From a virus (lineage: Duplodnaviria; Heunggongvirae; Uroviricota; Caudoviricetes), in the IMG/VR virus record IMGVR_UViG_3300022750_000190: 64,000 bases of DNA. One strand, given 5' to 3'. Both the position numbers and the translations under genes were made by a program. How positions within the stretch are numbered: the first letter of the stretch is position 1; each line of letters starts with the position of its first letter. This document shows positions 1 to 64,000 of the stretch, in pieces. The notes beneath the pieces are model-generated. The model made no database searches. It worked only from the letters and a program-made list of their open reading frames with translations, and had not been told where the DNA came from.

Positions 1-258
1 GTTGGTGTTTCAAAAGAAGCTCATGAAGAACTTTCCAAACTGGGTAAAGGCTCTGAAACTATTGCCGAGTTAAGCATCTTTAAATTGGCTAATGGATTGC
101 ATGCTTTTGCTACTTTTGGTGGTCAGTATTGCCTTATTAACACAGAAGATGCAGATACTTGCCGAGATTTCGTTGTTCCTTCAATTGATAATTTTCAATT
201 AATTGATAATACTTCGCCAGAAGGTGCTGTCGAAGCTATTGATGATATGGATGAATAA
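1..258 (+). CDS. 3' end of a gene running off the window start (partial, no start codon in window)
   Basis: Frame 1 is open from nt 1 to a TAA at 256-258 (86 codons). It is not in the ORF track because it has no in-window start. It ends 1 nt before the next ATG. Confidence 0.4.
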   Translation, partial: VGVSKEAHEELSKLGKGSETIAELSIFKLANGLHAFATFGGQYCLINTEDADTCRDFVVPSIDNFQLIDNTSPEGAVEAIDDMDE

Positions 259-259
259 C

Positions 260-1285
260 ATGAGCGATTCACGGAAAGAGAAAACAGCTTTTTTCTTAAT
301 CAAGAAATTTGAAATGCTCTTTCCTGAATTTGAGCATGATCTGAACATTGATGATCTTGTTGATAAACTCGACAAAATAAAATATTGCCAGATATCGGGA
401 CGTATTTTTAGAAGCTCTAACAAGAGTGATATCTATATTGTCCCTATTCTTCCATTTAATCATAAAATGCTTGTTACAATTGAGCGTGTTGCATTCATAT
501 GCAAAGATGCAAAAAGATTTTATCGTAAGATTTTTGAATACATTATTGAAAACCCAAATTCAGAAAATACTGAACAATTTCGTGATATGAAACTTATTTT
601 TAATACTACGAGAAATGTTGCTATCGAAAAAAACAATAATAAAACAAAAAATGAACAATCTGATTTTACAGATGAACCACTTGATTATGAACAGTTAATC
701 GCAAAAGCAAGCATCAAAACCTCAAATGACCTTCGTAGACAAAATTTATCAATCATCAGAAAAGAAATCGAAGAACCTTTTAAATTATTCAACTCTAGGT
801 TTCGGAATATTGAAATAGATGTATTTCCTGAATCTGTTATCAGATTTAAAATCCGAAGATGCCAGCAACGCTCCTTGGACAAAGGACTTTCTTGCAACAT
901 GACGTTTGAAAACACAAAAGATATTTTCTCAGCAACTCATTGCGCATTAACAGGCATGTTATTAGACAAAGGTCCGAATAATTCCGAACCAAAGGTTAAT
1001 ACTTTTTCCATAGACCGAATTAACAGGTTTGAAGGTTACAACATCCATAATATTATGGTTTTGTGCCATGAGGCTAATAAAATAAAAGGCAACCTTGAAA
1101 AAAGAAATTATTCAGAAAGTATTGAACAGATTACCAATATACTTCAAAAAACAAAAAAACTTGTTATTGAGCAACATCAAAGAAATCCAAATTTACAATT
1201 TACTAAAAGTAAAAAAATAAATAAAATTATTTCTGATTATGAATCTAGAAAACAAGAAGACGATAGTTGTCGTTGTGCTTTTTAA
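260..1285 (+). CDS. HNH homing-endonuclease-like protein
   Basis: C-terminal ...NRFEGYNIHNIMVLCHEANKIKGN matches the HNH pattern H-N...LC..CN..KG. ATG at 260 follows the upstream stop; the track ORF begins at TTG 203. Confidence 0.65.
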   Translation: MSDSRKEKTAFFLIKKFEMLFPEFEHDLNIDDLVDKLDKIKYCQISGRIFRSSNKSDIYIVPILPFNHKMLVTIERVAFICKDAKRFYRKIFEYIIENPNSENTEQFRDMKLIFNTTRNVAIEKNNNKTKNEQSDFTDEPLDYEQLIAKASIKTSNDLRRQNLSIIRKEIEEPFKLFNSRFRNIEIDVFPESVIRFKIRRCQQRSLDKGLSCNMTFENTKDIFSATHCALTGMLLDKGPNNSEPKVNTFSIDRINRFEGYNIHNIMVLCHEANKIKGNLEKRNYSESIEQITNILQKTKKLVIEQHQRNPNLQFTKSKKINKIISDYESRKQEDDSCRCAF

Positions 1286-1347
1286 TACTGGACAAATAAT
1301 TGTTTTTTTGATAAAATACTAACACACACCACTAGATACCAAACTAC

Positions 1348-1707
1348 ATGAAAAAGCTAAAACTTTCAGCACTACCTATTGAAACTCAACTATACCTCAA
1401 TTCAGTTTTTAATAATAAAAGTTCTCTTGAAAATAAAGAAAGCTTTACATATTGCCTTCGCATGTTTTGGATTTGCCGATTTGATAAATTTCGTGCAGAA
1501 GAAAAGAAACATTTTAATATTATCTCTACTCACTTTGTAGATGATACTTTCAAATATAATTTTGATAATGCTCCTGCTGTTCTTATCGAATGCGACAATC
1601 ACATGCGCCTTTCCAATGAAATCTTCGATTATATCTATAATATCTATTTTCCAGTAGACAAAAAATCAACATCATTGTTTTCAAAAATCAAAAAAATATT
1701 CAAATAG
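1348..1707 (+). CDS. hypothetical protein
   Basis: 119-aa ORF immediately upstream of the first tRNA promoter. Confidence 0.45.
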   Translation: MKKLKLSALPIETQLYLNSVFNNKSSLENKESFTYCLRMFWICRFDKFRAEEKKHFNIISTHFVDDTFKYNFDNAPAVLIECDNHMRLSNEIFDYIYNIYFPVDKKSTSLFSKIKKIFK

Positions 1708-1788
1708 ATGGCTCTGTTCAATCAGAACTTGTTAATCTTTCACATTAAAAATAAACGCTAAGACATTGAAAAATATCAAAAATAGTTG

Positions 1789-1817
1789 TTGACAAGCTTT
1801 GCTTCTCTTAGTAGAAT
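1789..1817 (+). promoter_or_regulatory. sigma70-like promoter TTGACA-17-TAGAAT driving tRNA-Leu
   Basis: TTGACA at 1789-1794, 17-nt spacer, TAGAAT at 1812-1817. An AAAAATAGTTG element lies upstream and recurs at the other tRNA promoters. Confidence 0.6.
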
Positions 1818-1852
1818 AGTCCCACAAAGAGAGACAAAGCTTCAAACAATAT

Positions 1853-1937
1853 GCCCGGTTGGTGAAATTGGTAGACACATGAGACTTAAAATCTCCCGCC
1901 GAAGGGTGTGCCGGTTCGAGTCCGGCACCGGGCACCA
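1853..1937 (+). tRNA. tRNA-Leu(UAA), type II, CCA encoded (copy 1 of 3)
   Basis: Hand fold: acceptor GCCCGGU/ACCGGGC, Leu-type D-arm GGTGAAATTGGTAGAC, anticodon loop CUUAAAA, long variable arm, T-loop TTCGAGT, A73 and CCA. Confidence 0.85.
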
Positions 1938-1969
1938 AATATTAATTTATTATATGCAGGGTAATATTT

Positions 1970-2167
1970 ATGGCTGGTTATATTCATACTGACATTAAAG
2001 AAATTATGGATGACGCTGCTGATCCATCAACAGGAACAGATGATGTTAAATCATGTTTTCCTTCTACTGTTGGTTGGTCAGATGAACAGTTGAAAACGCT
2101 GAATGTGCTTCTTCAATATTCTTGGAATCGTGGCTATAAATCAGCTTGCCAAGACCTTGCAGAATAA
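1970..2167 (+). CDS. hypothetical small protein
   Basis: 65-aa ORF between tRNAs with upstream AGGGTAA. Confidence 0.4.
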   Translation: MAGYIHTDIKEIMDDAADPSTGTDDVKSCFPSTVGWSDEQLKTLNVLLQYSWNRGYKSACQDLAE

Positions 2168-2173
2168 AGCAAT

Positions 2174-2250
2174 GCCCCTTTAGCTCAGTTGGTTAGAGCG
2201 TCCGACTCATAATCGGCAGGTCGTAAGTTCAAGTCTTACAAGGGGCACCA
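2174..2250 (+). tRNA. tRNA with CAU anticodon (Met or lysidine-type Ile2), CCA encoded
   Basis: Acceptor GCCCCUU/AAGGGGC, D-arm GCTCAGTTGGTTAGAGC, anticodon loop CUCAUAA, T-arm GTAAGTTCAAGTCTTAC. The TTCAAGTCC T-arm and CTCATAATCG loop resemble bacterial tRNA-Ile2. Confidence 0.8.
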
Positions 2251-2275
2251 TTGATAAATATAGAGACTATCTAAA

Positions 2276-2599
2276 ATGGCAGAGCAAGAAAAAACTCGTT
2301 TTGAATTGTTTCATGCAAAAGCCAAATCGGATATATCGGCTTATAGAGACAATTTGAGAGGCGATGGTTCATTTGAATTTATTGCACAAGTACTTCAACT
2401 TGAAAGACTTTCTCATAAAATAAACCAAAACATGCTGAGTTATTTGTTTGGTGATATTTTGGGGCGTCATTTGGCTGTAAAATTTGCTACAGATTGTAAT
2501 CGAAACTTGTTATCTTTTTTGTCTAAATTGACTGAAGAATATAGAATTTTCATTTTGTATGAACTTAAAAATAATAAAAATTTGCTTGCTTATTGCTGA
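2276..2599 (+). CDS. hypothetical protein
   Basis: 107-aa ORF between tRNA genes. Confidence 0.45.
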   Translation: MAEQEKTRFELFHAKAKSDISAYRDNLRGDGSFEFIAQVLQLERLSHKINQNMLSYLFGDILGRHLAVKFATDCNRNLLSFLSKLTEEYRIFILYELKNNKNLLAYC

Positions 2600-2606
2600 C
2601 AAAAAT

Positions 2607-2683
2607 GGTCCCTTAGCTCAGTTGGTTAGAGCGTCCGACTCATAATCGGCAGGTCGTAGGTTCAAGTCCTACAGGGACCACCA
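2607..2683 (+). tRNA. tRNA with CAU anticodon (second species), CCA encoded
   Basis: Acceptor GGUCCCU/AGGGACC, same D-arm and anticodon-arm core as 2174-2250, T-arm GTAGGTTCAAGTCCTAC. Confidence 0.8.
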
Positions 2684-2705
2684 CTATACATATAAAGAGG
2701 TTTTA

Positions 2706-2990
2706 ATGCCGAATTTTCATGCTCACTCTCTGCCTCATAATGAGAACCTTATTGATAAGAAAGTAATTGTTTATACAAAAGACAAAATGACTATCGGTAT
2801 TCTTTGTAAAGTAGACCAAGTAGTTTATGGTGTAAAATCAACATACACAGTTATTGTTGATGAGCAACAGGTTAGAGTTCAAGGTATTTTGATTCCTTAC
2901 TCTTTAACTATTGAACATGACATCAAAGTTTCACCAGAATTAGCTACGGAAAATTTTATTTTTGCTCCATTCCGTCTAGAAGATTTTTAA
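2706..2990 (+). CDS. hypothetical protein
   Basis: 94-aa ORF with AAAGAGG about 8 nt upstream of the ATG. Confidence 0.45.
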   Translation: MPNFHAHSLPHNENLIDKKVIVYTKDKMTIGILCKVDQVVYGVKSTYTVIVDEQQVRVQGILIPYSLTIEHDIKVSPELATENFIFAPFRLEDF

Positions 2991-3053
2991 AAAATATTTT
3001 CTTAATGCTAAATTATAATGCTCCAAGTGTTTGAAAAATAAGTAAAAAAGTTG

Positions 3054-3082
3054 TTGACAAGAGTTTCGAAAGACGTTAAGAT
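3054..3082 (+). promoter_or_regulatory. sigma70-like promoter TTGACA-17-TAAGAT upstream of tRNA-Ser
   Basis: TTGACA at 3054-3059 and TAAGAT at 3077-3082. It shares the upstream element GAAAAATAAGTAAAA-AGTTGTTGACAAG with the promoter at 4521. Confidence 0.55.
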
Positions 3083-3113
3083 AGTTACACAAAGCAAGAA
3101 AATGTAATAATAT

Positions 3114-3201
3114 GGATGAATGGCCGAGTGGTTTAAGGCAGCAGTCTTGAAAACTGCCGGGTGTAACAGCCCCTAGAGTTCGAATCTCTATTCATCCGCC
3201 A
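3114..3201 (+). tRNA. tRNA-Ser(UGA), type II, CCA encoded
   Basis: Acceptor GGAUGAA/UUCAUCC, anticodon stem GCAGU/ACUGC with loop CUUGAAA, long variable arm, T-arm TAGAGTTCGAATCTCTA, G73, CCA. Confidence 0.85.
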
Positions 3202-3205
3202 ATTT

Positions 3206-3291
3206 GGGAAGTAGTTTAGCGGTTAAAACATCAAGACTCCTGCAGGCTGAGTTTTGAAGATGGGACAGTTCGAATCTGTCCTTTCCCACCA
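3206..3291 (+). tRNA. atypical tRNA-like gene (extended anticodon arm; anticodon not assignable)
   Basis: Acceptor GGGAAGU/CUUUCCC, D-arm GTTTAGCGGTTAAAAC, T-arm GACAGTTCGAATCTGTC, A73 and CCA are all tRNA-like. The anticodon region folds as a 9-bp stem UCAAGACUC/GAGUUUUGA with a 9-nt loop CUGCAGGCU. Confidence 0.35.
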
Positions 3292-3428
3292 GTTATGTGG
3301 CTTAGTCAGCGACACACCTAACCAAGAGGCTTAAGACTCTAATTAGTGGTGGTCAGGATTGTTTACGCTGGCAAACTCCTTTAGCGGGGAGATCTGAGGG
3401 TTCGAGACCCTATGGCTGCGTCGAAAAT
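3292..3428 (+). other. unassigned structured segment with an orphan T-arm-like motif (GGGTTCGAGACCC)
   Basis: T-arm-like hairpin at about 3396-3413. No complementary acceptor 5' strand was found by hand within 130 nt. Confidence 0.2.
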
Positions 3429-3505
3429 TGGTATACGGCTCTGGTGAAGAGTGTGAATCGGTCACTTAATCATGTATGTAGGTTCGAGTCCTACTATACC
3501 AGCCA
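3429..3505 (+). tRNA. tRNA-like gene, 77 nt, CCA encoded; anticodon arm could not be folded by hand
   Basis: Perfect acceptor UGGUAUA/UAUACCA, D-arm GCTC-TGGTGAA-GAGT, T-arm GTAGGTTCGAGTCCTAC, G73 and CCA. The 24-nt middle gives no canonical 5-bp stem with a 7-nt loop. Confidence 0.4.
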
Positions 3506-3604
3506 GTTTTAAATGAGATGGCGGTTCAATGCCGCTTCTGGCTCTTGCAAGTTCCGGCTGGGGTTGGTAGTATAATTTGGTAATTACGCATTTAAAACAT
3601 TTTT

Positions 3605-3681
3605 GCGTCCGTAGCTCAGTTGGATAGAGCATCCGCCTTCTAAGCGGATGGCCACTGGTTCGAGTCCAGTCGGACGCACCA
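3605..3681 (+). tRNA. tRNA-Arg(UCU), CCA encoded (copy 1 of 2)
   Basis: Acceptor GCGUCCG/CGGACGC, D-arm GCTCAGTTGGATAGAGC, anticodon stem UCCGC/GCGGA with loop CUUCUAA, T-arm ACTGGTTCGAGTCCAGT, A73, CCA. Confidence 0.85.
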
Positions 3682-3710
3682 AATCTAAAATGAAGCTTTC
3701 ATAGATTATT

Positions 3711-4243
3711 TTAGACGAGTCCTTCGGGACGCTGCATTATCGTCACAAGTGTTATCCAATATGGCAACTTCTATTGGATGAACGACGATATTGTAGGTTG
3801 GAAGTTGCAAAATTCAGGATTTAAAGAACGGTAAAACCAATGCTGATATAGGTTGGTTTTGGGCTAGTCCTTCGGGGCGCTGCATTATCGCCCAAGCGTC
3901 AATCAATATGGCAACTTCTATTGATTGAACGACGATAGTGCAGTTTTGAAGTTGTGATTTTTGTTCCAAAATACGATAGAACTATGTTTTATCCAATCCT
4001 TCGGGGTGCTTAAATATTGTCAAAGTGTCAAATAACATGGCAACTTCTGTTATATGAACGATGATATTTCGGTTTGGGAGTTGCAAGATTTGATGTTGTA
4101 AAGAACGGTAAAGGCAGTGCTGATATAGACTGACTTTGGGCTAGTCCTTCGGGGCGCTGTTACAATGCCGGTGTGTCAATCAGTATGGTGTCTTCTGTTG
4201 ATTGAATGACGTTGCTAACAGTTAGGGAAGACACATTTTTTTT
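3711..4243 (+). ncRNA. tandem array of four homologous structured RNA elements of about 140 nt, organised as a duplicated dimer, ending in an intrinsic terminator
   Basis: Units begin near 3717, 3867, 3996 and 4144, each with a UUCG-capped hairpin GUCC-UUCG-GGAC. They share a long-range helix (GCUGCAUUAUCG...CGACGAUAUUG) and an internal hairpin. The 19-mer CTAGTCCTTCGGGGCGCTG is identical at 3863 and 4141. Compensatory changes keep pairing (GCAACUUC/GAAGUUGC in units 1-3 versus GUGUCUUC/GAAGACAC in unit 4). U8 tract at 4236-4243. Confidence 0.5.
4187..4243 (+). terminator. intrinsic terminator closing the structured-RNA array
   Basis: Stem GTGTCTTC...GAAGACAC with a nested CTGTT/AACAG hairpin, followed by TTTTTTTT. 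Confidence 0.5.
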
Positions 4244-4275
4244 GTTACATTATTTTGTCACGAAGAGAGGTTATT

Positions 4276-4485
4276 ATGTCATTAGTTGAATTTGGTTTGA
4301 ATACAGGTTTTAATTATCGTCTTCAAAAAGATGCTGATGCTATTAATGATAAATACAATAACAAAATCAAAAACACTTCTTTTCGTGGTGAAATTGTAAA
4401 ACTTGATACACAAAGGCGTGATGAATTAAGCAAATTGCATACTTCACATGGCAAAAAATATCAAGGTAGGGGATTCATCGAATAA
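4276..4485 (+). CDS. hypothetical small protein
   Basis: ATG at 4276 preceded by AAGAGAGG 6 nt upstream. The track ORF starts at TTG 4255. Confidence 0.45.
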   Translation: MSLVEFGLNTGFNYRLQKDADAINDKYNNKIKNTSFRGEIVKLDTQRRDELSKLHTSHGKKYQGRGFIE

Positions 4486-4520
4486 TGCTTCAAACGATTG
4501 AAAAATAAGTAAAATAGTTG

Positions 4521-4549
4521 TTGACAAGGGTGTTGCAGGACGATAGAAT
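4521..4549 (+). promoter_or_regulatory. sigma70-like promoter TTGACA-17-TAGAAT for tRNA-Leu copy 2
   Basis: TTGACA at 4521-4526 and TAGAAT at 4544-4549. The leader TAGTCACACAAAG is shared with the copies at 1819 and 30500. Confidence 0.6.
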
Positions 4550-4580
4550 AGTCACACAAAGCGAGAAGATACAAAGCAAT

Positions 4581-4665
4581 GCCCGGTTGGTGAAATTGGT
4601 AGACACATGAGACTTAAAATCTCCCGCCGAAGGGTGTGCCGGTTCGAGTCCGGCACCGGGCACCA
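4581..4665 (+). tRNA. tRNA-Leu(UAA), copy 2 (identical to 1853-1937)
   Basis: Sequence identical to copy 1. Confidence 0.85.
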
Positions 4666-4678
4666 AATGTTGTAAAAT

Positions 4679-4762
4679 GCGTATGTGGTGGAATGGCATA
4701 CACGCTAGTCTAAGAAGCTAGTGCCGAAAGGCTTGTGGGTTCGAGTCCCATTGTACGCACCA
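4679..4762 (+). tRNA. type-II tRNA, Leu-like; anticodon reads AAG in the hand fold
   Basis: Acceptor GCGUAUG/UGUACGC (two GU pairs), anticodon stem CUAGU/GCUAG with loop CUAAGAA, 13-nt variable arm UGCCGAAAGGCUU, T-arm GTGGGTTCGAGTCCCAT, A73, CCA. A34 is unusual, so the assignment is tentative. Confidence 0.55.
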
Positions 4763-4770
4763 GAAAAAGA

Positions 4771-4799
4771 TTGACGTGATAGTTTGAATGTTGTATAAT
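4771..4799 (+). promoter_or_regulatory. sigma70-like promoter TTGACG-17-TATAAT upstream of tRNA-like RNA A
   Basis: TTGACG at 4771-4776 and TATAAT at 4794-4799. Confidence 0.6.
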
Positions 4800-4819
4800 T
4801 ATCACATATTACAGAATAT

Positions 4820-4989
4820 GGGTACTACCCAACTGGATCATTTGGCGTTGTCATACGTGCAGACAACAATATATGTGTAAGTGGGGGTTAAGCGAGATAT
4901 TAGTATTTATTGTTGGATGAGACCGCACGTACTCGGAAAGCTTTAAAGAAAGTAGTAGCTTGTTGGTTCGATTCCATCAGTATCCGCCA
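4820..4989 (+). ncRNA. tRNA-like structured RNA A, about 170 nt, with tRNA acceptor stem, T-arm and CCA (insert-containing tRNA or stable RNA)
   Basis: 5' GGGUACU pairs with 3' AGUAUCC, followed by G73 and CCA. T-arm GTTGGTTCGATTCCATC, D-arm-like CCAA-CTGGATCAT-TTGG, and a 6-bp hairpin GUUGUC-AUACGUGCA-GACAAC. Homologous to 10644-10808. Confidence 0.5.
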
Positions 4990-5001
4990 GACGTTTAAAA
5001 T

Positions 5002-5078
5002 GGGCCTTTAGCTCAGTTGGTCAGAGCACTCGACTCATAATCGATTGGTCGTAGGTTCAAGTCCTACAAGGCCCACCA
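5002..5078 (+). tRNA. tRNA with CAU anticodon (third species), CCA encoded
   Basis: Acceptor GGGCCUU/AAGGCCC, U8, D-arm GCTCAGTTGGTCAGAGC, anticodon loop CUCAUAA, T-arm GTAGGTTCAAGTCCTAC. Confidence 0.8.
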
Positions 5079-5151
5079 TTTTAAAGAATACGGGAATTGA
5101 ACTGTAAAGGTTCAAGATGATCTAGCGTAGGATAGGGGCGACGATCAAAAT

Positions 5152-5236
5152 GCAAGTGTAAAGGTGCGGTAGTGTAGCCTCTGGCAGCGACGGCATCAAG
5201 TTGGTTACGGTGGTTCGAATCCATCTTCTTGCACCA
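5152..5236 (+). tRNA. tRNA-like gene of about 85 nt with canonical T-arm and CCA; 5' half not resolvable by hand
   Basis: T-arm GGTGGTTCGAATCCATC, then UUCUUGC-A-CCA. The best 5' partner, GCAAGUG, pairs at 5-6 positions. The internal GGTAGTGTAGCC looks like a D-arm. Confidence 0.3.
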
Positions 5237-5290
5237 ATGTTGTGGCGGCTTATGCCCAAACCTACTGTAAAATGGCAAAATAAGCAATAT

Positions 5291-5379
5291 GGGGAGGTAG
5301 CTCAGTTGGTCAGAGCGAATAACATAGATTCTAGAGTCTCGTTATGATGTCGGTGGTTCGAATCCACCCCTCCCCACCA
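5291..5379 (+). tRNA. atypical tRNA-like gene, 89 nt, with a perfect tRNA frame but a 17-nt insertion in the anticodon arm
   Basis: Acceptor GGGGAGG/CCUCCCC, U8, D-arm GCTCAGTTGGTCAGAGC, T-arm GGTGGTTCGAATCCACC, A73, CCA. Anticodon stem AUAAC/GUUAU encloses AUAGAUUCUAGAGUCUC. Confidence 0.4.
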
Positions 5380-5394
5380 GCTTCATGAAACAAT

Positions 5395-5470
5395 TGGCGA
5401 ATAGCTCAGTTGGTAGAGCGACGGACTGTTAATCCGTTGGTCGTAGGTTCGAGTCCTACTCCGCCAGCCA
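5395..5470 (+). tRNA. tRNA-Asn(GUU), CCA encoded
   Basis: Acceptor UGGCGAA/UCCGCCA (one mismatch), D-arm GCTCAGTTGGTAGAGC, anticodon stem ACGGA/UCCGU with loop CUGUUAA, T-arm GTAGGTTCGAGTCCTAC, G73. Confidence 0.8.
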
Positions 5471-5527
5471 AACACGGCTCAACTTGTTTAGTTGTATAAA
5501 ACACTGTTGAGTTCTTTAAACCATACC

Positions 5528-5648
5528 TTTCACGCTTCTTTATAGCGCACCAGAAAGGTTATTGATTCATGGATATTTCACGCTTTTAAGCGCACCAGAA
5601 ATATCGAAAGAGAATACTTTTCACGCTTCTTGTAGGCGCACCAGAAAA
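5528..5648 (+). repeat. three tandem copies of a mini-hairpin motif TTTCACGC-loop-GCGCACCAGAAA
   Basis: Copies at about 5528-5556, 5577-5602 and 5619-5648, each a short CGC/GCG hairpin followed by CACCAGAAA. They resemble tRNA 3' acceptor-plus-CCA ends. Confidence 0.5.
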
Positions 5649-5655
5649 GTAGTTT

Positions 5656-5731
5656 GCCGATTTAGCTCAGTTGGTAGAGCAACCGCCTTGTAAGCGGTAG
5701 GTCGTGAGTTCGAGTCCCACAATCGGCACCA
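5656..5731 (+). tRNA. tRNA-Thr(UGU), CCA encoded
   Basis: Acceptor GCCGAUU/AAUCGGC, anticodon stem ACCGC/GCGGU with loop CUUGUAA, T-arm GTGAGTTCGAGTCCCAC, A73. Confidence 0.85.
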
Positions 5732-5830
5732 GTTTTTGTATCAGCGTTGCCACCCTAAGCAAGGTGCGGAAAAAGGCTATTGGAACATAGAGGTTCGAAT
5801 CCTCGGCAGCGTTGGTGCAGAAAGTATTAA
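5732..5830 (+). other. degenerate tRNA-like segment: T-arm GAGGTTCGAATCCTC without a matching acceptor stem
   Basis: T-arm motif at about 5789-5806. The flanks carry a direct repeat CAGCGTTG rather than complementary strands. Confidence 0.25.
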
Positions 5831-5950
5831 ATGCAGTGAAGGTCTTTGTTTTGATCTTCTTTTCCATAATCCGACCCCCTCCTAGGATTTTGGATTAGTG
5901 TCCCACTGCTAAAGACCTCTTCAGTTTATCGAAGGGGCACTATTAAAATG
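5831..5950 (+). other. structured spacer with a long-range helix GAAGGUCUUU / AAAGACCUC and a nested AAUCC/GGAUU hairpin
   Basis: 5838-5847 is complementary to 5911-5919. A possible leader for the downstream tRNA-like gene. Confidence 0.25.
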
Positions 5951-6019
5951 CTAGACGCTCAGTCGGGAGCCATCGCATGTTAGCGATACAGTTAGGGTTC
6001 AAATCCCTTTTCTAGACCA
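5951..6019 (+). tRNA. short (about 69 nt) tRNA-like gene with a reduced D-arm; anticodon loop AUGUUAG (GUU-like)
   Basis: Anticodon arm AUCGC-AUGUUAG-GCGAU, T-arm AGGGTTCAAATCCCT, 3' UUUCUAG-A-CCA, acceptor 5 bp. The D region is only about 14 nt. Confidence 0.3.
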
Positions 6020-6119
6020 TACGGAAGATGTTTATACAAAAAGGATAAAAGGAATTTAATTAGTTATTATTAAAATATCCAAACTCAAAAAGTCAATAAA
6101 CTTTTAAGAGGATAATAAA

Positions 6120-6326
6120 ATGAGAACTAAATTGAAGATTTACGCAATGGATTTGGGATGGAGAGGGAGCATCATTGTTGTAGCAGAAAACATGGATGAA
6201 GCAAGGAAATTAATGGAGAATGAAGCAAACTATAAGGAATACCATGAAGGAATGGATGAGAAGGAAGAAATAACGGAACACAAAATTGCAAAAGGATTTA
6301 AATGGACGGATCACGGAGATATGTAA
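6120..6326 (+). CDS. hypothetical small protein (paralog of 6529-6714)
   Basis: RBS AAGAGGA 7 nt upstream. Shares LKIYAMDLGWRGS...EEA with 6529-6714. Confidence 0.5.
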   Translation: MRTKLKIYAMDLGWRGSIIVVAENMDEARKLMENEANYKEYHEGMDEKEEITEHKIAKGFKWTDHGDM

Positions 6327-6337
6327 TAAAAATGGAA

Positions 6338-6388
6338 CTGGTTTAACCCTGAGAGTGTATAACTGATGGGCTAAACCAGTATTTTTTT
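6338..6388 (+). terminator. intrinsic terminator
   Basis: Stem CTGGTTTA/TAAACCAG followed by TATTTTTTT. Confidence 0.6.
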
Positions 6389-6407
6389 GCCTAATGAAAA
6401 ATAATCC

Positions 6408-6436
6408 TTGCTTAAAATAGACTTGCTTAGTATAAT
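6408..6436 (+). promoter_or_regulatory. sigma70-like promoter TTGCTT-17-TATAAT
   Basis: TTGCTT at 6408-6413 and TATAAT at 6431-6436. The 15-mer TGAGAGTGTATAACT at 6456-6470 is repeated from 6350-6364. Confidence 0.45.
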
Positions 6437-6528
6437 AACCACATCAAACAGAGCATGAGAGTGTATAACTAATTGCTTGATTGACAAACCAAATGAAGAT
6501 AAAGAATAATCTAATTTGGAGAAACAAA

Positions 6529-6714
6529 ATGTTAAAATTGTATGTTGCATGTATGGGTTGGGAAGGTTCTGCTGTTGCAATTGCTCACTCGAAAGAAGAA
6601 GCAATTCAGATGATTACGGAAAATCATTATCGTTTTGGAGAAGAGCATCATAAATATGTTGAAGAGTTTCCTTTTCAACAAGGTTATGTAAATGGAGATT
6701 CAGGAGACGCATAA
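6529..6714 (+). CDS. hypothetical small protein (paralog of 6120-6326)
   Basis: ATG at 6529 with GGAGAAAC upstream. The track ORF starts at 6481 in the same frame. The stop codon TAA lies in the loop of hairpin GAGACGC-ATAA-GCGTCTC. Confidence 0.5.
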   Translation: MLKLYVACMGWEGSAVAIAHSKEEAIQMITENHYRFGEEHHKYVEEFPFQQGYVNGDSGDA

Positions 6715-6793
6715 GCGTCTCAAACTACTTTTAAAGCAGCAAATCCTTTGTAGCAAGAGCTATGGTGCAAACTAACTATAGAGGATATACAAA

Positions 6794-7096
6794 ATGACTG
6801 ATGCATATATTTTAAAAGAAGTTGAAGCCGTTACTACAATCGCTAAAAATATTTTTGGTGACATTGTTCATAAAGTCTATTATGCAGAAGTGCATTATGA
6901 CCATAGAGAAGAATCTCAAACCATCAGTATGATTGATAGACAAATAACAAGTGCTTGCAACTCAGAAAAATCGATTGACCAAGATGCAAAAACAATTATT
7001 ATTGAGTTTACAAATGGTCGAAAAGTAGTATTCTCAAACTCCGAATGGGGTAGCATGGAGGCTTTTTCTGATGATGAGTATAAAAAGATTGTTTAA
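6794..7096 (+). CDS. hypothetical protein
   Basis: 100-aa ORF with RBS GAGGAT. Confidence 0.45.
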   Translation: MTDAYILKEVEAVTTIAKNIFGDIVHKVYYAEVHYDHREESQTISMIDRQITSACNSEKSIDQDAKTIIIEFTNGRKVVFSNSEWGSMEAFSDDEYKKIV

Positions 7097-7121
7097 TTGC
7101 ATCAAACAGTTAAATTAAATC

Positions 7122-7150
7122 TTGATAACCTTGTTTCATTGTTGTATGAT
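7122..7150 (+). promoter_or_regulatory. sigma70-like promoter TTGATA-17-TATGAT upstream of the tRNA at 7319
   Basis: TTGATA at 7122-7127 and TATGAT at 7145-7150. The leader contains UUCG-capped and other hairpins. Confidence 0.45.
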
Positions 7151-7318
7151 ATGTTTCTGAAAGAGTGATGTATGCACTACTGTTGATAATCCTGAGTTAT
7201 CAATGGAACGTGCCTTGCGATGACAACTTCGGTTGTTCTGACCGCATCAGTTAGACATTGAGGCTAGTTAATAACTCTCTCTTTGTGGCTGATGTGTCAG
7301 TAGATACAATGCTCCTTT

Positions 7319-7395
7319 GGGCCTTTAGCTCAGTTGGTCAGAGCACTCGACTCATAATCGATTGGTCGTAGGTTCAAGTCCTACAAGGCCCACCA
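7319..7395 (+). tRNA. tRNA with CAU anticodon (identical to 5002-5078)
   Basis: Identical 77-nt sequence. Confidence 0.8.
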
Positions 7396-7427
7396 TCTAT
7401 AAACTCACTTATTACATAGTGAAAATC

Positions 7428-7793
7428 ATGAACAAAAAAATCACGCTTGCAAAATATGTACGTAAAGTAACTACTATTACTGCGTCCGCAAAAAACAAGT
7501 GGCAGATTAATTTAGCTGATGATGGTTCAAAATTCTCTTTTCAAACAGGAGAATACTCAAAAAATTTGAAAGTAGGTGATAAAGCCTATATTGCAAAGTT
7601 AGTTCCAACTCTTGTTGGCAAGCCTTTCTTATGGGAAATCCATGAAATCCTTCTCCCAGTCAATAAGTTTTTCTTTGAACTTTATGAGAAAGAAACAGGG
7701 AAAAACAAGCGCATGAGAGAAAAGGATCTGCTAAATCATCCACAGACTTGGTTCGTTGGGAATACATTTATTGTTGAAAAGACAAAATCTTAA
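7428..7793 (+). CDS. hypothetical protein
   Basis: ATG at 7428 downstream of the tRNA. The track ORF at 7362 starts with TTG inside the tRNA gene. Confidence 0.45.
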   Translation: MNKKITLAKYVRKVTTITASAKNKWQINLADDGSKFSFQTGEYSKNLKVGDKAYIAKLVPTLVGKPFLWEIHEILLPVNKFFFELYEKETGKNKRMREKDLLNHPQTWFVGNTFIVEKTKS

Positions 7794-7823
7794 AATCAAA
7801 TTTTAAAAATATTAGGTTAAAAA

Positions 7824-8012
7824 ATGACAGACGTAAGATACGAAATTGTTAAAACGCCAAAAGAATTAAAAACCGCAACTGGTTATCTTGGCGAATGCGC
7901 CATTTATGATCACAAAAAAGAAGTCGTATATGCAGCATCACCAGCAAATATGGTTTGTTTTATGAACGGTGGTAGTCTCTATGGTATCGCTGTAAAATAT
8001 AAACCAACTTAA
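7824..8012 (+). CDS. hypothetical small protein
   Basis: 62-aa ORF with RBS AGGTTAAAAA. Confidence 0.4.
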   Translation: MTDVRYEIVKTPKELKTATGYLGECAIYDHKKEVVYAASPANMVCFMNGGSLYGIAVKYKPT

Positions 8013-8023
8013 AGGTGAAAAAC

Positions 8024-8464
8024 ATGAAAAACACTAAAATCCCTGTATCTGCTCTTATTTCTGAACTCTCAGAGAAACCTTCTCAAAATATCCAATTACT
8101 TATTGAGACTTTTAAAAAAGCACAAGAAAATGCTTCTAAAAAGCAAGCTTTGATTATTGAAATTGATTCTGATGATGATTTCTCTGTTAATGGAAAATCA
8201 CAGTTTCGTGGCGAATACATTATTGAAAAAAGTATTTCTGAAACGTTTAAAAACGCTATAGCCGGTATTAATTTTGGCTCTGATTATCTAAGTGGAAACA
8301 GTAAGTTCGATTATTTCATTGAAGGTGTTCGTAGCAAGTATGTATTGGATTCCATCAACAATGGTCACGTTTCTTTCGGTGGTAATCAAACTTTAGATGC
8401 TTACATTAAAGAACCGACTGACACATTATATCTTGGTGATTTAGAAATTGATCTCAAGAGTTAA
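8024..8464 (+). CDS. hypothetical protein
   Basis: ATG at 8024 with AAGGTGA upstream. The track begins at GTG 8015. Confidence 0.5.
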   Translation: MKNTKIPVSALISELSEKPSQNIQLLIETFKKAQENASKKQALIIEIDSDDDFSVNGKSQFRGEYIIEKSISETFKNAIAGINFGSDYLSGNSKFDYFIEGVRSKYVLDSINNGHVSFGGNQTLDAYIKEPTDTLYLGDLEIDLKS

Positions 8465-8480
8465 TTTAAAATAAAATAAA

Positions 8481-8508
8481 AAAACCACCATAAAGTGGTT
8501 TTTATTTA
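8481..8508. terminator. bidirectional intrinsic terminator
   Basis: AAAAAACCACCATAAAGTGGTTTTTATTT sits between convergent gene blocks. Confidence 0.6.
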
Positions 8509-8515
8509 ACTAAAT

Positions 8516-8887
8516 TTAAATAACAATTTTAATATCAAGTTCGTTACTTTTAGGAATGGTTTTTAGATATAAAAGACTATTATCAATGAGTATACTGCAT
8601 GTGCAGACTTTTTCTGGATTATAGGTAACACTTGACTGAATAGATAATACTTGAAACACTACAATTTTGAAATGTTCAAGCGAAAGGTCCATCAACTCTT
8701 CTTGAATATATTTATAAAAAACTTGATCCATTTCACCAAACCTTCTTAATAGAAAGTCACCTTCATTCGTTATCCTTACATAACTGCCTTCTGGTTTGTT
8801 GTGCAAAATTTCTTTAACTAAATTTAGCAACTTAATAGATACAATTTTTCTTGCTTCAATAGAATCTTTCTCTACTTCATTTTTCAT
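8516..8887 (-). CDS. hypothetical protein
   Basis: 123-aa ORF with a GGAAA RBS on the minus strand. Confidence 0.5.
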   Translation of the reverse strand: MKNEVEKDSIEARKIVSIKLLNLVKEILHNKPEGSYVRITNEGDFLLRRFGEMDQVFYKYIQEELMDLSLEHFKIVVFQVLSIQSSVTYNPEKVCTCSILIDNSLLYLKTIPKSNELDIKIVI

Positions 8888-8944
8888 TTTTTATTTTCCA
8901 AATGGTTTTCTATTTTTTATCATTTAAGACTTAAAAATGCAAAT

Positions 8945-8964
8945 AAAAAACCACCTTTCGGTGG
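8945..8964 (-). terminator. intrinsic terminator (minus strand)
   Basis: CCACC-TTTC-GGTGG hairpin with a U-tract on the minus strand. Confidence 0.5.
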
Positions 8965-8985
8965 CTTAGTATTCTTTCAATGTCA

Positions 8986-9207
8986 TTACATCTTCGATAG
9001 CAAATCTATAATATCTTGCTTCGATTTAGGAGAAAGTCTAGCAATTTCTTCATCTCTTTCCTTTCCTCTTTTTTCCGCTTCTGGATCTATATCAGCATTC
9101 ATTGTTTCACAATATGCCAACATCTCTTCTTGTGTACTACATCCATGTCCAAGAATAGGCATGTCACCCATGTAAATAGAGCCATTAACAATTTTAAAAA
9201 TACTCAT
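8986..9207 (-). CDS. hypothetical small protein
   Basis: 73-aa ORF with RBS AGGA. Tightly packed with 9210-9659. Confidence 0.45.
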   Translation of the reverse strand: MSIFKIVNGSIYMGDMPILGHGCSTQEEMLAYCETMNADIDPEAEKRGKERDEEIARLSPKSKQDIIDLLSKM

Positions 9208-9209
9208 AA

Positions 9210-9659
9210 TTAATCCTCAATAGTGACATAATGTTCAAGCCCATTCTCATTGAAATAGGAAATATGTTCCAATTTAATGCCTTGCAGAAAATGACCATCT
9301 TCTGTTGGCATACCGTCATCGTCATCAACAAATATGAAATGTTCTTTATCATCTTTAATGAACGATACACCTTCCCCCTGACGCCATTCAATTTTATCGT
9401 ATTTACCTTCTTCTACATATTTTTCAAAATCAATATATTCACCTTGATAGCCATAACCCGTTCGTGATTTATCAATTTCTGTTTTCACAATATCAAAACA
9501 TTCAAGATAGGCTTTAAGATCTTCTTCGTTTTTAACACTGTCAATTATAAGAGGTTCTGCATAACTCCAAGCATCACGTTCGTTAACATCAGTGTAGCAA
9601 GTGCTATAATTTAAAACGAATTCATTTTTCAAACATTCAACAGGGGTAAATTTCAACAT
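9210..9659 (-). CDS. hypothetical protein
   Basis: ATG at 9659 with GAGGT 6 nt upstream. The track ORF extends to 9767. Confidence 0.5.
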   Translation of the reverse strand: MLKFTPVECLKNEFVLNYSTCYTDVNERDAWSYAEPLIIDSVKNEEDLKAYLECFDIVKTEIDKSRTGYGYQGEYIDFEKYVEEGKYDKIEWRQGEGVSFIKDDKEHFIFVDDDDGMPTEDGHFLQGIKLEHISYFNENGLEHYVTIED

Positions 9660-9766
9660 GATAAACCTCATATTTTGGTTAGACATTATAACACAAAACC
9701 TTTTCGGAATCAATAATATTCTATAGAAAACAAAGAGCGCACAAGACATCAGTGATTTTGAAATCA

Positions 9767-9795
9767 TTGATTAATAATTGAACATGTGTTATAAT
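9767..9795 (+). promoter_or_regulatory. sigma70-like promoter TTGATT-17-TATAAT in a divergent intergenic region
   Basis: TTGATT at 9767-9772 and TATAAT at 9790-9795. An imperfect inverted repeat CAGTGATTT...AAATCATTG lies immediately upstream. Confidence 0.45.
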
Positions 9796-9826
9796 CCTAC
9801 CTCGAACCAATATTGCAGGAAAAAAC

Positions 9827-10567
9827 ATGACAAACACTAAACGTCATTCTTTCAAAAAATTTGATTTTAAAGAAACAGAAAATAAACATTTTGGTTTTTC
9901 GTTTGTTAAAAAACTTGATAGCCCTTTCATCATTGATAATAATTTGATTATTGGCTACAAAACTCAAAAAATCCGCTCCAATCGTACTGGTTGTACACTA
10001 TCCAACCATATTCACAACCTGCTTATCCGAAAAATTGATAAAAATGGCAAGATTAGTAACTGGTTGCATGAAATAGAATTGAATAACTTTGAGCAGGATT
10101 TTAAAACACGCTTCTGGCAAGTCTTTAAATCCAGTAGTGATTATTTTCTATATGACCAAATTCAACTTGCAGTTGCAAAAGATATTCTGGATCAATATGA
10201 TACTGATGCACCAGATTCTATCACCTACTACATGAATGACAATAAGTATTATTGGGATATGCGTTACATGTTAAAGGCTGGGCGCGAAAACAAACGCATC
10301 GAAGCTAGACAGAATATTTTGGCTATGCAAGAACAATGGTATAAGGATGAGAATCTTTCTGCTATTTTTGATGTAGCAATGAGTGCTTCGATTTCAAGAG
10401 AGTCCAAAAATAAAGACATTAAAAAAGAAATTAAAGAAAAAGAACGTGAAATTAGAAAGATTGATAAATATTTGTCAACAGCAGTATCAATTGAATCCAC
10501 TTGGATCGAAAAAGAAGACAAACTTAAACTTGAAAAAGAATTAAGAATTCTTTACAATCAAATTTAA
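9827..10567 (+). CDS. hypothetical protein
   Basis: 246-aa ORF with a Lys/Glu-rich C-terminus. Confidence 0.5.
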   Translation: MTNTKRHSFKKFDFKETENKHFGFSFVKKLDSPFIIDNNLIIGYKTQKIRSNRTGCTLSNHIHNLLIRKIDKNGKISNWLHEIELNNFEQDFKTRFWQVFKSSSDYFLYDQIQLAVAKDILDQYDTDAPDSITYYMNDNKYYWDMRYMLKAGRENKRIEARQNILAMQEQWYKDENLSAIFDVAMSASISRESKNKDIKKEIKEKEREIRKIDKYLSTAVSIESTWIEKEDKLKLEKELRILYNQI

Positions 10568-10591
10568 TAAATTTTAAAATATATAGAATAA

Positions 10592-10622
10592 GTGTTGACA
10601 GGGAGTCAACACTATAGTATCC
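10592..10622 (+). promoter_or_regulatory. TTGACA -35 box embedded in a perfect 8-bp inverted repeat, then TATAGTATCC
   Basis: GTGTTGAC at 10592-10599 and GTCAACAC at 10605-10612. AGTATCC at 10616-10622 recurs downstream of the inverted repeat at 23829-23869. Confidence 0.4.
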
Positions 10623-10643
10623 TCGCTTTATTGAAACATATAT

Positions 10644-10808
10644 GGGCACTGTCTAACTGCGCAACTGGATTTGGATTGTACAACCAAAAGAAAGTTGCAA
10701 TTGGCGACAAACAGCGATACGAGTACTCTGCTTGGAACGTGTAAGTACAACACGGGAAGGGGAGGTGAAACTATCAAGTTGCTGGTTCGACTCCAGCAGT
10801 GTCTACCA
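10644..10808 (+). ncRNA. tRNA-like structured RNA B, about 165 nt, homolog of RNA A
   Basis: 5' GGGCACU pairs with 3' AGUGUCU then A73-CCA. C4-G69 here versus U4-A69 in RNA A is a compensatory change. T-arm GCTGGTTCGACTCCAGC. Shared blocks ATATGGGYACT, AACTGGAT and CGTGTAAGT. Confidence 0.5.
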
Positions 10809-10828
10809 ACTTTTTAAATAGGTGAATT

Positions 10829-11014
10829 ATGCATCTTAACAAAGCAAAAGCAAAAGAATATTGCGAAACTCTTGGTTATCAAATTATCGCTTATTTTGTT
10901 AATCCTCGTAATCAAGGTCAAGTTAGTTCTGTACTTGTCAATTTTTCGGAAAGTGAAAACATGAAAATTGATAGCAGAACTCTAAAACAAAGAGCGGATG
11001 TTTTCGCTTCTTAA
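10829..11014 (+). CDS. hypothetical small protein
   Basis: 61-aa ORF with RBS AGGTGA. Confidence 0.4.
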   Translation: MHLNKAKAKEYCETLGYQIIAYFVNPRNQGQVSSVLVNFSESENMKIDSRTLKQRADVFAS

Positions 11015-11028
11015 CAAAGGTAATTGTT

Positions 11029-11241
11029 ATGTTAGACTGGCAACCAATGGAAACCGTTCCATACAATATTCCTATTCTTGTTCTTCTTGAAAAAAGCAAA
11101 AATCATAGTGAACATGACTGTCGTGTCCAACATGCACTTTTCCATGAAAACATCATTACGATTGGTGATAGTTTCGTATTTGACAAGCCTAAAGCCATTG
11201 CATGGACTTATCCACCTGAAATCCCTGAACATTTGAAGTAA
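11029..11241 (+). CDS. hypothetical small protein
   Basis: 70-aa ORF with RBS AAGGTAA. Confidence 0.4.
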   Translation: MLDWQPMETVPYNIPILVLLEKSKNHSEHDCRVQHALFHENIITIGDSFVFDKPKAIAWTYPPEIPEHLK

Positions 11242-11246
11242 AACAA

Positions 11247-11307
11247 AGCCAGATATTTTTTTGGCTTTTTTACACCCATAAAAAAAGACCTTTTCAGGTC
11301 TTTTTTT
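11247..11307. terminator. two consecutive intrinsic terminators (second is bidirectional)
   Basis: AGCCA...TGGCTTTTTT, then AAAAAAGACCTTTTCAGGTCTTTTTTT. Confidence 0.6.
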
Positions 11308-11740
11308 ATTGAATGTAACGCGGAATGCCCATAAAATCGCTTGGATTTACTTTCGTTTCCTTCCATGCTCTCACTGTAGCTGACTCAGAATAATAACCGT
11401 TTGACTCTCCTAAAAATCGTAATACCACCAATCCCTTTTGAGTTGCTATTCTGTAGAATGTCCATGTATGCGAATCGTAGTATTTTGCTTCTGTATCTAT
11501 TGGGTCATCCGCATTCGAAACTTCCTCTGCCATTATTACTGGTCCTACCAACAAATCATCTAAATCACCAATGATCTCTTCTAACCAGAACCCTTCGCAG
11601 CAATCTTGCTCATGATAAAACTCGAAAACCAAACCGCATTCCGTTTTTATAAAGAACTGATCATCCTGTTTTGCTCCTTTTGTTTCCACGATTGTTTTAC
11701 CAACCAATTGTTGCAAAAGTACATTATTTTCATTGTTCAT
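11306..11740 (-). CDS. hypothetical protein
   Basis: 144-aa ORF with RBS GGAGA on the minus strand. Confidence 0.55.
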   Translation of the reverse strand: MNNENNVLLQQLVGKTIVETKGAKQDDQFFIKTECGLVFEFYHEQDCCEGFWLEEIIGDLDDLLVGPVIMAEEVSNADDPIDTEAKYYDSHTWTFYRIATQKGLVVLRFLGESNGYYSESATVRAWKETKVNPSDFMGIPRYIQ

Positions 11741-11895
11741 TTTAATTCTCCAATTAAGTATATAGAAATACTTTTCTACTTGGATTCATTTAATGAACAC
11801 GAATACTATAACAACAATATTCATTATTGTCAATTAAAACTTGCAATTTTTTTAAAACGGTTATAACATAGAAAAATACACTTAAGGTACTCAAA

Positions 11896-12759
11896 ATGTC
11901 TATCAAAATTGGAAATATGCTTTTAGAAAATAACAACCTTCTGCACAAGAACAGTATAATTGAACTTAATCACTTAAGTGAATTTAATGATTTCTTGTCT
12001 TTCACACAAAACAAAATAGTAGAAGCTATTTCGGAATTGATTGAACCCATGAATCTAAGATTGATTCGATTCAATAATGAACTACAAATCATAAAAGTAA
12101 CTGATAATGAAAATGAATATTCAGCAACTCAACATTATCTAATGTTGAACAAATACTCTCTTGATGAAAATAGAGAGAATTTTGAATCTGACCTAAACTT
12201 TATTATTGGTTACAATTTGTTAATTTATATACTTTCCCAAAAGGAAGAAAACAAACATTTAGAGTTAGATGGTATTCAAATTACACAATATATTATGTCC
12301 AAAGCTTGGACTTCTGGATTTGTAACAGAAAAACAATTTGATGAATATTATATGAGTATTTACAAACATGAAAATCGAATTAATTTATTTTATAATACAA
12401 ATTATAAAACTAAACAACCATCACCTCATACTTTGGCAAAACCAATAACATTTAATTTTGGAAATTATGATTCAATTCTTACAACAGATTATATATTTAA
12501 ATATCCACATTCTGATATTGTAGTTTTTGATGATTATATTATTTTCAACCAATACGCTCATACTCTAAAAATTAAAAATAATTCCAGTTCTCTTTTTGAA
12601 CAAATTCCTGAAGGAACTTCTATGTTTAAATATATTAATAAGTTTAGAGTAGAGAAAACAAAAATAAGACCCAAGAATACAACAAGTACATTTTCTGAAA
12701 ACTATATGATTGTTTTAAGACATCAAAATCCATCAATACCAAGAATAAGTCTTTATTAA
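11896..12759 (+). CDS. hypothetical protein
   Basis: 287-aa ORF. Confidence 0.5.
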   Translation: MSIKIGNMLLENNNLLHKNSIIELNHLSEFNDFLSFTQNKIVEAISELIEPMNLRLIRFNNELQIIKVTDNENEYSATQHYLMLNKYSLDENRENFESDLNFIIGYNLLIYILSQKEENKHLELDGIQITQYIMSKAWTSGFVTEKQFDEYYMSIYKHENRINLFYNTNYKTKQPSPHTLAKPITFNFGNYDSILTTDYIFKYPHSDIVVFDDYIIFNQYAHTLKIKNNSSSLFEQIPEGTSMFKYINKFRVEKTKIRPKNTTSTFSENYMIVLRHQNPSIPRISLY

Positions 12760-12785
12760 GCCAGATTACTCTGGCTTATTTTCAT
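12757..12785. terminator. bidirectional terminator
   Basis: GCCAGATTACTCTGGC followed by TTATTTT. Confidence 0.5.
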
Positions 12786-12996
12786 TCAAAGAAATTAAGA
12801 AAGCTTTACCTTTATCAGTTATTTCGTAACAAATGCCATGAGCATCTTCTATTCTTTTAAAGAAATCCAAACCAACAAGTTTTTCTGTAACATCTTTTGC
12901 TTCTTTGTAGTTTTTCCAAATACCATCATTTCTGCAAATGTGATGACATTTGCTCGCCGCTGAAAGAGCTAATCTATCAATTTTTCTAAGTCTCAT
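12766..12996 (-). CDS. hypothetical small protein
   Basis: 76-aa ORF with RBS AGAGA on the minus strand. Confidence 0.45.
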   Translation of the reverse strand: MRLRKIDRLALSAASKCHHICRNDGIWKNYKEAKDVTEKLVGLDFFKRIEDAHGICYEITDKGKAFLISLNENKPE

Positions 12997-13129
12997 ATTC
13001 CAATTCTCTTTGCGAAATTATAACAAATTTGCATTATTATACTTCAAAACCTTACTTTATGGCAAGATATTTTGTTGCTTTAAAATTAAAAATAGAATAC
13101 ACTACCAAGCAAATTAAAGGTATGTATAT

Positions 13130-13424
13130 TATGGATAAAAAATTTGAAGATTTAACATATTCACAGCAACTTAATATTGCTCATGAGTGGATCAACGATG
13201 ACGATATAGTATCTATTTCCGAACTATTGCTTCAAACAGATGAAATCAATCAAGAAGTCATTACTCATCCTGACTACTTGATGGCTTTACCATTAGTTAA
13301 CAAAGATCCCAATTGGAAAGATTATATGGCAGAGGCTGAATTAGACGTATGTGCTAGATGGGCTTACAAAATATATCTGCACGTTAAAGGTATTGTAGAA
13401 AAAGAAGAACAAAACAAAGGTTGA
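13130..13424 (+). CDS. hypothetical protein
   Basis: ATG at 13130 with AAAGGT 9 nt upstream. The track ORF starts at 13029 in frame. Confidence 0.4.
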
Positions 13425-13473
13425 ATTAACTGCTATAACCATGTATAATCCATAAAACATATAGAGAACAACG

Positions 13474-13980
13474 ATGAATTACACCAAAGAAGAACACAGA
13501 GAATTTCTAAAAGAACTCGTACTTAAAGAATGCGAACTAGGCTTAACTCCGAAGCCTGATTTCTCGTGGGAAATGATCTTTAAATATGAAATATTTTTAA
13601 AAAATAATCTTTTCATTTCTTCGATGGTAAGTGAAGCATTGAGTCTAGAGAAAAAACCTGAAAATTTATTCGAAATTCAAAAATTTTCCATTTTGTCAGA
13701 ACAAGATAAAGCATTCATTGAAAAATTAAAAAAAGAGTTCTACAAAACCCATAATATTAAAGAAATGACTTATGCAAAAACTCTTCCACTTATTTCTGAA
13801 TTTTTCACGAAAAATCGTGGCATTGATTTTATGTCTTTAAGCGAAGAAGAACAAAATGAAAAGCTTCGGGACGAAGATAATAATGCATATGGTCAAGAAC
13901 TTTTTGATTATCTTGGATTAACTCATATTCAATTTAAATATTTATATCAAAAAAAATCCGTTTATAAACAAGTTATTTAA
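13474..13980 (+). CDS. hypothetical protein
   Basis: 168-aa ORF. Confidence 0.5.
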   Translation: MNYTKEEHREFLKELVLKECELGLTPKPDFSWEMIFKYEIFLKNNLFISSMVSEALSLEKKPENLFEIQKFSILSEQDKAFIEKLKKEFYKTHNIKEMTYAKTLPLISEFFTKNRGIDFMSLSEEEQNEKLRDEDNNAYGQELFDYLGLTHIQFKYLYQKKSVYKQVI

Positions 13981-13992
13981 GGCGAAAATAAA

Positions 13993-15027
13993 ATGCGAAT
14001 TCTAAAAGAATATGACCGTAACGACAACGATACATATGTCGAAATTCTATCCAAAAACATGGTTCTTGATGTAGAGTCCCATATGCATCGTGACGATAAA
14101 GGTCATGTAAGCTTTTCTGTCGAAAGCAGACTTCGCGCCGAAAATAATGTTTTGCATTTTCCAAAAGCTTCTGACACTTCTTTGATCAAAATCACAGATA
14201 AAAAAATGACAACGCTTGTTCCTATGAGCCTTGTTAGTCGTTATGAACTCAATGAAAGCCAATTAACTTTCACACAAAAAACACCAATTTTCTATGACAA
14301 TAAAATCAATAAATTTGTTGTGCTTTTTGATTATCGTTTTTTACGTGACATTAAACTCAATGAACTAAATTTGGAAACTAAACAATACAAAACATATCAC
14401 AACAAAAAACAAAACGATATTATGTATTTTGGCTTGACCTTTGATTCTATGTCTGACGTAGAAGAACAATGCTCAACCGGAACACCAAAAACCGGGGCTT
14501 TGTTTGATGTTATGGAAAGTTATAAATTCTATAAAATGTCACTACAAGGTGGTGAAAAAGTTATCCTTGTTAATTTCTTAACATCTGAGAACGAACAAAT
14601 AAAAATGTTTGATTTCAAATTAGCACAATATCTTGAAAACTGTATTACTGCTCGAAGTTTTGATATTGAATATGCTGTTGCTGTCCGTTTTGACAAGCGC
14701 TATTATTTTGTTGATAAAAATGGTGATATTATTCAATCGTCTGCATTCTCCCTCGATAAAGAGAAGCAGCAAATCAATGCCGATGTTAAGGATGAAATTA
14801 GAGGTATGGGATTTTTGGTTGGACGTAAAAAACATTCTGTTTTTGTGTGCCCTTACTCAGACGAGCAATTTGCTTTAATTGAAGCCCTTAGCAAGAAAAT
14901 GAATGATATTCACACAGAATTCTCAAATCTTTTCAAAGGAGCAGCAAGCAATACTGATAGATTAGATAGCCCTATTACTTCTCTTCCAGAGAATGGCTTT
15001 ATCAAACTGATTGGAAATAATTCTTGA
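13993..15027 (+). CDS. hypothetical protein
   Basis: 344-aa ORF with RBS AAGGCGAAAA. Confidence 0.55.
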   Translation: MRILKEYDRNDNDTYVEILSKNMVLDVESHMHRDDKGHVSFSVESRLRAENNVLHFPKASDTSLIKITDKKMTTLVPMSLVSRYELNESQLTFTQKTPIFYDNKINKFVVLFDYRFLRDIKLNELNLETKQYKTYHNKKQNDIMYFGLTFDSMSDVEEQCSTGTPKTGALFDVMESYKFYKMSLQGGEKVILVNFLTSENEQIKMFDFKLAQYLENCITARSFDIEYAVAVRFDKRYYFVDKNGDIIQSSAFSLDKEKQQINADVKDEIRGMGFLVGRKKHSVFVCPYSDEQFALIEALSKKMNDIHTEFSNLFKGAASNTDRLDSPITSLPENGFIKLIGNNS

Positions 15028-15088
15028 TTTGTACGCCATTATTCATTATAATGGCGTATCTCAAACAAACACTGCTTTAGGTTAAAGA

Positions 15089-15313
15089 ATGAAAACCGAA
15101 AAAGTAATTCCTCATATTCCTTATTACATGGCTAATGGTAATAAAGTTATTCGCACTTTTGAACAACCATTTTCAGACAGAAGTGGTAATGAAGCAACTA
15201 TCACTATTGTAGAATATACTGATAAGAAAGGAAAAATGCACGATGCAGTCATTCGTGTAAAATGGCACAGCATTGAAAAAATGTTTGCTTACGTTAACAA
15301 CCTTTATAAATAG
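15089..15313 (+). CDS. hypothetical small protein
   Basis: 74-aa ORF. Confidence 0.45.
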   Translation: MKTEKVIPHIPYYMANGNKVIRTFEQPFSDRSGNEATITIVEYTDKKGKMHDAVIRVKWHSIEKMFAYVNNLYK

Positions 15314-15321
15314 AGAAAAAC

Positions 15322-15576
15322 ATGTTTAGACGAGTTGCGGATACTGCCGATTTTATTAATGCTATTATCATTGCATTGATTTTGTTATTTGTTGCTTCTG
15401 TTTTTGGTGGTGCTTTGATTGGTTTCACCATAATTTCAGTATTCAGCATAACCAAAGATTACGAACAAGTCACTTTTGCATCTTCTGTTGTATTTACAGC
15501 AGTTGCAATTATTACTGCACTTCTGTATTCTATGCGAAAAGAATTTAAAGAAGACAAAAAACTAAATAAGGTTTAA
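15322..15576 (+). CDS. small membrane protein (two hydrophobic segments)
   Basis: 84 aa with IIIALILLFVASVFGGALIGFTIISVF. Confidence 0.45.
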   Translation: MFRRVADTADFINAIIIALILLFVASVFGGALIGFTIISVFSITKDYEQVTFASSVVFTAVAIITALLYSMRKEFKEDKKLNKV

Positions 15577-15578
15577 AA

Positions 15579-16232
15579 ATGAAAATTATCTCAAAAATCA
15601 AAGACTATTATGATTACGTTGGTAAAATCTATGGCGAGGATGAAAAAATCCCTTACAATCGCCTCGATTTGAATAAAGATGAATATCTTGACATCACTAT
15701 TCCCGCGCCTTTTAAAACACGCGATCAAAAATTACATAATATGCGCGGTTATATTCAAGGTAAACATATTCACCAATTGATTGTATGTGGGCATGTATTT
15801 ACAGTAGAAAAAGAAACGTATACAAACGAGCCTTACAAACTGATTTCTCAAGAAACAATTGATTTGCTTGCTACCGATGGAAATACTTATCGCTATTTCC
15901 GCCGCAATCATAAAGATCACTATTATAAAGGCGAATTCTTGGAAGAAGCGAAAACAATGTGCAAATTGGTTGGGCACCCTGTTATTGTGTATACAGGTCG
16001 TGACCATGCAGATAATTTGACATTCTGGCGTCGTATTCCAAACTTGGGTGAAGCTGGTGTTCCTGCGTTTTTCAAACCAGAAGAAATGTTCCAGATGATT
16101 CAACAATTCATCTCTAACGAAATTCGTGAAAACCCTGATACTAAACCACCTGTTGAAGTAGAAGATAAATACAAAATCATTGGTCACGGATTTGACCTCA
16201 AAACATCTTTCCGCCATCGAAAAGAAAGCTAA
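15579..16232 (+). CDS. hypothetical protein
   Basis: 217-aa ORF with RBS AAGGTTTAAAA. Confidence 0.55.
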   Translation: MKIISKIKDYYDYVGKIYGEDEKIPYNRLDLNKDEYLDITIPAPFKTRDQKLHNMRGYIQGKHIHQLIVCGHVFTVEKETYTNEPYKLISQETIDLLATDGNTYRYFRRNHKDHYYKGEFLEEAKTMCKLVGHPVIVYTGRDHADNLTFWRRIPNLGEAGVPAFFKPEEMFQMIQQFISNEIRENPDTKPPVEVEDKYKIIGHGFDLKTSFRHRKES

Positions 16233-16246
16233 AAATTTTCATCTAA

Positions 16247-16277
16247 AAGCCCATCATTAAACATGGGCTTTTTTTTG
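16247..16277 (+). terminator. intrinsic terminator
   Basis: AGCCCAT...ATGGGCT followed by TTTTTTTT. Confidence 0.6.
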
Positions 16278-16426
16278 ATTAAAAATAACTCTATCAATAA
16301 AAATATTAATAATAAAATCCTTGTTGAATTATAAGGTTTATGCATTTTATTTAAATATCCATTTTTTTAAAACCATATTAAAAATATTTGAATTAAGTTA
16401 AAATATATAAAAATAGCAATTTCAAA

Positions 16427-17959
16427 ATGGACAATTTCGAGAAACTAAATAAAGTTAATGGCAACTTTAAATCACAGTTAGAAAATAAAAACGATTATGA
16501 ATTAACAAAAGGAATACTTTCGAACTTTGGGGATTTCATAAATAAAAATAAAACAATGCTTTATGGCATGTTGGGAACAACTGTCATGAACTTTGCCTTA
16601 TCCAGTATGCAGCCTGTTATTGCCGCACAACAAGAGCCTTCACACATTTCGCAAACAGTTAAAATATCAAATCTTGATACATTTGAAAAACAATTTTTGG
16701 ATTACAACCAGAATATAAAAATGGGGAATTCACCAAGTAGTTTGAAAGCAATTTCTTCAAATTCTTCTGTTGTCGCTCTAAACTCTGACTCTATAAAAGC
16801 AATATCAAATTTAAAAGAAGATGAATTCATCACTGTTCAAAATCCTTTTTGGTCAAACAATGTTATTCAAATGAAAAAATCTTTTAATCAACATGTAATG
16901 AAACAGAATCAGAGCTATTTTGACGATTCGACAAACAAAGGTGTTTCTCATCAACTAACACATAATAATGCTTCTTTAATGGTAGACAGTAGTGAACAAC
17001 AAATGTTTATCAACTTTACAGAAGTAAATGGATTTCTTGATAATTTTGCAGAAGCTAAAACAGAAAACGAAAGAATGGATTTAACTAAATATGTTATTTA
17101 TCATGAAGCTGCACATGGCTCAACACGTCAATCTGTAACAATGGACCCTGCATCAGCTTCAAAAATGACAGAACTTGATATGGAGTTACATTCTGACTTA
17201 TCTGCCATTATGCTTATCGGTGTAGAAACAGGAAATTTAGCAAGATTCAATTATGTAGCAGATATGATTATTAATTCTAGAATGACAACAATTCAATACG
17301 ATTTTGAACACAGTACTTCATATGGTCTTATTGAACTTAAGAAAGCTGTCAATGAGCATCCAGAATTATTAAAAATGAAAAAAGGAGATATTTCAGAGTT
17401 TTCTTACAATATTGTTAAAAAATTATCAGACAAAGATTTCTCTGCTATTCCTGAATACAATGAAATCAAAGGAGACCTAAAAAGTGATAAACAATCAATA
17501 CTAGAAGATATGAAAAATGGGAAAAATACAGAGTCAATAAATTATTTCGCAGGAAAAGTATATAACAAAGGTGTTTTTGGCTTTGATTATAAAAATTTTG
17601 ATGAAGCAAGATGGTCAAAACTTGCAGTGCGAATATCCGAAAAAATGAAAAATTCAGTAGGTTATGACGATATTCCGGCAAGCATGTTAATCAGTGTTAA
17701 AAAAGAAGTTGACAAATTAAATGTTCAAGAAGATAAGTATGCCGATATTGTTATTGGTAAAATAGTAAGTAAAATCGAAAAACAAATTGATGAAAGTCCA
17801 GTAATTGATGGAAATATGATTGCAATCGCAAAAACAAAAATCAAAATGGACTCAATGTATGAATCTTCGACAATACAAGAAATCACAAAAACTTTTAATC
17901 AAAAAAATAATAATGATTCTATTGTAAAAAGCAGCGGATTCAAAAACAATTCAATTTAA
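16427..17959 (+). CDS. HExxH-motif protein, putative secreted zinc metalloprotease
   Basis: 510-aa ORF containing VIYHEAAHG. A hydrophobic signal-like segment sits near residue 45, so the true start may be internal. Confidence 0.45.
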   Translation: MDNFEKLNKVNGNFKSQLENKNDYELTKGILSNFGDFINKNKTMLYGMLGTTVMNFALSSMQPVIAAQQEPSHISQTVKISNLDTFEKQFLDYNQNIKMGNSPSSLKAISSNSSVVALNSDSIKAISNLKEDEFITVQNPFWSNNVIQMKKSFNQHVMKQNQSYFDDSTNKGVSHQLTHNNASLMVDSSEQQMFINFTEVNGFLDNFAEAKTENERMDLTKYVIYHEAAHGSTRQSVTMDPASASKMTELDMELHSDLSAIMLIGVETGNLARFNYVADMIINSRMTTIQYDFEHSTSYGLIELKKAVNEHPELLKMKKGDISEFSYNIVKKLSDKDFSAIPEYNEIKGDLKSDKQSILEDMKNGKNTESINYFAGKVYNKGVFGFDYKNFDEARWSKLAVRISEKMKNSVGYDDIPASMLISVKKEVDKLNVQEDKYADIVIGKIVSKIEKQIDESPVIDGNMIAIAKTKIKMDSMYESSTIQEITKTFNQKNNNDSIVKSSGFKNNSI

Positions 17960-18026
17960 ACAATAAATCTTGTTAATATTAAATAATTTCTATATAGTGT
18001 TACTATATTTTTAAAAAGGAAATACT

Positions 18027-18197
18027 ATGAGCGTAGAATTGTTATACGAAAAAGCAAGATTGACATTAGGTGCGACAGAAGAAGAACGTCTTAGAAAAGC
18101 AAGAGCAAGAACTTTTATTCTTACCAGAATACTTGCCAAGCAATTCAAAGCTCAGGAAGTAACGGAAGAATTGCTTAACAAAAAATGTACTCTATAA
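18027..18197 (+). CDS. small protein, member P1 of a three-member family ending ...NKKCTL (below ORF-track cutoff)
   Basis: 56-aa ORF with RBS AAAGGAAAT. Paralogous to 19320-19490 and 22339-22512. Confidence 0.45.
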   Translation: MSVELLYEKARLTLGATEEERLRKARARTFILTRILAKQFKAQEVTEELLNKKCTL

Positions 18198-18227
18198 TTT
18201 AATGCCAAGTTTCGACTTGGCTTTAAA

Positions 18228-18982
18228 TCAACCACAAGCCCAATTAAAAACATAAATATTTTCTTCTTTATCTAATTTCTCAGAATCTTCAAGCCATTCA
18301 AATTCTTCTATAAAAATATGCCCTGTACCATCACCAGCAAATAATTCTTTCGCATTAGCTGGGAATTTCTTTCCATCATAAAAGCATCCTGCATCAATTT
18401 GAAATATAAAAGTTCCTAAATTTTCCACACCTTGTGAATAAAAAGGCCATCCGCCTAACTTGTCGCCTTGTATACAATCATATTCTTCTGTGAGTTCTAT
18501 CAATTCATCAAGATCGTATTCTTCCCCATCCAAAATCTTCTCAACATCATCTCCTTCGTATACATCTTGCTGATGAGGATAATCTTTTGTAGCTTTCCAC
18601 TCTACAATTGTTTTCTCTTTATATTTGTCTATTCCACTTTCTAATGGTTGAGAAACAAAACTGCCATTCTCAAAATTAGTTATTTTTCTAACTAAGCTAT
18701 CACTTCCATATCTCCCACCATTATACTGATAAAAAAATTGCAAAAGACCTGAACCGCCTAATTTATTTTTATATTCATCGGGAAGTGTTGATATATTTAG
18801 TTGCAAAACGCACAAAGCTGGAATTTTTTCATCATCGTCTAAACAAGGCCATTTTTCATCTTTGTTCATCCATACAGTACCAAAATACTTAGATAACAAT
18901 TCTTCTTTTTGTTCAATCGCTGTTTTTGATAATATTGGCTTATACGCTGTCTTAACAAGCTTCTTAAAAATTTTAGAACTCA
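18228..18982 (-). CDS. hypothetical protein, possibly DUF1963/YwqG-like
   Basis: ATG at 18982 with AAGAGTGA upstream. Contains GDKLGGWPFYSQG...IFQID, reminiscent of YwqG-family proteins. The call is tentative. Confidence 0.45.
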
Positions 18983-19051
18983 TATTTTCACTCTTTAATA
19001 CGTTAGTTATTAATTGATATTTTCTCATTTTAAACTTAAAACACAAGTAGA

Positions 19052-19080
19052 TTGACAGTTTTTTATAATTTTGATATTAT
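19052..19080 (+). promoter_or_regulatory. sigma70-like promoter TTGACA-17-TATTAT
   Basis: TTGACA at 19052-19057 and TATTAT at 19075-19080. Confidence 0.5.
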
Positions 19081-19102
19081 AATGACAAGAAACTAATCAA
19101 TA

Positions 19103-19306
19103 TTGAGAATATCAAACATGCTTGCATCACTTAGCTATTTCTATAATTGGCTCTTGCTTCAAATTGGATTTCAAAATCACATTGGACTCTTAGGTCAGCT
19201 TTTTGATATTTTCTTGGCATTAATTTTTGCTATCATTGTAATTTCAGTTGTCATGGCTGGCATTCAAACCAATAAAGAATCAAAAAACAAAACATTTAAA
19301 CTATAA
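19103..19306 (+). CDS. small membrane protein
   Basis: 67 aa, hydrophobic. Confidence 0.4.
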   Translation: MRISNMLASLSYFYNWLLLQIGFQNHIGLLGQLFDIFLALIFAIIVISVVMAGIQTNKESKNKTFKL

Positions 19307-19319
19307 TTAGAGAACACAT

Positions 19320-19490
19320 ATGCACACAGAAAAACTTTTTGACAAAATACGTGAACGCCTAGGCAACACCGAAGAGGTTCGTACAGCCAGAGTAAAGGAA
19401 AGAATGGAAGCACTAAATATTAAACTACAAAGACAATTAGATTCGCAAAAAATGACAGAAGAAGTACTTAACAAGAGATGCACTCTTTAA
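19320..19490 (+). CDS. small protein, family member P2 (...NKRCTL), below ORF-track cutoff
   Basis: 56-aa ORF of the same length as P1. Shares LG.TEE...TEE(L/V)LNK(K/R)CTL. Confidence 0.45.
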   Translation: MHTEKLFDKIRERLGNTEEVRTARVKERMEALNIKLQRQLDSQKMTEEVLNKRCTL

Positions 19491-19546
19491 TATTGATTAA
19501 CACCTTAAAATAAGCTATTATATTAGCAAACAGTTTAGGGTGATTT

Positions 19547-19795
19547 ATGAAAGTATATCTATTGTGGAAAAAGCATCACGAAGACGAAATTACTCAAAGT
19601 GAATTTCATGACATTCTCATTGATGTCTATACGGACAAAGTAAAAGCTGAATCAGAAAGAGAAGAACAAGAAAAGACGCTTCATGATAAATATAACAAAG
19701 CCAATGAAGCTTCTAAAACAGTTAATGATATATTAGGAGTAGACGAATTCCCTATTTCTGAATATTTCGTGGTTGAAGAAAAAGAAACAAAATAA
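19547..19795 (+). CDS. hypothetical small protein
   Basis: 82-aa ORF whose stop abuts the denV start. Confidence 0.45.
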   Translation: MKVYLLWKKHHEDEITQSEFHDILIDVYTDKVKAESEREEQEKTLHDKYNKANEASKTVNDILGVDEFPISEYFVVEEKETK

Positions 19796-19796
19796 A

Positions 19797-20225
19797 ATGA
19801 CACGTATAAATGTCTTGGAGCCATCTGAATTATACGATCAGCATCTTTTAATTGAGTTAAGAGAGCTTCCAAGACTATTTACATACATAGAGCAGCATAT
19901 GCTCTTAAATCCTGTTTATCGTGGTCCTGAGACCTATACGCTTGGTAAAGGACATGTTAAGTTTTTCTCAAATAAAGCACTTTATCTCTACAAGCGCATG
20001 TTTGCCTTACATCATGAATCATTATTGAGAAATTTCAATTTTAAATTTGATTCTGACAATTGGAATTCTCGATATAATTCAATTCCTAGTATTTTAAAAC
20101 AAGATTATTTTCCGACTTTAAATGCAATAGACATTAACCGTGAAAGAATCTTTGAAAAAGTTATCTTGCGCCCTAATTTCTATCGCTATTGTGGAAAGCT
20201 AATTGACCAAAAGATTGACTTTTGA
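19797..20225 (+). CDS. denV: pyrimidine-dimer DNA glycosylase (T4 endonuclease V homolog)
   Basis: MTRINVLEPSELYDQHLLIELRELPRLF matches the T4 EndoV N-terminus [28 protein letters not shown]. 142 aa. Confidence 0.85.
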   Translation: MTRINVLEPSELYDQHLLIELRELPRLFTYIEQHMLLNPVYRGPETYTLGKGHVKFFSNKALYLYKRMFALHHESLLRNFNFKFDSDNWNSRYNSIPSILKQDYFPTLNAIDINRERIFEKVILRPNFYRYCGKLIDQKIDF

Positions 20226-20243
20226 GTCTGATTGAGATATTAT
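20215..20243 (+). promoter_or_regulatory. sigma70-like promoter TTGACT-17-TATTAT overlapping the denV 3' end
   Basis: TTGACT at 20215-20220 and TATTAT at 20238-20243. Confidence 0.4.
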
Positions 20244-20276
20244 AATACCAATCTCACAGCAAAGACATTTATTGAT

Positions 20277-20903
20277 ATGAAGACTCTTAAAGCACATCTT
20301 GACAGCATTCTTGAAGGAACATACATGCCTTTAATTAAAGGGGATTTTGTTGCACAAGAATCTGATGTTCTTGGTGACACTTTTCAGATTTGCATGAGCT
20401 ACGACGGCGACATGCACATCTTTTCAATCCTCGATTTCATGCAAGAGAAATATACAGTTAATGATTTTGGTCATGTTGTTAATGGTCACAAATCTCTTCA
20501 ATTCTCTTTGAACGAAAAATCTCATGCTTTCAACAAATCACTTTATGTGTTAGCAGAAGCTATTCGCAGAGATAATATCAGTCGTCTTCGATTTGAACAA
20601 AAGCAAGAACGCACATCAGAACAAATCACCATTGCTTTTGACTGGATGATTGCAAATGTACACAAATTTGAAACATTAACAGAATCAAGTTATAAACGTA
20701 TTCAAGACGACAATGATGGCGATCCTGATTCTGCCATTACACTTGTGCTTAATGATGACAAAATTGAATTCCATACAAATTGTGGTGATTCATTCAGATT
20801 TCGCACTTCATGCGGTGGTGGAAGAAGCCTGCGAGTAAGAAATGCATTGATTTATCTGGCTTATGTGTCTCAAAAGCTTGAATCTTCTTCAAAATTGAGT
20901 TAA
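20277..20903 (+). CDS. hypothetical protein
   Basis: ATG at 20277 (MKTLKAHL...). The track ORF starts at 20232 in frame. Confidence 0.45.
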   Translation: MKTLKAHLDSILEGTYMPLIKGDFVAQESDVLGDTFQICMSYDGDMHIFSILDFMQEKYTVNDFGHVVNGHKSLQFSLNEKSHAFNKSLYVLAEAIRRDNISRLRFEQKQERTSEQITIAFDWMIANVHKFETLTESSYKRIQDDNDGDPDSAITLVLNDDKIEFHTNCGDSFRFRTSCGGGRSLRVRNALIYLAYVSQKLESSSKLS

Positions 20904-20921
20904 AATTGACATCCAATATCG

Positions 20922-21155
20922 GTGAAGACCATGAATAAAACAGAAATCAAAAAAGCTTTTTCAAATAGAAACAAATTGAAAAAAGAAGTCAAAATGTTGG
21001 CTGCTAAACTTTGGAAAACTAATATTTCTTCACCACAATTTGATGCTACACAAGAACGCTTAAAAACAGCACAAAAAGAATTGGAAGAACAATATCCAAT
21101 TTTCCAAAAGGCTTTAGTGCTTACCCTTTGCCCCGGAACACAGGAACCAAAATGA
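20922..21155 (+). CDS. hypothetical small protein
   Basis: 77-aa ORF. Confidence 0.45.
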   Translation: MKTMNKTEIKKAFSNRNKLKKEVKMLAAKLWKTNISSPQFDATQERLKTAQKELEEQYPIFQKALVLTLCPGTQEPK

Positions 21156-21439
21156 AAGAAATTATTATTGTAGCGATTGTCTTATACTTTGTTTATAAAG
21201 TAATGGCACCAAGCAAAGGAATGAATAAAGCAGAAGTAGCCGATTTTGTAGGCTCAACTGCTTTATCCGTTCATGCCGAATTTCTGAAAGTTTTTGAAAA
21301 ATACGAAAAAGAGCGGCAAATTGCTCTTGAAGAAAAACAACCAAATCGTGAAACAGAAGCACTTTGGACTGTTAAAAATTATTTAAAAGAATTTCCAAAT
21401 GCCGTTAACTCGGAAATAAAAAAGGCTAAAGAGCAATAA
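21152..21439 (+). CDS. small protein with N-terminal transmembrane helix (paralog of 22004-22276)
   Basis: ATG at 21152 with CAGGAACC upstream. Shares F.EYEKQR..AL with its paralog. Confidence 0.45.
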   Translation: MKEIIIVAIVLYFVYKVMAPSKGMNKAEVADFVGSTALSVHAEFLKVFEKYEKERQIALEEKQPNRETEALWTVKNYLKEFPNAVNSEIKKAKEQ

Positions 21440-21453
21440 GCTGATGGAACAGC

Positions 21454-21738
21454 TTAGCTTTGATTACAACCTTCTGATAAAATTTCATACTTTATTCCTT
21501 TTATGTTTCCTTGACTATCTTCGTAAACCATTTTTGCTGGAACCACTTCGCAATTTCCTTTCTTCTCACTCATACTAATTACATTTTTAACATCAAGATT
21601 CATGCCATATTTATATTCTTGATATTTAACTTGTGATAAGTCAACTTTTTGATCAGCTTGTGCGCTTGAAACCCCAAAGATCCCCACAAAAGCTGCTAAC
21701 ACTATACCTGATACTTCTTTTTTAATTTTAATATTCAT
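21454..21738 (-). CDS. small secreted protein with signal peptide
   Basis: Signal-like N-terminus ending SSAQA-DQK and two Cys residues. RBS GAGGA. Confidence 0.5.
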   Translation of the reverse strand: MNIKIKKEVSGIVLAAFVGIFGVSSAQADQKVDLSQVKYQEYKYGMNLDVKNVISMSEKKGNCEVVPAKMVYEDSQGNIKGIKYEILSEGCNQS

Positions 21739-22003
21739 TATTTTATCCTCTACCTAATTATTAGGTTACTAATTGTTTGTACTTTCATTATATACCCCAA
21801 AACTATTCATAAAAGAGATAATATCATTGATAATAATGATTGAAACTATTCAAAAACCTGATAATAGCTGTTTTAAAGGCTTGCAGAGACATGTTCCATT
21901 AAATGCAACAATGATTATCTTTTTGTGCAACAATTAAGTGCTTTACAGTGACGGCATTTTATACTATAATACTGACCTACACACCTCATTGAGCCATACG
22001 AAA

Positions 22004-22276
22004 ATGAAAGAAGTTATTATTTGCCTAATTATTTGCGTAACCATCGTTAATCTTAATGGCGGCATGAACAAAAAAGAATCTTTGGCTTTTGTGTCCAATG
22101 TTGCTGCTATTACACAACAGACTGTACAGAAACAGTTTGACGAGTATGAAAAACAACGTAATGAAGCTTTAGCAAATAAAGACCCTGTAAAAGAGCAGGT
22201 TGCATTTGAAGTATTTAAAAAATCACTTACTAATGTTGCTAACGACATTAAGGCTGTTAACGACAAATCTAAATAA
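22004..22276 (+). CDS. small protein with N-terminal transmembrane helix (paralog of 21152-21439)
   Basis: ATG at 22004. The track ORF starts at GTG 21938. Confidence 0.45.
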   Translation: MKEVIICLIICVTIVNLNGGMNKKESLAFVSNVAAITQQTVQKQFDEYEKQRNEALANKDPVKEQVAFEVFKKSLTNVANDIKAVNDKSK

Positions 22277-22338
22277 TAGCAATTGATTTGCAAGAATCTA
22301 TATTGTATTATTAGAAGACATAATCAATAGGTATCTCT

Positions 22339-22512
22339 ATGTCATTGCAAGCATTAATCGAACTTTCAAAAATAACAACGCTTAGTGAAGAAAGCATAGC
22401 TCTCTTGCAAGCAGCCAGAAAAAGACATGCCGAATATGATGAAAAGATAGAAAAACAAGTTCGGAACAAACATGTTGGACATGAATTACTGATGAAAACA
22501 TGTAGCATTTGA
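22339..22512 (+). CDS. small protein, family member P3 (...LLMKTCSI), below ORF-track cutoff
   Basis: 57-aa ORF with RBS AGGTA. Its C-terminus matches P1 and P2. It is preferred over the overlapping minus-strand ORF 22311-22508. Confidence 0.4.
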   Translation: MSLQALIELSKITTLSEESIALLQAARKRHAEYDEKIEKQVRNKHVGHELLMKTCSI

Positions 22513-22716
22513 AAAAATTAAAACCATCCTAAAAAACGTTAACAATTGATATTTAAAAGATTTTTTTGCAACCGAATTCTAACTCACAAATGAATAATAA
22601 AAAACCTTAGAAACACCTTATTTTAAAGGACGAAAGGTCATTTTTTGGCTTGCTAAAGTAACTTGTTTTTTCTATAATAAGTGGACACAAACAATCTACA
22701 ATCAGGTATCAAAATC

Positions 22717-22878
22717 ATGACTCTTTCACTCACAGTAAGTGCAAAAGGAAACACAAATTCAGATATTGAAGAAGTATTGAAACGTGCATATCTTGAACTC
22801 GTTCAAGGTGGTGTTTCTGAGTCTTATAAAGATGAAGAAAAAGAATTCTTTTTTGAATTATCTGGCGAAGAAGATTAA
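22717..22878 (+). CDS. small protein, possibly dodecin-like
   Basis: 53 aa (MTLSLTVSAKGNTNSDIEEVLKRA...). The pattern resembles dodecins. The family call is tentative. Confidence 0.4.
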   Translation: MTLSLTVSAKGNTNSDIEEVLKRAYLELVQGGVSESYKDEEKEFFFELSGEED

Positions 22879-22908
22879 TATCCCTCTAAAAATTAAAAGG
22901 CTTATATA

Positions 22909-23085
22909 ATGTCTCTATCTTTTGAATTTTCTGCTGTTGGCGCTACTCAATCAGACATTGAAGAAGCATTTGAAATTGCAATTCGCCAAGTACGTGAAGG
23001 CTTTAAAAGCGGTCACGACCGTGGCGATGGTCGTTCATACAGCTATGAACTCCATGGTGAAGAACAAGCTTCCAAATCAGAATAA
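22909..23085 (+). CDS. small protein, tandem paralog of 22717-22878 (not in ORF track)
   Basis: 58 aa (MSLSFEFSAVGATQSDIEEAFEIAIRQVREG...). In a different frame from track ORF 22922-23119. RBS AAAAGG. Confidence 0.4.
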   Translation: MSLSFEFSAVGATQSDIEEAFEIAIRQVREGFKSGHDRGDGRSYSYELHGEEQASKSE

Positions 23086-23096
23086 AGGCATTTATC

Positions 23097-23414
23097 ATGA
23101 TCGATTTTATCAAAAATGAATTTTCTATTAACGCCGATTTTGTTGAACAACTGAAAAACGAAATGAAAGAATATCGTTGGTATTCTGAATTCGTAGATGT
23201 TGACTCAACTGGAAAAATCGTTATTTTCGATATTTCGCACGGTTGCACAAAAGATGCTATTCAACAAGTCATTGATTTGCTAGATGACAACGGTAAGTCA
23301 TCTGTAAAACTTGATATTATAGTATCTGACAATGATGAAACGTTGTCTTACACTTTTGACAGCGAAAACAAACAAATCATTGAAAAAGTAGCATCTGGCT
23401 ATATTTGGTCTTAA
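23097..23414 (+). CDS. hypothetical protein
   Basis: 105-aa ORF. Confidence 0.45.
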   Translation: MIDFIKNEFSINADFVEQLKNEMKEYRWYSEFVDVDSTGKIVIFDISHGCTKDAIQQVIDLLDDNGKSSVKLDIIVSDNDETLSYTFDSENKQIIEKVASGYIWS

Positions 23415-23432
23415 CCTTAACGAGAATTAAAA

Positions 23433-23819
23433 ATGAAAGAATTACTCGCTATTCAGAACAACAATTTTGAATATGATTATTTAAATAAAACCGAATTCCA
23501 TAAAGTAGCAAAGGCAGAACTTCGCAGACTAGTCAAACACCTTGGTATGACTCGTGGCACTTATGATATTCGTAGCAATCTTGGTGGAGATGCTGTTGCT
23601 GGTGAAGTCATTCTTCATACCGAAAAGGTTTACCTCCAAATTATTGCAAATGGTTTGGGAGAAAAAGGACTTCGTGTAATGTACCGCACTTGTGAAGGTC
23701 GAAAAGATTATACTGGTGGAAGAAATAACTCTATTACTCTTGAAGAATTTGGAACTTCTGAATTCCGTTATAAACTAAGTAATATGTTATTTGGTTCCCT
23801 TACTGAAAAAACAATTTAA
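23433..23819 (+). CDS. hypothetical protein
   Basis: 128-aa ORF. Confidence 0.5.
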   Translation: MKELLAIQNNNFEYDYLNKTEFHKVAKAELRRLVKHLGMTRGTYDIRSNLGGDAVAGEVILHTEKVYLQIIANGLGEKGLRVMYRTCEGRKDYTGGRNNSITLEEFGTSEFRYKLSNMLFGSLTEKTI

Positions 23820-23823
23820 AATC

Positions 23824-23869
23824 TTGACATGGTGATATTAATCTGCGATGATATCACCATTAAGTATCC
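23824..23869 (+). promoter_or_regulatory. TTGACA box followed by a 10-bp perfect inverted repeat (operator or attenuator-like) and AGTATCC
   Basis: TTGACA at 23824-23829. ATGGTGATAT at 23829-23838 pairs with ATATCACCAT at 23851-23860. AGTATCC at 23863-23869. Confidence 0.4.
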
Positions 23870-23947
23870 AAAGGACTTATCAGGATATAAATAAGACAAC
23901 CACAAGTCTTTAAAAAGAGGCACTTCATTAACTATTCGGAGTGTCAA

Positions 23948-24640
23948 ATGAACATCACTTATTACACTGCTTTTATTCGCAACAATACCTCTTATTTCTG
24001 TCTGGCATCATTATCTTCTCAAATAATTGATCATCAAGTCAAATTACTGCAAGAAATTCATTTGCATGACCAACTCTCTATCCTTAAAGAAACAATAACT
24101 ACTCAATCACGAAGACATAAATCTTTACATCAGTCAGTTAAAAATAATATCAGTCATCAAGAATTCCTAAAAATCGAACATGTCAGCAATAAAGAACAAT
24201 TAGACATCTGGTTTCTTATTCAATCTGACACCTATATCCCTACTAATAACTGGGACAAATTTCTACATGAGAATGATTTACTAAAATTATGGATTGGTGG
24301 CAAGCTTCAATGTCTTATTGGAACTTCATACAAGGAAAAATCTAAACATTTAGGATACAAACAAAGTTATAGTGAGCTTTTAATGGTCTTTAGTAACTAT
24401 AAAAATATTTGGGACTTCGAAAAGTATTTTTCGGGGATTTTTGTAGAAAGGTCAGGAGATTATTCAAAATTTCATTACACCCAAGAATCTCGAATTTTAA
24501 AAATATTCTTTTATAGACTCGATCTCGCAAAATATGGAAAAATTGTACAAACTTCTGATATTTCAATGAACGATGATTGGGCAAAAGAATTTAGAACGCC
24601 TGTATACAATCAACAATTCCAATTAGTAAAATATATTTAA
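23948..24640 (+). CDS. hypothetical protein
   Basis: 230-aa ORF. Confidence 0.5.
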   Translation: MNITYYTAFIRNNTSYFCLASLSSQIIDHQVKLLQEIHLHDQLSILKETITTQSRRHKSLHQSVKNNISHQEFLKIEHVSNKEQLDIWFLIQSDTYIPTNNWDKFLHENDLLKLWIGGKLQCLIGTSYKEKSKHLGYKQSYSELLMVFSNYKNIWDFEKYFSGIFVERSGDYSKFHYTQESRILKIFFYRLDLAKYGKIVQTSDISMNDDWAKEFRTPVYNQQFQLVKYI

Positions 24641-24688
24641 TAGAAAAATAAAAATTAATCACTGTTTATTTTCCGAGATAAAGTATGC

Positions 24689-24717
24689 TTGACAATAATA
24701 CCTGTCTATAGTATACT
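24689..24717 (+). promoter_or_regulatory. sigma70-like promoter TTGACA-17-TATACT for the tRNA-Arg copy
   Basis: TTGACA at 24689-24694 and TATACT at 24712-24717. Confidence 0.5.
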
Positions 24718-24736
24718 TTCATCATTAAATAGAAAT

Positions 24737-24813
24737 GTCCGTATAGCTCAGATGGATAGAGCAACAGCCTTCTAAGCTGTGGGTCGTAGGTTCGAATCCT
24801 ACTGCGGATACCA
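24737..24813 (+). tRNA. tRNA-Arg(UCU), CCA encoded (copy 2, a distinct sequence)
   Basis: Acceptor GUCCGUA/UGCGGAU, D-arm GCTCAGATGGATAGAGC, anticodon stem ACAGC/GCUGU with loop CUUCUAA, T-arm GTAGGTTCGAATCCTAC. Confidence 0.85.
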
Positions 24814-24848
24814 CAACATATCAAAACAATAAATTGGAAAAGTAACAC

Positions 24849-25049
24849 ATGAAAACTCGCATTCGCGAAGCAACAAACGAAGAAGGTAACACACGCTACA
24901 TCTGTGAATATTTGTTTCTTTTTTTCTTTTGGAAAAATTGCAACAACAAAAAAACCAACTTCCCAAAACCAGCCTACATTAATGGCTATGTTCATCGAAC
25001 ACAAGCCGAAGAGCGTATCAAACGCTTCCTCAATGGATTAAATCGCTGA
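24849..25049 (+). CDS. hypothetical small protein
   Basis: 66-aa ORF with RBS GGAAAAG. Confidence 0.4.
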   Translation: MKTRIREATNEEGNTRYICEYLFLFFFWKNCNNKKTNFPKPAYINGYVHRTQAEERIKRFLNGLNR

Positions 25050-25166
25050 TATAGCACTCAAAACTCATAGCTTTTTAAAAGTAACCGTTTTCTTAACTGT
25101 TGCTTTTTTGTGCGTATGCTGCTATAATGCATTAAATAAACCTCTACAACTATTTGGTCGAATATC

Positions 25167-25862
25167 ATGAACGAGCCAGTCCGTATTAAAAGTTGTGAAA
25201 CATTGAAAGTATTACTGTCTGAAATTCCAAACATGATTTTACCTAAAAGTCGTGAGATTACAAATCCTGAACAAGTAACAGAAATACTGAAAGCCCTTTC
25301 AGAAGACATTCTTTTCATGCGCAAAGATCGTGAAGTCGAAATTGAATTCTTTTTTAGTGTAAAAAGATTTCATGTGACTATTGACTATGGTTATGTTCAT
25401 TTACGTAAAAATTCCGAATTAGAATTCTATTACGAATATGATTATAATGTTTCTGAAAATATGAACCGTGTTCTTTCAGATGCCATCGATTATGCTATGG
25501 AAGACCAGCATGCTCATTTCACTGAAATTGATATTGAAAAATCACGTAAATATTTCAAGCATATTGATATTCTTGATCAGTCTCTAAATATGGGAGGTTC
25601 TTTAAGCACTTATGCCAGGACAACTGTTTACAGAAATAACGTTTATGAGCAAAAAGATGTATTTGGAGCATTTGAAGTTATCAAGGCATGTAACTCAGGT
25701 AGTGTTTCACTAACACTTAAACATGATAACTTTAAAGTTATTGCTTATTATGAAGAAATTATTTTCAACTACGATGGTGTTGAGTTGAAGTTCAGACCTT
25801 CTCAAATGAAAGAAGACTCTGTTGTTTTTACAATTAAAAAACTTATTGGAACTTTTCTTTGA
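25167..25862 (+). CDS. hypothetical protein
   Basis: 231-aa ORF. Confidence 0.5.
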   Translation: MNEPVRIKSCETLKVLLSEIPNMILPKSREITNPEQVTEILKALSEDILFMRKDREVEIEFFFSVKRFHVTIDYGYVHLRKNSELEFYYEYDYNVSENMNRVLSDAIDYAMEDQHAHFTEIDIEKSRKYFKHIDILDQSLNMGGSLSTYARTTVYRNNVYEQKDVFGAFEVIKACNSGSVSLTLKHDNFKVIAYYEEIIFNYDGVELKFRPSQMKEDSVVFTIKKLIGTFL

Positions 25863-26071
25863 ATAATAAATATCTAAATGTAGGAACAATAGGGCATATT
25901 GACCATCACAATTACAATGCTTTTGCTATTAGTCAATGTGGACACAGTAGGAAATTAATTTTCTATCCGTCCCTCAATACCCCAAATCATTCAACTGCAT
26001 TTTTTACAATTGTTAAATACGTTAACGAACATGGGTTAAACAACTCTTTTTGGCGCATTAATACAAAATAA
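25859..26071 (+). CDS. hypothetical small protein
   Basis: 70-aa ORF overlapping the previous stop by 4 nt. Confidence 0.35.
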   Translation: MNNKYLNVGTIGHIDHHNYNAFAISQCGHSRKLIFYPSLNTPNHSTAFFTIVKYVNEHGLNNSFWRINTK

Positions 26072-26140
26072 GCTTTGTTTTTCAAAGTTTTTATGATAAA
26101 ATCATCACCATCGAAAACATTCATTATCTAGGCTATTAAG

Positions 26141-26464
26141 ATGACTTCAACTACATCAGAATCGTCCACTCTGGAATCACTTTCTAATGATGAATACGAG
26201 CTTCTTGCAAAAGAGGTTGCAGACTTCATTGCAGAACATGATGTTTCAACATTGGATTATATGCATCACCAGCATCATCATAGTGGCGACATTTTTATTC
26301 GATTGGCTGGATACAGTAGAAAAAGAGCACATACTCTTGCATTCAATGTTCTAAACCATCATAAAAAAGAATGGGCACAAATGGTCACTGACGAACAGTT
26401 CTGTGATTATGTTTTATCCTTTTTGTGTGGCAATGGTATGGAAGTTGAGTGGGAGAATTCATAA
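26141..26464 (+). CDS. hypothetical protein
   Basis: 107-aa ORF containing a His-rich stretch HHQHHHSGD. Confidence 0.5.
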   Translation: MTSTTSESSTLESLSNDEYELLAKEVADFIAEHDVSTLDYMHHQHHHSGDIFIRLAGYSRKRAHTLAFNVLNHHKKEWAQMVTDEQFCDYVLSFLCGNGMEVEWENS

Positions 26465-26745
26465 TGAAAAAATTAATCAAATCACTTTTTCGAAAAGTAT
26501 TTCCTGAACCAACAGAAGAGCAACTTCTTGAAAAAACTTTTAAACTTTTGAACTCTCTTAAAAATCTAGAAAGTAAAGTAGATAACTATGAGCGTTACAA
26601 ACGCTTTTATAATGATGTTAAATCATGTGAAGATTTAATTGAGTCTGTCAAATCAATTCCACATGGAAAAAGAAGACCACTTCTTAATGTAACTATTGCA
26701 TTTATTAATCTTCATAAAAGTATTCACACATATTTTAGACGGTAA
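26464..26745 (+). CDS. hypothetical protein
   Basis: ATG at 26464 overlaps the upstream stop (ATGA). Confidence 0.45.
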   Translation: MKKLIKSLFRKVFPEPTEEQLLEKTFKLLNSLKNLESKVDNYERYKRFYNDVKSCEDLIESVKSIPHGKRRPLLNVTIAFINLHKSIHTYFRR

Positions 26746-26812
26746 TTTTTTCGTTTACTTTAATTGATAATTTGCTATATTGATAACATACAAATCATAA
26801 CAGGATTACAAT

Positions 26813-27139
26813 ATGCAAGCTATTCGTGATGTACAGTCTTTTGAACATGCAAGTATGACACTTTCACTATGCCTTCTCTATCTTCAACAAGAAAAATTAA
26901 ACATTGAAACAGCCGTCACAGAAGTCATCAACGTCATTAATATTTCAAGTGGCATTCTTGACTTAAGTCCTGATGACTCAATGCTTAGAAAAATCACTAA
27001 AAATTTAACAAAAGTTGGTAATCTTTACCTTTTCAACCCACAAGATAAACTACTTGAAACACCCGAAAATGATACTTTATATCAAATTCGTTATAATTTA
27101 AGAATTGCCATTGATTACATTACCAAAAACTATGTTTAA
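26813..27139 (+). CDS. hypothetical protein
   Basis: 108-aa ORF with RBS AGGAT. Confidence 0.45.
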   Translation: MQAIRDVQSFEHASMTLSLCLLYLQQEKLNIETAVTEVINVINISSGILDLSPDDSMLRKITKNLTKVGNLYLFNPQDKLLETPENDTLYQIRYNLRIAIDYITKNYV

Positions 27140-27240
27140 TGAACTCGATGGCTTTTGGCATATTTTGATTGAAAGAAATATTGCCTTTTAAACTTATGCT
27201 TGGTATAATATGGCTCTACAAATCCAGAAGATAATATATT

Positions 27241-27558
27241 ATGAGTCGTATCAAACATCCCTTTCCAGAAGCCTTGGTTAACGAATGCTCTGTTATTTAC
27301 ACTTCAAAAGAAACAAGAGCAAACAAGTTTACAATTTCGCCATCACAAAAAGAAATCAGAGTAAAACTCTCTTTACATAATACTGCCGAACAAAATGAAC
27401 TATACAAAAATGCAGTAGCAGCTTTTGTTTCTTCAAACTCTGATAGGAATATAATTTCCTCTCATCGGGGAAGGATTTTTATCAAAGATAATGCTGTCAA
27501 AATCCATGTTCAACCTCAATATTTTGCAAGTTGCATTAGCTTCACATACCACGAATAA
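27241..27558 (+). CDS. hypothetical protein
   Basis: 105-aa ORF. Confidence 0.45.
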   Translation: MSRIKHPFPEALVNECSVIYTSKETRANKFTISPSQKEIRVKLSLHNTAEQNELYKNAVAAFVSSNSDRNIISSHRGRIFIKDNAVKIHVQPQYFASCISFTYHE

Positions 27559-27632
27559 TGATTGACTGTATAGCCAAATTACACTATAATGTGTCAATGA
27601 AATCAATTACTTCACATTAAGTGGTGATAGAA

Positions 27633-28043
27633 ATGCCTTTTGAAATCTCAACAGATAAAAAACTAATCGCAGAAAGCGAACAATTCTATCGCAAAAATAT
27701 AAATTCAATTCGCCTTTTCTATCGCCCACTGAATGACCTCATTCCTTTTTTGTTCAAAAGCAAAATAGAAACCTTCTACGAAAAATCTGACCTTTTCTTT
27801 CAGATTCGTGATGAGAAAAGCAAGGCTTTGCATAATCGTATTTCTTATGCTTATGCGACAGAAGATTATGACACCAACGCCCTTTATCATTACCATTTTA
27901 AAATTGATGGTAAAATTCATGTTTACAGTATTGTTGAACTCGATATGTATGGCATAATCGACGCAGCTAATAAAATCAAAAAACAATTGCTAGAAAACAA
28001 AAAAGCCAATACAAAGAATAATGTTTTACAGTTCAAAAGATAA
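27633..28043 (+). CDS. hypothetical protein
   Basis: ATG at 27633 (MPFEIST). The track ORF starts at 27621. Confidence 0.45.
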   Translation: MPFEISTDKKLIAESEQFYRKNINSIRLFYRPLNDLIPFLFKSKIETFYEKSDLFFQIRDEKSKALHNRISYAYATEDYDTNALYHYHFKIDGKIHVYSIVELDMYGIIDAANKIKKQLLENKKANTKNNVLQFKR

Positions 28044-28107
28044 TTACATATTTACTTTCTGTATCCATGATGTTACAATTTAACCATCTATTTAAAAGAG
28101 AAAACAA

Positions 28108-28812
28108 ATGAAAAATTGGTTTAAAAATTTATTTTCGACAAGTGCCATTGTCATTAGTGGTAGTGTTGTGATGGGAGATGTTGTTGTTGGCAACTCTAAT
28201 GTTTCTGCCGGTTCTTTTAATTCTAATGATTTAAAAAATCTTGGTAGCGTTATTTCACAAACACGAGACGTAACAGCATTTAATAAAATCGATACAAGTG
28301 GTGTTATTGATGTTCAATTTATTCAAGGAGAAAAACTTTCCTTGGTTGTTGAAGCACAAGAAGGAGTCCTCAACAAAATCAAAACAAATGTTGAAAATGG
28401 AACTCTTGTTATCACTACTGAAAACAATTTCTTTTCAAACAAAAAATCTGTTATCAAAGTAACCTCACCTTCTCCATTGACTCACATTAAGAACAAAGGC
28501 GTGGGTGACTTTAAAGCTTCTGGTATTAAGACAACTAATTTAGAATTGGATTTTAGCGGTACTGGTGATTTAACCCTAGAAGGACAGGCAGAGTCAGCTT
28601 CTTTAACTATCAAGGGTGTTGGTGATGTAAATGCTAAAAAATTCAGCGTGAAAAACATGGAAATAAATTCAAATGGCACAGGTGATATATCCCTAAAAGT
28701 AACAGAAACTATCTCTGGTACTATTAAAGGTGTTGGTGATACAGATGTATATGGTAGCCCAAGAAATTCTGGACTAAAATCGAAAGGTGTTGGTGATCTT
28801 GAGTTTCATTGA
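28108..28812 (+). CDS. secreted beta-helix repeat protein, possibly DUF2807 / adhesin head-domain-like
   Basis: N-terminal signal-like segment and repeated KGVGD / GTGD units at roughly 20-aa intervals. The family call is tentative. Confidence 0.5.
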   Translation: MKNWFKNLFSTSAIVISGSVVMGDVVVGNSNVSAGSFNSNDLKNLGSVISQTRDVTAFNKIDTSGVIDVQFIQGEKLSLVVEAQEGVLNKIKTNVENGTLVITTENNFFSNKKSVIKVTSPSPLTHIKNKGVGDFKASGIKTTNLELDFSGTGDLTLEGQAESASLTIKGVGDVNAKKFSVKNMEINSNGTGDISLKVTETISGTIKGVGDTDVYGSPRNSGLKSKGVGDLEFH

Positions 28813-28846
28813 TTTCTAAAAATATTAAAATTCAATAGGTTTTTAA

Positions 28847-29176
28847 ATGACATTATCACTATCACAAAGCCAAACAATTACTCTTCTTAATATTATCAAG
28901 GGTAAAATTTCCATCATTCAGGATTACCCTGAAATCAAGGATCATATTAATTTAGAAACCTATTGTAACTTTATCTCCCTAGCGACAAATAATACAAATA
29001 ACTATACGCCTTCTGTTGTCATCAATAGTGATTTTATTGATAACTTCACTACCGATGAATTCAATGCCATTCTAGCTGAAATTGAAGACGAAATTAAAGA
29101 AACAATTGATGACTCTTATCTTTTGCATATTCAAACTATAAGAAATTATTGGCTTTCAATGTTTACCTATATGTAA
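28847..29176 (+). CDS. hypothetical protein
   Basis: 109-aa ORF. Confidence 0.45.
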   Translation: MTLSLSQSQTITLLNIIKGKISIIQDYPEIKDHINLETYCNFISLATNNTNNYTPSVVINSDFIDNFTTDEFNAILAEIEDEIKETIDDSYLLHIQTIRNYWLSMFTYM

Positions 29177-29244
29177 TTTTTTTGTATAATATTTATAGGT
29201 TAATTTTTTAATTAATATAACTTATCTCCAATGGAGTATCTGGA

Positions 29245-29520
29245 ATGAACATATATAAAGAAGGTTCTTTTTACACACTTTCAGTTGACTATTACCACAA
29301 AATCACTTTGCGGTGTACATACAGTCATGATGGTTTTTCATATTTTATTGATAATCAAGAAATTAATTATAAAGAAAATATCAAAACTAAAAAACTATAC
29401 AAATTTAATAGTCAATATCAAAGTTGGGATACTATTGAAAACACGATAAAACATTTGGCTGAAAACGAATCTTCTTTTCGCCAACCATTCAATATGCATA
29501 TGGAATTCAAAGGCGATTAA
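29245..29520 (+). CDS. hypothetical small protein
   Basis: 91-aa ORF. Confidence 0.4.
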   Translation: MNIYKEGSFYTLSVDYYHKITLRCTYSHDGFSYFIDNQEINYKENIKTKKLYKFNSQYQSWDTIENTIKHLAENESSFRQPFNMHMEFKGD

Positions 29521-29609
29521 ATAGCTGAAATCAAACAAAACAGTTGAGTTATGAAGCGAGTCTCTGTATAATTCAACATATACCCTATTTATTATCTATA
29601 GAGCGCCCC

Positions 29610-30464
29610 ATGTCTAGATTTCTCGTTATTGTTATTGGTGAACATCCAGAAATGCAGTTAACTCAATATTCCTCTTTCGAAAGTGTTGAATTTCGAAACA
29701 AGTATCTTAAGTTGACTGATGAAACCCAAAAAGCAAAATCTGAATATGACTTTAACATTCATAGTTCTTTAAATGAGCACATGCTTCATTACTGCAGTGA
29801 ACTTGGCGCACGCAAACTTGATAGTTTTGGTTCCCCTGACTTTGTTGGTCTCCACCGTAATGGCTATTACACATTAGACAGCAATGGTAACGTCAATCTT
29901 ATCATGAGTCGTTACAACCCCACTAGTGAATGTTGTCACTTTGAAATGGGTGGTGGTTGGGCTGGCTTTTATTATGTCAAACCTAATAAAAATGGGATTG
30001 AAGTTGGCAAAAACCGTGAAGGGACACCTCTTCCTAGACCTCGCACTGCTGATCGCTTGCTTAAAGGTTCTATTGACTTTGAAAAGATGAATAAAGAATC
30101 GGGTATTTCAGCAGAATATCGTTATGATACTTATGTTTCAATGAAAGAAAAACATGGTAATACAAATTCTAAAGAATTTAAAAATGATTTTTCCATGTTC
30201 CTTCATAATCAAAATTGCTTTCCAATTTTTAATATTGATGAATATGAAGTACCCAAAGAAACATTTATTCGTCATCGACAACTTCAAAATATCAGTGCAT
30301 TCGCCTTTATTAAAGATGGCGTATGGCATGAGCATGAGAAACCACAATGGATACCAGATGCCAAGATTCCGTTAACAGAATTGGAATGGCTAGAACAAAC
30401 TTGGTCAATCATTGATGCATTATCTGATAATACACAAATTTCTGTTTTTGAATGTCTTTGTTAA
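29610..30464 (+). CDS. hypothetical protein
   Basis: ATG at 29610 (MSRFLVIVIGEHPEMQ). The track ORF starts at 29544 in frame. Confidence 0.5.
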   Translation: MSRFLVIVIGEHPEMQLTQYSSFESVEFRNKYLKLTDETQKAKSEYDFNIHSSLNEHMLHYCSELGARKLDSFGSPDFVGLHRNGYYTLDSNGNVNLIMSRYNPTSECCHFEMGGGWAGFYYVKPNKNGIEVGKNREGTPLPRPRTADRLLKGSIDFEKMNKESGISAEYRYDTYVSMKEKHGNTNSKEFKNDFSMFLHNQNCFPIFNIDEYEVPKETFIRHRQLQNISAFAFIKDGVWHEHEKPQWIPDAKIPLTELEWLEQTWSIIDALSDNTQISVFECLC

Positions 30465-30470
30465 AAACCT

Positions 30471-30499
30471 TTGACTATATATCTTTTTCTAGTTATTAT
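30471..30499 (+). promoter_or_regulatory. sigma70-like promoter TTGACT-17-TATTAT for tRNA-Leu copy 3
   Basis: TTGACT at 30471-30476 and TATTAT at 30494-30499. Leader TAGTCACACAAA. Confidence 0.5.
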
Positions 30500-30510
30500 A
30501 GTCACACAAA

Positions 30511-30595
30511 GCCCGGTTGGTGAAATTGGTAGACACATGAGACTTAAAATCTCCCGCCGAAAGGTGTGCCGGTTCGAGTCCGGCACCGGGCACCA
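30511..30595 (+). tRNA. tRNA-Leu(UAA), copy 3 (one substitution in the variable arm)
   Basis: Identical to 1853-1937 except CCGAAAGG versus CCGAAGGG. Confidence 0.85.
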
Positions 30596-30621
30596 TCTTA
30601 AACAAACACAAAGGTTTCATC

Positions 30622-31047
30622 ATGGATAAAATCACTTCTGAACATTTGGCTCAACTTCGTGACCTCGAACGTTATTTCGATGACCATGTTACCAAAATGA
30701 ATTACAATATTCGAAATTATGCTCGTGACCATATTGGAGAGCGTAACAAAATGCTGGATGAAAATAGGGAAAATTTTCATAAATGCAAAGCAGCAATTAG
30801 AAAGTTTTCTTTGAACTTCGAAAACTTTTATGCTTTGCCACAAGTTCCTAGTGAACCACACACCAATGAAGAATCCGAAATCTTGCAATATGCATTTTCG
30901 ATTCGTATTAAACAACTTGAAGCTGATTTGCAATATCTTATGGGTATGACTAACGAAAAGAAGGTATTTGCAGTTTGCGAAAAAGATTTGACTGATATGA
31001 AAAATTTGGCAAAAGAATTCAAAGAATTCATGCACTCAAATAGCTGA
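30622..31047 (+). CDS. hypothetical protein
   Basis: 141-aa ORF with RBS AAAGG. The overlapping minus-strand ORFs are rejected. Confidence 0.5.
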   Translation: MDKITSEHLAQLRDLERYFDDHVTKMNYNIRNYARDHIGERNKMLDENRENFHKCKAAIRKFSLNFENFYALPQVPSEPHTNEESEILQYAFSIRIKQLEADLQYLMGMTNEKKVFAVCEKDLTDMKNLAKEFKEFMHSNS

Positions 31048-31125
31048 TTAGTGTGTACCACCAAATCCCTTTATTAAAAAGGGATTTTTTGTTTTAAAAT
31101 TAAATATATAAGAGGACAATAGAAA

Positions 31126-31377
31126 ATGAAATCAGAATTAATTGAGTTAGTTAACTCAAAATACAACAAATGCAAAAGCTTTCAGGATTCAAAACGCACT
31201 GATTACAATGTGTTTCCAAAAGATCTTGAAAAAGCCACTTTAATCATTGAAGAACTTAAACCATTTTTAGTAGATGAATCCATTACAACAATTAACATGT
31301 CCGTTAGATATGAAATTGATGATTACAAAATTCAAATACTTTTTAGCGTCCCGTTTGGATATAAAGAAATAAATTAA
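31126..31377 (+). CDS. hypothetical small protein
   Basis: 83-aa ORF with RBS AAGAGGA. Confidence 0.45.
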   Translation: MKSELIELVNSKYNKCKSFQDSKRTDYNVFPKDLEKATLIIEELKPFLVDESITTINMSVRYEIDDYKIQILFSVPFGYKEIN

Positions 31378-31390
31378 TATATAATTCAAA

Positions 31391-31420
31391 AAGCCCTGAC
31401 ATATGTTGGGGCTTTTTTTT
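31391..31420 (+). terminator. intrinsic terminator
   Basis: AGCCC...GGGGCT followed by TTTTTTTT. Confidence 0.55.
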
Positions 31421-31601
31421 GCCCATAATTTAACCCTCAATTTTAAAATTTAAATATGTGTACTATAATATTTTCCTTTCATTTTAAAAATATTCCTTGC
31501 ATTTAAAAACACATAAGAATACAATTCGCGAAATCTAAACCATTGGAAGACGGAAATACATGATAGACCTAAATAAAAATAACCCGGAGAGAGAAAAAAA
31601 T

Positions 31602-32465
31602 ATGAGTATAAAAAAAATTGCTGCACTTGTAATTGCTGCTATTATAAGCCTTTTGCTTTTAATTATAATTTTCGATAGTGCATACACTGTTGATGAGGGT
31701 GAAAGAGGCATTATTCTTCGAAATGGTAAAGCCATTGGTGTAGCAGAACCCGGCTTGAACTTTAAAGCCCCTATTGTTGACCGCATTAAAACTATCAGCG
31801 TTCGTAGCTATACTGCTAAATATGATAAATTGCAAGCATATAGTAAAGACCAGCAACCAGCAGACTTGCGTGTTTCTGTAACTTACCGTGTTCCACCTAC
31901 CGAAGTAGTTGATCTTTACAGCACTTACTCTACTGTTGAAGGTATCACTGACCGTAGCATAAACCGTCAAGTTCCAACACAAGTAGAAAACGTTTTCGGT
32001 CAATACACCGCTATATCCGCAGTACAAAATCGTGCAAAACTTGTTGCTGATTTGGGCGTAGCCGTTAAAAACTCAATTACTGGTCCTATCTTCATTGAAA
32101 GCATACAGATTGAAAACATTGATTTCTCTAAAGCCTACGAAAAGTCTGTTGAAGACCGTATGAAAGCCGAAGTAGATGTTCAAACTCAGAATCAAAACTG
32201 GGAAAAGGAAAAAGTTTCTGCTAACATTGAAGTAACAAAAGCAGAAGCTGCTGCAAAAGTTAAAATTGCTGGTGCAGAAGCAGATGCTAAATCCATCAAA
32301 CTTCGTGGTGAAGCAGAGGCAGAAGCCATTAAAGCAAGAGCAGCAGCATTGGCACAAAACGAAAACCTTGTTGAGTTGACCAAAGCTGAACGTTGGAATG
32401 GTGTTCTGCCAACAACTATGCTCCCTAACACTGCAATGCCTTATTTTGAAGTTAACAAAAAATAA
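31602..32465 (+). CDS. SPFH / band-7 (prohibitin, HflK/C-like) membrane protein
   Basis: N-terminal transmembrane helix, then DEGERGIILRNGKAIGVAEPGLNFKAPIVDRIKTISVRSY and an Ala/Glu/Lys-rich coiled C-terminus. RBS GGAGAGAG. Confidence 0.65.
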   Translation: MSIKKIAALVIAAIISLLLLIIIFDSAYTVDEGERGIILRNGKAIGVAEPGLNFKAPIVDRIKTISVRSYTAKYDKLQAYSKDQQPADLRVSVTYRVPPTEVVDLYSTYSTVEGITDRSINRQVPTQVENVFGQYTAISAVQNRAKLVADLGVAVKNSITGPIFIESIQIENIDFSKAYEKSVEDRMKAEVDVQTQNQNWEKEKVSANIEVTKAEAAAKVKIAGAEADAKSIKLRGEAEAEAIKARAAALAQNENLVELTKAERWNGVLPTTMLPNTAMPYFEVNKK

Positions 32466-32481
32466 GAATATTTAAACAATT

Positions 32482-32510
32482 AAGTCCTCCTTTGTTGGAG
32501 GATTTTTTTT
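32482..32510 (+). terminator. intrinsic terminator
   Basis: AAGTCCTCC-TTTGTT-GGAGGATT followed by TTTTTTT. Confidence 0.65.
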
Positions 32511-32589
32511 GCATAAAATTCTAGCATTCAATAGATTTATCTGTTATAATCGAGTAAATCAAAATAAACCTCATAAATAGGAATAAGTT

Positions 32590-33012
32590 ATGAATTACAA
32601 AGCACTAATAGTTTTAGCTTCTGCACTCTTACTAAATGCTTGTGGACCTACGCCACAGGATATTGTTAGTAATAACGCTGTATCAGAACGAAATTTGTCC
32701 AATCCTGAAACTATTGGCAAAACGCCTGATGGTCAAATTGTAAAACGTGCAATTGTTAAATATCAGTGTGATTCTTGTGGTAGTTCTACAAGTCATTTTG
32801 TGTATTTTGTTGGCAGCGTAAAAAGTGATAATTATCCTGTTCAATCTGGAAAAACATCTTATAATCATGTTGATGTTACACTTCCCGAGAACCCTACTGC
32901 CGAAGATATTTTGAAAAAGGCAAAAGAAATTCAAGATCAACAAAAGCAAAGAGACGAAGAAGAATTTAAACGTCTTTGTAAAGAACTAAATAAACCAACT
33001 TGTAACCTTTAA
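32590..33012 (+). CDS. lipoprotein (paralog of 33029-33670)
   Basis: Signal plus lipobox-like LLNAC. Shares DGQ.VKR...KY.C...HFVY(F/Y)VG with its neighbour. Confidence 0.5.
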   Translation: MNYKALIVLASALLLNACGPTPQDIVSNNAVSERNLSNPETIGKTPDGQIVKRAIVKYQCDSCGSSTSHFVYFVGSVKSDNYPVQSGKTSYNHVDVTLPENPTAEDILKKAKEIQDQQKQRDEEEFKRLCKELNKPTCNL

Positions 33013-33028
33013 TTAAAAAGGATTAATT

Positions 33029-33670
33029 ATGAAAAATAAAATTTTTAAAACTCCTGCTGTTTTGGTATTTGCCTTATGTGCTATTTTTATTCAAGGTTGC
33101 CAAAAAACACCAGAAGATATTCAGAAAGAAATTGATAAAGACAATCTTGTTACAGAACAGAATAAAGAAAGTATTAAACAACCTGTTGTTATGGGAACAA
33201 CTGTTGATGGGCAAGAAATAAAGAGAATTCATTTTAAATATAAGTGTAAAACTAGTGATAGTTGCTACAGCACTGTAGACCATTTTGTTTATTATGTAGG
33301 TAATTCGGTTAGTGATAATCGTGAAGTCCGAATAGCCAAAAGTGTATATAATAACGTTGAAGTTTCTCTTGGTACTAAGCCAACCCCTGAACAAGTGATT
33401 GCAGAAGGAGAAAGAATTAAAAAAGAAATTGAAGATTCTGAACGCAAAGAACTCAAAAGACTCAGCCATAAATATAATTACGATGAATGTGGTAAAAGTA
33501 TGCCTGAATTTGTTTTACCTGAAAATCCGACAATAGAACAGCAAACTTATTCTTTAGCTTATGAACAAGCTCAAAAAGCAAGAGAAGCATGTATTCATGA
33601 ACATGAAGAATATGAAAAAGCAAAAAAAGACTTGGAAGCCGAAAAAGCTAAATTAAAAAAGGAATCTTAA
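33029..33670 (+). CDS. lipoprotein (paralog of 32590-33012)
   Basis: Signal plus lipobox IQGC and a C-terminal Lys/Glu coiled region. Confidence 0.5.
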   Translation: MKNKIFKTPAVLVFALCAIFIQGCQKTPEDIQKEIDKDNLVTEQNKESIKQPVVMGTTVDGQEIKRIHFKYKCKTSDSCYSTVDHFVYYVGNSVSDNREVRIAKSVYNNVEVSLGTKPTPEQVIAEGERIKKEIEDSERKELKRLSHKYNYDECGKSMPEFVLPENPTIEQQTYSLAYEQAQKAREACIHEHEEYEKAKKDLEAEKAKLKKES

Positions 33671-33671
33671 C

Positions 33672-34667
33672 ATGGCAATAATTCTAACAGGCGATAGACC
33701 AACAGGTTCCCTTCATTTAGGGCATTATATCGGCTCGCTTCGAAATCGTGTGGCGTTGCAACACGAACACACTCAATATCTGTTAATTGCCGATAATCAA
33801 GCATTAACAGATAACATGGGAAATCCCATGAAAGTTCGTGATAATATCATTGAAGTTGCAAAAGACTACCTTGCTTCTGGCATTGAACCAACTAAAACAA
33901 CTATTGCTATTCAATCTTTGCTCCCTGCAATTGCTGAATTAACTCTTTTGTATATGAACTTTGTTACTGTTTCTCGTTTAGAACGAAACCCAACAATTCG
34001 TGATGAAATCAAGTCAAGAAACTTTGGTCGTGATATTCCAGCAGGGTTCCTTGCTTATCCTGTTGCACAAGCAGCCGATATAACAGCATTTAAAGCCTCT
34101 TTAGTGCCTGTTGGTGAAGATCAAGCTCCATTGATTGAACAAGCTAACGAAGTTGTTAAAAAGGTTAACAGACAAGCTGAAAAAGAAATTCTTCCCGAAA
34201 TTACTGCTTTGATTCCAACCATTGGTAGACTTCCAAGTCTTGATGGGAAATCAAAAATGAGTAAATCTTTAGGTAATACAATCAATCTTTATTCCAGTAA
34301 TGACGAAATTACCAAAGCTGTTCGAGCTATGTTTACTGACCCAACTCATATTAAAGTATCAGATCCGGGGAAAGTTGATGGCAACGTAGTATTTACTTAC
34401 TTAGACGCTTTTGATACGAATCTTGAAGAACTTAATGCTTTGAAAGAACATTATATTCGTGGTGGACTTGGCGATTCCGTTATCAAGAAAAGGCTAACAG
34501 AGATCTTAATTGAAACATTAACTCCTATTCGTGAAAAAAGACTTCAATTGAATAATGAACACGAATATGTTCTTAGTGTATTAAAACAAGGGACAGACAT
34601 TGCAAGAGAAGTAACTCAAACCAATTTAAATGAAATCAAAAGACATTTAAATATGTTTTCTTTTTGA
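33672..34667 (+). CDS. trpS: tryptophanyl-tRNA synthetase
   Basis: HIGH-type motif TGDRPTGSLHLGHY, VPVGEDQ, YPVAQAADI and KMSKS, collinear with bacterial TrpRS. 331 aa. Confidence 0.85.
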   Translation: MAIILTGDRPTGSLHLGHYIGSLRNRVALQHEHTQYLLIADNQALTDNMGNPMKVRDNIIEVAKDYLASGIEPTKTTIAIQSLLPAIAELTLLYMNFVTVSRLERNPTIRDEIKSRNFGRDIPAGFLAYPVAQAADITAFKASLVPVGEDQAPLIEQANEVVKKVNRQAEKEILPEITALIPTIGRLPSLDGKSKMSKSLGNTINLYSSNDEITKAVRAMFTDPTHIKVSDPGKVDGNVVFTYLDAFDTNLEELNALKEHYIRGGLGDSVIKKRLTEILIETLTPIREKRLQLNNEHEYVLSVLKQGTDIAREVTQTNLNEIKRHLNMFSF

Positions 34668-34693
34668 TTCAACCAACTTACAGGGAAAATATT

Positions 34694-35254
34694 ATGGGAT
34701 ATACAACTGATTTTTATGGCACTTTTAAAATCACACCAGCTTTAAAAGAAGAGCATAAAGAATATTTACTTGCATTTTCTGATAGCAGAAGAATGAAGCG
34801 TAATGCTCAAAAATGTGAATCACTTCATGATCCTATTAGATTGGCAGTTGAACTCCCTGTTGGCATAGAAGGTGAGTTCGTTGTATCACAAACTGGATAT
34901 GATGACAAATCAATTATTGAACGCAATAGTCCATCTTCAACTCAACCGGGGCTTTGGTGTCAATGGATTCCCAATGATGAAGGCACTGAACTAAAATGGA
35001 ATGGTGCTGAAAAATTCTATGCTTATATAGAATGGCTTGACTATCTTCATACGAAGTTATTTAAACCATGGGGCTACACTTTGGAAGGGATGGTTAAATG
35101 GCGAGGCGAAGATCATGATGATACTGGTAGAATTACTTTCAAAGATAATATATTAAGTCACCAAACTCAAAAGCAACGTGATGATTTACTGGATGAATTT
35201 CTTGAAAAACAAGAAACTGAAAAACCTTCTATTGACTTAAAGAAAAGAGACTAA
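34694..35254 (+). CDS. hypothetical protein, paralog family X (member 1 of 3)
   Basis: MGYTTDF.G.F.ITP.LKEEHK.YL...QPGLWCQW.P...G..L.W.GAEKFY.YIEWL.YL. ATG at 34694 with RBS AGGGAAAA. Confidence 0.5.
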   Translation: MGYTTDFYGTFKITPALKEEHKEYLLAFSDSRRMKRNAQKCESLHDPIRLAVELPVGIEGEFVVSQTGYDDKSIIERNSPSSTQPGLWCQWIPNDEGTELKWNGAEKFYAYIEWLDYLHTKLFKPWGYTLEGMVKWRGEDHDDTGRITFKDNILSHQTQKQRDDLLDEFLEKQETEKPSIDLKKRD

Positions 35255-35259
35255 ATATT

Positions 35260-36456
35260 ATGTTTTTTGAACACTTAAAATTAGAAAAAGAAGATTTCAA
35301 AGATTTCTTAGTATCTAAGAAATTGGAAGTTATTGAATTGACTATCAGAGAGGATTACTTTTCTTTTTCAAACACGAAACAAAATGGTCATTTTATTATC
35401 GCTAATGGCCCACTTGATAAATTACTAGGCTTCATTTTCTCTAATTTCACAAAGCCCCAATTTCGAGAAATGATGGTTAACATTGAACAGCTTCTATCAC
35501 TCGCTAATAACGAAGTTTCTTTTGATGGCTTATACAAAAAGACTACATTAACTTTTATATTTGAAGGTGATAAAATCAGTATGATGATAGACAAAGTTCT
35601 TCATATACTCATTGATAATACTGACACTGTTAATTTCTCATTATCTGGTATTGAATTTTCTTTTAAAAGAAACTCTAAATTTGGTGAGTTTTTAAATCTT
35701 ATACAACAAAAAACAAAAGAACTTTTTGAAAGTACTTACCATCTTGATTACACAATTGAAAATGCATCCAAGATAAAAGCGCTTATTAACACTCAATACA
35801 ACCTTAATGCCCCAAAATACAATTCAGCTATCGATCATAAATATGATCAAAATAAAGTAGCCCAATATATGAATGATAACTATGTTGGTGTTATGCTTTC
35901 TTCTGTCATAAATATGAATGAACCATTGAATTCATTAGTTACCAAACCAACGGTTGATATGTCAAGAAAAGTTAATCATAATGGTAAATTCTCAGGAACT
36001 GAACGCATTACATTTCCAGTAAATCACATTAATGAAACTGAAACACTATTAGACCATATTTTAATTAATGAATGGTCAAAGAAAACAGTTCAAATGATTA
36101 AGTCAATGACCGCATATCAAACTGCAATTAATGACCTAGATATTCGTCATGTTTCTTTTTTTATGCCTAAATTATTAGATGAAAAAAAAGATATTGAACG
36201 TTTTGAGCTATTCAGTATAGTTTCTGACTCAGTATCTTATGGCAATAATCAACAAAGTTTTAAAATTATTTTTGGTTTAAGTGTTCATATTCAAATTAAA
36301 GATGGCACTGCAATTGTTTATGATTCCAAATTTAAAACTTTAGATGAAGCTTATACTGACTTTATTGAATTTTTTAGAAAAAAAGTTACGAAAAAGTTGC
36401 CTAATAAGAAAATAGACACAGAAACTTTAAAATTATTAAACTTGAAAAGCATTTAA
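35260..36456 (+). CDS. hypothetical protein
   Basis: 398-aa ORF between TrpRS and the ThyA-family gene. Confidence 0.5.
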   Translation: MFFEHLKLEKEDFKDFLVSKKLEVIELTIREDYFSFSNTKQNGHFIIANGPLDKLLGFIFSNFTKPQFREMMVNIEQLLSLANNEVSFDGLYKKTTLTFIFEGDKISMMIDKVLHILIDNTDTVNFSLSGIEFSFKRNSKFGEFLNLIQQKTKELFESTYHLDYTIENASKIKALINTQYNLNAPKYNSAIDHKYDQNKVAQYMNDNYVGVMLSSVINMNEPLNSLVTKPTVDMSRKVNHNGKFSGTERITFPVNHINETETLLDHILINEWSKKTVQMIKSMTAYQTAINDLDIRHVSFFMPKLLDEKKDIERFELFSIVSDSVSYGNNQQSFKIIFGLSVHIQIKDGTAIVYDSKFKTLDEAYTDFIEFFRKKVTKKLPNKKIDTETLKLLNLKSI

Positions 36457-36466
36457 CAACTAACAC

Positions 36467-36507
36467 CAGCTTTTTAAAATTTACAGAGCTAAAAAGCTGT
36501 CTTTTAA
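36467..36507 (+). terminator. terminator-like inverted repeat
   Basis: CAGCTTTTTA...TAAAAAGCTG followed by TCTTTTAAT. Confidence 0.4.
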
Positions 36508-36734
36508 TAAACTGTTGGTGAACCTTTTTAAAAATAATAAAAATAATTTTTTTTAATCAAAAACATTCAAACAGGATGAATAAAAATGCATTGATATATT
36601 TTTATTTAATAATATATGATTGTTTAAAACCCCAAAACACTCAAAACAGAACTTTTTGCAGCAATCAAAAATATCTGCTTTTTTGAGGAAAATATATACA
36701 AAAACTTAATGTTATTATTTTTTATATAAATAAA

Positions 36735-37667
36735 ATGAATGATATGCAACCTTTTCACGAAACCTATAAACAATTATTAAAAGACTTACTAGAATCCGAT
36801 GTTGAAATGAACAATAGAACTGGCGTTAACATAAAAGTTAGTGATACTCCTATTTCTTTCAATGTTGACTTATCAGATGGAGTATTACCTACAATTGGAG
36901 TAAGAAAAACATTCCCAAAGAGTGCCGCAGCAGAAGTTGCTTGGTTTATTAGTGGAGAACAAGATGTTTCATTTATTAAAATGTATGCTCCAATGTGGGA
37001 TAAATTTTCTGAAACCATAAAAAAAGATGATGCTGAAATAGAAGGCGTTTTAGCTGCTTATGGATACAGATGGAGAAATCACTTTGGAAGAGATCAATTA
37101 ACTGATGCTGTTGAAGCATTGAAAAAAGATCCTAGTAATCGAAGAATTTATATCTCTGCTTGGGATGCTGCAACTGATGGCTTGCTTGAAGAGGGTCAAT
37201 CAAATGTTCCATGTCCAGTAGGATTCACTCTAAGCATTGTGAAAGGTAAACTTAATTCTGCTGTTATGCTTCGTTCTTCTGATGTCTTTGTAGGGCTACC
37301 ATATGATGTTATGGGGCATTCTTTATTGATGGATTCGATTGCTAAAACATTAAACGTTGATTTAGGAATCATGCACACTACATTAGCACACCCTCATCTA
37401 TATCAATTCCACTGGAAAATGGCTGAACAATGTTTAAATAATGATATTAAAATACCTGCATTACAAATGCCTCATTGGAGTTTAGAAGAAATAGAAAATA
37501 AACCTAATGAGTATGTAGAAAAAATAAGACAAGATTCACTAAAACACGAATGGCCTGAATACAATCCCAAACCTTTTGTTGTTGATAAAAAAGATGACGC
37601 TCAAAAAGAACAGTTAAATGAATTAATCAAAAAACCAGCTAAAAAACAAACGCCCAAATTTAGTTGA
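36735..37667 (+). CDS. ThyA-family enzyme (thymidylate synthase / dNMP hydroxymethylase or methylase family) with Asp at the ThyA Asn177-equivalent position
   Basis: NNRTGVN, VPCPVGF (catalytic Cys region) and LRSSDVFVGLPYDVMGH align to ThyA RSCDVFLGLPFN, with the final Asn replaced by Asp as in T4 dCMP hydroxymethylase (RSNDVVFGFRND). Confidence 0.7.
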   Translation: MNDMQPFHETYKQLLKDLLESDVEMNNRTGVNIKVSDTPISFNVDLSDGVLPTIGVRKTFPKSAAAEVAWFISGEQDVSFIKMYAPMWDKFSETIKKDDAEIEGVLAAYGYRWRNHFGRDQLTDAVEALKKDPSNRRIYISAWDAATDGLLEEGQSNVPCPVGFTLSIVKGKLNSAVMLRSSDVFVGLPYDVMGHSLLMDSIAKTLNVDLGIMHTTLAHPHLYQFHWKMAEQCLNNDIKIPALQMPHWSLEEIENKPNEYVEKIRQDSLKHEWPEYNPKPFVVDKKDDAQKEQLNELIKKPAKKQTPKFS

Positions 37668-37719
37668 CTATATATTGTTTTTTCGTGTATAATTCCCATT
37701 CATTTAATGGTATTAAAAT

Positions 37720-38229
37720 ATGGGATATACAACTGATTTTGAAGGTTCTTTTCAAATAACACCAACTTTGAAAGAAGAACACAAACAATATTTGATTACT
37801 TTTTCTAAAAAAAGAAGAATGAAACGTGACTCCATTAAATGTGAAGCATTTAATGACCCCATTCGTCAGGCAGTCGAACTTCCCATTGGCATTGAAGGTG
37901 AGTTTACTGTTTTTGGTGATGAAGATTTGTTTTCTAATGATTCATCGATTATTGACCATAATCTCCCATCCCCTACACAACCCGGTCTTTGGTGCCAATG
38001 GATTCCCATGGAAGATGGAAATGCTTTAGTATGGGATGGCGCTCAAAATTTTTACAATTACATTGAATGGCTTGAATATTTAAAGACAAGTTTCTTTGAA
38101 CCTTGGGGTTATACCTTGTCAGGCACAATGAAATGGAATGGACAAGGTTATAATGACACAGGAACCATCACTGTTGATAACAACATCATTACTACTAAAA
38201 AGGGCTGGAACTATGGGATACACAACTGA
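37720..38229 (+). CDS. hypothetical protein, paralog family X (member 2)
   Basis: Same motif set as 34694-35254. Confidence 0.5.
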   Translation: MGYTTDFEGSFQITPTLKEEHKQYLITFSKKRRMKRDSIKCEAFNDPIRQAVELPIGIEGEFTVFGDEDLFSNDSSIIDHNLPSPTQPGLWCQWIPMEDGNALVWDGAQNFYNYIEWLEYLKTSFFEPWGYTLSGTMKWNGQGYNDTGTITVDNNIITTKKGWNYGIHN

Positions 38230-38749
38230 TTTCGAAGGTTCTTTTAAAATAACACCTACTTTAAAAGAAGAGCATAAATTATATTTAAATACATTCTCTG
38301 AAACACGTAGAATGCAACGTGATTCTACAATATGTGAGACTTTTCCAGATCCCATTCGTTTAGCAGTGGCTTTACCTATTGGCGTTGAGGGAGAGTTTAC
38401 AGTCTTTGGTGCTGGTTTTTATGGTCAAGATGACGACAAGTCGATCTTAAACCATAACAAACCACCTGAAACACAACCGGGGCTTTGGTGTAAATGGGTT
38501 CCAAATGAGGATGGAACTCATTTAGAATGGAATGGTGCTGAGAAATTCTATGACTATATTGAGTGGCTAGATTATCTTCACTCTAATTTCTTTAAACCTT
38601 GGGGTTATTCTTTATCAGGTAGTGTGTCATGGAATGGCGAAGACACTAATGATACTGGTGTAATCACCTTTAATGAAAACGTTTTAAGTAGCATGAGCGA
38701 TAAAGAACTTCGTAAACTTTCAAATGTCAACTTGACGAAAAAGGATTAA
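38213..38749 (+). CDS. hypothetical protein, paralog family X (member 3)
   Basis: ATG at 38213 overlaps the 3' end of member 2 by 17 nt in another frame. The track ORF starts at 38138. Confidence 0.5.
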   Translation: MGYTTDFEGSFKITPTLKEEHKLYLNTFSETRRMQRDSTICETFPDPIRLAVALPIGVEGEFTVFGAGFYGQDDDKSILNHNKPPETQPGLWCKWVPNEDGTHLEWNGAEKFYDYIEWLDYLHSNFFKPWGYSLSGSVSWNGEDTNDTGVITFNENVLSSMSDKELRKLSNVNLTKKD

Positions 38750-38754
38750 TTCTA

Positions 38755-39000
38755 ATGAAAATATCTTGGACAAAAGATGAACAAAATCTTATTAATTTAA
38801 GTATATTCTATGCACTTAAAAATCCAGTCAATGAAAAAACATCTGTTGATTTTTTAGGCGCAAATAGACCTAATATCGACATTAAAGAACTACCAAATGG
38901 AACAATCATTCTGACTGTTCTTGATAATCCAAAAGATGATACTGTTGCTATTTCAGAGAACAAGGATAGTCCTACTAAACCAACTACCTCAAAAGGTTAA
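38755..39000 (+). CDS. hypothetical small protein
   Basis: 81-aa ORF. Confidence 0.4.
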   Translation: MKISWTKDEQNLINLSIFYALKNPVNEKTSVDFLGANRPNIDIKELPNGTIILTVLDNPKDDTVAISENKDSPTKPTTSKG

Positions 39001-39005
39001 AAATA

Positions 39006-39797
39006 ATGGAAAATATTAATAAAGTTATCCAACATTATAAAATGAATGAAAGAGAAAACTTTGAAAAAACTGTTGTTGACCATTTGAATAATAAGGCATC
39101 CTTGATTAAGCTTTTAAATAATAAATGCGTTAGGTTTTTTGAAATTGCTGATGAGCTTAAAAATGATCGAGAGTTATCTCTTTTGGCAGTCAAGAAAGAT
39201 GGAACCAATTTTAAATATATTAATTCAGAATTTCAAAAAGATAGAGAAATCATTGTCGCAGCTATAAAATATCGACATGCAGACTTTGACTATATCCATA
39301 AACATATTCCAAGCGAAATCCTTAATGAACGCGAAATTGCTGAATATATTTTAAAGCATGGTTTCGACACTCTTAAATATTTAGATCCAAATTATGCTGA
39401 TGATAAAGATCTACTTCTTAAACTGAAAGTCGTAGCATTAGAATCAATGTCCGAACGATTGAAAAAAGATCGAGAAATTGTTTTGTATTGTGTTTCTGAG
39501 TTAGGAAATAAATTACAATTTGCAAGTACTGACTTGCAAGATGATTACGATGTTGTATTAACAGCCGTCAAAAATGAAGGGAATGCTTTGAAATACGCTT
39601 CTGAGCGATTAAGAACAGACCCTAAAATTGTAAAAGCAGCTATTCGTAATGAATGGGATGCAGCTAGTCATATGTCAGATGAAGCCCGCTCCAATAAAGA
39701 CATTATATTATATGCCATAAAAAAGGATTTTAATAATCTAGAATATGCAAGCCCGGAACTTCAAGAATATTACACAAAGAATCCTATCAACTGGTAG
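39006..39797 (+). CDS. DUF4116-type repeat protein
   Basis: Repeated units DRE(L/I)...A(V/I)K..G.(A/N)(L/F)KY(A/I).(S).(E)L(Q/R).D.(E/K)(I/V)V..A(V/I). Confidence 0.5.
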   Translation: MENINKVIQHYKMNERENFEKTVVDHLNNKASLIKLLNNKCVRFFEIADELKNDRELSLLAVKKDGTNFKYINSEFQKDREIIVAAIKYRHADFDYIHKHIPSEILNEREIAEYILKHGFDTLKYLDPNYADDKDLLLKLKVVALESMSERLKKDREIVLYCVSELGNKLQFASTDLQDDYDVVLTAVKNEGNALKYASERLRTDPKIVKAAIRNEWDAASHMSDEARSNKDIILYAIKKDFNNLEYASPELQEYYTKNPINW

Positions 39798-39815
39798 GAT
39801 TCTTTGCTAGTAATA

Positions 39816-40565
39816 TTAATCGTCCAAGCAATCTGTTGCAGCAAACAACTGGAACAGATGACGATTAACTCTACACAACATTGGATAGTTTTCCAATGCA
39901 TTTTCACAAGACCAATCTTCACCATCATATTTGTCTTGTTTAACACTCAGGAGATAGCCATCATCCCTAGCGTCTTTGTATCGGAAATGAGCATTTGAAT
40001 TGACATTCTCAATGTCTGAAAGCCAATTCCAGCTTCTAATCGACTTCATTTTCGCTGGTTGCATTTTTGTATCAACCAGATAACGGATATGAACTTCATG
40101 TGTTGTCAAATCAAGTGTATCAAAACCACCTTCTTCTTTTTCGAAAAACCTTTTGCGATTATTAATGTCGATTTTAATTACATAGGTAAAATACTCAGTA
40201 GCGCTCAAAAGAACAATACATTCGGGCGTATTTACCATGATAGCAGTGTATTCTTCATCGTAGTATTCATCGAATGGATTCTTTTTATCATGCTCATTTT
40301 TAATAAGCCAATCACACAGTTTCAAAATCTGAGGTGTCAACGCTTTGACTTCGTGAGCCGCATATTGCGCCATCATCCAGTTAATGCCGTTATTCAAAAA
40401 GCCATCTGTTCGACTAGAAAAATTCTCATGAGCAATTTCACCCATAATTTGTGGAAGCAGATGAACACTTTCAATGCCAGTGTCAGCAATGGCTTTGCGA
40501 ATTGCTGCTTTACCATCAACAAGTTTACGCTCTTGTTCTTTCATTTGCTTTTCAAGATCGGACAT
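39816..40565 (-). CDS. hypothetical protein (paralog of 40706-41467)
   Basis: Shares LP(Q/K)I(M/L)G..., CDWL..N.HDK.NP..., (Y/G)(T/S)AIM(V/I)N with its neighbour. RBS GAGAA. Confidence 0.5.
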   Translation of the reverse strand: MSDLEKQMKEQERKLVDGKAAIRKAIADTGIESVHLLPQIMGEIAHENFSSRTDGFLNNGINWMMAQYAAHEVKALTPQILKLCDWLIKNEHDKKNPFDEYYDEEYTAIMVNTPECIVLLSATEYFTYVIKIDINNRKRFFEKEEGGFDTLDLTTHEVHIRYLVDTKMQPAKMKSIRSWNWLSDIENVNSNAHFRYKDARDDGYLLSVKQDKYDGEDWSCENALENYPMLCRVNRHLFQLFAATDCLDD

Positions 40566-40705
40566 GATTATTTCTCAGTTTGGAAATCGGATTGAATGTT
40601 AGTAGGTAATACTATTTAATTGAAGAGATTATACACTATAATAATGCCTTTGACAAGAAAAAAAGCCCATCATCAGATAGGCTTCAATTTTCAAATATAT
40701 CGATT

Positions 40706-41467
40706 TTACTGATTTTCTTGTTCGTAAATTTTGTTCAATAAATCAACATTAACATGTCGAAGCATGTTCAAATTTTTATAAGCAGAGGAAGTTTTCCAGA
40801 GATCTTCTGATACTGGTTGCTGAACTGTACTTACAACATATCCTTCGTCCCTAAAATCATTAGATTTAAATAATTTAGCTTTGATTTCTTTTTTGTCTGA
40901 CAACCATTCCAAAGATTCGAAAGGAATCATTTCATAATCTTCTTTTTCCACTTCAATAGGGCATTCTATTGTGCGAACATGAATACCATAACAAGTAAAA
41001 TCAGTTGGATCTTTATCATCTCCAATATAGAATTTATGCTGGCTTTTATCAATTTTCACAATGTAACTGAAATCATCAGTTCCATTTAGCAAAACGGTCA
41101 TATCTGAATCGTTAATCATGATAGCCGAATAACCAGAGTTATGAAAATCAGTGTAAGGATTGGTTTTATCATGACCATTACTGGAAAGCCAATCGCAATA
41201 ACCAATAATTTTAGGAAGCAACTTTTTCATTTCCAAGGTGACGACTTCATCAATCACCCATTCAAAAGTATTACTCAGCAAACAACTTTCGCCTTTGTAA
41301 TGATTTTGAATAACACCACCTAAAATTTTAGGTAGGATCAAAGCACTCGAAGCGTCATTATCAGAAATAAATTTTTCAAATCCTTTAATACTATTTTCAA
41401 TCATTTCTTCATCAGAGATATAGTCCACGATTTTACCTTTTATTTTGGATACCAGAATGAGATTCAC
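40706..41467 (-). CDS. hypothetical protein (paralog of 39816-40565)
   Basis: Track start is GTG at 41467. An internal ATG (MIENS...) is an alternative start. Confidence 0.45.
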   Translation of the reverse strand: MNLILVSKIKGKIVDYISDEEMIENSIKGFEKFISDNDASSALILPKILGGVIQNHYKGESCLLSNTFEWVIDEVVTLEMKKLLPKIIGYCDWLSSNGHDKTNPYTDFHNSGYSAIMINDSDMTVLLNGTDDFSYIVKIDKSQHKFYIGDDKDPTDFTCYGIHVRTIECPIEVEKEDYEMIPFESLEWLSDKKEIKAKLFKSNDFRDEGYVVSTVQQPVSEDLWKTSSAYKNLNMLRHVNVDLLNKIYEQENQ

Positions 41468-41579
41468 ATTATACGATAATTGCTCTCAAAAAGTCAATCT
41501 GAACCACATGAAATTCTAATAGACAGACCTTCTCACTTGGTATACAATAATGTCTTCTCATAAACTAGGAATATAAAAA

Positions 41580-41867
41580 ATGTTAATTATCGGTTTGATT
41601 TTGTTTTTTGCATTATTAACAATCTATAGTTGTTATAAAATTTACAAAATTATTAAAACTATAGAACTTACTCATTCTGATTATAATAAAGGAATCATTT
41701 ATATGCTCCTGAGTTCTATTGCATTATTCATTCCATTAATGTTACATTTCCATGGTAATATTCCAGCATATGTTGTAGCAATTTGTGTGGCAAACAATTG
41801 GGCTTGCATTCTTCTTGCAGCAATTCTTGCTATTAAATATGATTCGTCTAAAAACTTTGCGAAATAA
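41580..41867 (+). CDS. small membrane protein
   Basis: 95 aa with three hydrophobic segments. Confidence 0.4.
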   Translation: MLIIGLILFFALLTIYSCYKIYKIIKTIELTHSDYNKGIIYMLLSSIALFIPLMLHFHGNIPAYVVAICVANNWACILLAAILAIKYDSSKNFAK

Positions 41868-41873
41868 AAGCAA

Positions 41874-41900
41874 TAAAGCACTCCTAGGAGTGCTTTAAAT
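41874..41900. terminator. bidirectional terminator hairpin
   Basis: AAAGCACT-CCTAGG-AGTGCTTT flanked by A- and T-rich runs between convergent genes. Confidence 0.5.
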
Positions 41901-41905
41901 TGGTT

Positions 41906-42385
41906 TCAATCTCTTTCTATAGAATAGTCGTCAAGGTTAAAATCATCTTCATCTAAACCAGCTTCTATTCTCCTGCGCTCATTTTCTTCCAAAAATTCTG
42001 TAAATGTATCACAACGCATACCGATTTCAGTTTCGTCTGACCATATAATAAAAAATCCTAAACCATTTTCTCTTGCATCATAAATCAAATAAGAATCATT
42101 TTCTGCAAACAATGGAATCCATTTACGTAATGGAAGGTTTCTTTTTATATCAAGCTCCCAATATCCAAGAATATCATCAACATGCTCATTCCAGTTTTCA
42201 ATAAGCTCGAAGTTAGGAATATCATATTCTTCGGCTGACATTAACTCAGACACCGGAAACCATGTTGCTCCATTTTTAGATAGAAACTCTTTATCCTCAC
42301 CAAGATACTCTAAATAATCTTGTGGCAACTTTATATCTAATTCCTTCTCTTTTTGTTTTACTATTTTCTTGAATTCTGCGTTCAT
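41906..42385 (-). CDS. hypothetical acidic protein
   Basis: 159 aa with RBS GGGAA on the minus strand. Confidence 0.5.
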   Translation of the reverse strand: MNAEFKKIVKQKEKELDIKLPQDYLEYLGEDKEFLSKNGATWFPVSELMSAEEYDIPNFELIENWNEHVDDILGYWELDIKRNLPLRKWIPLFAENDSYLIYDARENGLGFFIIWSDETEIGMRCDTFTEFLEENERRRIEAGLDEDDFNLDDYSIERD

Positions 42386-42598
42386 TTTTTCCCTTCTAAT
42401 TTTTAAAAATTGTACATAATTAAATACAAGAATTTGCTATTAATAAAAATATTTTAAATAAATACACTTACAAACCATAAAAAACTTAAAATAATCGATT
42501 AATTGTACCAATAATTAGTGCTCAAAGCAAATATTTCAATTGATTTTGAAAACCAATCAAGTATAATCTAACACACAACATTATAAGGAGTTTACATC

Positions 42599-42952
42599 AT
42601 GGCTATAGATCAAAATCCACTCTACAAAGTAGGTGATAAAATTGAATACATATTTAATGCTCCCTTGAAAGAAGGGCTTAGCTATAGGCACAATGTCTGG
42701 TATCCCGGTGAAATTACTGCCCATTCTACTGATTCTTCAACATCCGTTAAATTCATTGATGACAATGGCGATGAGAAAGAATCAACAACTTATTATAATG
42801 ATTTCATGGGCGGCTATGAATCAATCAAATTGATTATCACACCAGAAGAACTTGAAAAAAGACGCTTGGAATGGCTTGCTGAGCATATTGCTATTGCAAA
42901 AGAAGCCTATGAAGACCGTGTAGAATTCTTGAATTCAATCAAATTTTCTTAA
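42599..42952 (+). CDS. hypothetical protein
   Basis: 117-aa ORF with RBS AAGGAG. Confidence 0.5.
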   Translation: MAIDQNPLYKVGDKIEYIFNAPLKEGLSYRHNVWYPGEITAHSTDSSTSVKFIDDNGDEKESTTYYNDFMGGYESIKLIITPEELEKRRLEWLAEHIAIAKEAYEDRVEFLNSIKFS

Positions 42953-43017
42953 TACAACGATTAATAGCTTGCGAAAAAACTATATTTCAGATATAATCAT
43001 CGCATATTAAATCATTA

Positions 43018-43665
43018 GTGATAGTCTTCATGAAATTACATATTATTTCAAAAACGATAGCTAAATCATTGGGTATGAAATTTTATTTCACAGGTGTCGC
43101 TTGCATTAATGGTGGTATAGGGCTTCGAGCAGTAAACAGTAGCCGCTGCAGATGTTCTATATGCTTATTAAAACATAGTGAAATTGAAAGACAACACAAC
43201 AAAACCAATAAAAGAATTTTAACTGTTGAACAAAAAGAAAGAAAAAGTGCCACAAACAAAATTTATCGCGAAAAAAACATTGATATTATAAAAGAAAAAA
43301 AACGCACATGGAAAATTGAAAACCCCGAGAAAATCAAACAACAAAGGTTTGATTACCATAAACGTAATCCTCATCTGGCAAGAGCAAAACGCGCACTACG
43401 CCGTGCCACTTTAAAAAATAGAACTCCACTCTGGTTTGGTGAGTTTGATAAATTTGTGATAAATGAAGCTGCCCATCTTTGTGAAATCCGTAAAGTTGCA
43501 ACAGGTTTTGATTGGCAAGTAGATCACATGTTTCCTTTGCAAGCAAAAAAGGTTAGCGGACTTCATTGTGGTATCAATATGCAAGTTATTCCACGGGTTT
43601 TGAACACTTCCAAATCTAATCGAATGATTTTCACAGAACCCTTTGAATGGCTCAAATCCTTTTAA
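43018..43665 (+). CDS. HNH endonuclease-like protein
   Basis: C-terminal WQVDHMFPLQAKKVSGLHCGINMQVIPRVLNTSKSN fits the H-N-H/N pattern, with an N-terminal Cys cluster. The true start may be an internal ATG. Confidence 0.55.
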   Translation: MIVFMKLHIISKTIAKSLGMKFYFTGVACINGGIGLRAVNSSRCRCSICLLKHSEIERQHNKTNKRILTVEQKERKSATNKIYREKNIDIIKEKKRTWKIENPEKIKQQRFDYHKRNPHLARAKRALRRATLKNRTPLWFGEFDKFVINEAAHLCEIRKVATGFDWQVDHMFPLQAKKVSGLHCGINMQVIPRVLNTSKSNRMIFTEPFEWLKSF

Positions 43666-43732
43666 AAAAACACTTGATAATATTTTTGCGATTCAGTATA
43701 ATGAGTTAGCCCACTAAAAAGAGAGGCTAAAA

Positions 43733-44029
43733 ATGAAACCAATCTCCAAAGCTGATGTTGAAAATGCTCTTGACGAACGTGAATTCCCTGACTTTGTTAT
43801 CCAAGCGTTTAACGAATGTATCATGGAAGCCCGCATTAAAAACTCTAAAGACGTCATGCAAGACGATGTTGTTAAACGCATCGAAAAACTTGGCAATGTA
43901 TCTCGCAACTCCATCTTTGAAAATCACTGGCTTGATGTAGAGCGTCATTATCGCAATGCTGGTTGGAAAGTGAGTCACCACAAACCTGACTATAACGAAT
44001 CTGGAAAATCATATTTCCATTTCAGTTAA
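43733..44029 (+). CDS. hypothetical protein
   Basis: 98-aa ORF with RBS AGAGAGG. Confidence 0.45.
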   Translation: MKPISKADVENALDEREFPDFVIQAFNECIMEARIKNSKDVMQDDVVKRIEKLGNVSRNSIFENHWLDVERHYRNAGWKVSHHKPDYNESGKSYFHFS

Positions 44030-44046
44030 TTCTTTGAAACAATAAA

Positions 44047-44082
44047 AACAACCCCAATCTTTCTAGACTGAGGTTGTTTTTT
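44047..44082. terminator. intrinsic terminator between convergent genes
   Basis: CAACC...GGTTG followed by TTTTTT. Confidence 0.5.
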
Positions 44083-44086
44083 GATT

Positions 44087-44410
44087 TTAATTTGTAAAAG
44101 GCAGTCGTGCCAAAATGCAACGAGTATTTTCAGGATAACGGCGATTCTCAATTTTGTTAATGAACACTTGATCGTGGTAGCAAATGCCAACAGAGTCATT
44201 ATGCCAATGCACTGTGTAATTACGACCTTCCAACATAGCAGGAGTCAAGCCTCTAAAACTACCACATAGATTCCCACCGCCAAGTGTAGCAAAACTTTCT
44301 TGCCAAACATGGATGCTGTGATATGCTTTCATATCATCATGGTTTTCGAACAACCATTCAAGGCATTCTTTTGCAGAATTCCATTCGTAATGTTTTACAT
44401 GTATGCTCAT
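44087..44410 (-). CDS. hypothetical protein
   Basis: 107 aa with RBS AGAGAA on the minus strand. Confidence 0.45.
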   Translation of the reverse strand: MSIHVKHYEWNSAKECLEWLFENHDDMKAYHSIHVWQESFATLGGGNLCGSFRGLTPAMLEGRNYTVHWHNDSVGICYHDQVFINKIENRRYPENTRCILARLPFTN

Positions 44411-44545
44411 GACGTTCTCTTTTGAGAGGTGTTTAAGATGAGTAATCTTATCACAATGGAGTTAAATGGTCAACAAAAAACCTATTGCATCATCCATTTA
44501 ATGCTGTTATTATAGTGTGATATATCATTTCATGGGAATATTTTA

Positions 44546-45151
44546 ATGACCACAAATACTTCAAAAATCATTTCTTTACTTGTTAAGGAAAAATGCTTTA
44601 CAGAAAGAAAGGATGATCTTGGTTATATTGATTCTGGTTCTAATCACTATTTTGAAATGATGCTTAACAAATTAAAGGATTCTGATTATTTTAATAGTTC
44701 AAAGCGTCAATTAACTGAATTAAAACCCTATTTTAATTCAAGTGAAGAACTTTTGGAATATTATGAATTTTTAATGAACTCAATTCACATGGATGAAATC
44801 AAAAGAATAGTAACTTCTATTTTTTCGCATTGTGATTTAATTCATGATGAGATGCATGTTGTATTGATTAAGGCCAAGTATCACCCCAATGAAGCAACAG
44901 GAAGACAAACTTTTATTAAAGATGTTAATAATAAAATTGAACGAATCAGATTGATAATTTCAGGATATAACACGCTCCAAAATCCTGAACATATTCATTT
45001 TGAAATAAAAGGTCTTAAAAGTATTTTTAAAGCAAATAACTTTTTTAACATTGTAATTGATAGATTAGCAGATTCTATATACGAAGACACAAAAACTTTG
45101 TTTAGTCACAAAAAATCAATGTTAAATCATAACGAAGAAAAAGCCTCGTAA
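44546..45151 (+). CDS. hypothetical protein
   Basis: 201 aa. The stop codon TAA sits in the GTAA loop of hairpin AAGCCTC-GTAA-GAGGCTT. Confidence 0.5.
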   Translation: MTTNTSKIISLLVKEKCFTERKDDLGYIDSGSNHYFEMMLNKLKDSDYFNSSKRQLTELKPYFNSSEELLEYYEFLMNSIHMDEIKRIVTSIFSHCDLIHDEMHVVLIKAKYHPNEATGRQTFIKDVNNKIERIRLIISGYNTLQNPEHIHFEIKGLKSIFKANNFFNIVIDRLADSIYEDTKTLFSHKKSMLNHNEEKAS

Positions 45152-45165
45152 GAGGCTTTATATTT
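45141..45165. terminator. bidirectional terminator hairpin containing the stop codon of 44546-45151 in its loop
   Basis: AAGCCTC GTAA GAGGCTT followed by TATATTTT. Confidence 0.5.
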
Positions 45166-45538
45166 TAAATTCAATCGTTATATTATCTTTAGAACTATCA
45201 TCACATTTTGTTACTATTTCAACAACTTTCATACTTTCAAGTTCTTTAGAATTAACAACTATTTTTGACCAATTTTTATCTTTTTGATAACGAATTATAT
45301 TTGCACATCTTTCTTTTGTATCAACAGTTACTGTTACAATTTTATTATCACCATCTTTAAAAGATTCATGTTTTTGATTAATTTCATTGGTCAAAGATTT
45401 AGTTTCTTTAGATTCTATATAGCTATTAGAAATAGCAACGATTGTTGCCACAATCATAACGAACCCCATTAAAAATATTGCTGGTTCTAAAGGATTCAAA
45501 CAAAACTCCCCTTTTATTTTTTTTGAAAATATTTTCAT
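45158..45538 (-). CDS. secreted or membrane-anchored small protein
   Basis: 126 aa with a hydrophobic N-terminus. RBS GAGGT on the minus strand. Confidence 0.45.
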   Translation of the reverse strand: MKIFSKKIKGEFCLNPLEPAIFLMGFVMIVATIVAISNSYIESKETKSLTNEINQKHESFKDGDNKIVTVTVDTKERCANIIRYQKDKNWSKIVVNSKELESMKVVEIVTKCDDSSKDNITIEFKI

Positions 45539-45727
45539 TTTTTAAAACCTCAATTTAATTCAAAATAGCATTTCAATCCAAAAATACAATAATATTACTA
45601 GACAAAATTAAACTAATATAGTATAGTGCTACTCATATATCAAAGGATAAAAAAAATGTATTTCAAATATAAACAAAAGGTAATCATTGACAAATATTAA
45701 GCCGTCTAACTTAATAGGAGTCAATAC

Positions 45728-46381
45728 ATGAAAAATAATAAACTTCACCTTGTTGCAAAAGGTGGGCTTGTTGAAAGTTTTAAAAATAAAGAAGAAGCCT
45801 TCGAGATGTTGGGTTCTGATTTTATTAAAAAGTACGTTGGTTTTGAGCTTCGTGTTCTTAATTACGATTCTTACAATACCAGAAGGTTCTTGCAGGAAAC
45901 ATCATCTTACATCAATAATAAATGGATGAATGATGGTAAAAAACGATATGGCGAAGTTTTTAAAGATCTTTTCCCTTATTACGAACATTTGAGTTATTAT
46001 GGCTCTTATATGTTGATTAATGATTTCAATCAGAAATTTTGTATCGTTGATTTCAAGGATCTTCTTATTCACGAAAGAAGGACACAAAAAAGTAATAGCT
46101 ATTCTGACCGAAAGAAGAAATTTTGGAACGGTAATGGCTCTGTTCCGGGAACTGGTGTCCGTAACTCTAAAGCCGGATGGTCCAATACTGTTTACAAACG
46201 TCCTAAAACAATATCTGGATTGAGAAGTTCTTTTGATGTTTTTGACGATGAATATGACATCCAAGAACCTTCGGTTAGAAATAAGATGAAATTGGTTATT
46301 CGAGATGTTTGGGACGAAATTCCTAGAACTGATTGTAAAATCAATAACTGGAAAAGATACCGCAAGCAACAATACAAATAA
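45728..46381 (+). CDS. hypothetical protein
   Basis: 217-aa ORF with RBS TAGGAG. Confidence 0.5.
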   Translation: MKNNKLHLVAKGGLVESFKNKEEAFEMLGSDFIKKYVGFELRVLNYDSYNTRRFLQETSSYINNKWMNDGKKRYGEVFKDLFPYYEHLSYYGSYMLINDFNQKFCIVDFKDLLIHERRTQKSNSYSDRKKKFWNGNGSVPGTGVRNSKAGWSNTVYKRPKTISGLRSSFDVFDDEYDIQEPSVRNKMKLVIRDVWDEIPRTDCKINNWKRYRKQQYK

Positions 46382-46405
46382 GGCTCTTCGGAGCCTTTTT
46401 CTATT
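46381..46405 (+). terminator. intrinsic terminator
   Basis: GGCTCTTCGGAGCC followed by TTTTT. Confidence 0.55.
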
Positions 46406-46470
46406 ACTTGTTGACTTTTATTGGGTATCAACGTAAAATCAAATATTAATAAATCAGAACGATAAAAAAA

Positions 46471-47022
46471 ATGAACCAAACTTCAAACATCGTAAAAACA
46501 AAACGCCAACACAACAAACCTGTTGTGAGCCGTGGTGTTTCCCTCACTCGATGGGGAGGTTTGAATATCGTTAAGCAAAAAGGTAACTTTGGTAACGACA
46601 CATTCCATTCTGCACCAGAACGCTATGGTTTCTATGCATTCGTGTTCCCTTATATTGATCTCTTTTTGATTGGTAGCACCAAAATCAAAGAATTCAAAGA
46701 ACACACCAAAAAAGATTTCCATGCTGTTGATGGTTATATCTGGACTCATTTAAAGCCAAGAAACGTAAGCGATATTGTCGAAGTTCGTAACAGTTGGTAC
46801 AAGATACATGTTTCCACTTTAAACAAAGTGCTTCAAAAGGCTTTTGCAGATGATTGCGCTCATTGCCAAACTAGTTATTTCTTTGAAGACAATGAAACTC
46901 GAACTCCGTATAAAGGTCGAGAAGGTATTGAACCTAAAGTGGTACGATTGAATCCATACAGTATTGTTAGCATTGACCACTTGGAAGTCTTTGTTTGTCG
47001 AGACACTGTAATTTCCTCTTAA
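46471..47022 (+). CDS. hypothetical protein
   Basis: 183-aa ORF. Confidence 0.5.
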   Translation: MNQTSNIVKTKRQHNKPVVSRGVSLTRWGGLNIVKQKGNFGNDTFHSAPERYGFYAFVFPYIDLFLIGSTKIKEFKEHTKKDFHAVDGYIWTHLKPRNVSDIVEVRNSWYKIHVSTLNKVLQKAFADDCAHCQTSYFFEDNETRTPYKGREGIEPKVVRLNPYSIVSIDHLEVFVCRDTVISS

Positions 47023-47042
47023 TTTAAAATAAGGTATTAAAA

Positions 47043-47231
47043 ATGACGCTATATTTTGGTGATGGTATTGGTGATGATCCACCAGTTGTAAATCGTGATA
47101 AAACCTTTACAGATGATGGTTATATGGTTGTTGGTGGACAACTCATTGACCTGAACAAAGATACAAAACCTAAAAGCAAAGAAAATGCTTCAACTCATCA
47201 TTTCACTGATGACGATTGGCGTTACTCTTAA
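47043..47231 (+). CDS. hypothetical small protein
   Basis: 62-aa ORF with RBS AAGGT. Confidence 0.35.
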   Translation: MTLYFGDGIGDDPPVVNRDKTFTDDGYMVVGGQLIDLNKDTKPKSKENASTHHFTDDDWRYS

Positions 47232-47308
47232 AAAATCGCCTTCATCTTTATTGACCATTACGCCTGTTTGCTGTTATAATTAGTCTCTTATCTAATTGGA
47301 GCTTCACC

Positions 47309-47803
47309 ATGAACCAACTTACATCCTTGTTTAAAACCTTGGAATCCATGAAGCTTCATGTTCGCTCTGAAATTCCCTCTATTAATGATATTAAGCTGCT
47401 GATTGCTACGGATCATAAAAGTCTTGCGGCTCATCATATTCGCAAACATATTCACTATCATATGACTTTTAATAAAATTCCTGAATCAAGCCATCAAATT
47501 CAGATCTTGAATTTGATTCACAATATTGTCATTGATGAAGCTATTGAGCATGAAAAAGAATATTTCGATAGTCTTTTCGAACTCATTCGTGAGAATAAAG
47601 ATCTTTCGCCTATCCTTAAATATCATGAATTCAAAGAACATGGTTATAAATTAGATGACCCTGATCATTATGACAAATTTGTCAAAATGGGAAAAACTCT
47701 TAACAATAAAGATTTCAAAAACAAAGAACTTTTCATTTTCTTTTGTGCTAAAATTCTTGAAACCCATGACAACATCAAAAAGCTTAAATCTCAATATATC
47801 TAA
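47309..47803 (+). CDS. hypothetical protein
   Basis: 164-aa ORF with RBS GGAG. Confidence 0.5.
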   Translation: MNQLTSLFKTLESMKLHVRSEIPSINDIKLLIATDHKSLAAHHIRKHIHYHMTFNKIPESSHQIQILNLIHNIVIDEAIEHEKEYFDSLFELIRENKDLSPILKYHEFKEHGYKLDDPDHYDKFVKMGKTLNNKDFKNKELFIFFCAKILETHDNIKKLKSQYI

Positions 47804-47818
47804 AGTTTAAGTTTAATA

Positions 47819-47850
47819 AAAAAGCCACTTGATAGTGGCTTTTTTTTATT
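47819..47850. terminator. bidirectional intrinsic terminator
   Basis: AAAAAGCCACTTGATAGTGGCTTTTTTTT. Confidence 0.6.
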
Positions 47851-48568
47851 TCTTAATATTATATCTCTCATCATATCCTAATAGACCAAGTTCATAAAAA
47901 GAATAACCAAAAAATACATTTAAGTTTGCATTGTTATTGCCATTTATTGACTCTAATTCCTCTAGTTTTTCTTTTGGCAAATTAAGAAACTCGTAATTAA
48001 AATTAGGTAACGATTTTTTAATAAATTCCAAAATTAATTTTGCGAACATTTCGATACTTTCGAATTCTTCGTTGTCATTAACATATTCTAAAACATTTAT
48101 ACCAAATGCAGAAAATAAATCTTTATGATTTTGCTCTAAAGTTGTTTCATTAAAATCAGAGAAAAAAGGGATTTTGTCTTTTTCATTTTTTTCAACACGA
48201 TCAAAATATATACCAGATGTTAAACATGATTTTTTATATGCTTCTTGAATTTCAAATAATAACTTATTTGTATTTACTGCTATATTCATGCAATATCCAT
48301 GACCATCATAATCATCTTCATCCCAATCACCGATATTTAATATATACGTATTTTCATACAACTTATTAATATCGCTATTTTTCTCAGCATTCAAGGCTTG
48401 ATCAATACATTCATGATAATTATCTCCTTGAAAAAGTTTTTCTTTATTTGTAATCTTACATGAATATTGTAGACAATACATTTTGTTTCTTTCATTTTTG
48501 AGTTCAAAACTAAATTTTGGGCTATTATCAAAAACCCAAGCTAAACGTTCTCTATCTGTATAAATCAT
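47846..48568 (-). CDS. hypothetical protein
   Basis: 240 aa with RBS GAGAA on the minus strand. Confidence 0.5.
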   Translation of the reverse strand: MIYTDRERLAWVFDNSPKFSFELKNERNKMYCLQYSCKITNKEKLFQGDNYHECIDQALNAEKNSDINKLYENTYILNIGDWDEDDYDGHGYCMNIAVNTNKLLFEIQEAYKKSCLTSGIYFDRVEKNEKDKIPFFSDFNETTLEQNHKDLFSAFGINVLEYVNDNEEFESIEMFAKLILEFIKKSLPNFNYEFLNLPKEKLEELESINGNNNANLNVFFGYSFYELGLLGYDERYNIKK

Positions 48569-48732
48569 TATTTATTCTCTTTTAAATGGTTATAGAAATT
48601 GCATTCTAACAAGAATACGCCTAACTAATATTTAATACAAGTATTTTTTCGCCTGAAAAACATAAAAAGCTTGCAAGAAACCAGTTTTTACTGTATAATC
48701 CTATCTTAATTCAAACAGAATGGTGTCAAAAA

Positions 48733-49347
48733 ATGACTAATCCAACTCTCAAACTGACCTACAAAGAAGTCGAAAACCTCATCAATAATCGTTTTGATGA
48801 TGAACGCTTTGAAGTCACTTTCGATGACATTCCTATGTACCATAAAGATCACGTTATTGCGAAAGGTGAGACTCATAGGGACTACACCGAAGATGATGGG
48901 CGTGAATTCCGTTGGTTCATTTTCATTGATAAAGTAACTGGTCTTGAACATCATATCAACTACACTTATCACAAAGATTGGCCAAATGATATTTTTGATA
49001 TTCCAGATTCTATTGAAGTTGTAGAAAAGAAAGAAGAATCTGACATTTATGTGGCACCAAAACCAGTTGTTGAGCCAGAAATTATTCTTTCGCCAGAAGC
49101 ACAAGCTGATAAAGACTTGTGGAATCGCTACCTTGCTGTTGAAGCAGAATGCATTGCAGTTGCTCCAAAAGAAAAGTTGAAAGTTCCTTCTGCAACTATT
49201 AAGGAAATTCTCGCTTTTTTGAAAACTCAGAAATTTAATGGATATCAACTTCGTGCTGTTATTATTCCTGTATGCATTGAGTACAAACTAGAACATGCTT
49301 CTTTCTGGAAGTGGATTCAAGTTAAACGTAAAGTATGGGTGGCATAA
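48733..49347 (+). CDS. hypothetical protein
   Basis: 204-aa ORF. Confidence 0.5.
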   Translation: MTNPTLKLTYKEVENLINNRFDDERFEVTFDDIPMYHKDHVIAKGETHRDYTEDDGREFRWFIFIDKVTGLEHHINYTYHKDWPNDIFDIPDSIEVVEKKEESDIYVAPKPVVEPEIILSPEAQADKDLWNRYLAVEAECIAVAPKEKLKVPSATIKEILAFLKTQKFNGYQLRAVIIPVCIEYKLEHASFWKWIQVKRKVWVA

Positions 49348-49348
49348 T

Positions 49349-49903
49349 ATGATACATAATATTAAAAATATTCACTTTACAGGCGACCTTTATTTCAGAG
49401 ATAAAATCCTTGCTGTTCAAAGGGGTTTTGAAAATGTAAAAGATATGGAAATTGAAATCATTCGTAAGTGGAACGAGAAAGTCAAACCTGATGATACTGT
49501 TTATATTATGGGTGGGTTTTGTTCTATTATTAAAGGTGCAACTCAATCATATATTAATTTGATTGGCGAATTAAATGGAAAGAAACATTTTATCCTTAGT
49601 TCAAGGGATGCAATTCCTACCTTTGAAAAAATTATGGAGAATTCCACTCTTAATATTAAAAGTGTTTCCCAATACAAAGAAATAATGATTGGAAAGCAAA
49701 ATTTTGTAATGATGCATTATCCTTTAATGGATTGGAGAGGCAAAAAAACTGATAAAACCATTAGAGGTTCTATTCATCTTCATGTTGGACCAATTGATGA
49801 AAATCAAGAAGAATACCGCTTCAATGTTTCTTATCACAAAAACAATAAGATTTTAAGCGCAGAAGACATTTGGAAGAAATGCAATAATAGCAATCAAAAA
49901 TAG
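49349..49903 (+). CDS. hypothetical protein, possibly a metallophosphoesterase-like fold
   Basis: ATG at 49349, 1 nt after the upstream stop. Weak GDL...GG...HLH pattern. Low confidence in function. Confidence 0.45.
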   Translation: MIHNIKNIHFTGDLYFRDKILAVQRGFENVKDMEIEIIRKWNEKVKPDDTVYIMGGFCSIIKGATQSYINLIGELNGKKHFILSSRDAIPTFEKIMENSTLNIKSVSQYKEIMIGKQNFVMMHYPLMDWRGKKTDKTIRGSIHLHVGPIDENQEEYRFNVSYHKNNKILSAEDIWKKCNNSNQK

Positions 49904-49972
49904 TGGCTCCTTGCCACTTATCTGTAATTTAATTTAATAATTGCAAGTATCTTTTAATAGTGTCAAAGTGAT

Positions 49973-50665
49973 ATGACGTATCACGGAGACACTATCATGT
50001 TTAGCTTTTTCAAAACCATCATTAAACTACTTTCTTTATCTTCTTTACTAATATTAAGTGCATGCAATGGCATTGTAAATATTGGTGATCCAAAAGAAGC
50101 TGTTGGATATGAGCCTGTATATTCAGGGTTTCCACTTCCTTACCTGTTTACAGCGTCTCTGGTTCAATGGAACGAAGATTATGCAGTATCTGCTCAACAT
50201 ACTCCTTTCTTGGACAACGTTGAATATAGATGCAGCACAGGCTGTGATTTAGTATTCATTAAACACAAAGCAACAGGAGTTATTCCAAAATGGAGATATT
50301 CTATTATCAATGAAAAAATATCTGCTTATGGAAACACTTCATTTTATGTGACAGCAAAAACTGATGGTGTAGTTTTAAAAACACGATTCATACAAGAATC
50401 TTCAAACAATAATAAAACAATAAAAGAATATTACAAAATAACCAGTAACTCTACTGCAAAAGGCATGTCTGGTGGTCCCGTATATGCTAGTGATGGTCAA
50501 GTTGTTGGTATAACATTAGGCTTTGTAAATAAAACACTTATGAGTGATTCCCAAATGAATTGGGCACCAGAAATAAAACAATATCCACAACTATCTTATA
50601 TGTTGCAAACTGAAATTATAGACAGAGAATGGAAAAAATTTCAAAAGAATAAAAATAAAATTTAA
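49973..50665 (+). CDS. lipoprotein trypsin-like (S1) serine protease
   Basis: Signal plus lipobox LILSAC, SAQHT (TAAHC-like) and GMSGGPV (GDSGGP-like) motifs. An alternative start is ATG 49997. Confidence 0.55.
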   Translation: MTYHGDTIMFSFFKTIIKLLSLSSLLILSACNGIVNIGDPKEAVGYEPVYSGFPLPYLFTASLVQWNEDYAVSAQHTPFLDNVEYRCSTGCDLVFIKHKATGVIPKWRYSIINEKISAYGNTSFYVTAKTDGVVLKTRFIQESSNNNKTIKEYYKITSNSTAKGMSGGPVYASDGQVVGITLGFVNKTLMSDSQMNWAPEIKQYPQLSYMLQTEIIDREWKKFQKNKNKI

Positions 50666-50725
50666 TTAAAGACTTGCAAACAAGATTTATTTAAAATATA
50701 ATCGTCACTTTATAAGAGGCTTTTT

Positions 50726-51439
50726 ATGAGTGATGCATTTTTTGATGACGATGAAAACGAACAGGATATTGTTGAGATAAAACTTGTAATGCCAGCAGCA
50801 TTAATTAGTGAATTCACAACAGTATATAAAGTTGGGGGAGAACAAGATTTTGAATTGAGAAATAAGATACCTTCTTATTCAAAAGTAAAAGGTGTATCCG
50901 TTTCAGTTAAAAACGAATTCAACGAGCCTGTAAAATTCCTTATATCCAGAACAATAGATATTGTCCCTTATCATACTCCATTACGTATTGATTACGAAAA
51001 TTGGGTTGATGGAATATATGACATATTGGAACGATTCGAAGACATTGCAGAACAACTTGAATCTATTCAAGAATCTGGTGATGAAGAAAAAATCAAAACA
51101 TTCTCTGAATACAAAATATCTCTTATTGTCCCACTGTGTTACATAGATAGTGGTAAGTCTGTTTGCCTTGAAAGAGGAACAAGAATATATACAGTATATA
51201 AAGGAACACCTAATAAAAAGAGACCATACGAACTCAATAAAATAAAAGCCGAAATCAATCTTGATGAAACAGGTTTGAAAAAGTTTGAAATACCAGCCGA
51301 TAGCGTTTTCTTAGTTAGCGATACAAATGTCCACATGAAAAGAAATGAAGACTTTGTGAAAATTGAAAAAACAGTAAGTGAAATTGATGATTTGATTTCA
51401 ATTGCACAGAATTTTATTGATCATAACGAATCTAAATAA
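50726..51439 (+). CDS. hypothetical protein
   Basis: 237-aa ORF. Confidence 0.5.
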   Translation: MSDAFFDDDENEQDIVEIKLVMPAALISEFTTVYKVGGEQDFELRNKIPSYSKVKGVSVSVKNEFNEPVKFLISRTIDIVPYHTPLRIDYENWVDGIYDILERFEDIAEQLESIQESGDEEKIKTFSEYKISLIVPLCYIDSGKSVCLERGTRIYTVYKGTPNKKRPYELNKIKAEINLDETGLKKFEIPADSVFLVSDTNVHMKRNEDFVKIEKTVSEIDDLISIAQNFIDHNESK

Positions 51440-51467
51440 TATAATTTAATTTAAAGGGGGAAAAGAA

Positions 51468-51623
51468 ATGAATAACGATACGCTTAAAAATAACAATCAC
51501 AGTGAATCAGTAGCTCTCGTAGCACTTCTGACAATAGGTTCTATGGAAGCCGCACAAGGCAAGTATTGCACTTCACAAGAGTTGAAAGAACGCTTGAAAC
51601 AACGGTTTAATTCACAAAGATAA
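51468..51623 (+). CDS. small protein (51 aa, below ORF-track cutoff)
   Basis: Strong RBS AAAGGGGGAAAAGAA immediately upstream of the ATG. Confidence 0.4.
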   Translation: MNNDTLKNNNHSESVALVALLTIGSMEAAQGKYCTSQELKERLKQRFNSQR

Positions 51624-51688
51624 TAGTTTACAACCTATTCTATTTTCAGTACAATAGGTTCTATACTTCAAAACTTAGGAACAAAATC

Positions 51689-51835
51689 ATGACATTCGAT
51701 ATTAAAGGTATTCTTGAAAATATCAAATCAAAACAAATCGATTCAAAAGCTCATTATGTTATGATACTTCCTGATAATTCAGGCAAATTGACACTTAATG
51801 ATATTAATAATTTCGTAAACGCTTTGCAAAAATGA
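51689..51835 (+). CDS. small protein (48 aa, below ORF-track cutoff)
   Basis: RBS AGGAACAAAATC. Preceded by an 8-bp inverted repeat AACCTATT...AATAGGTT. Confidence 0.35.
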   Translation: MTFDIKGILENIKSKQIDSKAHYVMILPDNSGKLTLNDINNFVNALQK

Positions 51836-51861
51836 ATAATTTAATATAACGGTTTAATATT

Positions 51862-52323
51862 ATGCATAAAATTGATAGTGTCACAGATAAAGCTGTTAAA
51901 GGTATGAGAGTTATCTATACAGGTATTAATGGCACATCAAGAGATAGAGCTAAATTCTCACAAGCAGAAGATATTACAATATTCGATATTCTTACTATTT
52001 ATGATGTTTATCGTTTTGAAAATGAAACCCTTCTTCATTGCCTTGAAACAACACAGATGCACAATGCTAATTTGTTTGTAGAAGCTACTGCATTTTTCAA
52101 TAAATCTTTCACTGTTGGTCAATCGGTTGTTTACCATGGTAAAACTAAATTCGATAGCCAGAAAAGGGCAATTGAAGATCTTGGGGTAGTCCGTGGTGAT
52201 ACATTGGTTGTTTCACGAGTTGTCGCAAACCCTACTTCTGTAAGTTTGGAATTTGAAGGCATCATGGATCTTCATAATGGTCTCATGTTCTGCGACTATA
52301 GCTTGTGGTTTACACCAAATTAA
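51862..52323 (+). CDS. hypothetical protein
   Basis: 153-aa ORF. Confidence 0.5.
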   Translation: MHKIDSVTDKAVKGMRVIYTGINGTSRDRAKFSQAEDITIFDILTIYDVYRFENETLLHCLETTQMHNANLFVEATAFFNKSFTVGQSVVYHGKTKFDSQKRAIEDLGVVRGDTLVVSRVVANPTSVSLEFEGIMDLHNGLMFCDYSLWFTPN

Positions 52324-52355
52324 AAACTATAAAAGAATACTTTAATTACATTAAT

Positions 52356-52760
52356 ATGAGTTTAAAAAAAATGAAACTAAAAACGAGCATTATTAATGAT
52401 TTCTCTGACGCTATCACCGTAAAAATTGAAAAATTAGAAAATCAAAAAGAATCAGTCTTGAAAATTGCAAGTAGCGCATCTAATCCCGCTGTCATCGATA
52501 ACTATGATCATAAAATCTTATTACTTCTGCGTTTTAAAGATATTATAGAAAGTGCAGAAAACAATATTAATTTGATTAAAAATATCAATAAAGAAGAATA
52601 TGATTCTGGCATTAATGCAATTGAAGAATTCATTGAAGACATTAGAAAAGAATCTTTCGCTCAACAAATTAAGAACCCAGCCCTATCAAAAGAAATCAAT
52701 CTTGTTTATTTTGATGTTAAAAAATCTCTTGAAAGATTTGTTGACTACTATTCAAAATAA
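52356..52760 (+). CDS. hypothetical protein
   Basis: Internal ATG (MSLKKMKLK). The track ORF at 52305 overlaps the upstream gene. Confidence 0.4.
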   Translation: MSLKKMKLKTSIINDFSDAITVKIEKLENQKESVLKIASSASNPAVIDNYDHKILLLLRFKDIIESAENNINLIKNINKEEYDSGINAIEEFIEDIRKESFAQQIKNPALSKEINLVYFDVKKSLERFVDYYSK

Positions 52761-52784
52761 CCTTATATATTAAAAGAGTACAAA

Positions 52785-52967
52785 ATGACGGATAATATTA
52801 AGTGGAAAAAAGTTGAAACAGAAAACAATGATTTTCTTTGTAAAAAATGCAAATCAAACGATTTGAAATACCACGAAGAAGAAAGCTTTTGTGGTAGCTG
52901 GGATTTTTTTGTATACCATTGTAACTCTTGTGGCTATTCTTGGAAAAGTGAAGGAATAGATTCTTAA
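52785..52967 (+). CDS. zinc-ribbon small protein
   Basis: CKKC...CNSC Cys pairs. Confidence 0.5.
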   Translation: MTDNIKWKKVETENNDFLCKKCKSNDLKYHEEESFCGSWDFFVYHCNSCGYSWKSEGIDS

Positions 52968-53371
52968 CTCACTGTGTTAAAAATCATTTTCTCAGTTTTT
53001 GTTGATGAGACTCTTTCTAGAGTTAACTCTTTTTCTTTTGTGTCAACTATATTCCAACCAAAAAACAATAATTTGGCTAAAGTGTCCTTTTGTTCTTCGT
53101 TGAAAACAATATTAGAATAATTTGAATTTAAGTATTCTTTTGCATCTTCATTGTTTTTGAATTTCCATTTCTTTTGGATTTTTGATAGTGATTCTTTTCT
53201 GCTGAAAGTTCCATTTAAAATCATTATTATTAATATAAAAATCGCAGGAGCAATTAGACCTAAAAAAGTCATCGTTGAAAAAGTCTGATTTCTAACGCTT
53301 CCATATAGTGAAAATGCAAATGCTATTACGCTAGTAATAGACGCGAAATAAAAAAGTAAGCCAATAAACAT
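52964..53371 (-). CDS. membrane protein
   Basis: 135 aa with two N-terminal hydrophobic segments. Confidence 0.45.
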   Translation of the reverse strand: MFIGLLFYFASITSVIAFAFSLYGSVRNQTFSTMTFLGLIAPAIFILIIMILNGTFSRKESLSKIQKKWKFKNNEDAKEYLNSNYSNIVFNEEQKDTLAKLLFFGWNIVDTKEKELTLERVSSTKTEKMIFNTVS

Positions 53372-53495
53372 TTTAATTTTCCATTTTTGATAACTTCAGT
53401 GTAATCTATTTTTCTGAACATTAAAATATTTGTTGCGTCTTTTCCTTGTTTCTTGTATAATAAGGCATCTTCCATAGACACAGGGTTTAAAAAAC

Positions 53496-53993
53496 ATGGG
53501 TACTTTCTTCAATAACGCTGTTAAAAGCTATCAAGAAATGGCTAATTACATTATTAAAGATGCTTCTCAAAAGATTGTTGCAAAAGCGTTGGTTGGTCGC
53601 GAATTCTATGTGGCTTATGAATTCGTTGACAAAGAAGAAAAAACGCAGACCGGCATTTGTCTTTTCCTGATGACTTGCATAAAAGGCGAGTATGGCTATA
53701 AACCAATTGGTGAAGAATCCCATCCTTACTACTATTCTTGCCCTGAGCGCATTTTGAAACTTAGTACTCAGACTTGCGAAAGCAGCACTTTGTGGCGTGC
53801 AAAATGCCGCGAAAACATTCGTCGCAAAGCTGGATGGTCTGATTTTGTTGCTTCTTTGACTCCCGGTCAAGTTATGCAGAAGATTGAAGGTGGTGAACTC
53901 AACTTCTTGTTCGCTATCGACAAACGAAATATCGCCTGCAAAACTCCAGAAGGTAAAACCTTCCGCTATAATTTCAAAGATTTTGCCTATTAA
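53496..53993 (+). CDS. hypothetical protein
   Basis: 165 aa. The overlapping minus ORF 53487-53870 is rejected. Confidence 0.5.
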   Translation: MGTFFNNAVKSYQEMANYIIKDASQKIVAKALVGREFYVAYEFVDKEEKTQTGICLFLMTCIKGEYGYKPIGEESHPYYYSCPERILKLSTQTCESSTLWRAKCRENIRRKAGWSDFVASLTPGQVMQKIEGGELNFLFAIDKRNIACKTPEGKTFRYNFKDFAY

Positions 53994-54109
53994 TTAATAT
54001 TAAAGGATATAATCATATATCCTTTTTTTATAAAAAAATACTTGACATCAACTATTAATTTAATATAAGCTATCCTGTTAAATCAAATTTACTAATTTAA
54101 GGTATAAAA

Positions 54110-54757
54110 ATGAAAACCGTTGAACAAATTAAAGAATCCATTCTCAAGCACGAAGCAGTATTGGCTTATCTGCAATCTCAACGGATGCCTTTTGTTAAAA
54201 ATTTAACGATTGAGCACGAATATCGTGAAGAGCTTTCTTACAATGTAGTTGAAATCTTTAAAGACTTGACTCCGACAGAATTAGGTCAAGAAGAGATGCT
54301 TCTTCGTGATGAGATTGTGCAACGTATTGAAATTTTGAATGCTGCAATAGAAAAGAAGATCACTACTTCTTGCCTTCACAATCGTGATTTGGATAACAAA
54401 ATTAATAAGCTTAAACAAGCTTTCAAAGAAGAATTGTCAGATGTTTCTGAAATCGCTCTTTCTTCTAGAATGGATATCACAATGAAAAACATTGAAAAGG
54501 TTGACAGAGAGCATTTCATCAATGCTTATCTGGCTCTTGGTATCACTCATTACAATTTCACCAATGACAAACATTCTCTGTATTACAATCCTGAAAAATT
54601 TCACTTCAACACATTGAAAGAAGATATTTTCAAATCTGTGCCACTCGCTATCCAAAAGAAATACCCATCTTTTGTTGCTAAAATCCAAAATCAGAAACTA
54701 AATACCAGACCAACATCAAATACTCAACTTTTTGAAGTTGTTTTTGCGCGAAAATAA
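54110..54757 (+). CDS. hypothetical protein
   Basis: 215 aa with RBS AAGGTA. Confidence 0.5.
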   Translation: MKTVEQIKESILKHEAVLAYLQSQRMPFVKNLTIEHEYREELSYNVVEIFKDLTPTELGQEEMLLRDEIVQRIEILNAAIEKKITTSCLHNRDLDNKINKLKQAFKEELSDVSEIALSSRMDITMKNIEKVDREHFINAYLALGITHYNFTNDKHSLYYNPEKFHFNTLKEDIFKSVPLAIQKKYPSFVAKIQNQKLNTRPTSNTQLFEVVFARK

Positions 54758-54769
54758 TAATTAAGGTAC

Positions 54770-54797
54770 AAAAAAAGGAGCCGAGGCTCCTTTTTAA
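54770..54797. terminator. bidirectional intrinsic terminator
   Basis: AAAAAAGGAGCCGAGGCTCCTTTTT. Confidence 0.65.
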
Positions 54798-54808
54798 TAT
54801 TTTCGTTA

Positions 54809-55168
54809 TTACAAATAGGCAATAACACTTCTATCAGATTTCATTTCTACAACATTCGCCTTAAAAACAGCTTGGTCTGTGTTTTCTTTGTTTACAAATG
54901 AACTGTATTTATATGGATTGTAGGTTACTTTAATATTTTCTGAGACAGGAAAAGCTGCATCTTTTCTTAAAAATCCAACTACACCAGCATGAACAACTTT
55001 ACGCTTGTTTTTAATAACAAACTGACGCTGTTTCTCAGAAACCTTAAATTCACAACTTTCTAAAACTACATGCGTGGCATGAGCCATAATAAGACCACGT
55101 TTCGGACCTTGCAAAGCCTTAACAGACCAGACGCCTTTCGTTAGATTCCAATATACGAAAACTTTCAT
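54809..55168 (-). CDS. hypothetical protein
   Basis: 119 aa with RBS GAGAA on the minus strand. Confidence 0.5.
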   Translation of the reverse strand: MKVFVYWNLTKGVWSVKALQGPKRGLIMAHATHVVLESCEFKVSEKQRQFVIKNKRKVVHAGVVGFLRKDAAFPVSENIKVTYNPYKYSSFVNKENTDQAVFKANVVEMKSDRSVIAYL

Positions 55169-55320
55169 TTTTCGTTCTCATTTGTATTCAATTGGCTTGA
55201 TTATACTTTAATACTGATATTTTGTCTATCAATAGTTTTTTGTATCTTAAACAATAGCTTGCGAAAAATTAAAATGAAGTCTATAATAACAACACAGTAT
55301 ATAGACAGAAGGAATAAAAA

Positions 55321-55743
55321 ATGACCACAAGAGAAGAACAAAAAACACAACGTCGATTGGATGCAGCCAATGACTTCATGAAAGAACTAAACGATATTGG
55401 TGGATATTTTAACTTTGCAGAAGTTTCTAAATATCTTGAAATGTCTTATGATGAAGTTAATAGCCTTGTCAGTAAAAGAGTAATTCTTGCCTTCACTTTG
55501 AACGATGAACATATTTTCCCAAAATTTCAATTCCAAGCTAATCAGGTTATTGAAAAATACGGCACTTTGCTTCCTCTCTTCAATGTTAGCAATCTAACTG
55601 CTACATCATTCATGATGACTGGCTACATTAAACGCAAAGATAAAGATGTTGTTTACTATGAAGCCATGAAAGACATCAATGATGAAGAATTTGAATTCAT
55701 TAAACGTGATGCAAGTCTTTTCGGCATTCACATTGCTAACTAA
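55321..55743 (+). CDS. hypothetical protein
   Basis: 140 aa with RBS AAGGAA. Confidence 0.5.
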   Translation: MTTREEQKTQRRLDAANDFMKELNDIGGYFNFAEVSKYLEMSYDEVNSLVSKRVILAFTLNDEHIFPKFQFQANQVIEKYGTLLPLFNVSNLTATSFMMTGYIKRKDKDVVYYEAMKDINDEEFEFIKRDASLFGIHIAN

Positions 55744-55777
55744 TTAACTTAAAATCACACTATAGGAAATAAAAAAC

Positions 55778-56281
55778 ATGAACAACATTAACATTTCTAC
55801 AACAGTAAAAGCTTTTAAAGAATTGCTTGTTATTGATAACGATCTTAATCTATTGGATAAACTCCAACATTTGGATGATATCCAAGCACATTTCGAACTA
55901 AATGATTTTAAAACAGCACTTGAACTTGAAAAAAGCCTAAGTTTCAGCTTCTATAAAAGCGAAGATAAAGCAGAAAAAGAATTCAAGTATATTCTTAAAA
56001 ACCAGATTCTGAATGCTCATATTCGTTATCTGGAAAAAGAAATCATTGAATTTAATGTTATGGCTCTTTCATTATTGCCAACTAATGTTAGAACACAAGG
56101 TATTTTCACAGAAGACAAACTCATTAAAGATCTTGATTATTTAAGTCTTGTTATAACACGAATCAGTAATGACCATTTTGCACTTAAAGATGCGATCATC
56201 CACTTGTTCGATTTGTCTATTAAACGAACCAAAGAAATCAAGAGTCTCAAAAAAGACTTGGCAGAAGTTCAGCACGATTAA
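55778..56281 (+). CDS. hypothetical protein
   Basis: 167 aa with RBS AGGAAATAAAAA. Confidence 0.5.
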   Translation: MNNINISTTVKAFKELLVIDNDLNLLDKLQHLDDIQAHFELNDFKTALELEKSLSFSFYKSEDKAEKEFKYILKNQILNAHIRYLEKEIIEFNVMALSLLPTNVRTQGIFTEDKLIKDLDYLSLVITRISNDHFALKDAIIHLFDLSIKRTKEIKSLKKDLAEVQHD

Positions 56282-56368
56282 TCTTTCGCAGAATAAAGGT
56301 AGACATGCTCTACCTTTATTGGTATAATTACCTCATATTGATACCACACAACTATTAGGTAATACATC

Positions 56369-56569
56369 ATGTTGAAAGATATTTTTGATTGTGAAACCAA
56401 GCCAAAACCTATGCAAGAAAACTGGCTGCGTGTTATGGCTCTTATGCCTGAACTCAAAGGCCAGTTAGGTGGCGAAGTAAACGAACATGATGTTCAACTT
56501 TCTGCTGATGCAAAAGAAGTTATGTCCGAGCATCACATTCAATTGCATACTCATCAACGTTCAATTTAA
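56369..56569 (+). CDS. hypothetical small protein
   Basis: 66-aa ORF. Confidence 0.4.
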   Translation: MLKDIFDCETKPKPMQENWLRVMALMPELKGQLGGEVNEHDVQLSADAKEVMSEHHIQLHTHQRSI

Positions 56570-56584
56570 TAAGGAGCGTATTTA

Positions 56585-57007
56585 ATGACTATTCATGAAG
56601 ATGATCGTTTGAACTATTTGGAAGAAGAACACAACAAAAAAGAATTACAAAAAAATCTTGAACAAGAAAATCTGAAAAAAGCGCTATTGATTACGAAAAA
56701 AATCAATGTGTCAACAGAAATTGCTATGGTTCATCATGAACTTAGTGGTAGCATCGAAGGTGCTATCGAATACCTTCAGAAAAAACTTCAAGAAGCAAAT
56801 GAAAAAGGTGTAAAATACAAACTTGATTATCGTAAAGAATATGGATATTATAATGACCATTATGATGTAATTGGACTTGTTGAAGTTCGTGAAGAAACGG
56901 ATGAAGAATTTAAATTTAGAGTTCAAAAAGATCTCGAACAAAAAGCTACCGCAGTAGAACAACGTCGTTTACAATTTGAACAACTCAGCAAAGAATTTGG
57001 CAATTAA
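56585..57007 (+). CDS. hypothetical protein
   Basis: 140 aa with RBS AAGGAG. Confidence 0.5.
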   Translation: MTIHEDDRLNYLEEEHNKKELQKNLEQENLKKALLITKKINVSTEIAMVHHELSGSIEGAIEYLQKKLQEANEKGVKYKLDYRKEYGYYNDHYDVIGLVEVREETDEEFKFRVQKDLEQKATAVEQRRLQFEQLSKEFGN

Positions 57008-57022
57008 TAAAAAGGTGTAAAT

Positions 57023-57301
57023 ATGTCATATACTGACTATACGAAAGAAGAATTGGAAAGCATGAGTACTGTCATGCTCATGAGTCTTCTAAATTCGGCA
57101 AGAGCACAAATTTCAATCGGAACAAGAAATCTTGAACCTGATTGTGAAGTCTCGAAAGTTATTTCTGAGGTGTGTGTCGAACCCTTCAAAAAATTCGCCA
57201 CTCAACTTAAAGAAGTGCTAAGTACAAGAGAACACATCCCAAACAAAGAAGAACGTCGAGCTATTCGGCAACAGAAACAAAAAGAAAAACAAAGCCGCTA
57301 G
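57023..57301 (+). CDS. hypothetical protein
   Basis: 92 aa with RBS AAGGTG. The stop codon TAG lies in the loop of terminator AGCCGC-TAGTCAA-GCGGCT. Confidence 0.45.
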   Translation: MSYTDYTKEELESMSTVMLMSLLNSARAQISIGTRNLEPDCEVSKVISEVCVEPFKKFATQLKEVLSTREHIPNKEERRAIRQQKQKEKQSR

Positions 57302-57316
57302 TCAAGCGGCTTTTTC
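57293..57316. terminator. bidirectional terminator with a stop codon in the loop
   Basis: AGCCGC TAGTCAA GCGGCT followed by TTTTT. Confidence 0.55.
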
Positions 57317-57565
57317 TTATTTTAAAAAATTATAACCAGAAATATCTCTCATTTCAGGAGCTATTTCTTTTAATCTTTTAACACTTGAAAAATCTTTTAT
57401 CTTTTTATCAAAAAGAGGTTTATTTTCCTTAGTCAAAAGCAATTCTTTAAGATCCATGCTATTTATGAAATAAAGATTTCCATATTGCTCAAAAAAACGT
57501 CCTTTAATATTGTCTTCTGAATCCACAAATCTTCTTACTGTAACAATGTTGTCATTCATACCCAA
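57317..57565 (-). CDS. hypothetical small protein
   Basis: 82 aa with RBS GAGGT on the minus strand. Confidence 0.45.
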   Translation of the reverse strand: MGMNDNIVTVRRFVDSEDNIKGRFFEQYGNLYFINSMDLKELLLTKENKPLFDKKIKDFSSVKRLKEIAPEMRDISGYNFLK

Positions 57566-57665
57566 ACCTCAACTTATTAATTCAATTATACCACTGAGTA
57601 TATAGACATTCTAGTTACAGTCTAGTATAATCGAATACCTTTAATCCGATTATAGAGAATCTTCC

Positions 57666-58667
57666 ATGTCTGAAAATAATTACGCATCTTTTTTTGAATT
57701 CTTTTTGCAAAATATTGACAAAATAAAGAAAATTCCAGAAGATTTTCAAATGAAACTTACTATTTTTGAACCAGACTTTGATAATACAAATTATCCAATT
57801 GTCCAAGAAGCGTGTAAACGTCTTGACCTTATCTCATCAGCTATTCTTAATGAGTACAAAAAACTTATTACTGATATGATCATTGATGACTCACATAATT
57901 CTGGCATTGACAATGGCAATAAAGTTGGCTCACGCTACAACCATGACATTGAAGGCAGAATTCCTGATTTTCTTAATCAATTGATTTCTAAAAATCCAGA
58001 CATCAGTGCTGAAAAGCTTGCAGAGAAATTTACGCTTCAATTCTATTTCTGGACTGATTGTTATTGCTGTGCGAAACGATATCCAATGCATGTCAACTTG
58101 TTAAAAAACACTATCTCTTCTCTTGTTATTGATGATCTAGATAAATGTGAATATCCACAAGGCATTAAAGACCAAAAATATTCATTTACTGTGAAAAGTG
58201 GAAAATTAATTATCGCAAATGATTTTCGTGAGCTTTTTGGTAAAGATAATTTCAAACAATGGGCACATAATAAAACAGGTCAACGCCAAACTGTCAATAC
58301 TGGTTATGGTTCAACCCTCTACACTCAATATTACATGGAAAAGGGGCTTATCTATATTCGTACAGGTGACAGTTCCCCATCATTGCAGATAAGCAGTGAC
58401 AAAAACTCTTTAGCTATTGCTTGTGGAAAGCTGAAAGGTTATGAAAAAGTGAACAGTGTTTGTACTGACTTATGGGCAGTTCAGGCTCTGGACTATGATC
58501 ACTTTGTCGAATTATGTGGAGATTCAGATATTGATGAAATGATTAAAGAGTTTAATGCTTTTATTGTTGATGTTAAAAATGGTCAGTATGAGATTATTGA
58601 CCACAATAAATATCCAGCCAAAAAAGAGTATTATCATTTTGCAACGTTTAATTTAATTTCTAAATAA
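57666..58667 (+). CDS. hypothetical protein
   Basis: 333-aa ORF. Confidence 0.5.
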   Translation: MSENNYASFFEFFLQNIDKIKKIPEDFQMKLTIFEPDFDNTNYPIVQEACKRLDLISSAILNEYKKLITDMIIDDSHNSGIDNGNKVGSRYNHDIEGRIPDFLNQLISKNPDISAEKLAEKFTLQFYFWTDCYCCAKRYPMHVNLLKNTISSLVIDDLDKCEYPQGIKDQKYSFTVKSGKLIIANDFRELFGKDNFKQWAHNKTGQRQTVNTGYGSTLYTQYYMEKGLIYIRTGDSSPSLQISSDKNSLAIACGKLKGYEKVNSVCTDLWAVQALDYDHFVELCGDSDIDEMIKEFNAFIVDVKNGQYEIIDHNKYPAKKEYYHFATFNLISK

Positions 58668-58680
58668 GCTCAAAACATTG

Positions 58681-58709
58681 TTGACAAAAATGAGGTTTCG
58701 TACTATAAT
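58681..58709 (+). promoter_or_regulatory. sigma70 consensus promoter TTGACA-17-TATAAT upstream of the ArfA-like ORF
   Basis: TTGACA at 58681-58686 and TATAAT at 58704-58709. Confidence 0.6.
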
Positions 58710-58744
58710 AACAACATCAAATCAACGAAGATAGGGTTGCAATC

Positions 58745-58876
58745 ATGGCACACGCAAATCGCAGTAAGGTTCTCCAAGTGGTTCGTGAAGACCGTCTTTT
58801 CAGTCACAAGGTTGAGAAACCAAAGGCTGGCAAAGGCTCTTACAGCCGTAAAGGGCGTCAAGAAAAGCACTGGTAA
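58745..58876 (+). CDS. arfA: ArfA-like alternative ribosome-rescue factor, 43 aa (not in ORF track)
   Basis: MAHANRSKVLQVVREDRLFSHKVEKPKAGKGSYSRKGRQEKHW matches, as best I recall it, E. coli ArfA (...[28 protein letters not shown]...). Weak SD AGGG. Confidence 0.55.
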   Translation: MAHANRSKVLQVVREDRLFSHKVEKPKAGKGSYSRKGRQEKHW

Positions 58877-58887
58877 CAGTGCTTTTT
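58865..58887 (+). terminator. intrinsic terminator whose GTAA loop contains the arfA-like stop codon
   Basis: AAGCACTG GTAA CAGTGCTT followed by TTTT. TAA is at 58874-58876. Confidence 0.6.
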
Positions 58888-58903
58888 CGTCTTGAGGTTA
58901 AAA

Positions 58904-59194
58904 ATGACAATAAGAGAAAACCTTACCCTTACACACAAAACTTATATCAGTCTCCCTAAAAGCTATTGGGATAAATTTTCAACTGCAGATGTTGATTCTC
59001 TTTTAGAAAAGCTTTTTGAGTCCGAAACGTTTCTCAAAAAGAACATCACAAAACAAAACTGCAATGATTATATTGAGCATGTCCAAATTGTTGCAAAAAT
59101 ACTAAAGGAAAAAGTCAATATGCTTAGTCTCGCTGACCATATTGAAAGCTATGGTGTTGTCGTTGGCACTACATGCCTTAAAATCTTACGTTGA
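58904..59194 (+). CDS. hypothetical protein
   Basis: ATG at 58904 with GAGGT upstream. The track ORF begins at TTG 58892. Confidence 0.45.
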   Translation: MTIRENLTLTHKTYISLPKSYWDKFSTADVDSLLEKLFESETFLKKNITKQNCNDYIEHVQIVAKILKEKVNMLSLADHIESYGVVVGTTCLKILR

Positions 59195-59203
59195 GATCCC
59201 CAC

Positions 59204-59599
59204 ATGCATCCTAAAGACCTTATTCTTTGTCAAGCACATGGTTCAGAAGAACCTGAGTACGAACGCTGGCAACCAGAATATGGCATCGACAACTTCGTAA
59301 AAACAGAATTTACTTGTGGTGCTTGCCACTATCTTGCCTATGCACTTCACAAACATACAGGATGGGCTATCTACTCTGTTGGTGAAGAACACTATTATGT
59401 CATCAATAATGATGGTAAGGCTGTTGACATATATGGCGTAAGACCGACTCAATATGCACCCACTAAATATGATATTGATCAAAAACAATCAACTCAGCCT
59501 TCAATAGTTGAAAGTATCGAAGATGTTTCTGATAATGATTACTATCTATGGGCTGAAAAAATAATCAAAAACTTTCCAAATTATTTTGGCATTAAATAG
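59204..59599 (+). CDS. hypothetical protein
   Basis: 131-aa ORF. Confidence 0.5.
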   Translation: MHPKDLILCQAHGSEEPEYERWQPEYGIDNFVKTEFTCGACHYLAYALHKHTGWAIYSVGEEHYYVINNDGKAVDIYGVRPTQYAPTKYDIDQKQSTQPSIVESIEDVSDNDYYLWAEKIIKNFPNYFGIK

Positions 59600-59659
59600 T
59601 TGTAATTCTATTTGTCTGATGATATAATCCAATGACATGTATCTATTGGATTATATCTT

Positions 59660-60064
59660 ATGAATATCGCAAAACAAAAATCTGATGTTCTTTTTTACCT
59701 CACAAAAGAACTTAACAATGTTCACACTTTTGCAAAAGAACATGAAAATGTAATTGCACAATATCACGTTATCGATTTTTGGGAAAAGTGGGACGGCGCA
59801 TTCAAAAAAGAAAACAATGGTAATTTCTACGAATTTGCCTTGGAACTCTTTGACCTTGCAAATGCAAGGGCTTCTGATACTATCAAACTTTATTTTGATC
59901 ATAAAGATTTCCCATTGGATTATGATGAGAAAGATTCAAGTCATGCTTTGTATATCTTGGCAAAAGGTGAATTTAATGGTCAAGAATATTTCGTAAAAGC
60001 TACATCTGAACACAAATACCACAATGACAATTATGTCTTTGATAAAACAATGCATAGAGAATAA
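59660..60064 (+). CDS. hypothetical protein
   Basis: 134 aa. The overlapping minus ORF is rejected. Confidence 0.5.
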   Translation: MNIAKQKSDVLFYLTKELNNVHTFAKEHENVIAQYHVIDFWEKWDGAFKKENNGNFYEFALELFDLANARASDTIKLYFDHKDFPLDYDEKDSSHALYILAKGEFNGQEYFVKATSEHKYHNDNYVFDKTMHRE

Positions 60065-60066
60065 TT

Positions 60067-60483
60067 ATGAGCAGAAAAGACCGTAGTAAGTTTAAAGGTG
60101 ATTTAAAGAACCCTATTCAACCTCTTTATCAAGATGAAAATGGCACTTTACGATTTAAGTCAAATGCTATTGTAGAATATCTACTTGATAATGGCAAAAT
60201 CGATCTAAATCAAATCGCAGCAATGGATTTCACCCAAAATGATAGAGAACAATTTAGTCAACTGCATGGTTATAGTTTAGGTGGCTTTGGAGAACTAAGC
60301 TCAACAAGTAATGAAACTTATTATGCTGCTGTAAAAATGCATGAAAATCCTGAAATGAACGAATTGCAAGCTCGTTATGATTCGCTGCTAGAACAATTCG
60401 AGAGCCTTAAAAATGCACTTCAAGAACCCATGAGACTTTTGGCAGAAGTTGCTAATGATCATGAACTTGACATTGAAGAGTAA
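60067..60483 (+). CDS. hypothetical protein
   Basis: 138-aa ORF. Confidence 0.5.
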   Translation: MSRKDRSKFKGDLKNPIQPLYQDENGTLRFKSNAIVEYLLDNGKIDLNQIAAMDFTQNDREQFSQLHGYSLGGFGELSSTSNETYYAAVKMHENPEMNELQARYDSLLEQFESLKNALQEPMRLLAEVANDHELDIEE

Positions 60484-60489
60484 TTCATA

Positions 60490-61221
60490 ATGAATATCAA
60501 ACCTGAAAATATTCAACATAATAAGGATTATGTTGGACACCAATTAAAAGATAATATATATCGTTTTAGAAATGAATATATTTTGAAATCTAAATTACGT
60601 TTGTTATTGTCCAATTATGAACCTAAATTTCATACCACTCATATAAATTCAATAGATAATCTTGAAAGTTATAAAAAACATTTGTATATGCAAGAATCTG
60701 TAATGTGGACTATTACGTTACTTAATAATAATCAAAAAAATCATGTTACTAGATTAAAATCACTTATTAGTCGCATAAGTGATGCGCCTTCATCTGAGAG
60801 AAAAGATACAAGAGAAAATGTTAAAAATGAAACAATGCATGATTTTTGTGATTTTATTCAAATGAATCTTTTCTTTTTCCAAAATATATTAATGCTAGAG
60901 AAAGATAAATCAATTATTTCTGAATATCTAGATAATTTAGATAACATATTGATATTTAACACCTCTTTTATTGAAGATATTGAAAAAACACAAAACGAAC
61001 TTCACACTATTTTCATTCCAATGTTAAATGATATGAATGTGTTAAAAAATGTTTCAGATTCTAAATTATATTTTGAATTTATAGGAAACATGTTTACAAA
61101 ACATTCTGCATTTATTCAAACTCTGCATGATCAGTATTTTGAAAAAATCAGAAATAATATTCAACAAATAGTGAAAGCAATCGAACCCAAAAAATCGTTG
61201 CCGAAGTCTGTTTATAATTAA
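60490..61221 (+). CDS. hypothetical protein
   Basis: 243-aa ORF. Confidence 0.5.
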   Translation: MNIKPENIQHNKDYVGHQLKDNIYRFRNEYILKSKLRLLLSNYEPKFHTTHINSIDNLESYKKHLYMQESVMWTITLLNNNQKNHVTRLKSLISRISDAPSSERKDTRENVKNETMHDFCDFIQMNLFFFQNILMLEKDKSIISEYLDNLDNILIFNTSFIEDIEKTQNELHTIFIPMLNDMNVLKNVSDSKLYFEFIGNMFTKHSAFIQTLHDQYFEKIRNNIQQIVKAIEPKKSLPKSVYN

Positions 61222-61576
61222 TTTAATAATCAAAATTTATTAAATTCATAAAAATTCCTTACTGTATAAGGGATTCTTCTTATATACAGACCAGTGGCGC
61301 TACTCAAAAATAGCCATTAAGTATAATATAACTATAAACACCAATCTTTTAATAGGTTACACATGAAAGTTGAACAGAAAAAAAGTTCTAGCAGTCAATC
61401 TCAAATAGCTATAAACCCTTTAACTAAATGGCTTAGTCCCAATGAATGTTATGCACTCAAAGGAAGCAAAAAAGAAGAAACAAAACACTGATTAATATTT
61501 TACTTTTTGTTAATTAATTGACTAATTTTAAATAACTATATACAATAGAAATTCTATTTAAAAGGTATTAATTAAT

Positions 61577-62107
61577 ATGGCTAGTATTCAATATTTCCCA
61601 CCCATTTCAAAATCAGAATTCGATTCATTAGGTACAGAAGAAAACAGCGTTAAAGAACAAAAACGCATTCTAAAACTTATTGATGACCGCCTTAGCTATG
61701 TTTACCCCTATTTATGCTCGCTTACTGGCAATGAACTTGACTGGTTTGATTTTGATAATGCCCCTGAATGTCATAATGGTGATCCAGAAAGAGGCGAATT
61801 TGATTATGAATTGTATTCAGAAAATATCACTTTAATCAGAAGTGTTAAAAATTTCATGTATAAAGGTCAATCTCTTAATATATATAATTATTCTGTCCCA
61901 TCAAAATTTATGTATGAAGAAATTAATGAAGATGAAGTAAAACAATTGATTCAAGACGAAAAAGACAGCATTGATAAAAAACATCAAGAAGAACATGATA
62001 AAAAATTAGCAATCAAAGTTAATAGAGAAAAGCTTATAGCTTCGATTGAATCAAAACTAACAAAAGAAGAACTTGGTATTATCGAATTCAAGAAGGTTAA
62101 ACCATGA
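61577..62107 (+). CDS. hypothetical protein
   Basis: 176 aa. Preceded by about 350 nt of ORF-poor AT-rich sequence. Confidence 0.5.
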   Translation: MASIQYFPPISKSEFDSLGTEENSVKEQKRILKLIDDRLSYVYPYLCSLTGNELDWFDFDNAPECHNGDPERGEFDYELYSENITLIRSVKNFMYKGQSLNIYNYSVPSKFMYEEINEDEVKQLIQDEKDSIDKKHQEEHDKKLAIKVNREKLIASIESKLTKEELGIIEFKKVKP

Positions 62108-62757
62108 GTAAAGTATACCCAGTAATTCATTACAAAGACGATGAAACCACAATATCAGAAGCTATTAAAGCAAGTGATGCTGGTGCTGATGGCGTTTTTC
62201 TTATTTCACATATCGGTCATAATGAACGTCTTATTCCATTGGCAGTAGAAATAAAAGAAAAGCTGAAAATTGAAGTAGGTCTTAACTTTTTAGGTGAAAA
62301 TGTTTTATATACAGCACAAATAGTTCGCGAAAATAATCTTGATATGGTTTGGGCAGATTATTGCGGAGTTTCATCAGAAGGTCTTGAATATGAAGGGCAT
62401 GATCTTGCTGATTGGTCTTGCTTGAATGAACATATTAAAGTATTCGCCTCTGTTGCATTCAAATATCAAGGCTTTGAGCCTAGTCCGAGTTTAGCTGCAT
62501 CAGAAGCTCTTAAAGCTGGTTTTATACCTACTACAAGCGGTTCTGGAACAGGTTCTGCTCCATCGATTGATAAGATACGTGATATGTCTGTTGCTGCACA
62601 AGGAACCCTTGCTGTTGCCAGTGGCATGACATGTGACAACATAAACGAATTTAAACCTTATTTATCTCACATCCTTGTTGCAACTGGTGTATCTGATGAT
62701 GAATATCATTTTAATATCGAAAAATTGAGAACTTTTATTGCATTAGCGCATTCTTAA
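62104..62757 (+). CDS. TIM-barrel-like protein, possibly BtpA/SgcQ-family or related phosphate-binding barrel
   Basis: PVIHYKDDETT...GADGVFLISHIG and a C-terminal Gly-rich phosphate-binding-like stretch TTSGSGTGSAP...LAVASGMT. The call is tentative. Confidence 0.4.
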   Translation: MSKVYPVIHYKDDETTISEAIKASDAGADGVFLISHIGHNERLIPLAVEIKEKLKIEVGLNFLGENVLYTAQIVRENNLDMVWADYCGVSSEGLEYEGHDLADWSCLNEHIKVFASVAFKYQGFEPSPSLAASEALKAGFIPTTSGSGTGSAPSIDKIRDMSVAAQGTLAVASGMTCDNINEFKPYLSHILVATGVSDDEYHFNIEKLRTFIALAHS

Positions 62758-62825
62758 AATTTTGTTTACATCTACTTGATCTCATGATATAATCAACACC
62801 ACTTTTAAACAAAGGCGTATAAAGT

Positions 62826-63131
62826 ATGTCTCGGCAAATAGAAATCTCAATCAAATTTATCGAAATTAAAGAAAGAAATTCAGAAGAAAGCTCATGCTAT
62901 GTCGAAGTTATTGATGATACAGGTGACGGAACTTATGTCTACTATCCTTTAGCTGACACTTGGGAGCAAGTAAAAAAAGAATACCCTACATTCAATGATG
63001 TCCTAACAAGTGTTGGTCAGGTTTATGAGTTCGACTGCGAACCAAAAGACTTTATTGTAAAGGCTTGCAGTGGTCATGAAGGATTGTATGATGTAGTTGT
63101 CAAAGCAAAAAAATCGAGAAAGAAAAAATGA
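62826..63131 (+). CDS. hypothetical protein
   Basis: 101-aa ORF. Confidence 0.45.
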   Translation: MSRQIEISIKFIEIKERNSEESSCYVEVIDDTGDGTYVYYPLADTWEQVKKEYPTFNDVLTSVGQVYEFDCEPKDFIVKACSGHEGLYDVVVKAKKSRKKK

Positions 63132-63364
63132 ATAAAATTATTTTAGTTACAAATGAAGATGGAGATTACGAAGCTTTGTACCTTAATGGCAACATTATTG
63201 TTCAAGGTTCTTCTGTTCCTCGTTTTGAGTTGACAGACACAATGTCTAAAAATCAACCATATGAATACGAGACACATGAAGTAACAGCAGACTGGATTGA
63301 AGACTTCGGTGGAAACTACCCTGATAGCCTTCTGGATATTCCACAAGACGCATACACAGACTAA
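63128..63364 (+). CDS. hypothetical small protein
   Basis: 78 aa overlapping the upstream stop (ATGA). Confidence 0.45.
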   Translation: MNKIILVTNEDGDYEALYLNGNIIVQGSSVPRFELTDTMSKNQPYEYETHEVTADWIEDFGGNYPDSLLDIPQDAYTD

Positions 63365-63378
63365 CCTAGGAATTAAAA

Positions 63379-63993
63379 ATGACATCGCATCCATTACCAG
63401 CAAAAGGCAAAGGCAGCAAAAATATCAACATGGCTCGCAATGTGGGTATTGCTATTGCTAAAAGTTATTTTGAAGATATGCTCGATCCTGAAATGCAAGG
63501 ATTCATGTTTAGCTGGGATGACGAACGTATCCCAATGGTTGAGTCTAATCTTTTTATGTATTACAGGGCTATTCCCAAAAACCTTGATGAACTCAAAATC
63601 ATTGCTCATGATGCAGCGAAAATCGAATTCAACAATTTGAAAGAAGAATACTTAAAAACCCATGAAAAATTACCACTTAATGTTTTTTCAGACGAAGAGT
63701 CTATTTCTCGTTTTGTTTCACTTTTAACTCGAAATCATATTAATCTTTCCCAATCAAAATTTTATGCAGAAAAAGAGAAAGCAGGAATCAAGATTACACA
63801 AGAAAATTGGAAAACATTTTATCTTGATGAAGTCACAGTTGAAACCTTGCGGGAATCTGCTATTCAACGTTCAGAAAAGGTATTCAACCAAAAGAATACA
63901 TCCGATATTGTTAAAGATGAAGTCATGAAACAAGTCAATATTTATTATGACAACATTACTGATTTGGAATCTATGCTTTATACTTCAAAATAG
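63379..63993 (+). CDS. hypothetical protein
   Basis: 204-aa ORF with RBS AGGAAT. Confidence 0.5.
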   Translation: MTSHPLPAKGKGSKNINMARNVGIAIAKSYFEDMLDPEMQGFMFSWDDERIPMVESNLFMYYRAIPKNLDELKIIAHDAAKIEFNNLKEEYLKTHEKLPLNVFSDEESISRFVSLLTRNHINLSQSKFYAEKEKAGIKITQENWKTFYLDEVTVETLRESAIQRSEKVFNQKNTSDIVKDEVMKQVNIYYDNITDLESMLYTSK

Positions 63994-64000
63994 AAATAAT

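What the first reader, a model, noticed from the sequence alone, without database searches (positions are those of the whole stretch)
58681..58887. Phage-encoded ArfA-like ribosome-rescue factor with its stop codon buried in the terminator hairpin loop
A 43-codon ORF, too short for the ORF track, sits under a perfect TTGACA-17-TATAAT promoter. It has the ArfA signature ...DRLF.HKVEKPKAGKGSYSRKGR.... Its TAA lies in the 4-nt loop of the hairpin AAGCACUG-GUAA-CAGUGCUU-UUUU, which also serves as the terminator. In E. coli, ArfA is produced from a hairpin-processed non-stop mRNA and is regulated by trans-translation. The same logic appears to be hard-wired here in a compact phage cassette. A phage carrying its own ribosome-rescue factor next to a tRNA array and an aaRS points to deliberate maintenance of translation capacity during infection.
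Basis: partly seen in the sequence, partly recalled or inferred. Interest (0 to 1): 0.8.

Follow-up and report, generated by a model that had tools for sequence, protein, structure and literature searches.

The report
Phage mini-ArfA ribosome-rescue gene cassette
A very large, unclassified phage-like genome carries a tiny, strongly conserved copy of the bacterial ribosome-rescue factor ArfA with its own promoter and terminator, but unlike the bacterial gene it probably keeps a working stop codon and so may escape the host's normal control.

Summary
ORF 58745-58876 (43 aa) matches Pfam ArfA above threshold (37.1 bits, cutoff 25.5). It sits under the only perfect TTGACA-17-TATAAT in the 64 kb window. 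Its TAA lies in the GUAA loop of a 10-11 bp hairpin followed by U5. Promoter, protein and hairpin are conserved in relatives whose flanks have diverged (16 synonymous, 0 non-synonymous changes). The loop varies (GUAA, GUGA, GUAAUU) but always holds the stop.

A transcript ending at the U-run keeps the stop about 11-14 nt from its 3' end, so termination alone does not give a non-stop mRNA. The stem is about half the length of the 21-28 bp bacterial arfA hairpins. Three to five other genes in this window also end inside terminator hairpins.

My best reading is a pre-truncated ArfA of mature length, made constitutively and early, outside tmRNA control. Against this, a stop at a hairpin apex is an arfA family trait (Vibrio, Pseudoalteromonas, sister phage lineages with 22 bp stems), so retained processing is not excluded. 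The position of E. coli Ala18, invariant in 50 bacterial ArfAs, is Val here.

The tRNA array and TrpRS lie 51 kb and 24 kb away. ArfA-like ORFs recur in several phage lineages and are unstudied.

The parts
58681..58709 (+). Sigma-70-type promoter: -35 TTGACA (58681-58686), 17-nt spacer, -10 TATAAT (58704-58709). Inferred transcription start about 58716-58718.
   Evidence: 12/12; only perfect match in 64 kb, and sites with at most 1 mismatch number 15 against 1.6 expected. TTGAC[AT] with a 16-17 nt spacer and TATAAT is kept in all related lineages although the spacer sequence diverges.
58733..58736 (+). Weak Shine-Dalgarno-like AGGG, 8 nt before the ATG.
   Evidence: Read directly from the sequence. 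Relatives have AGG or AAGG at a similar distance. Its function is inferred.
58745..58876 (+). arfA-like CDS, 43 codons plus TAA. It corresponds to E. coli ArfA residues 7-49.
   Evidence: 16 synonymous and 0 non-synonymous differences against L002; GC3 is 0.455 against 0.18-0.28 in ten other ORFs; the identical protein occurs on 44 contigs and is named ArfA by JGI.
58863..58872 (+). 5' arm of the hairpin (AAAAGCACUG). It encodes the C-terminal Lys41-His42-Trp43.
   Evidence: Invariant in all lineages.
58873..58876 (+). GUAA tetraloop (GNRA type) containing the stop codon TAA (58874-58876).
   Evidence: Variants GUGA (L002 and the L012 cluster) and GUAAUU (L003) all keep a stop in the loop.
58877..58887 (+). 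3' arm (CAGUGCUUUU) and T-run (58883-58887). Together these are the probable intrinsic terminator of the cassette.
   Evidence: same style as 17 other terminator-like hairpins in the window; a non-coding block that is invariant while the following bases diverge. Not called by the stricter rule.
58894..58906 (+). SD (GAGG, 58894-58897) and ATG (58904-58906) of the next gene. No promoter lies between the terminator and this gene, so it must be transcribed by read-through.
   Evidence: gene called at L004 3160 = window 58904.

Best explanation
[quoted passage not shown] It is packaged as a roughly 170-nt monocistronic cassette with a consensus host-type promoter, a 43-codon ORF and an intrinsic terminator.

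The ORF encodes only the part of ArfA that is ordered on the ribosome: the RF2-docking strand, the GKGSY loop and the basic tail that probes the empty mRNA channel. It ends where the processed bacterial protein ends.

The stop codon lies in the terminator loop, 5' of the point of transcript release. The mRNA therefore keeps its stop, and the peptide is released by ordinary termination rather than from a non-stop message. The phage would thus make ArfA constitutively and early, outside tmRNA-SmpB repression.

The inferred role is to recruit host RF2 to ribosomes stranded on truncated mRNAs during infection.

Shown: family membership, promoter, hairpin, the position of the stop, purifying selection and conservation. 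Inferred: that the hairpin terminates transcription, that the stop is used, that the protein activates RF2, and that the benefit is ribosome recycling.
For: - Family: Pfam ArfA above the gathering score. Ungapped match to E. coli ArfA in ribosome structures. L18, F19, V23, E24, K27, G29, G31, S32, Y33 and R35 are conserved.
- Length: W43 corresponds to E. coli residue 49. E. coli ArfA is active at 54-55 aa, ordered to residues 46-48, and inactive at 40 aa (PMC8012679).
- Short ORFs in phages: phage ArfA ORFs end 8-14 aa after GSY in most lineages, against 16-41 aa in nearly all of the 50 bacterial genes sampled. Some phage versions have no convincing terminator-like or conserved hairpin at the stop (L020-23, L041-43).
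- Geometry: the stop lies 5' of the 3' arm and U-run. tmRNA acts with up to about 9 nt past the P site and ArfA with up to about 3 nt.
- Stem length: 10-11 bp against 21-28 bp in bacterial arfA.
- Stop retained: the loop changed at least three times (two independent TAA/TGA changes and one TT insertion) and always kept a stop.
- Tail: the KH motif of the tail is encoded in the 5' arm, so cleavage there would remove it.
- Expression and selection: strongest promoter in the window. 16 synonymous and 0 non-synonymous changes.
- Not arfA-specific: stops inside terminator hairpins occur at other genes in the window.
Against: - A hairpin overlapping the 3' end of the ORF is a family trait that most phage lineages keep, including 22-bp stems with the stop at the apex. 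This suggests it may still have a regulatory role here.
- In the window and L003 lineages the stem can extend to about 15 bp with a bulge.
- No transcript data exist.
- The N-terminal third does not match the Pfam profile. The position of E. coli Ala18 is Val; A18T abolishes RF2 activation, and 50 of 50 bacterial ArfAs have Ala there. Rescue activity is therefore not assured.
- Phage origin of the 604 kb contig is inferred. No hallmark structural gene lies in this window.
Confidence: 0.5

Rival explanations
1. The hairpin is processed 5' of, or within, the stop codon, by RNase III or another nuclease, or by trimming after ribosomes open the stem. ArfA is then translated from a non-stop mRNA, is tagged by tmRNA-SmpB, and accumulates only when trans-translation is saturated. 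This is the bacterial feedback loop in miniature.
For: - A stop at the apex of a 3' hairpin is typical of arfA in Vibrio and Pseudoalteromonas (22-28 bp stems) and of sister phage lineages L113-L119 (22 pairs, 2 compensatory).
- P0007 phages keep a stem of about 22-31 bp through the ORF.
- In the P0009 and L024-30 phages a terminator lies inside the ORF with the stop overlapping the U-run, which could give stop-less or nearly stop-less 3' ends.
- The hairpin block is invariant although it is non-coding on its 3' side.
- The window and L003 stems can extend to about 15 bp.
Against: - The stem is only 10-11 bp with a compact GNRA loop. From general knowledge, E. coli RNase III works efficiently on about two helical turns.
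- The extension is not conserved in L002 or L012 and overlaps the next gene's SD.
- Termination alone leaves the stop in the RNA.
- Cleavage in the 5' arm would delete the KH motif.
- The stop is retained through three loop changes, whereas bacterial arfA tails beyond the cleavage site drift freely.
- The same stop-in-terminator layout occurs at unrelated genes in this window.
Confidence: 0.25
2. The peptide is an ArfA-derived modulator rather than a rescue factor. It would occupy the empty mRNA channel and A site of stalled ribosomes, and perhaps dock RF2, without triggering hydrolysis. That would block tmRNA-SmpB tagging or sequester RF2, as a host take-over or anti-defence device.
For: - The Pfam match covers only residues 13-39.
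- The N-terminal motif of bacterial ArfAs (G-x-I-x-D-N-A...A-L) is absent.
- The residue aligned with E. coli Ala18 is Val here and Glu in sister lineages, whereas 50 of 50 sampled bacterial ArfAs have Ala.
- E. coli A18T still binds and recruits RF2 but cannot activate it, because of steric hindrance (PMC8012679).
- The clade appears confined to phage-like contigs.
Against: - The docking strand, the GKGSY loop and the basic tail are all conserved, and the simplest reading is the ancestral function.
- The N-terminus may have co-adapted with the host RF2.
- No direct evidence for inhibition exists.
- Strong conservation is equally expected for a working rescue factor.
Confidence: 0.13
3. The layout's main purpose is to couple translation to transcription read-through. 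A ribosome pausing at the loop stop codon covers the 3' arm and prevents hairpin formation. Terminator efficiency, and therefore expression of the promoter-less downstream genes, would then depend on how closely ribosomes follow RNA polymerase.
For: - No promoter lies between the terminator and the next gene, which starts 28 nt after the stop.
- Several genes in the window share the stop-in-hairpin layout.
- In the window and L002 lineages the downstream ORF is in frame and separated only by this stop.
Against: - This is generic and not specific to arfA.
- The in-frame relation is lost in L003 and L012.
- It is compatible with, and not exclusive of, the best explanation.
Confidence: 0.07

Closest known systems
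E. coli ArfA (YhdL, Pfam PF03889), which acts with RF2
   Same: Core sequence LF-x3-VEK-x-K-x-GKGSY-x-RKG. A basic C-terminal tail with a KH dipeptide. A hairpin at the 3' end of the ORF. A small, stand-alone gene.
   Different: The phage ORF is 43 codons rather than 72, with no hydrophobic C-terminal extension. A real stop lies in the hairpin loop. The stem is 10-11 bp and doubles as a terminator, against about 21 bp cleaved by RNase III in E. coli. The N-terminus is 6 residues shorter and unrelated. Val replaces Ala18, Ala replaces Lys34, and KH is shifted by 3 residues. The gene is carried by a phage-like genome.
Vibrio / Pseudoalteromonas-type arfA
   Same: The ORF ends with its stop codon in the apical loop of the 3' hairpin. 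In the clearest example, L056, the hairpin is followed by a U-run.
   Different: The stems are 22-28 bp, long enough for RNase III. From memory, Schaub et al. 2012 reported cleavage of the V. fischeri hairpin; I could not open that paper. The ORF runs 16 aa past GSY rather than 10. These genes have the canonical N-terminus with Ala at position 18.
Neisseria gonorrhoeae arfA and Bacillus subtilis brfA (terminator inside the ORF)
   Same: A short GC hairpin plus U-run at the 3' end of a rescue-factor gene acts as an intrinsic terminator.
   Different: In those genes the stop codon lies downstream of the terminator, so termination itself produces the non-stop mRNA (PMC8012679). Here the stop lies upstream of the release point.
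Other phage-borne ArfA-like ORFs: Salmonella phage Arash gp99c (annotated 'ribosomal protein L2'), Pseudomonas phage pf16 (unannotated), Citromicrobium phage RXM g10 (annotated ArfA, PMC8953757), 25 IMG/VR contigs, and sister lineages next to rIIA/rIIB
   Same: Short ArfA-like ORFs (37-58 aa) in large phage genomes, often with a hairpin over the stop. In Arash the ORF sits inside the tRNA cluster. In sister lineages it lies next to YqeY and Tpt1.
   Different: These are different clades with different 3' designs. Only the window's lineage, and its 80%-identical sister cluster, combines a consensus promoter, a 10-bp GNRA hairpin terminator and a stop in the loop. None has been studied functionally.

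Membership tests
ArfA (PF03889) | Profile match above Pfam's gathering score | tested here: met
   37.1 bits against 25.5, E 2.2e-9, but only residues 13-39 against profile positions 17-43. No NCBIfam or PHROG hit.
ArfA (PF03889) | Core motif: hydrophobic LF, the RF2-docking strand (E. coli Q27-E30) and the GKGSY loop | tested here: met
   L18-F19, H21-K22-V23-E24 and G29-K30-G31-S32-Y33 align without gaps to E. coli L24-F25, Q27-E30 and G35-Y39. The roles of these residues are from PMC8012679.
ArfA (PF03889) | Basic C-terminal tail reaching beyond E. coli residue 40, with a KH motif, to fill the empty mRNA channel | tested here: met
   The tail KPKAGKGSYSRKGRQEKHW reaches the equivalent of residue 49. 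KH is present at 41-42, shifted 3 residues from E. coli K44-H45. The fit to the ribosome was not tested.
ArfA (PF03889) | N-terminal helix with small residue Ala18, needed for RF2 activation (A18T is inactive) | tested here: not met
   The aligned residue is Val12. 50 of 50 sampled bacterial ArfAs have Ala. Sister phage lineages have Glu (PMC8012679).
ArfA (PF03889) | Synthesis from a non-stop mRNA, by hairpin cleavage or termination upstream of the stop, and hence repression by tmRNA | tested here: inconclusive
   The hairpin is present and conserved, but it is 10-11 bp and the stop lies 5' of the release point. This needs 3' end mapping.
ArfA (PF03889) | Poorly conserved hydrophobic C-terminal extension encoded beyond the hairpin | tested here: not met
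   The ORF ends at W43 in the loop. Bacterial ORFs run 16-41 aa past GSY, this one 10.
ArfA (PF03889) | RF2-dependent peptidyl-tRNA hydrolysis on ribosomes with an empty A site and mRNA channel | not testable with these tools
   Biochemical or genetic assay required.
Intrinsic (Rho-independent) terminator | GC-containing stem-loop immediately followed by a U-run | tested here: met
   Stem of 10-11 pairs (4 G-C), GNRA loop, U5, -13.2 kcal/mol. Same style as 17 other sites in the window. Missed by the rule because the A/U extension absorbs the T-run. Termination activity was not tested.
Sigma-70 promoter | TTGACA and TATAAT separated by 17 nt, upstream of the gene | tested here: met
   12/12. 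Unique in the window. Conserved in relatives.

The most novel reading that the evidence does not exclude
Large phages have repeatedly captured ArfA and rebuilt its control region. In this megaphage-sized lineage the gene would be a deregulated, mature-length ArfA with a functional stop, letting the phage take over non-stop ribosome rescue independently of tmRNA. That could recycle ribosomes from degraded host mRNAs, or blunt defences that cut mRNA or tRNA.

The phage-specific clade with Val or Glu at the Ala18 position might alternatively use RF2 differently, or trap it.

The series of phage 3' designs forms a natural experiment on how arfA regulation evolves. The series runs from a 22-31 bp stem, to a stop at the apex, to a terminator overlapping the stop, to no hairpin.
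Probability: 0.3. Interest if true: 0.75.

Novelty: new variant of a known kind. Interest (0 to 1): 0.55.

Why it matters
Ribosome rescue is essential in bacteria. In the literature I could search, ArfA is described only as a chromosomal back-up held in check by tmRNA.

A virus-borne ArfA that is trimmed to its active length and placed under the strongest promoter in its region would add ribosome rescue to the list of translation functions that large phages bring with them, alongside tRNAs, aminoacyl-tRNA synthetases and RNA-repair enzymes. This holds especially if it is freed from tmRNA control.

It gives a directly testable case of how a feedback-regulated host gene is rewired after capture.

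It also supplies natural sequence variants for dissecting how ArfA activates RF2: a 43-aa minimal form, Val or Glu at position 18, and a shifted KH motif.

If it proves ordinary, it remains a correct annotation for a gene that is mislabelled or missed in isolated phages (Arash, pf16).

Tried and rejected
- Near-identity searches of the region against GenBank phages, PLSDB plasmids and IMG/VR found nothing. The element cannot be named, and its phage nature rests on PHROG hits, tRNAs and gene style.
- The phmmer scan of 1.84 billion representatives returned only 7 hits because the query is 43 aa. One of them, P0006 (867 aa), is an artefactual tandem repeat.
- The TrpRS best hit, 'Acinetobacter phage MD-2021a', turned out to be bacterial chromosome. 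It is only a weak host hint.
- Schaub 2012 and Garza-Sanchez 2011 could not be opened. Statements about them rest on the review PMC8012679 and on memory.
- Covariation in the window's own hairpin cannot be assessed, because all stem pairs are invariant.
- A longer stem (CAAGA/UCUUG) was considered and rejected as a conserved feature. It is absent from L002 and L012 and overlaps the next gene's SD.
- The in-frame downstream ORF (a possible read-through fusion) was rejected because it is not conserved in L003 or L012.
- Pseudogene or chance ORF was rejected on 16 synonymous and 0 non-synonymous changes.
- The overlapping minus-strand 55-aa ORF and the +2-frame 52-aa ORF have no support.
- Rfam found only tRNAs.

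Full report
**What is in the sequence**

Window 58745-58876 (+) is a 43-codon ORF, MAHANRSKVLQVVREDRLFSHKVEKPKAGKGSYSRKGRQEKHW.
- It matches Pfam ArfA (PF03889) at 37.1 bits, above the 25.5-bit gathering score, over residues 13-39.
- It aligns without gaps to E. coli ArfA chains from ribosome-RF2 structures, with phage residue n equal to E. coli residue n+6.
- NCBIfam and PHROGs have no model that catches it.
- TTGACA-17-TATAAT at 58681-58709 is a 12/12 match. It is the only perfect one in the 64 kb window. Near-consensus sites number 15 against 1.6 expected, so this region is evidently read by a host sigma-70-type polymerase.
- The 3' end folds as AAAAGCACUG-GUAA-CAGUGCUUUU followed by further U, at -13.2 kcal/mol, with TAA (58874-58876) inside the tetraloop.

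**Is it more than chance?**

The identical protein occurs on 44 contigs, including contigs of 604 kb (identical to the window) and 662 kb. An 80%-identical 44-aa sister cluster occurs on further contigs.
- Across these lineages the upstream and downstream DNA has diverged almost beyond alignment. Three blocks remain invariant: the -35, the -10, and AAAAGCACTGGT.A..CAGTGCTTTTT.
- The coding region shows 16 synonymous and no non-synonymous differences between the window and L002. The peptide is under strong purifying selection.
- The loop has changed at least three times: TAA to TGA twice independently, and a TT insertion. It always contains a stop. GUAA and GUGA are both GNRA tetraloops.
- The gene's GC3 (0.455) is well above that of ten other ORFs in the window (0.18-0.28).

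**Context**

The window is 32% GC and densely packed with small co-directional ORFs that have no known relatives.
- It carries 14-15 tRNA genes at 1853-7395, plus two outliers.
- It also carries a class I Trp/Tyr-type tRNA synthetase (33672-34667), thymidylate synthase and an SPFH protein.
- Several ORFs hit phage-only PHROGs.
- There is no near match in GenBank phages, PLSDB plasmids or IMG/VR.

A very large phage is the best reading, but that is inferred. The tRNA array and the synthetase are 51 kb and 24 kb from arfA, so they share the window rather than neighbour the gene. The immediate neighbours have no recognisable function.

**How the gene compares with bacterial arfA**

I fetched 59 bacterial loci and folded their 3' ends. 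Three designs appear.
- Enterobacteria have 71-72 codon ORFs that run through a stem of about 21-28 bp.
- Shewanella, Rheinheimera and Agarivorans have a GC hairpin plus U-run inside the ORF, with the stop 26-47 nt further on.
- Vibrio and Pseudoalteromonas have ORFs that end 16 residues after GSY, with the stop codon in the apical loop of a 22-28 bp hairpin.

A stop at the hairpin apex is therefore already a bacterial arfA layout and not a phage invention.

According to the review PMC8012679:
- The E. coli hairpin yields a non-stop mRNA by RNase III cleavage or premature termination.
- The active protein lacks the last 17-18 residues, and cryo-EM orders only 46-48 residues.
- A 40-residue form is inactive.
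- A KH motif in the tail binds the mRNA channel.
- Residues Q27-E30 dock RF2.
- A18T still binds and recruits RF2 but cannot activate it.

**Phage ArfA is recurrent**

- IMG/VR holds at least 25 viral contigs with ArfA-like ORFs.
- Among isolated phages I found Salmonella phage Arash gp99c, annotated 'ribosomal protein L2' and sitting inside its tRNA cluster, and an unannotated ORF in Pseudomonas phage pf16.
- The window's peptide belongs to a distinct clade (xVLxxVRE[DEN]xLF) that I found only on phage-like contigs.
- Sister lineages of this clade lie downstream of YqeY and an RNA 2'-phosphotransferase and upstream of rIIA/rIIB-like genes.

Their 3' ends form a series:
- stems of 22-31 bp with the stop at the apex or in the 3' arm (L105; L113-L119, with two compensatory pairs);
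- 10-bp terminators inside the ORF with the stop overlapping the U-run (L109; L024-30);
- the 10-bp terminator with the stop in the loop (this window);
- no convincing hairpin at all (L020-23, L041-43).

Most phage ORFs end 8-14 residues after GSY, against 16-41 in nearly all bacterial genes sampled. Phages tend to encode the mature length directly.

The only literature mention I found is an annotation in Citromicrobium phage RXM (PMC8953757). I found no functional study.

**Mechanism**

The geometry argues against the simple form of that idea.
- An intrinsic terminator releases RNA in or just after the U-run, which lies 3' of the loop. The released mRNA therefore still contains UAA, with roughly 11-14 nt after it.
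- That places the 3' end 14-17 nt past the P-site codon when the ribosome arrives. tmRNA prefers about 9 nt or less and ArfA about 3 nt or less. Ordinary release-factor termination should win.
- The stem is half the length of the bacterial arfA hairpins and is capped by a compact GNRA loop. From general knowledge, that makes it a poor RNase III substrate.
- Cleavage in the 5' arm would remove the KH dipeptide that the arm encodes.
- The layout is not arfA-specific in this genome. Of 18 + strand terminator-like hairpins, the stop of ORF 44546-45151 also lies in a GTAA loop, that of gene 57023-57301 lies at the stem-loop junction, and two more overlap the stem base.

My best explanation, at confidence about 0.5, is a deregulated, mature-length ArfA made early from a short, stable, stop-containing mRNA, which would recruit host RF2 to ribosomes stranded on truncated messages during infection.

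**What keeps the rivals alive**

- Non-stop model (about 0.25). The hairpin is an inherited arfA trait that most phage lineages retain, and some clearly retain it in the long, processable form. The invariant 3' arm shows selection on structure. Without 3' end data, processing cannot be excluded.
- Modulator model (about 0.13). The N-terminal third departs from all bacterial ArfAs. The residue aligned to Ala18 is Val here and Glu in sister lineages, while 50 of 50 bacterial sequences have Ala. Since A18T blocks RF2 activation sterically, the peptide might act differently, for instance by occupying stalled ribosomes or RF2 without release.
- Coupling model (about 0.07). Translation-dependent read-through into the promoter-less downstream genes is compatible with either of the above.

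**Verdict**

- The identity as an ArfA homologue on a phage-like genome is secure.
- The claim of a hard-wired non-stop circuit is not supported for this lineage, though it is not excluded.
- The 'next to tRNAs and aaRS' framing is loose.
- It is a new variant of a known kind: a captured, minimised and probably deregulated ArfA. It belongs to a wider, unstudied set of phage ArfA genes with varied 3' architectures.
- Interest is moderate to high for translation-quality-control and phage biologists, and the decisive experiments are simple.

Noticed in passing
whole window; L004, L002: The window is identical to part of a 604 kb metagenomic contig (ENA ERZ27228643 k141_1005676), and a sister lineage lies on a 662 kb contig. 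The sequence is 32% GC and has no near match in GenBank phages, PLSDB or IMG/VR. This looks like a megaphage-sized, unclassified lineage.
   Followed up: partly
window 45140-45159, 57291-57313, 12757-12778, 46380-46397: Other genes also end inside terminator hairpins. ORF 44546-45151 has TAA in a GTAA loop. Gene 57023-57301 has TAG at the stem-loop junction of a bidirectional terminator shared with the convergent gene 57317-57565. Two further stops overlap stem bases.
   Followed up: partly
window 1853-7395, 24737-24813, 30511-30595, 3205-3288: The tRNA array contains duplicated genes: Leu-UAA three times, Met-CAU five times, Arg-UCU twice, with some copies scattered 20-25 kb away. Rfam calls one extra tRNA-like element (3205-3288) that ARAGORN missed.
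   Followed up: no
window 33672-34667: Class I Trp/Tyr-type tRNA synthetase gene. The best match in the phage collection (65%) is the trpS of an Acinetobacter chromosome deposited as 'Acinetobacter phage MD-2021a' (CAKLQH020000002.1, flanked by sucCD and lpdG). This is a mislabelled record and only a weak hint of a Moraxellaceae-like host.
   Followed up: partly
window 58745-58876 versus other ORFs: arfA has GC 0.485 and GC3 0.455. Ten other ORFs in the window have GC3 of 0.18-0.28. The gene is compositionally foreign, or is biased towards codons for high expression.
   Followed up: no
L001 3881-4105 (Salmonella phage Arash OQ632216.1); L112 1495-1638 (Pseudomonas phage pf16 KU873925.1, complement 131775..131918): Arash gp99c, annotated 'ribosomal protein L2', is ArfA-like (probably 47 aa from an internal ATG) and lies within the phage's tRNA cluster. 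pf16 has an unannotated ArfA-like ORF overlapped by an annotated opposite-strand hypothetical gene (gp199). Its stop sits at the apex of a 9-bp hairpin.
   Followed up: partly
L032-L040 (IMG/VR contigs): Viral proteins of 138-142 aa carry the ArfA-like motif KIVKPKKGKGSYTRKG embedded in a larger conserved protein. This may be a different use of the ribosome-binding motif.
   Followed up: no
L105-L108, L116-L118: In sister phage lineages the ArfA gene lies just downstream of a YqeY-like gene and an RNA 2'-phosphotransferase (Tpt1/KptA) gene, and upstream of rIIA/rIIB-like genes. This looks like a small translation and RNA-repair neighbourhood.
   Followed up: partly
window 58874-58906; L002: The arfA stop codon is the only stop between arfA and the downstream ORF, which is in the same frame in both the window and L002 lineages even though the downstream genes differ. 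This does not hold in L003 or L012, so it is probably coincidence.
   Followed up: yes
P0006: An 867-aa database protein hit the query through 11 tandem copies of an 80-residue unit. It appears to be an assembly or gene-calling artefact and not an ArfA relative.
   Followed up: no
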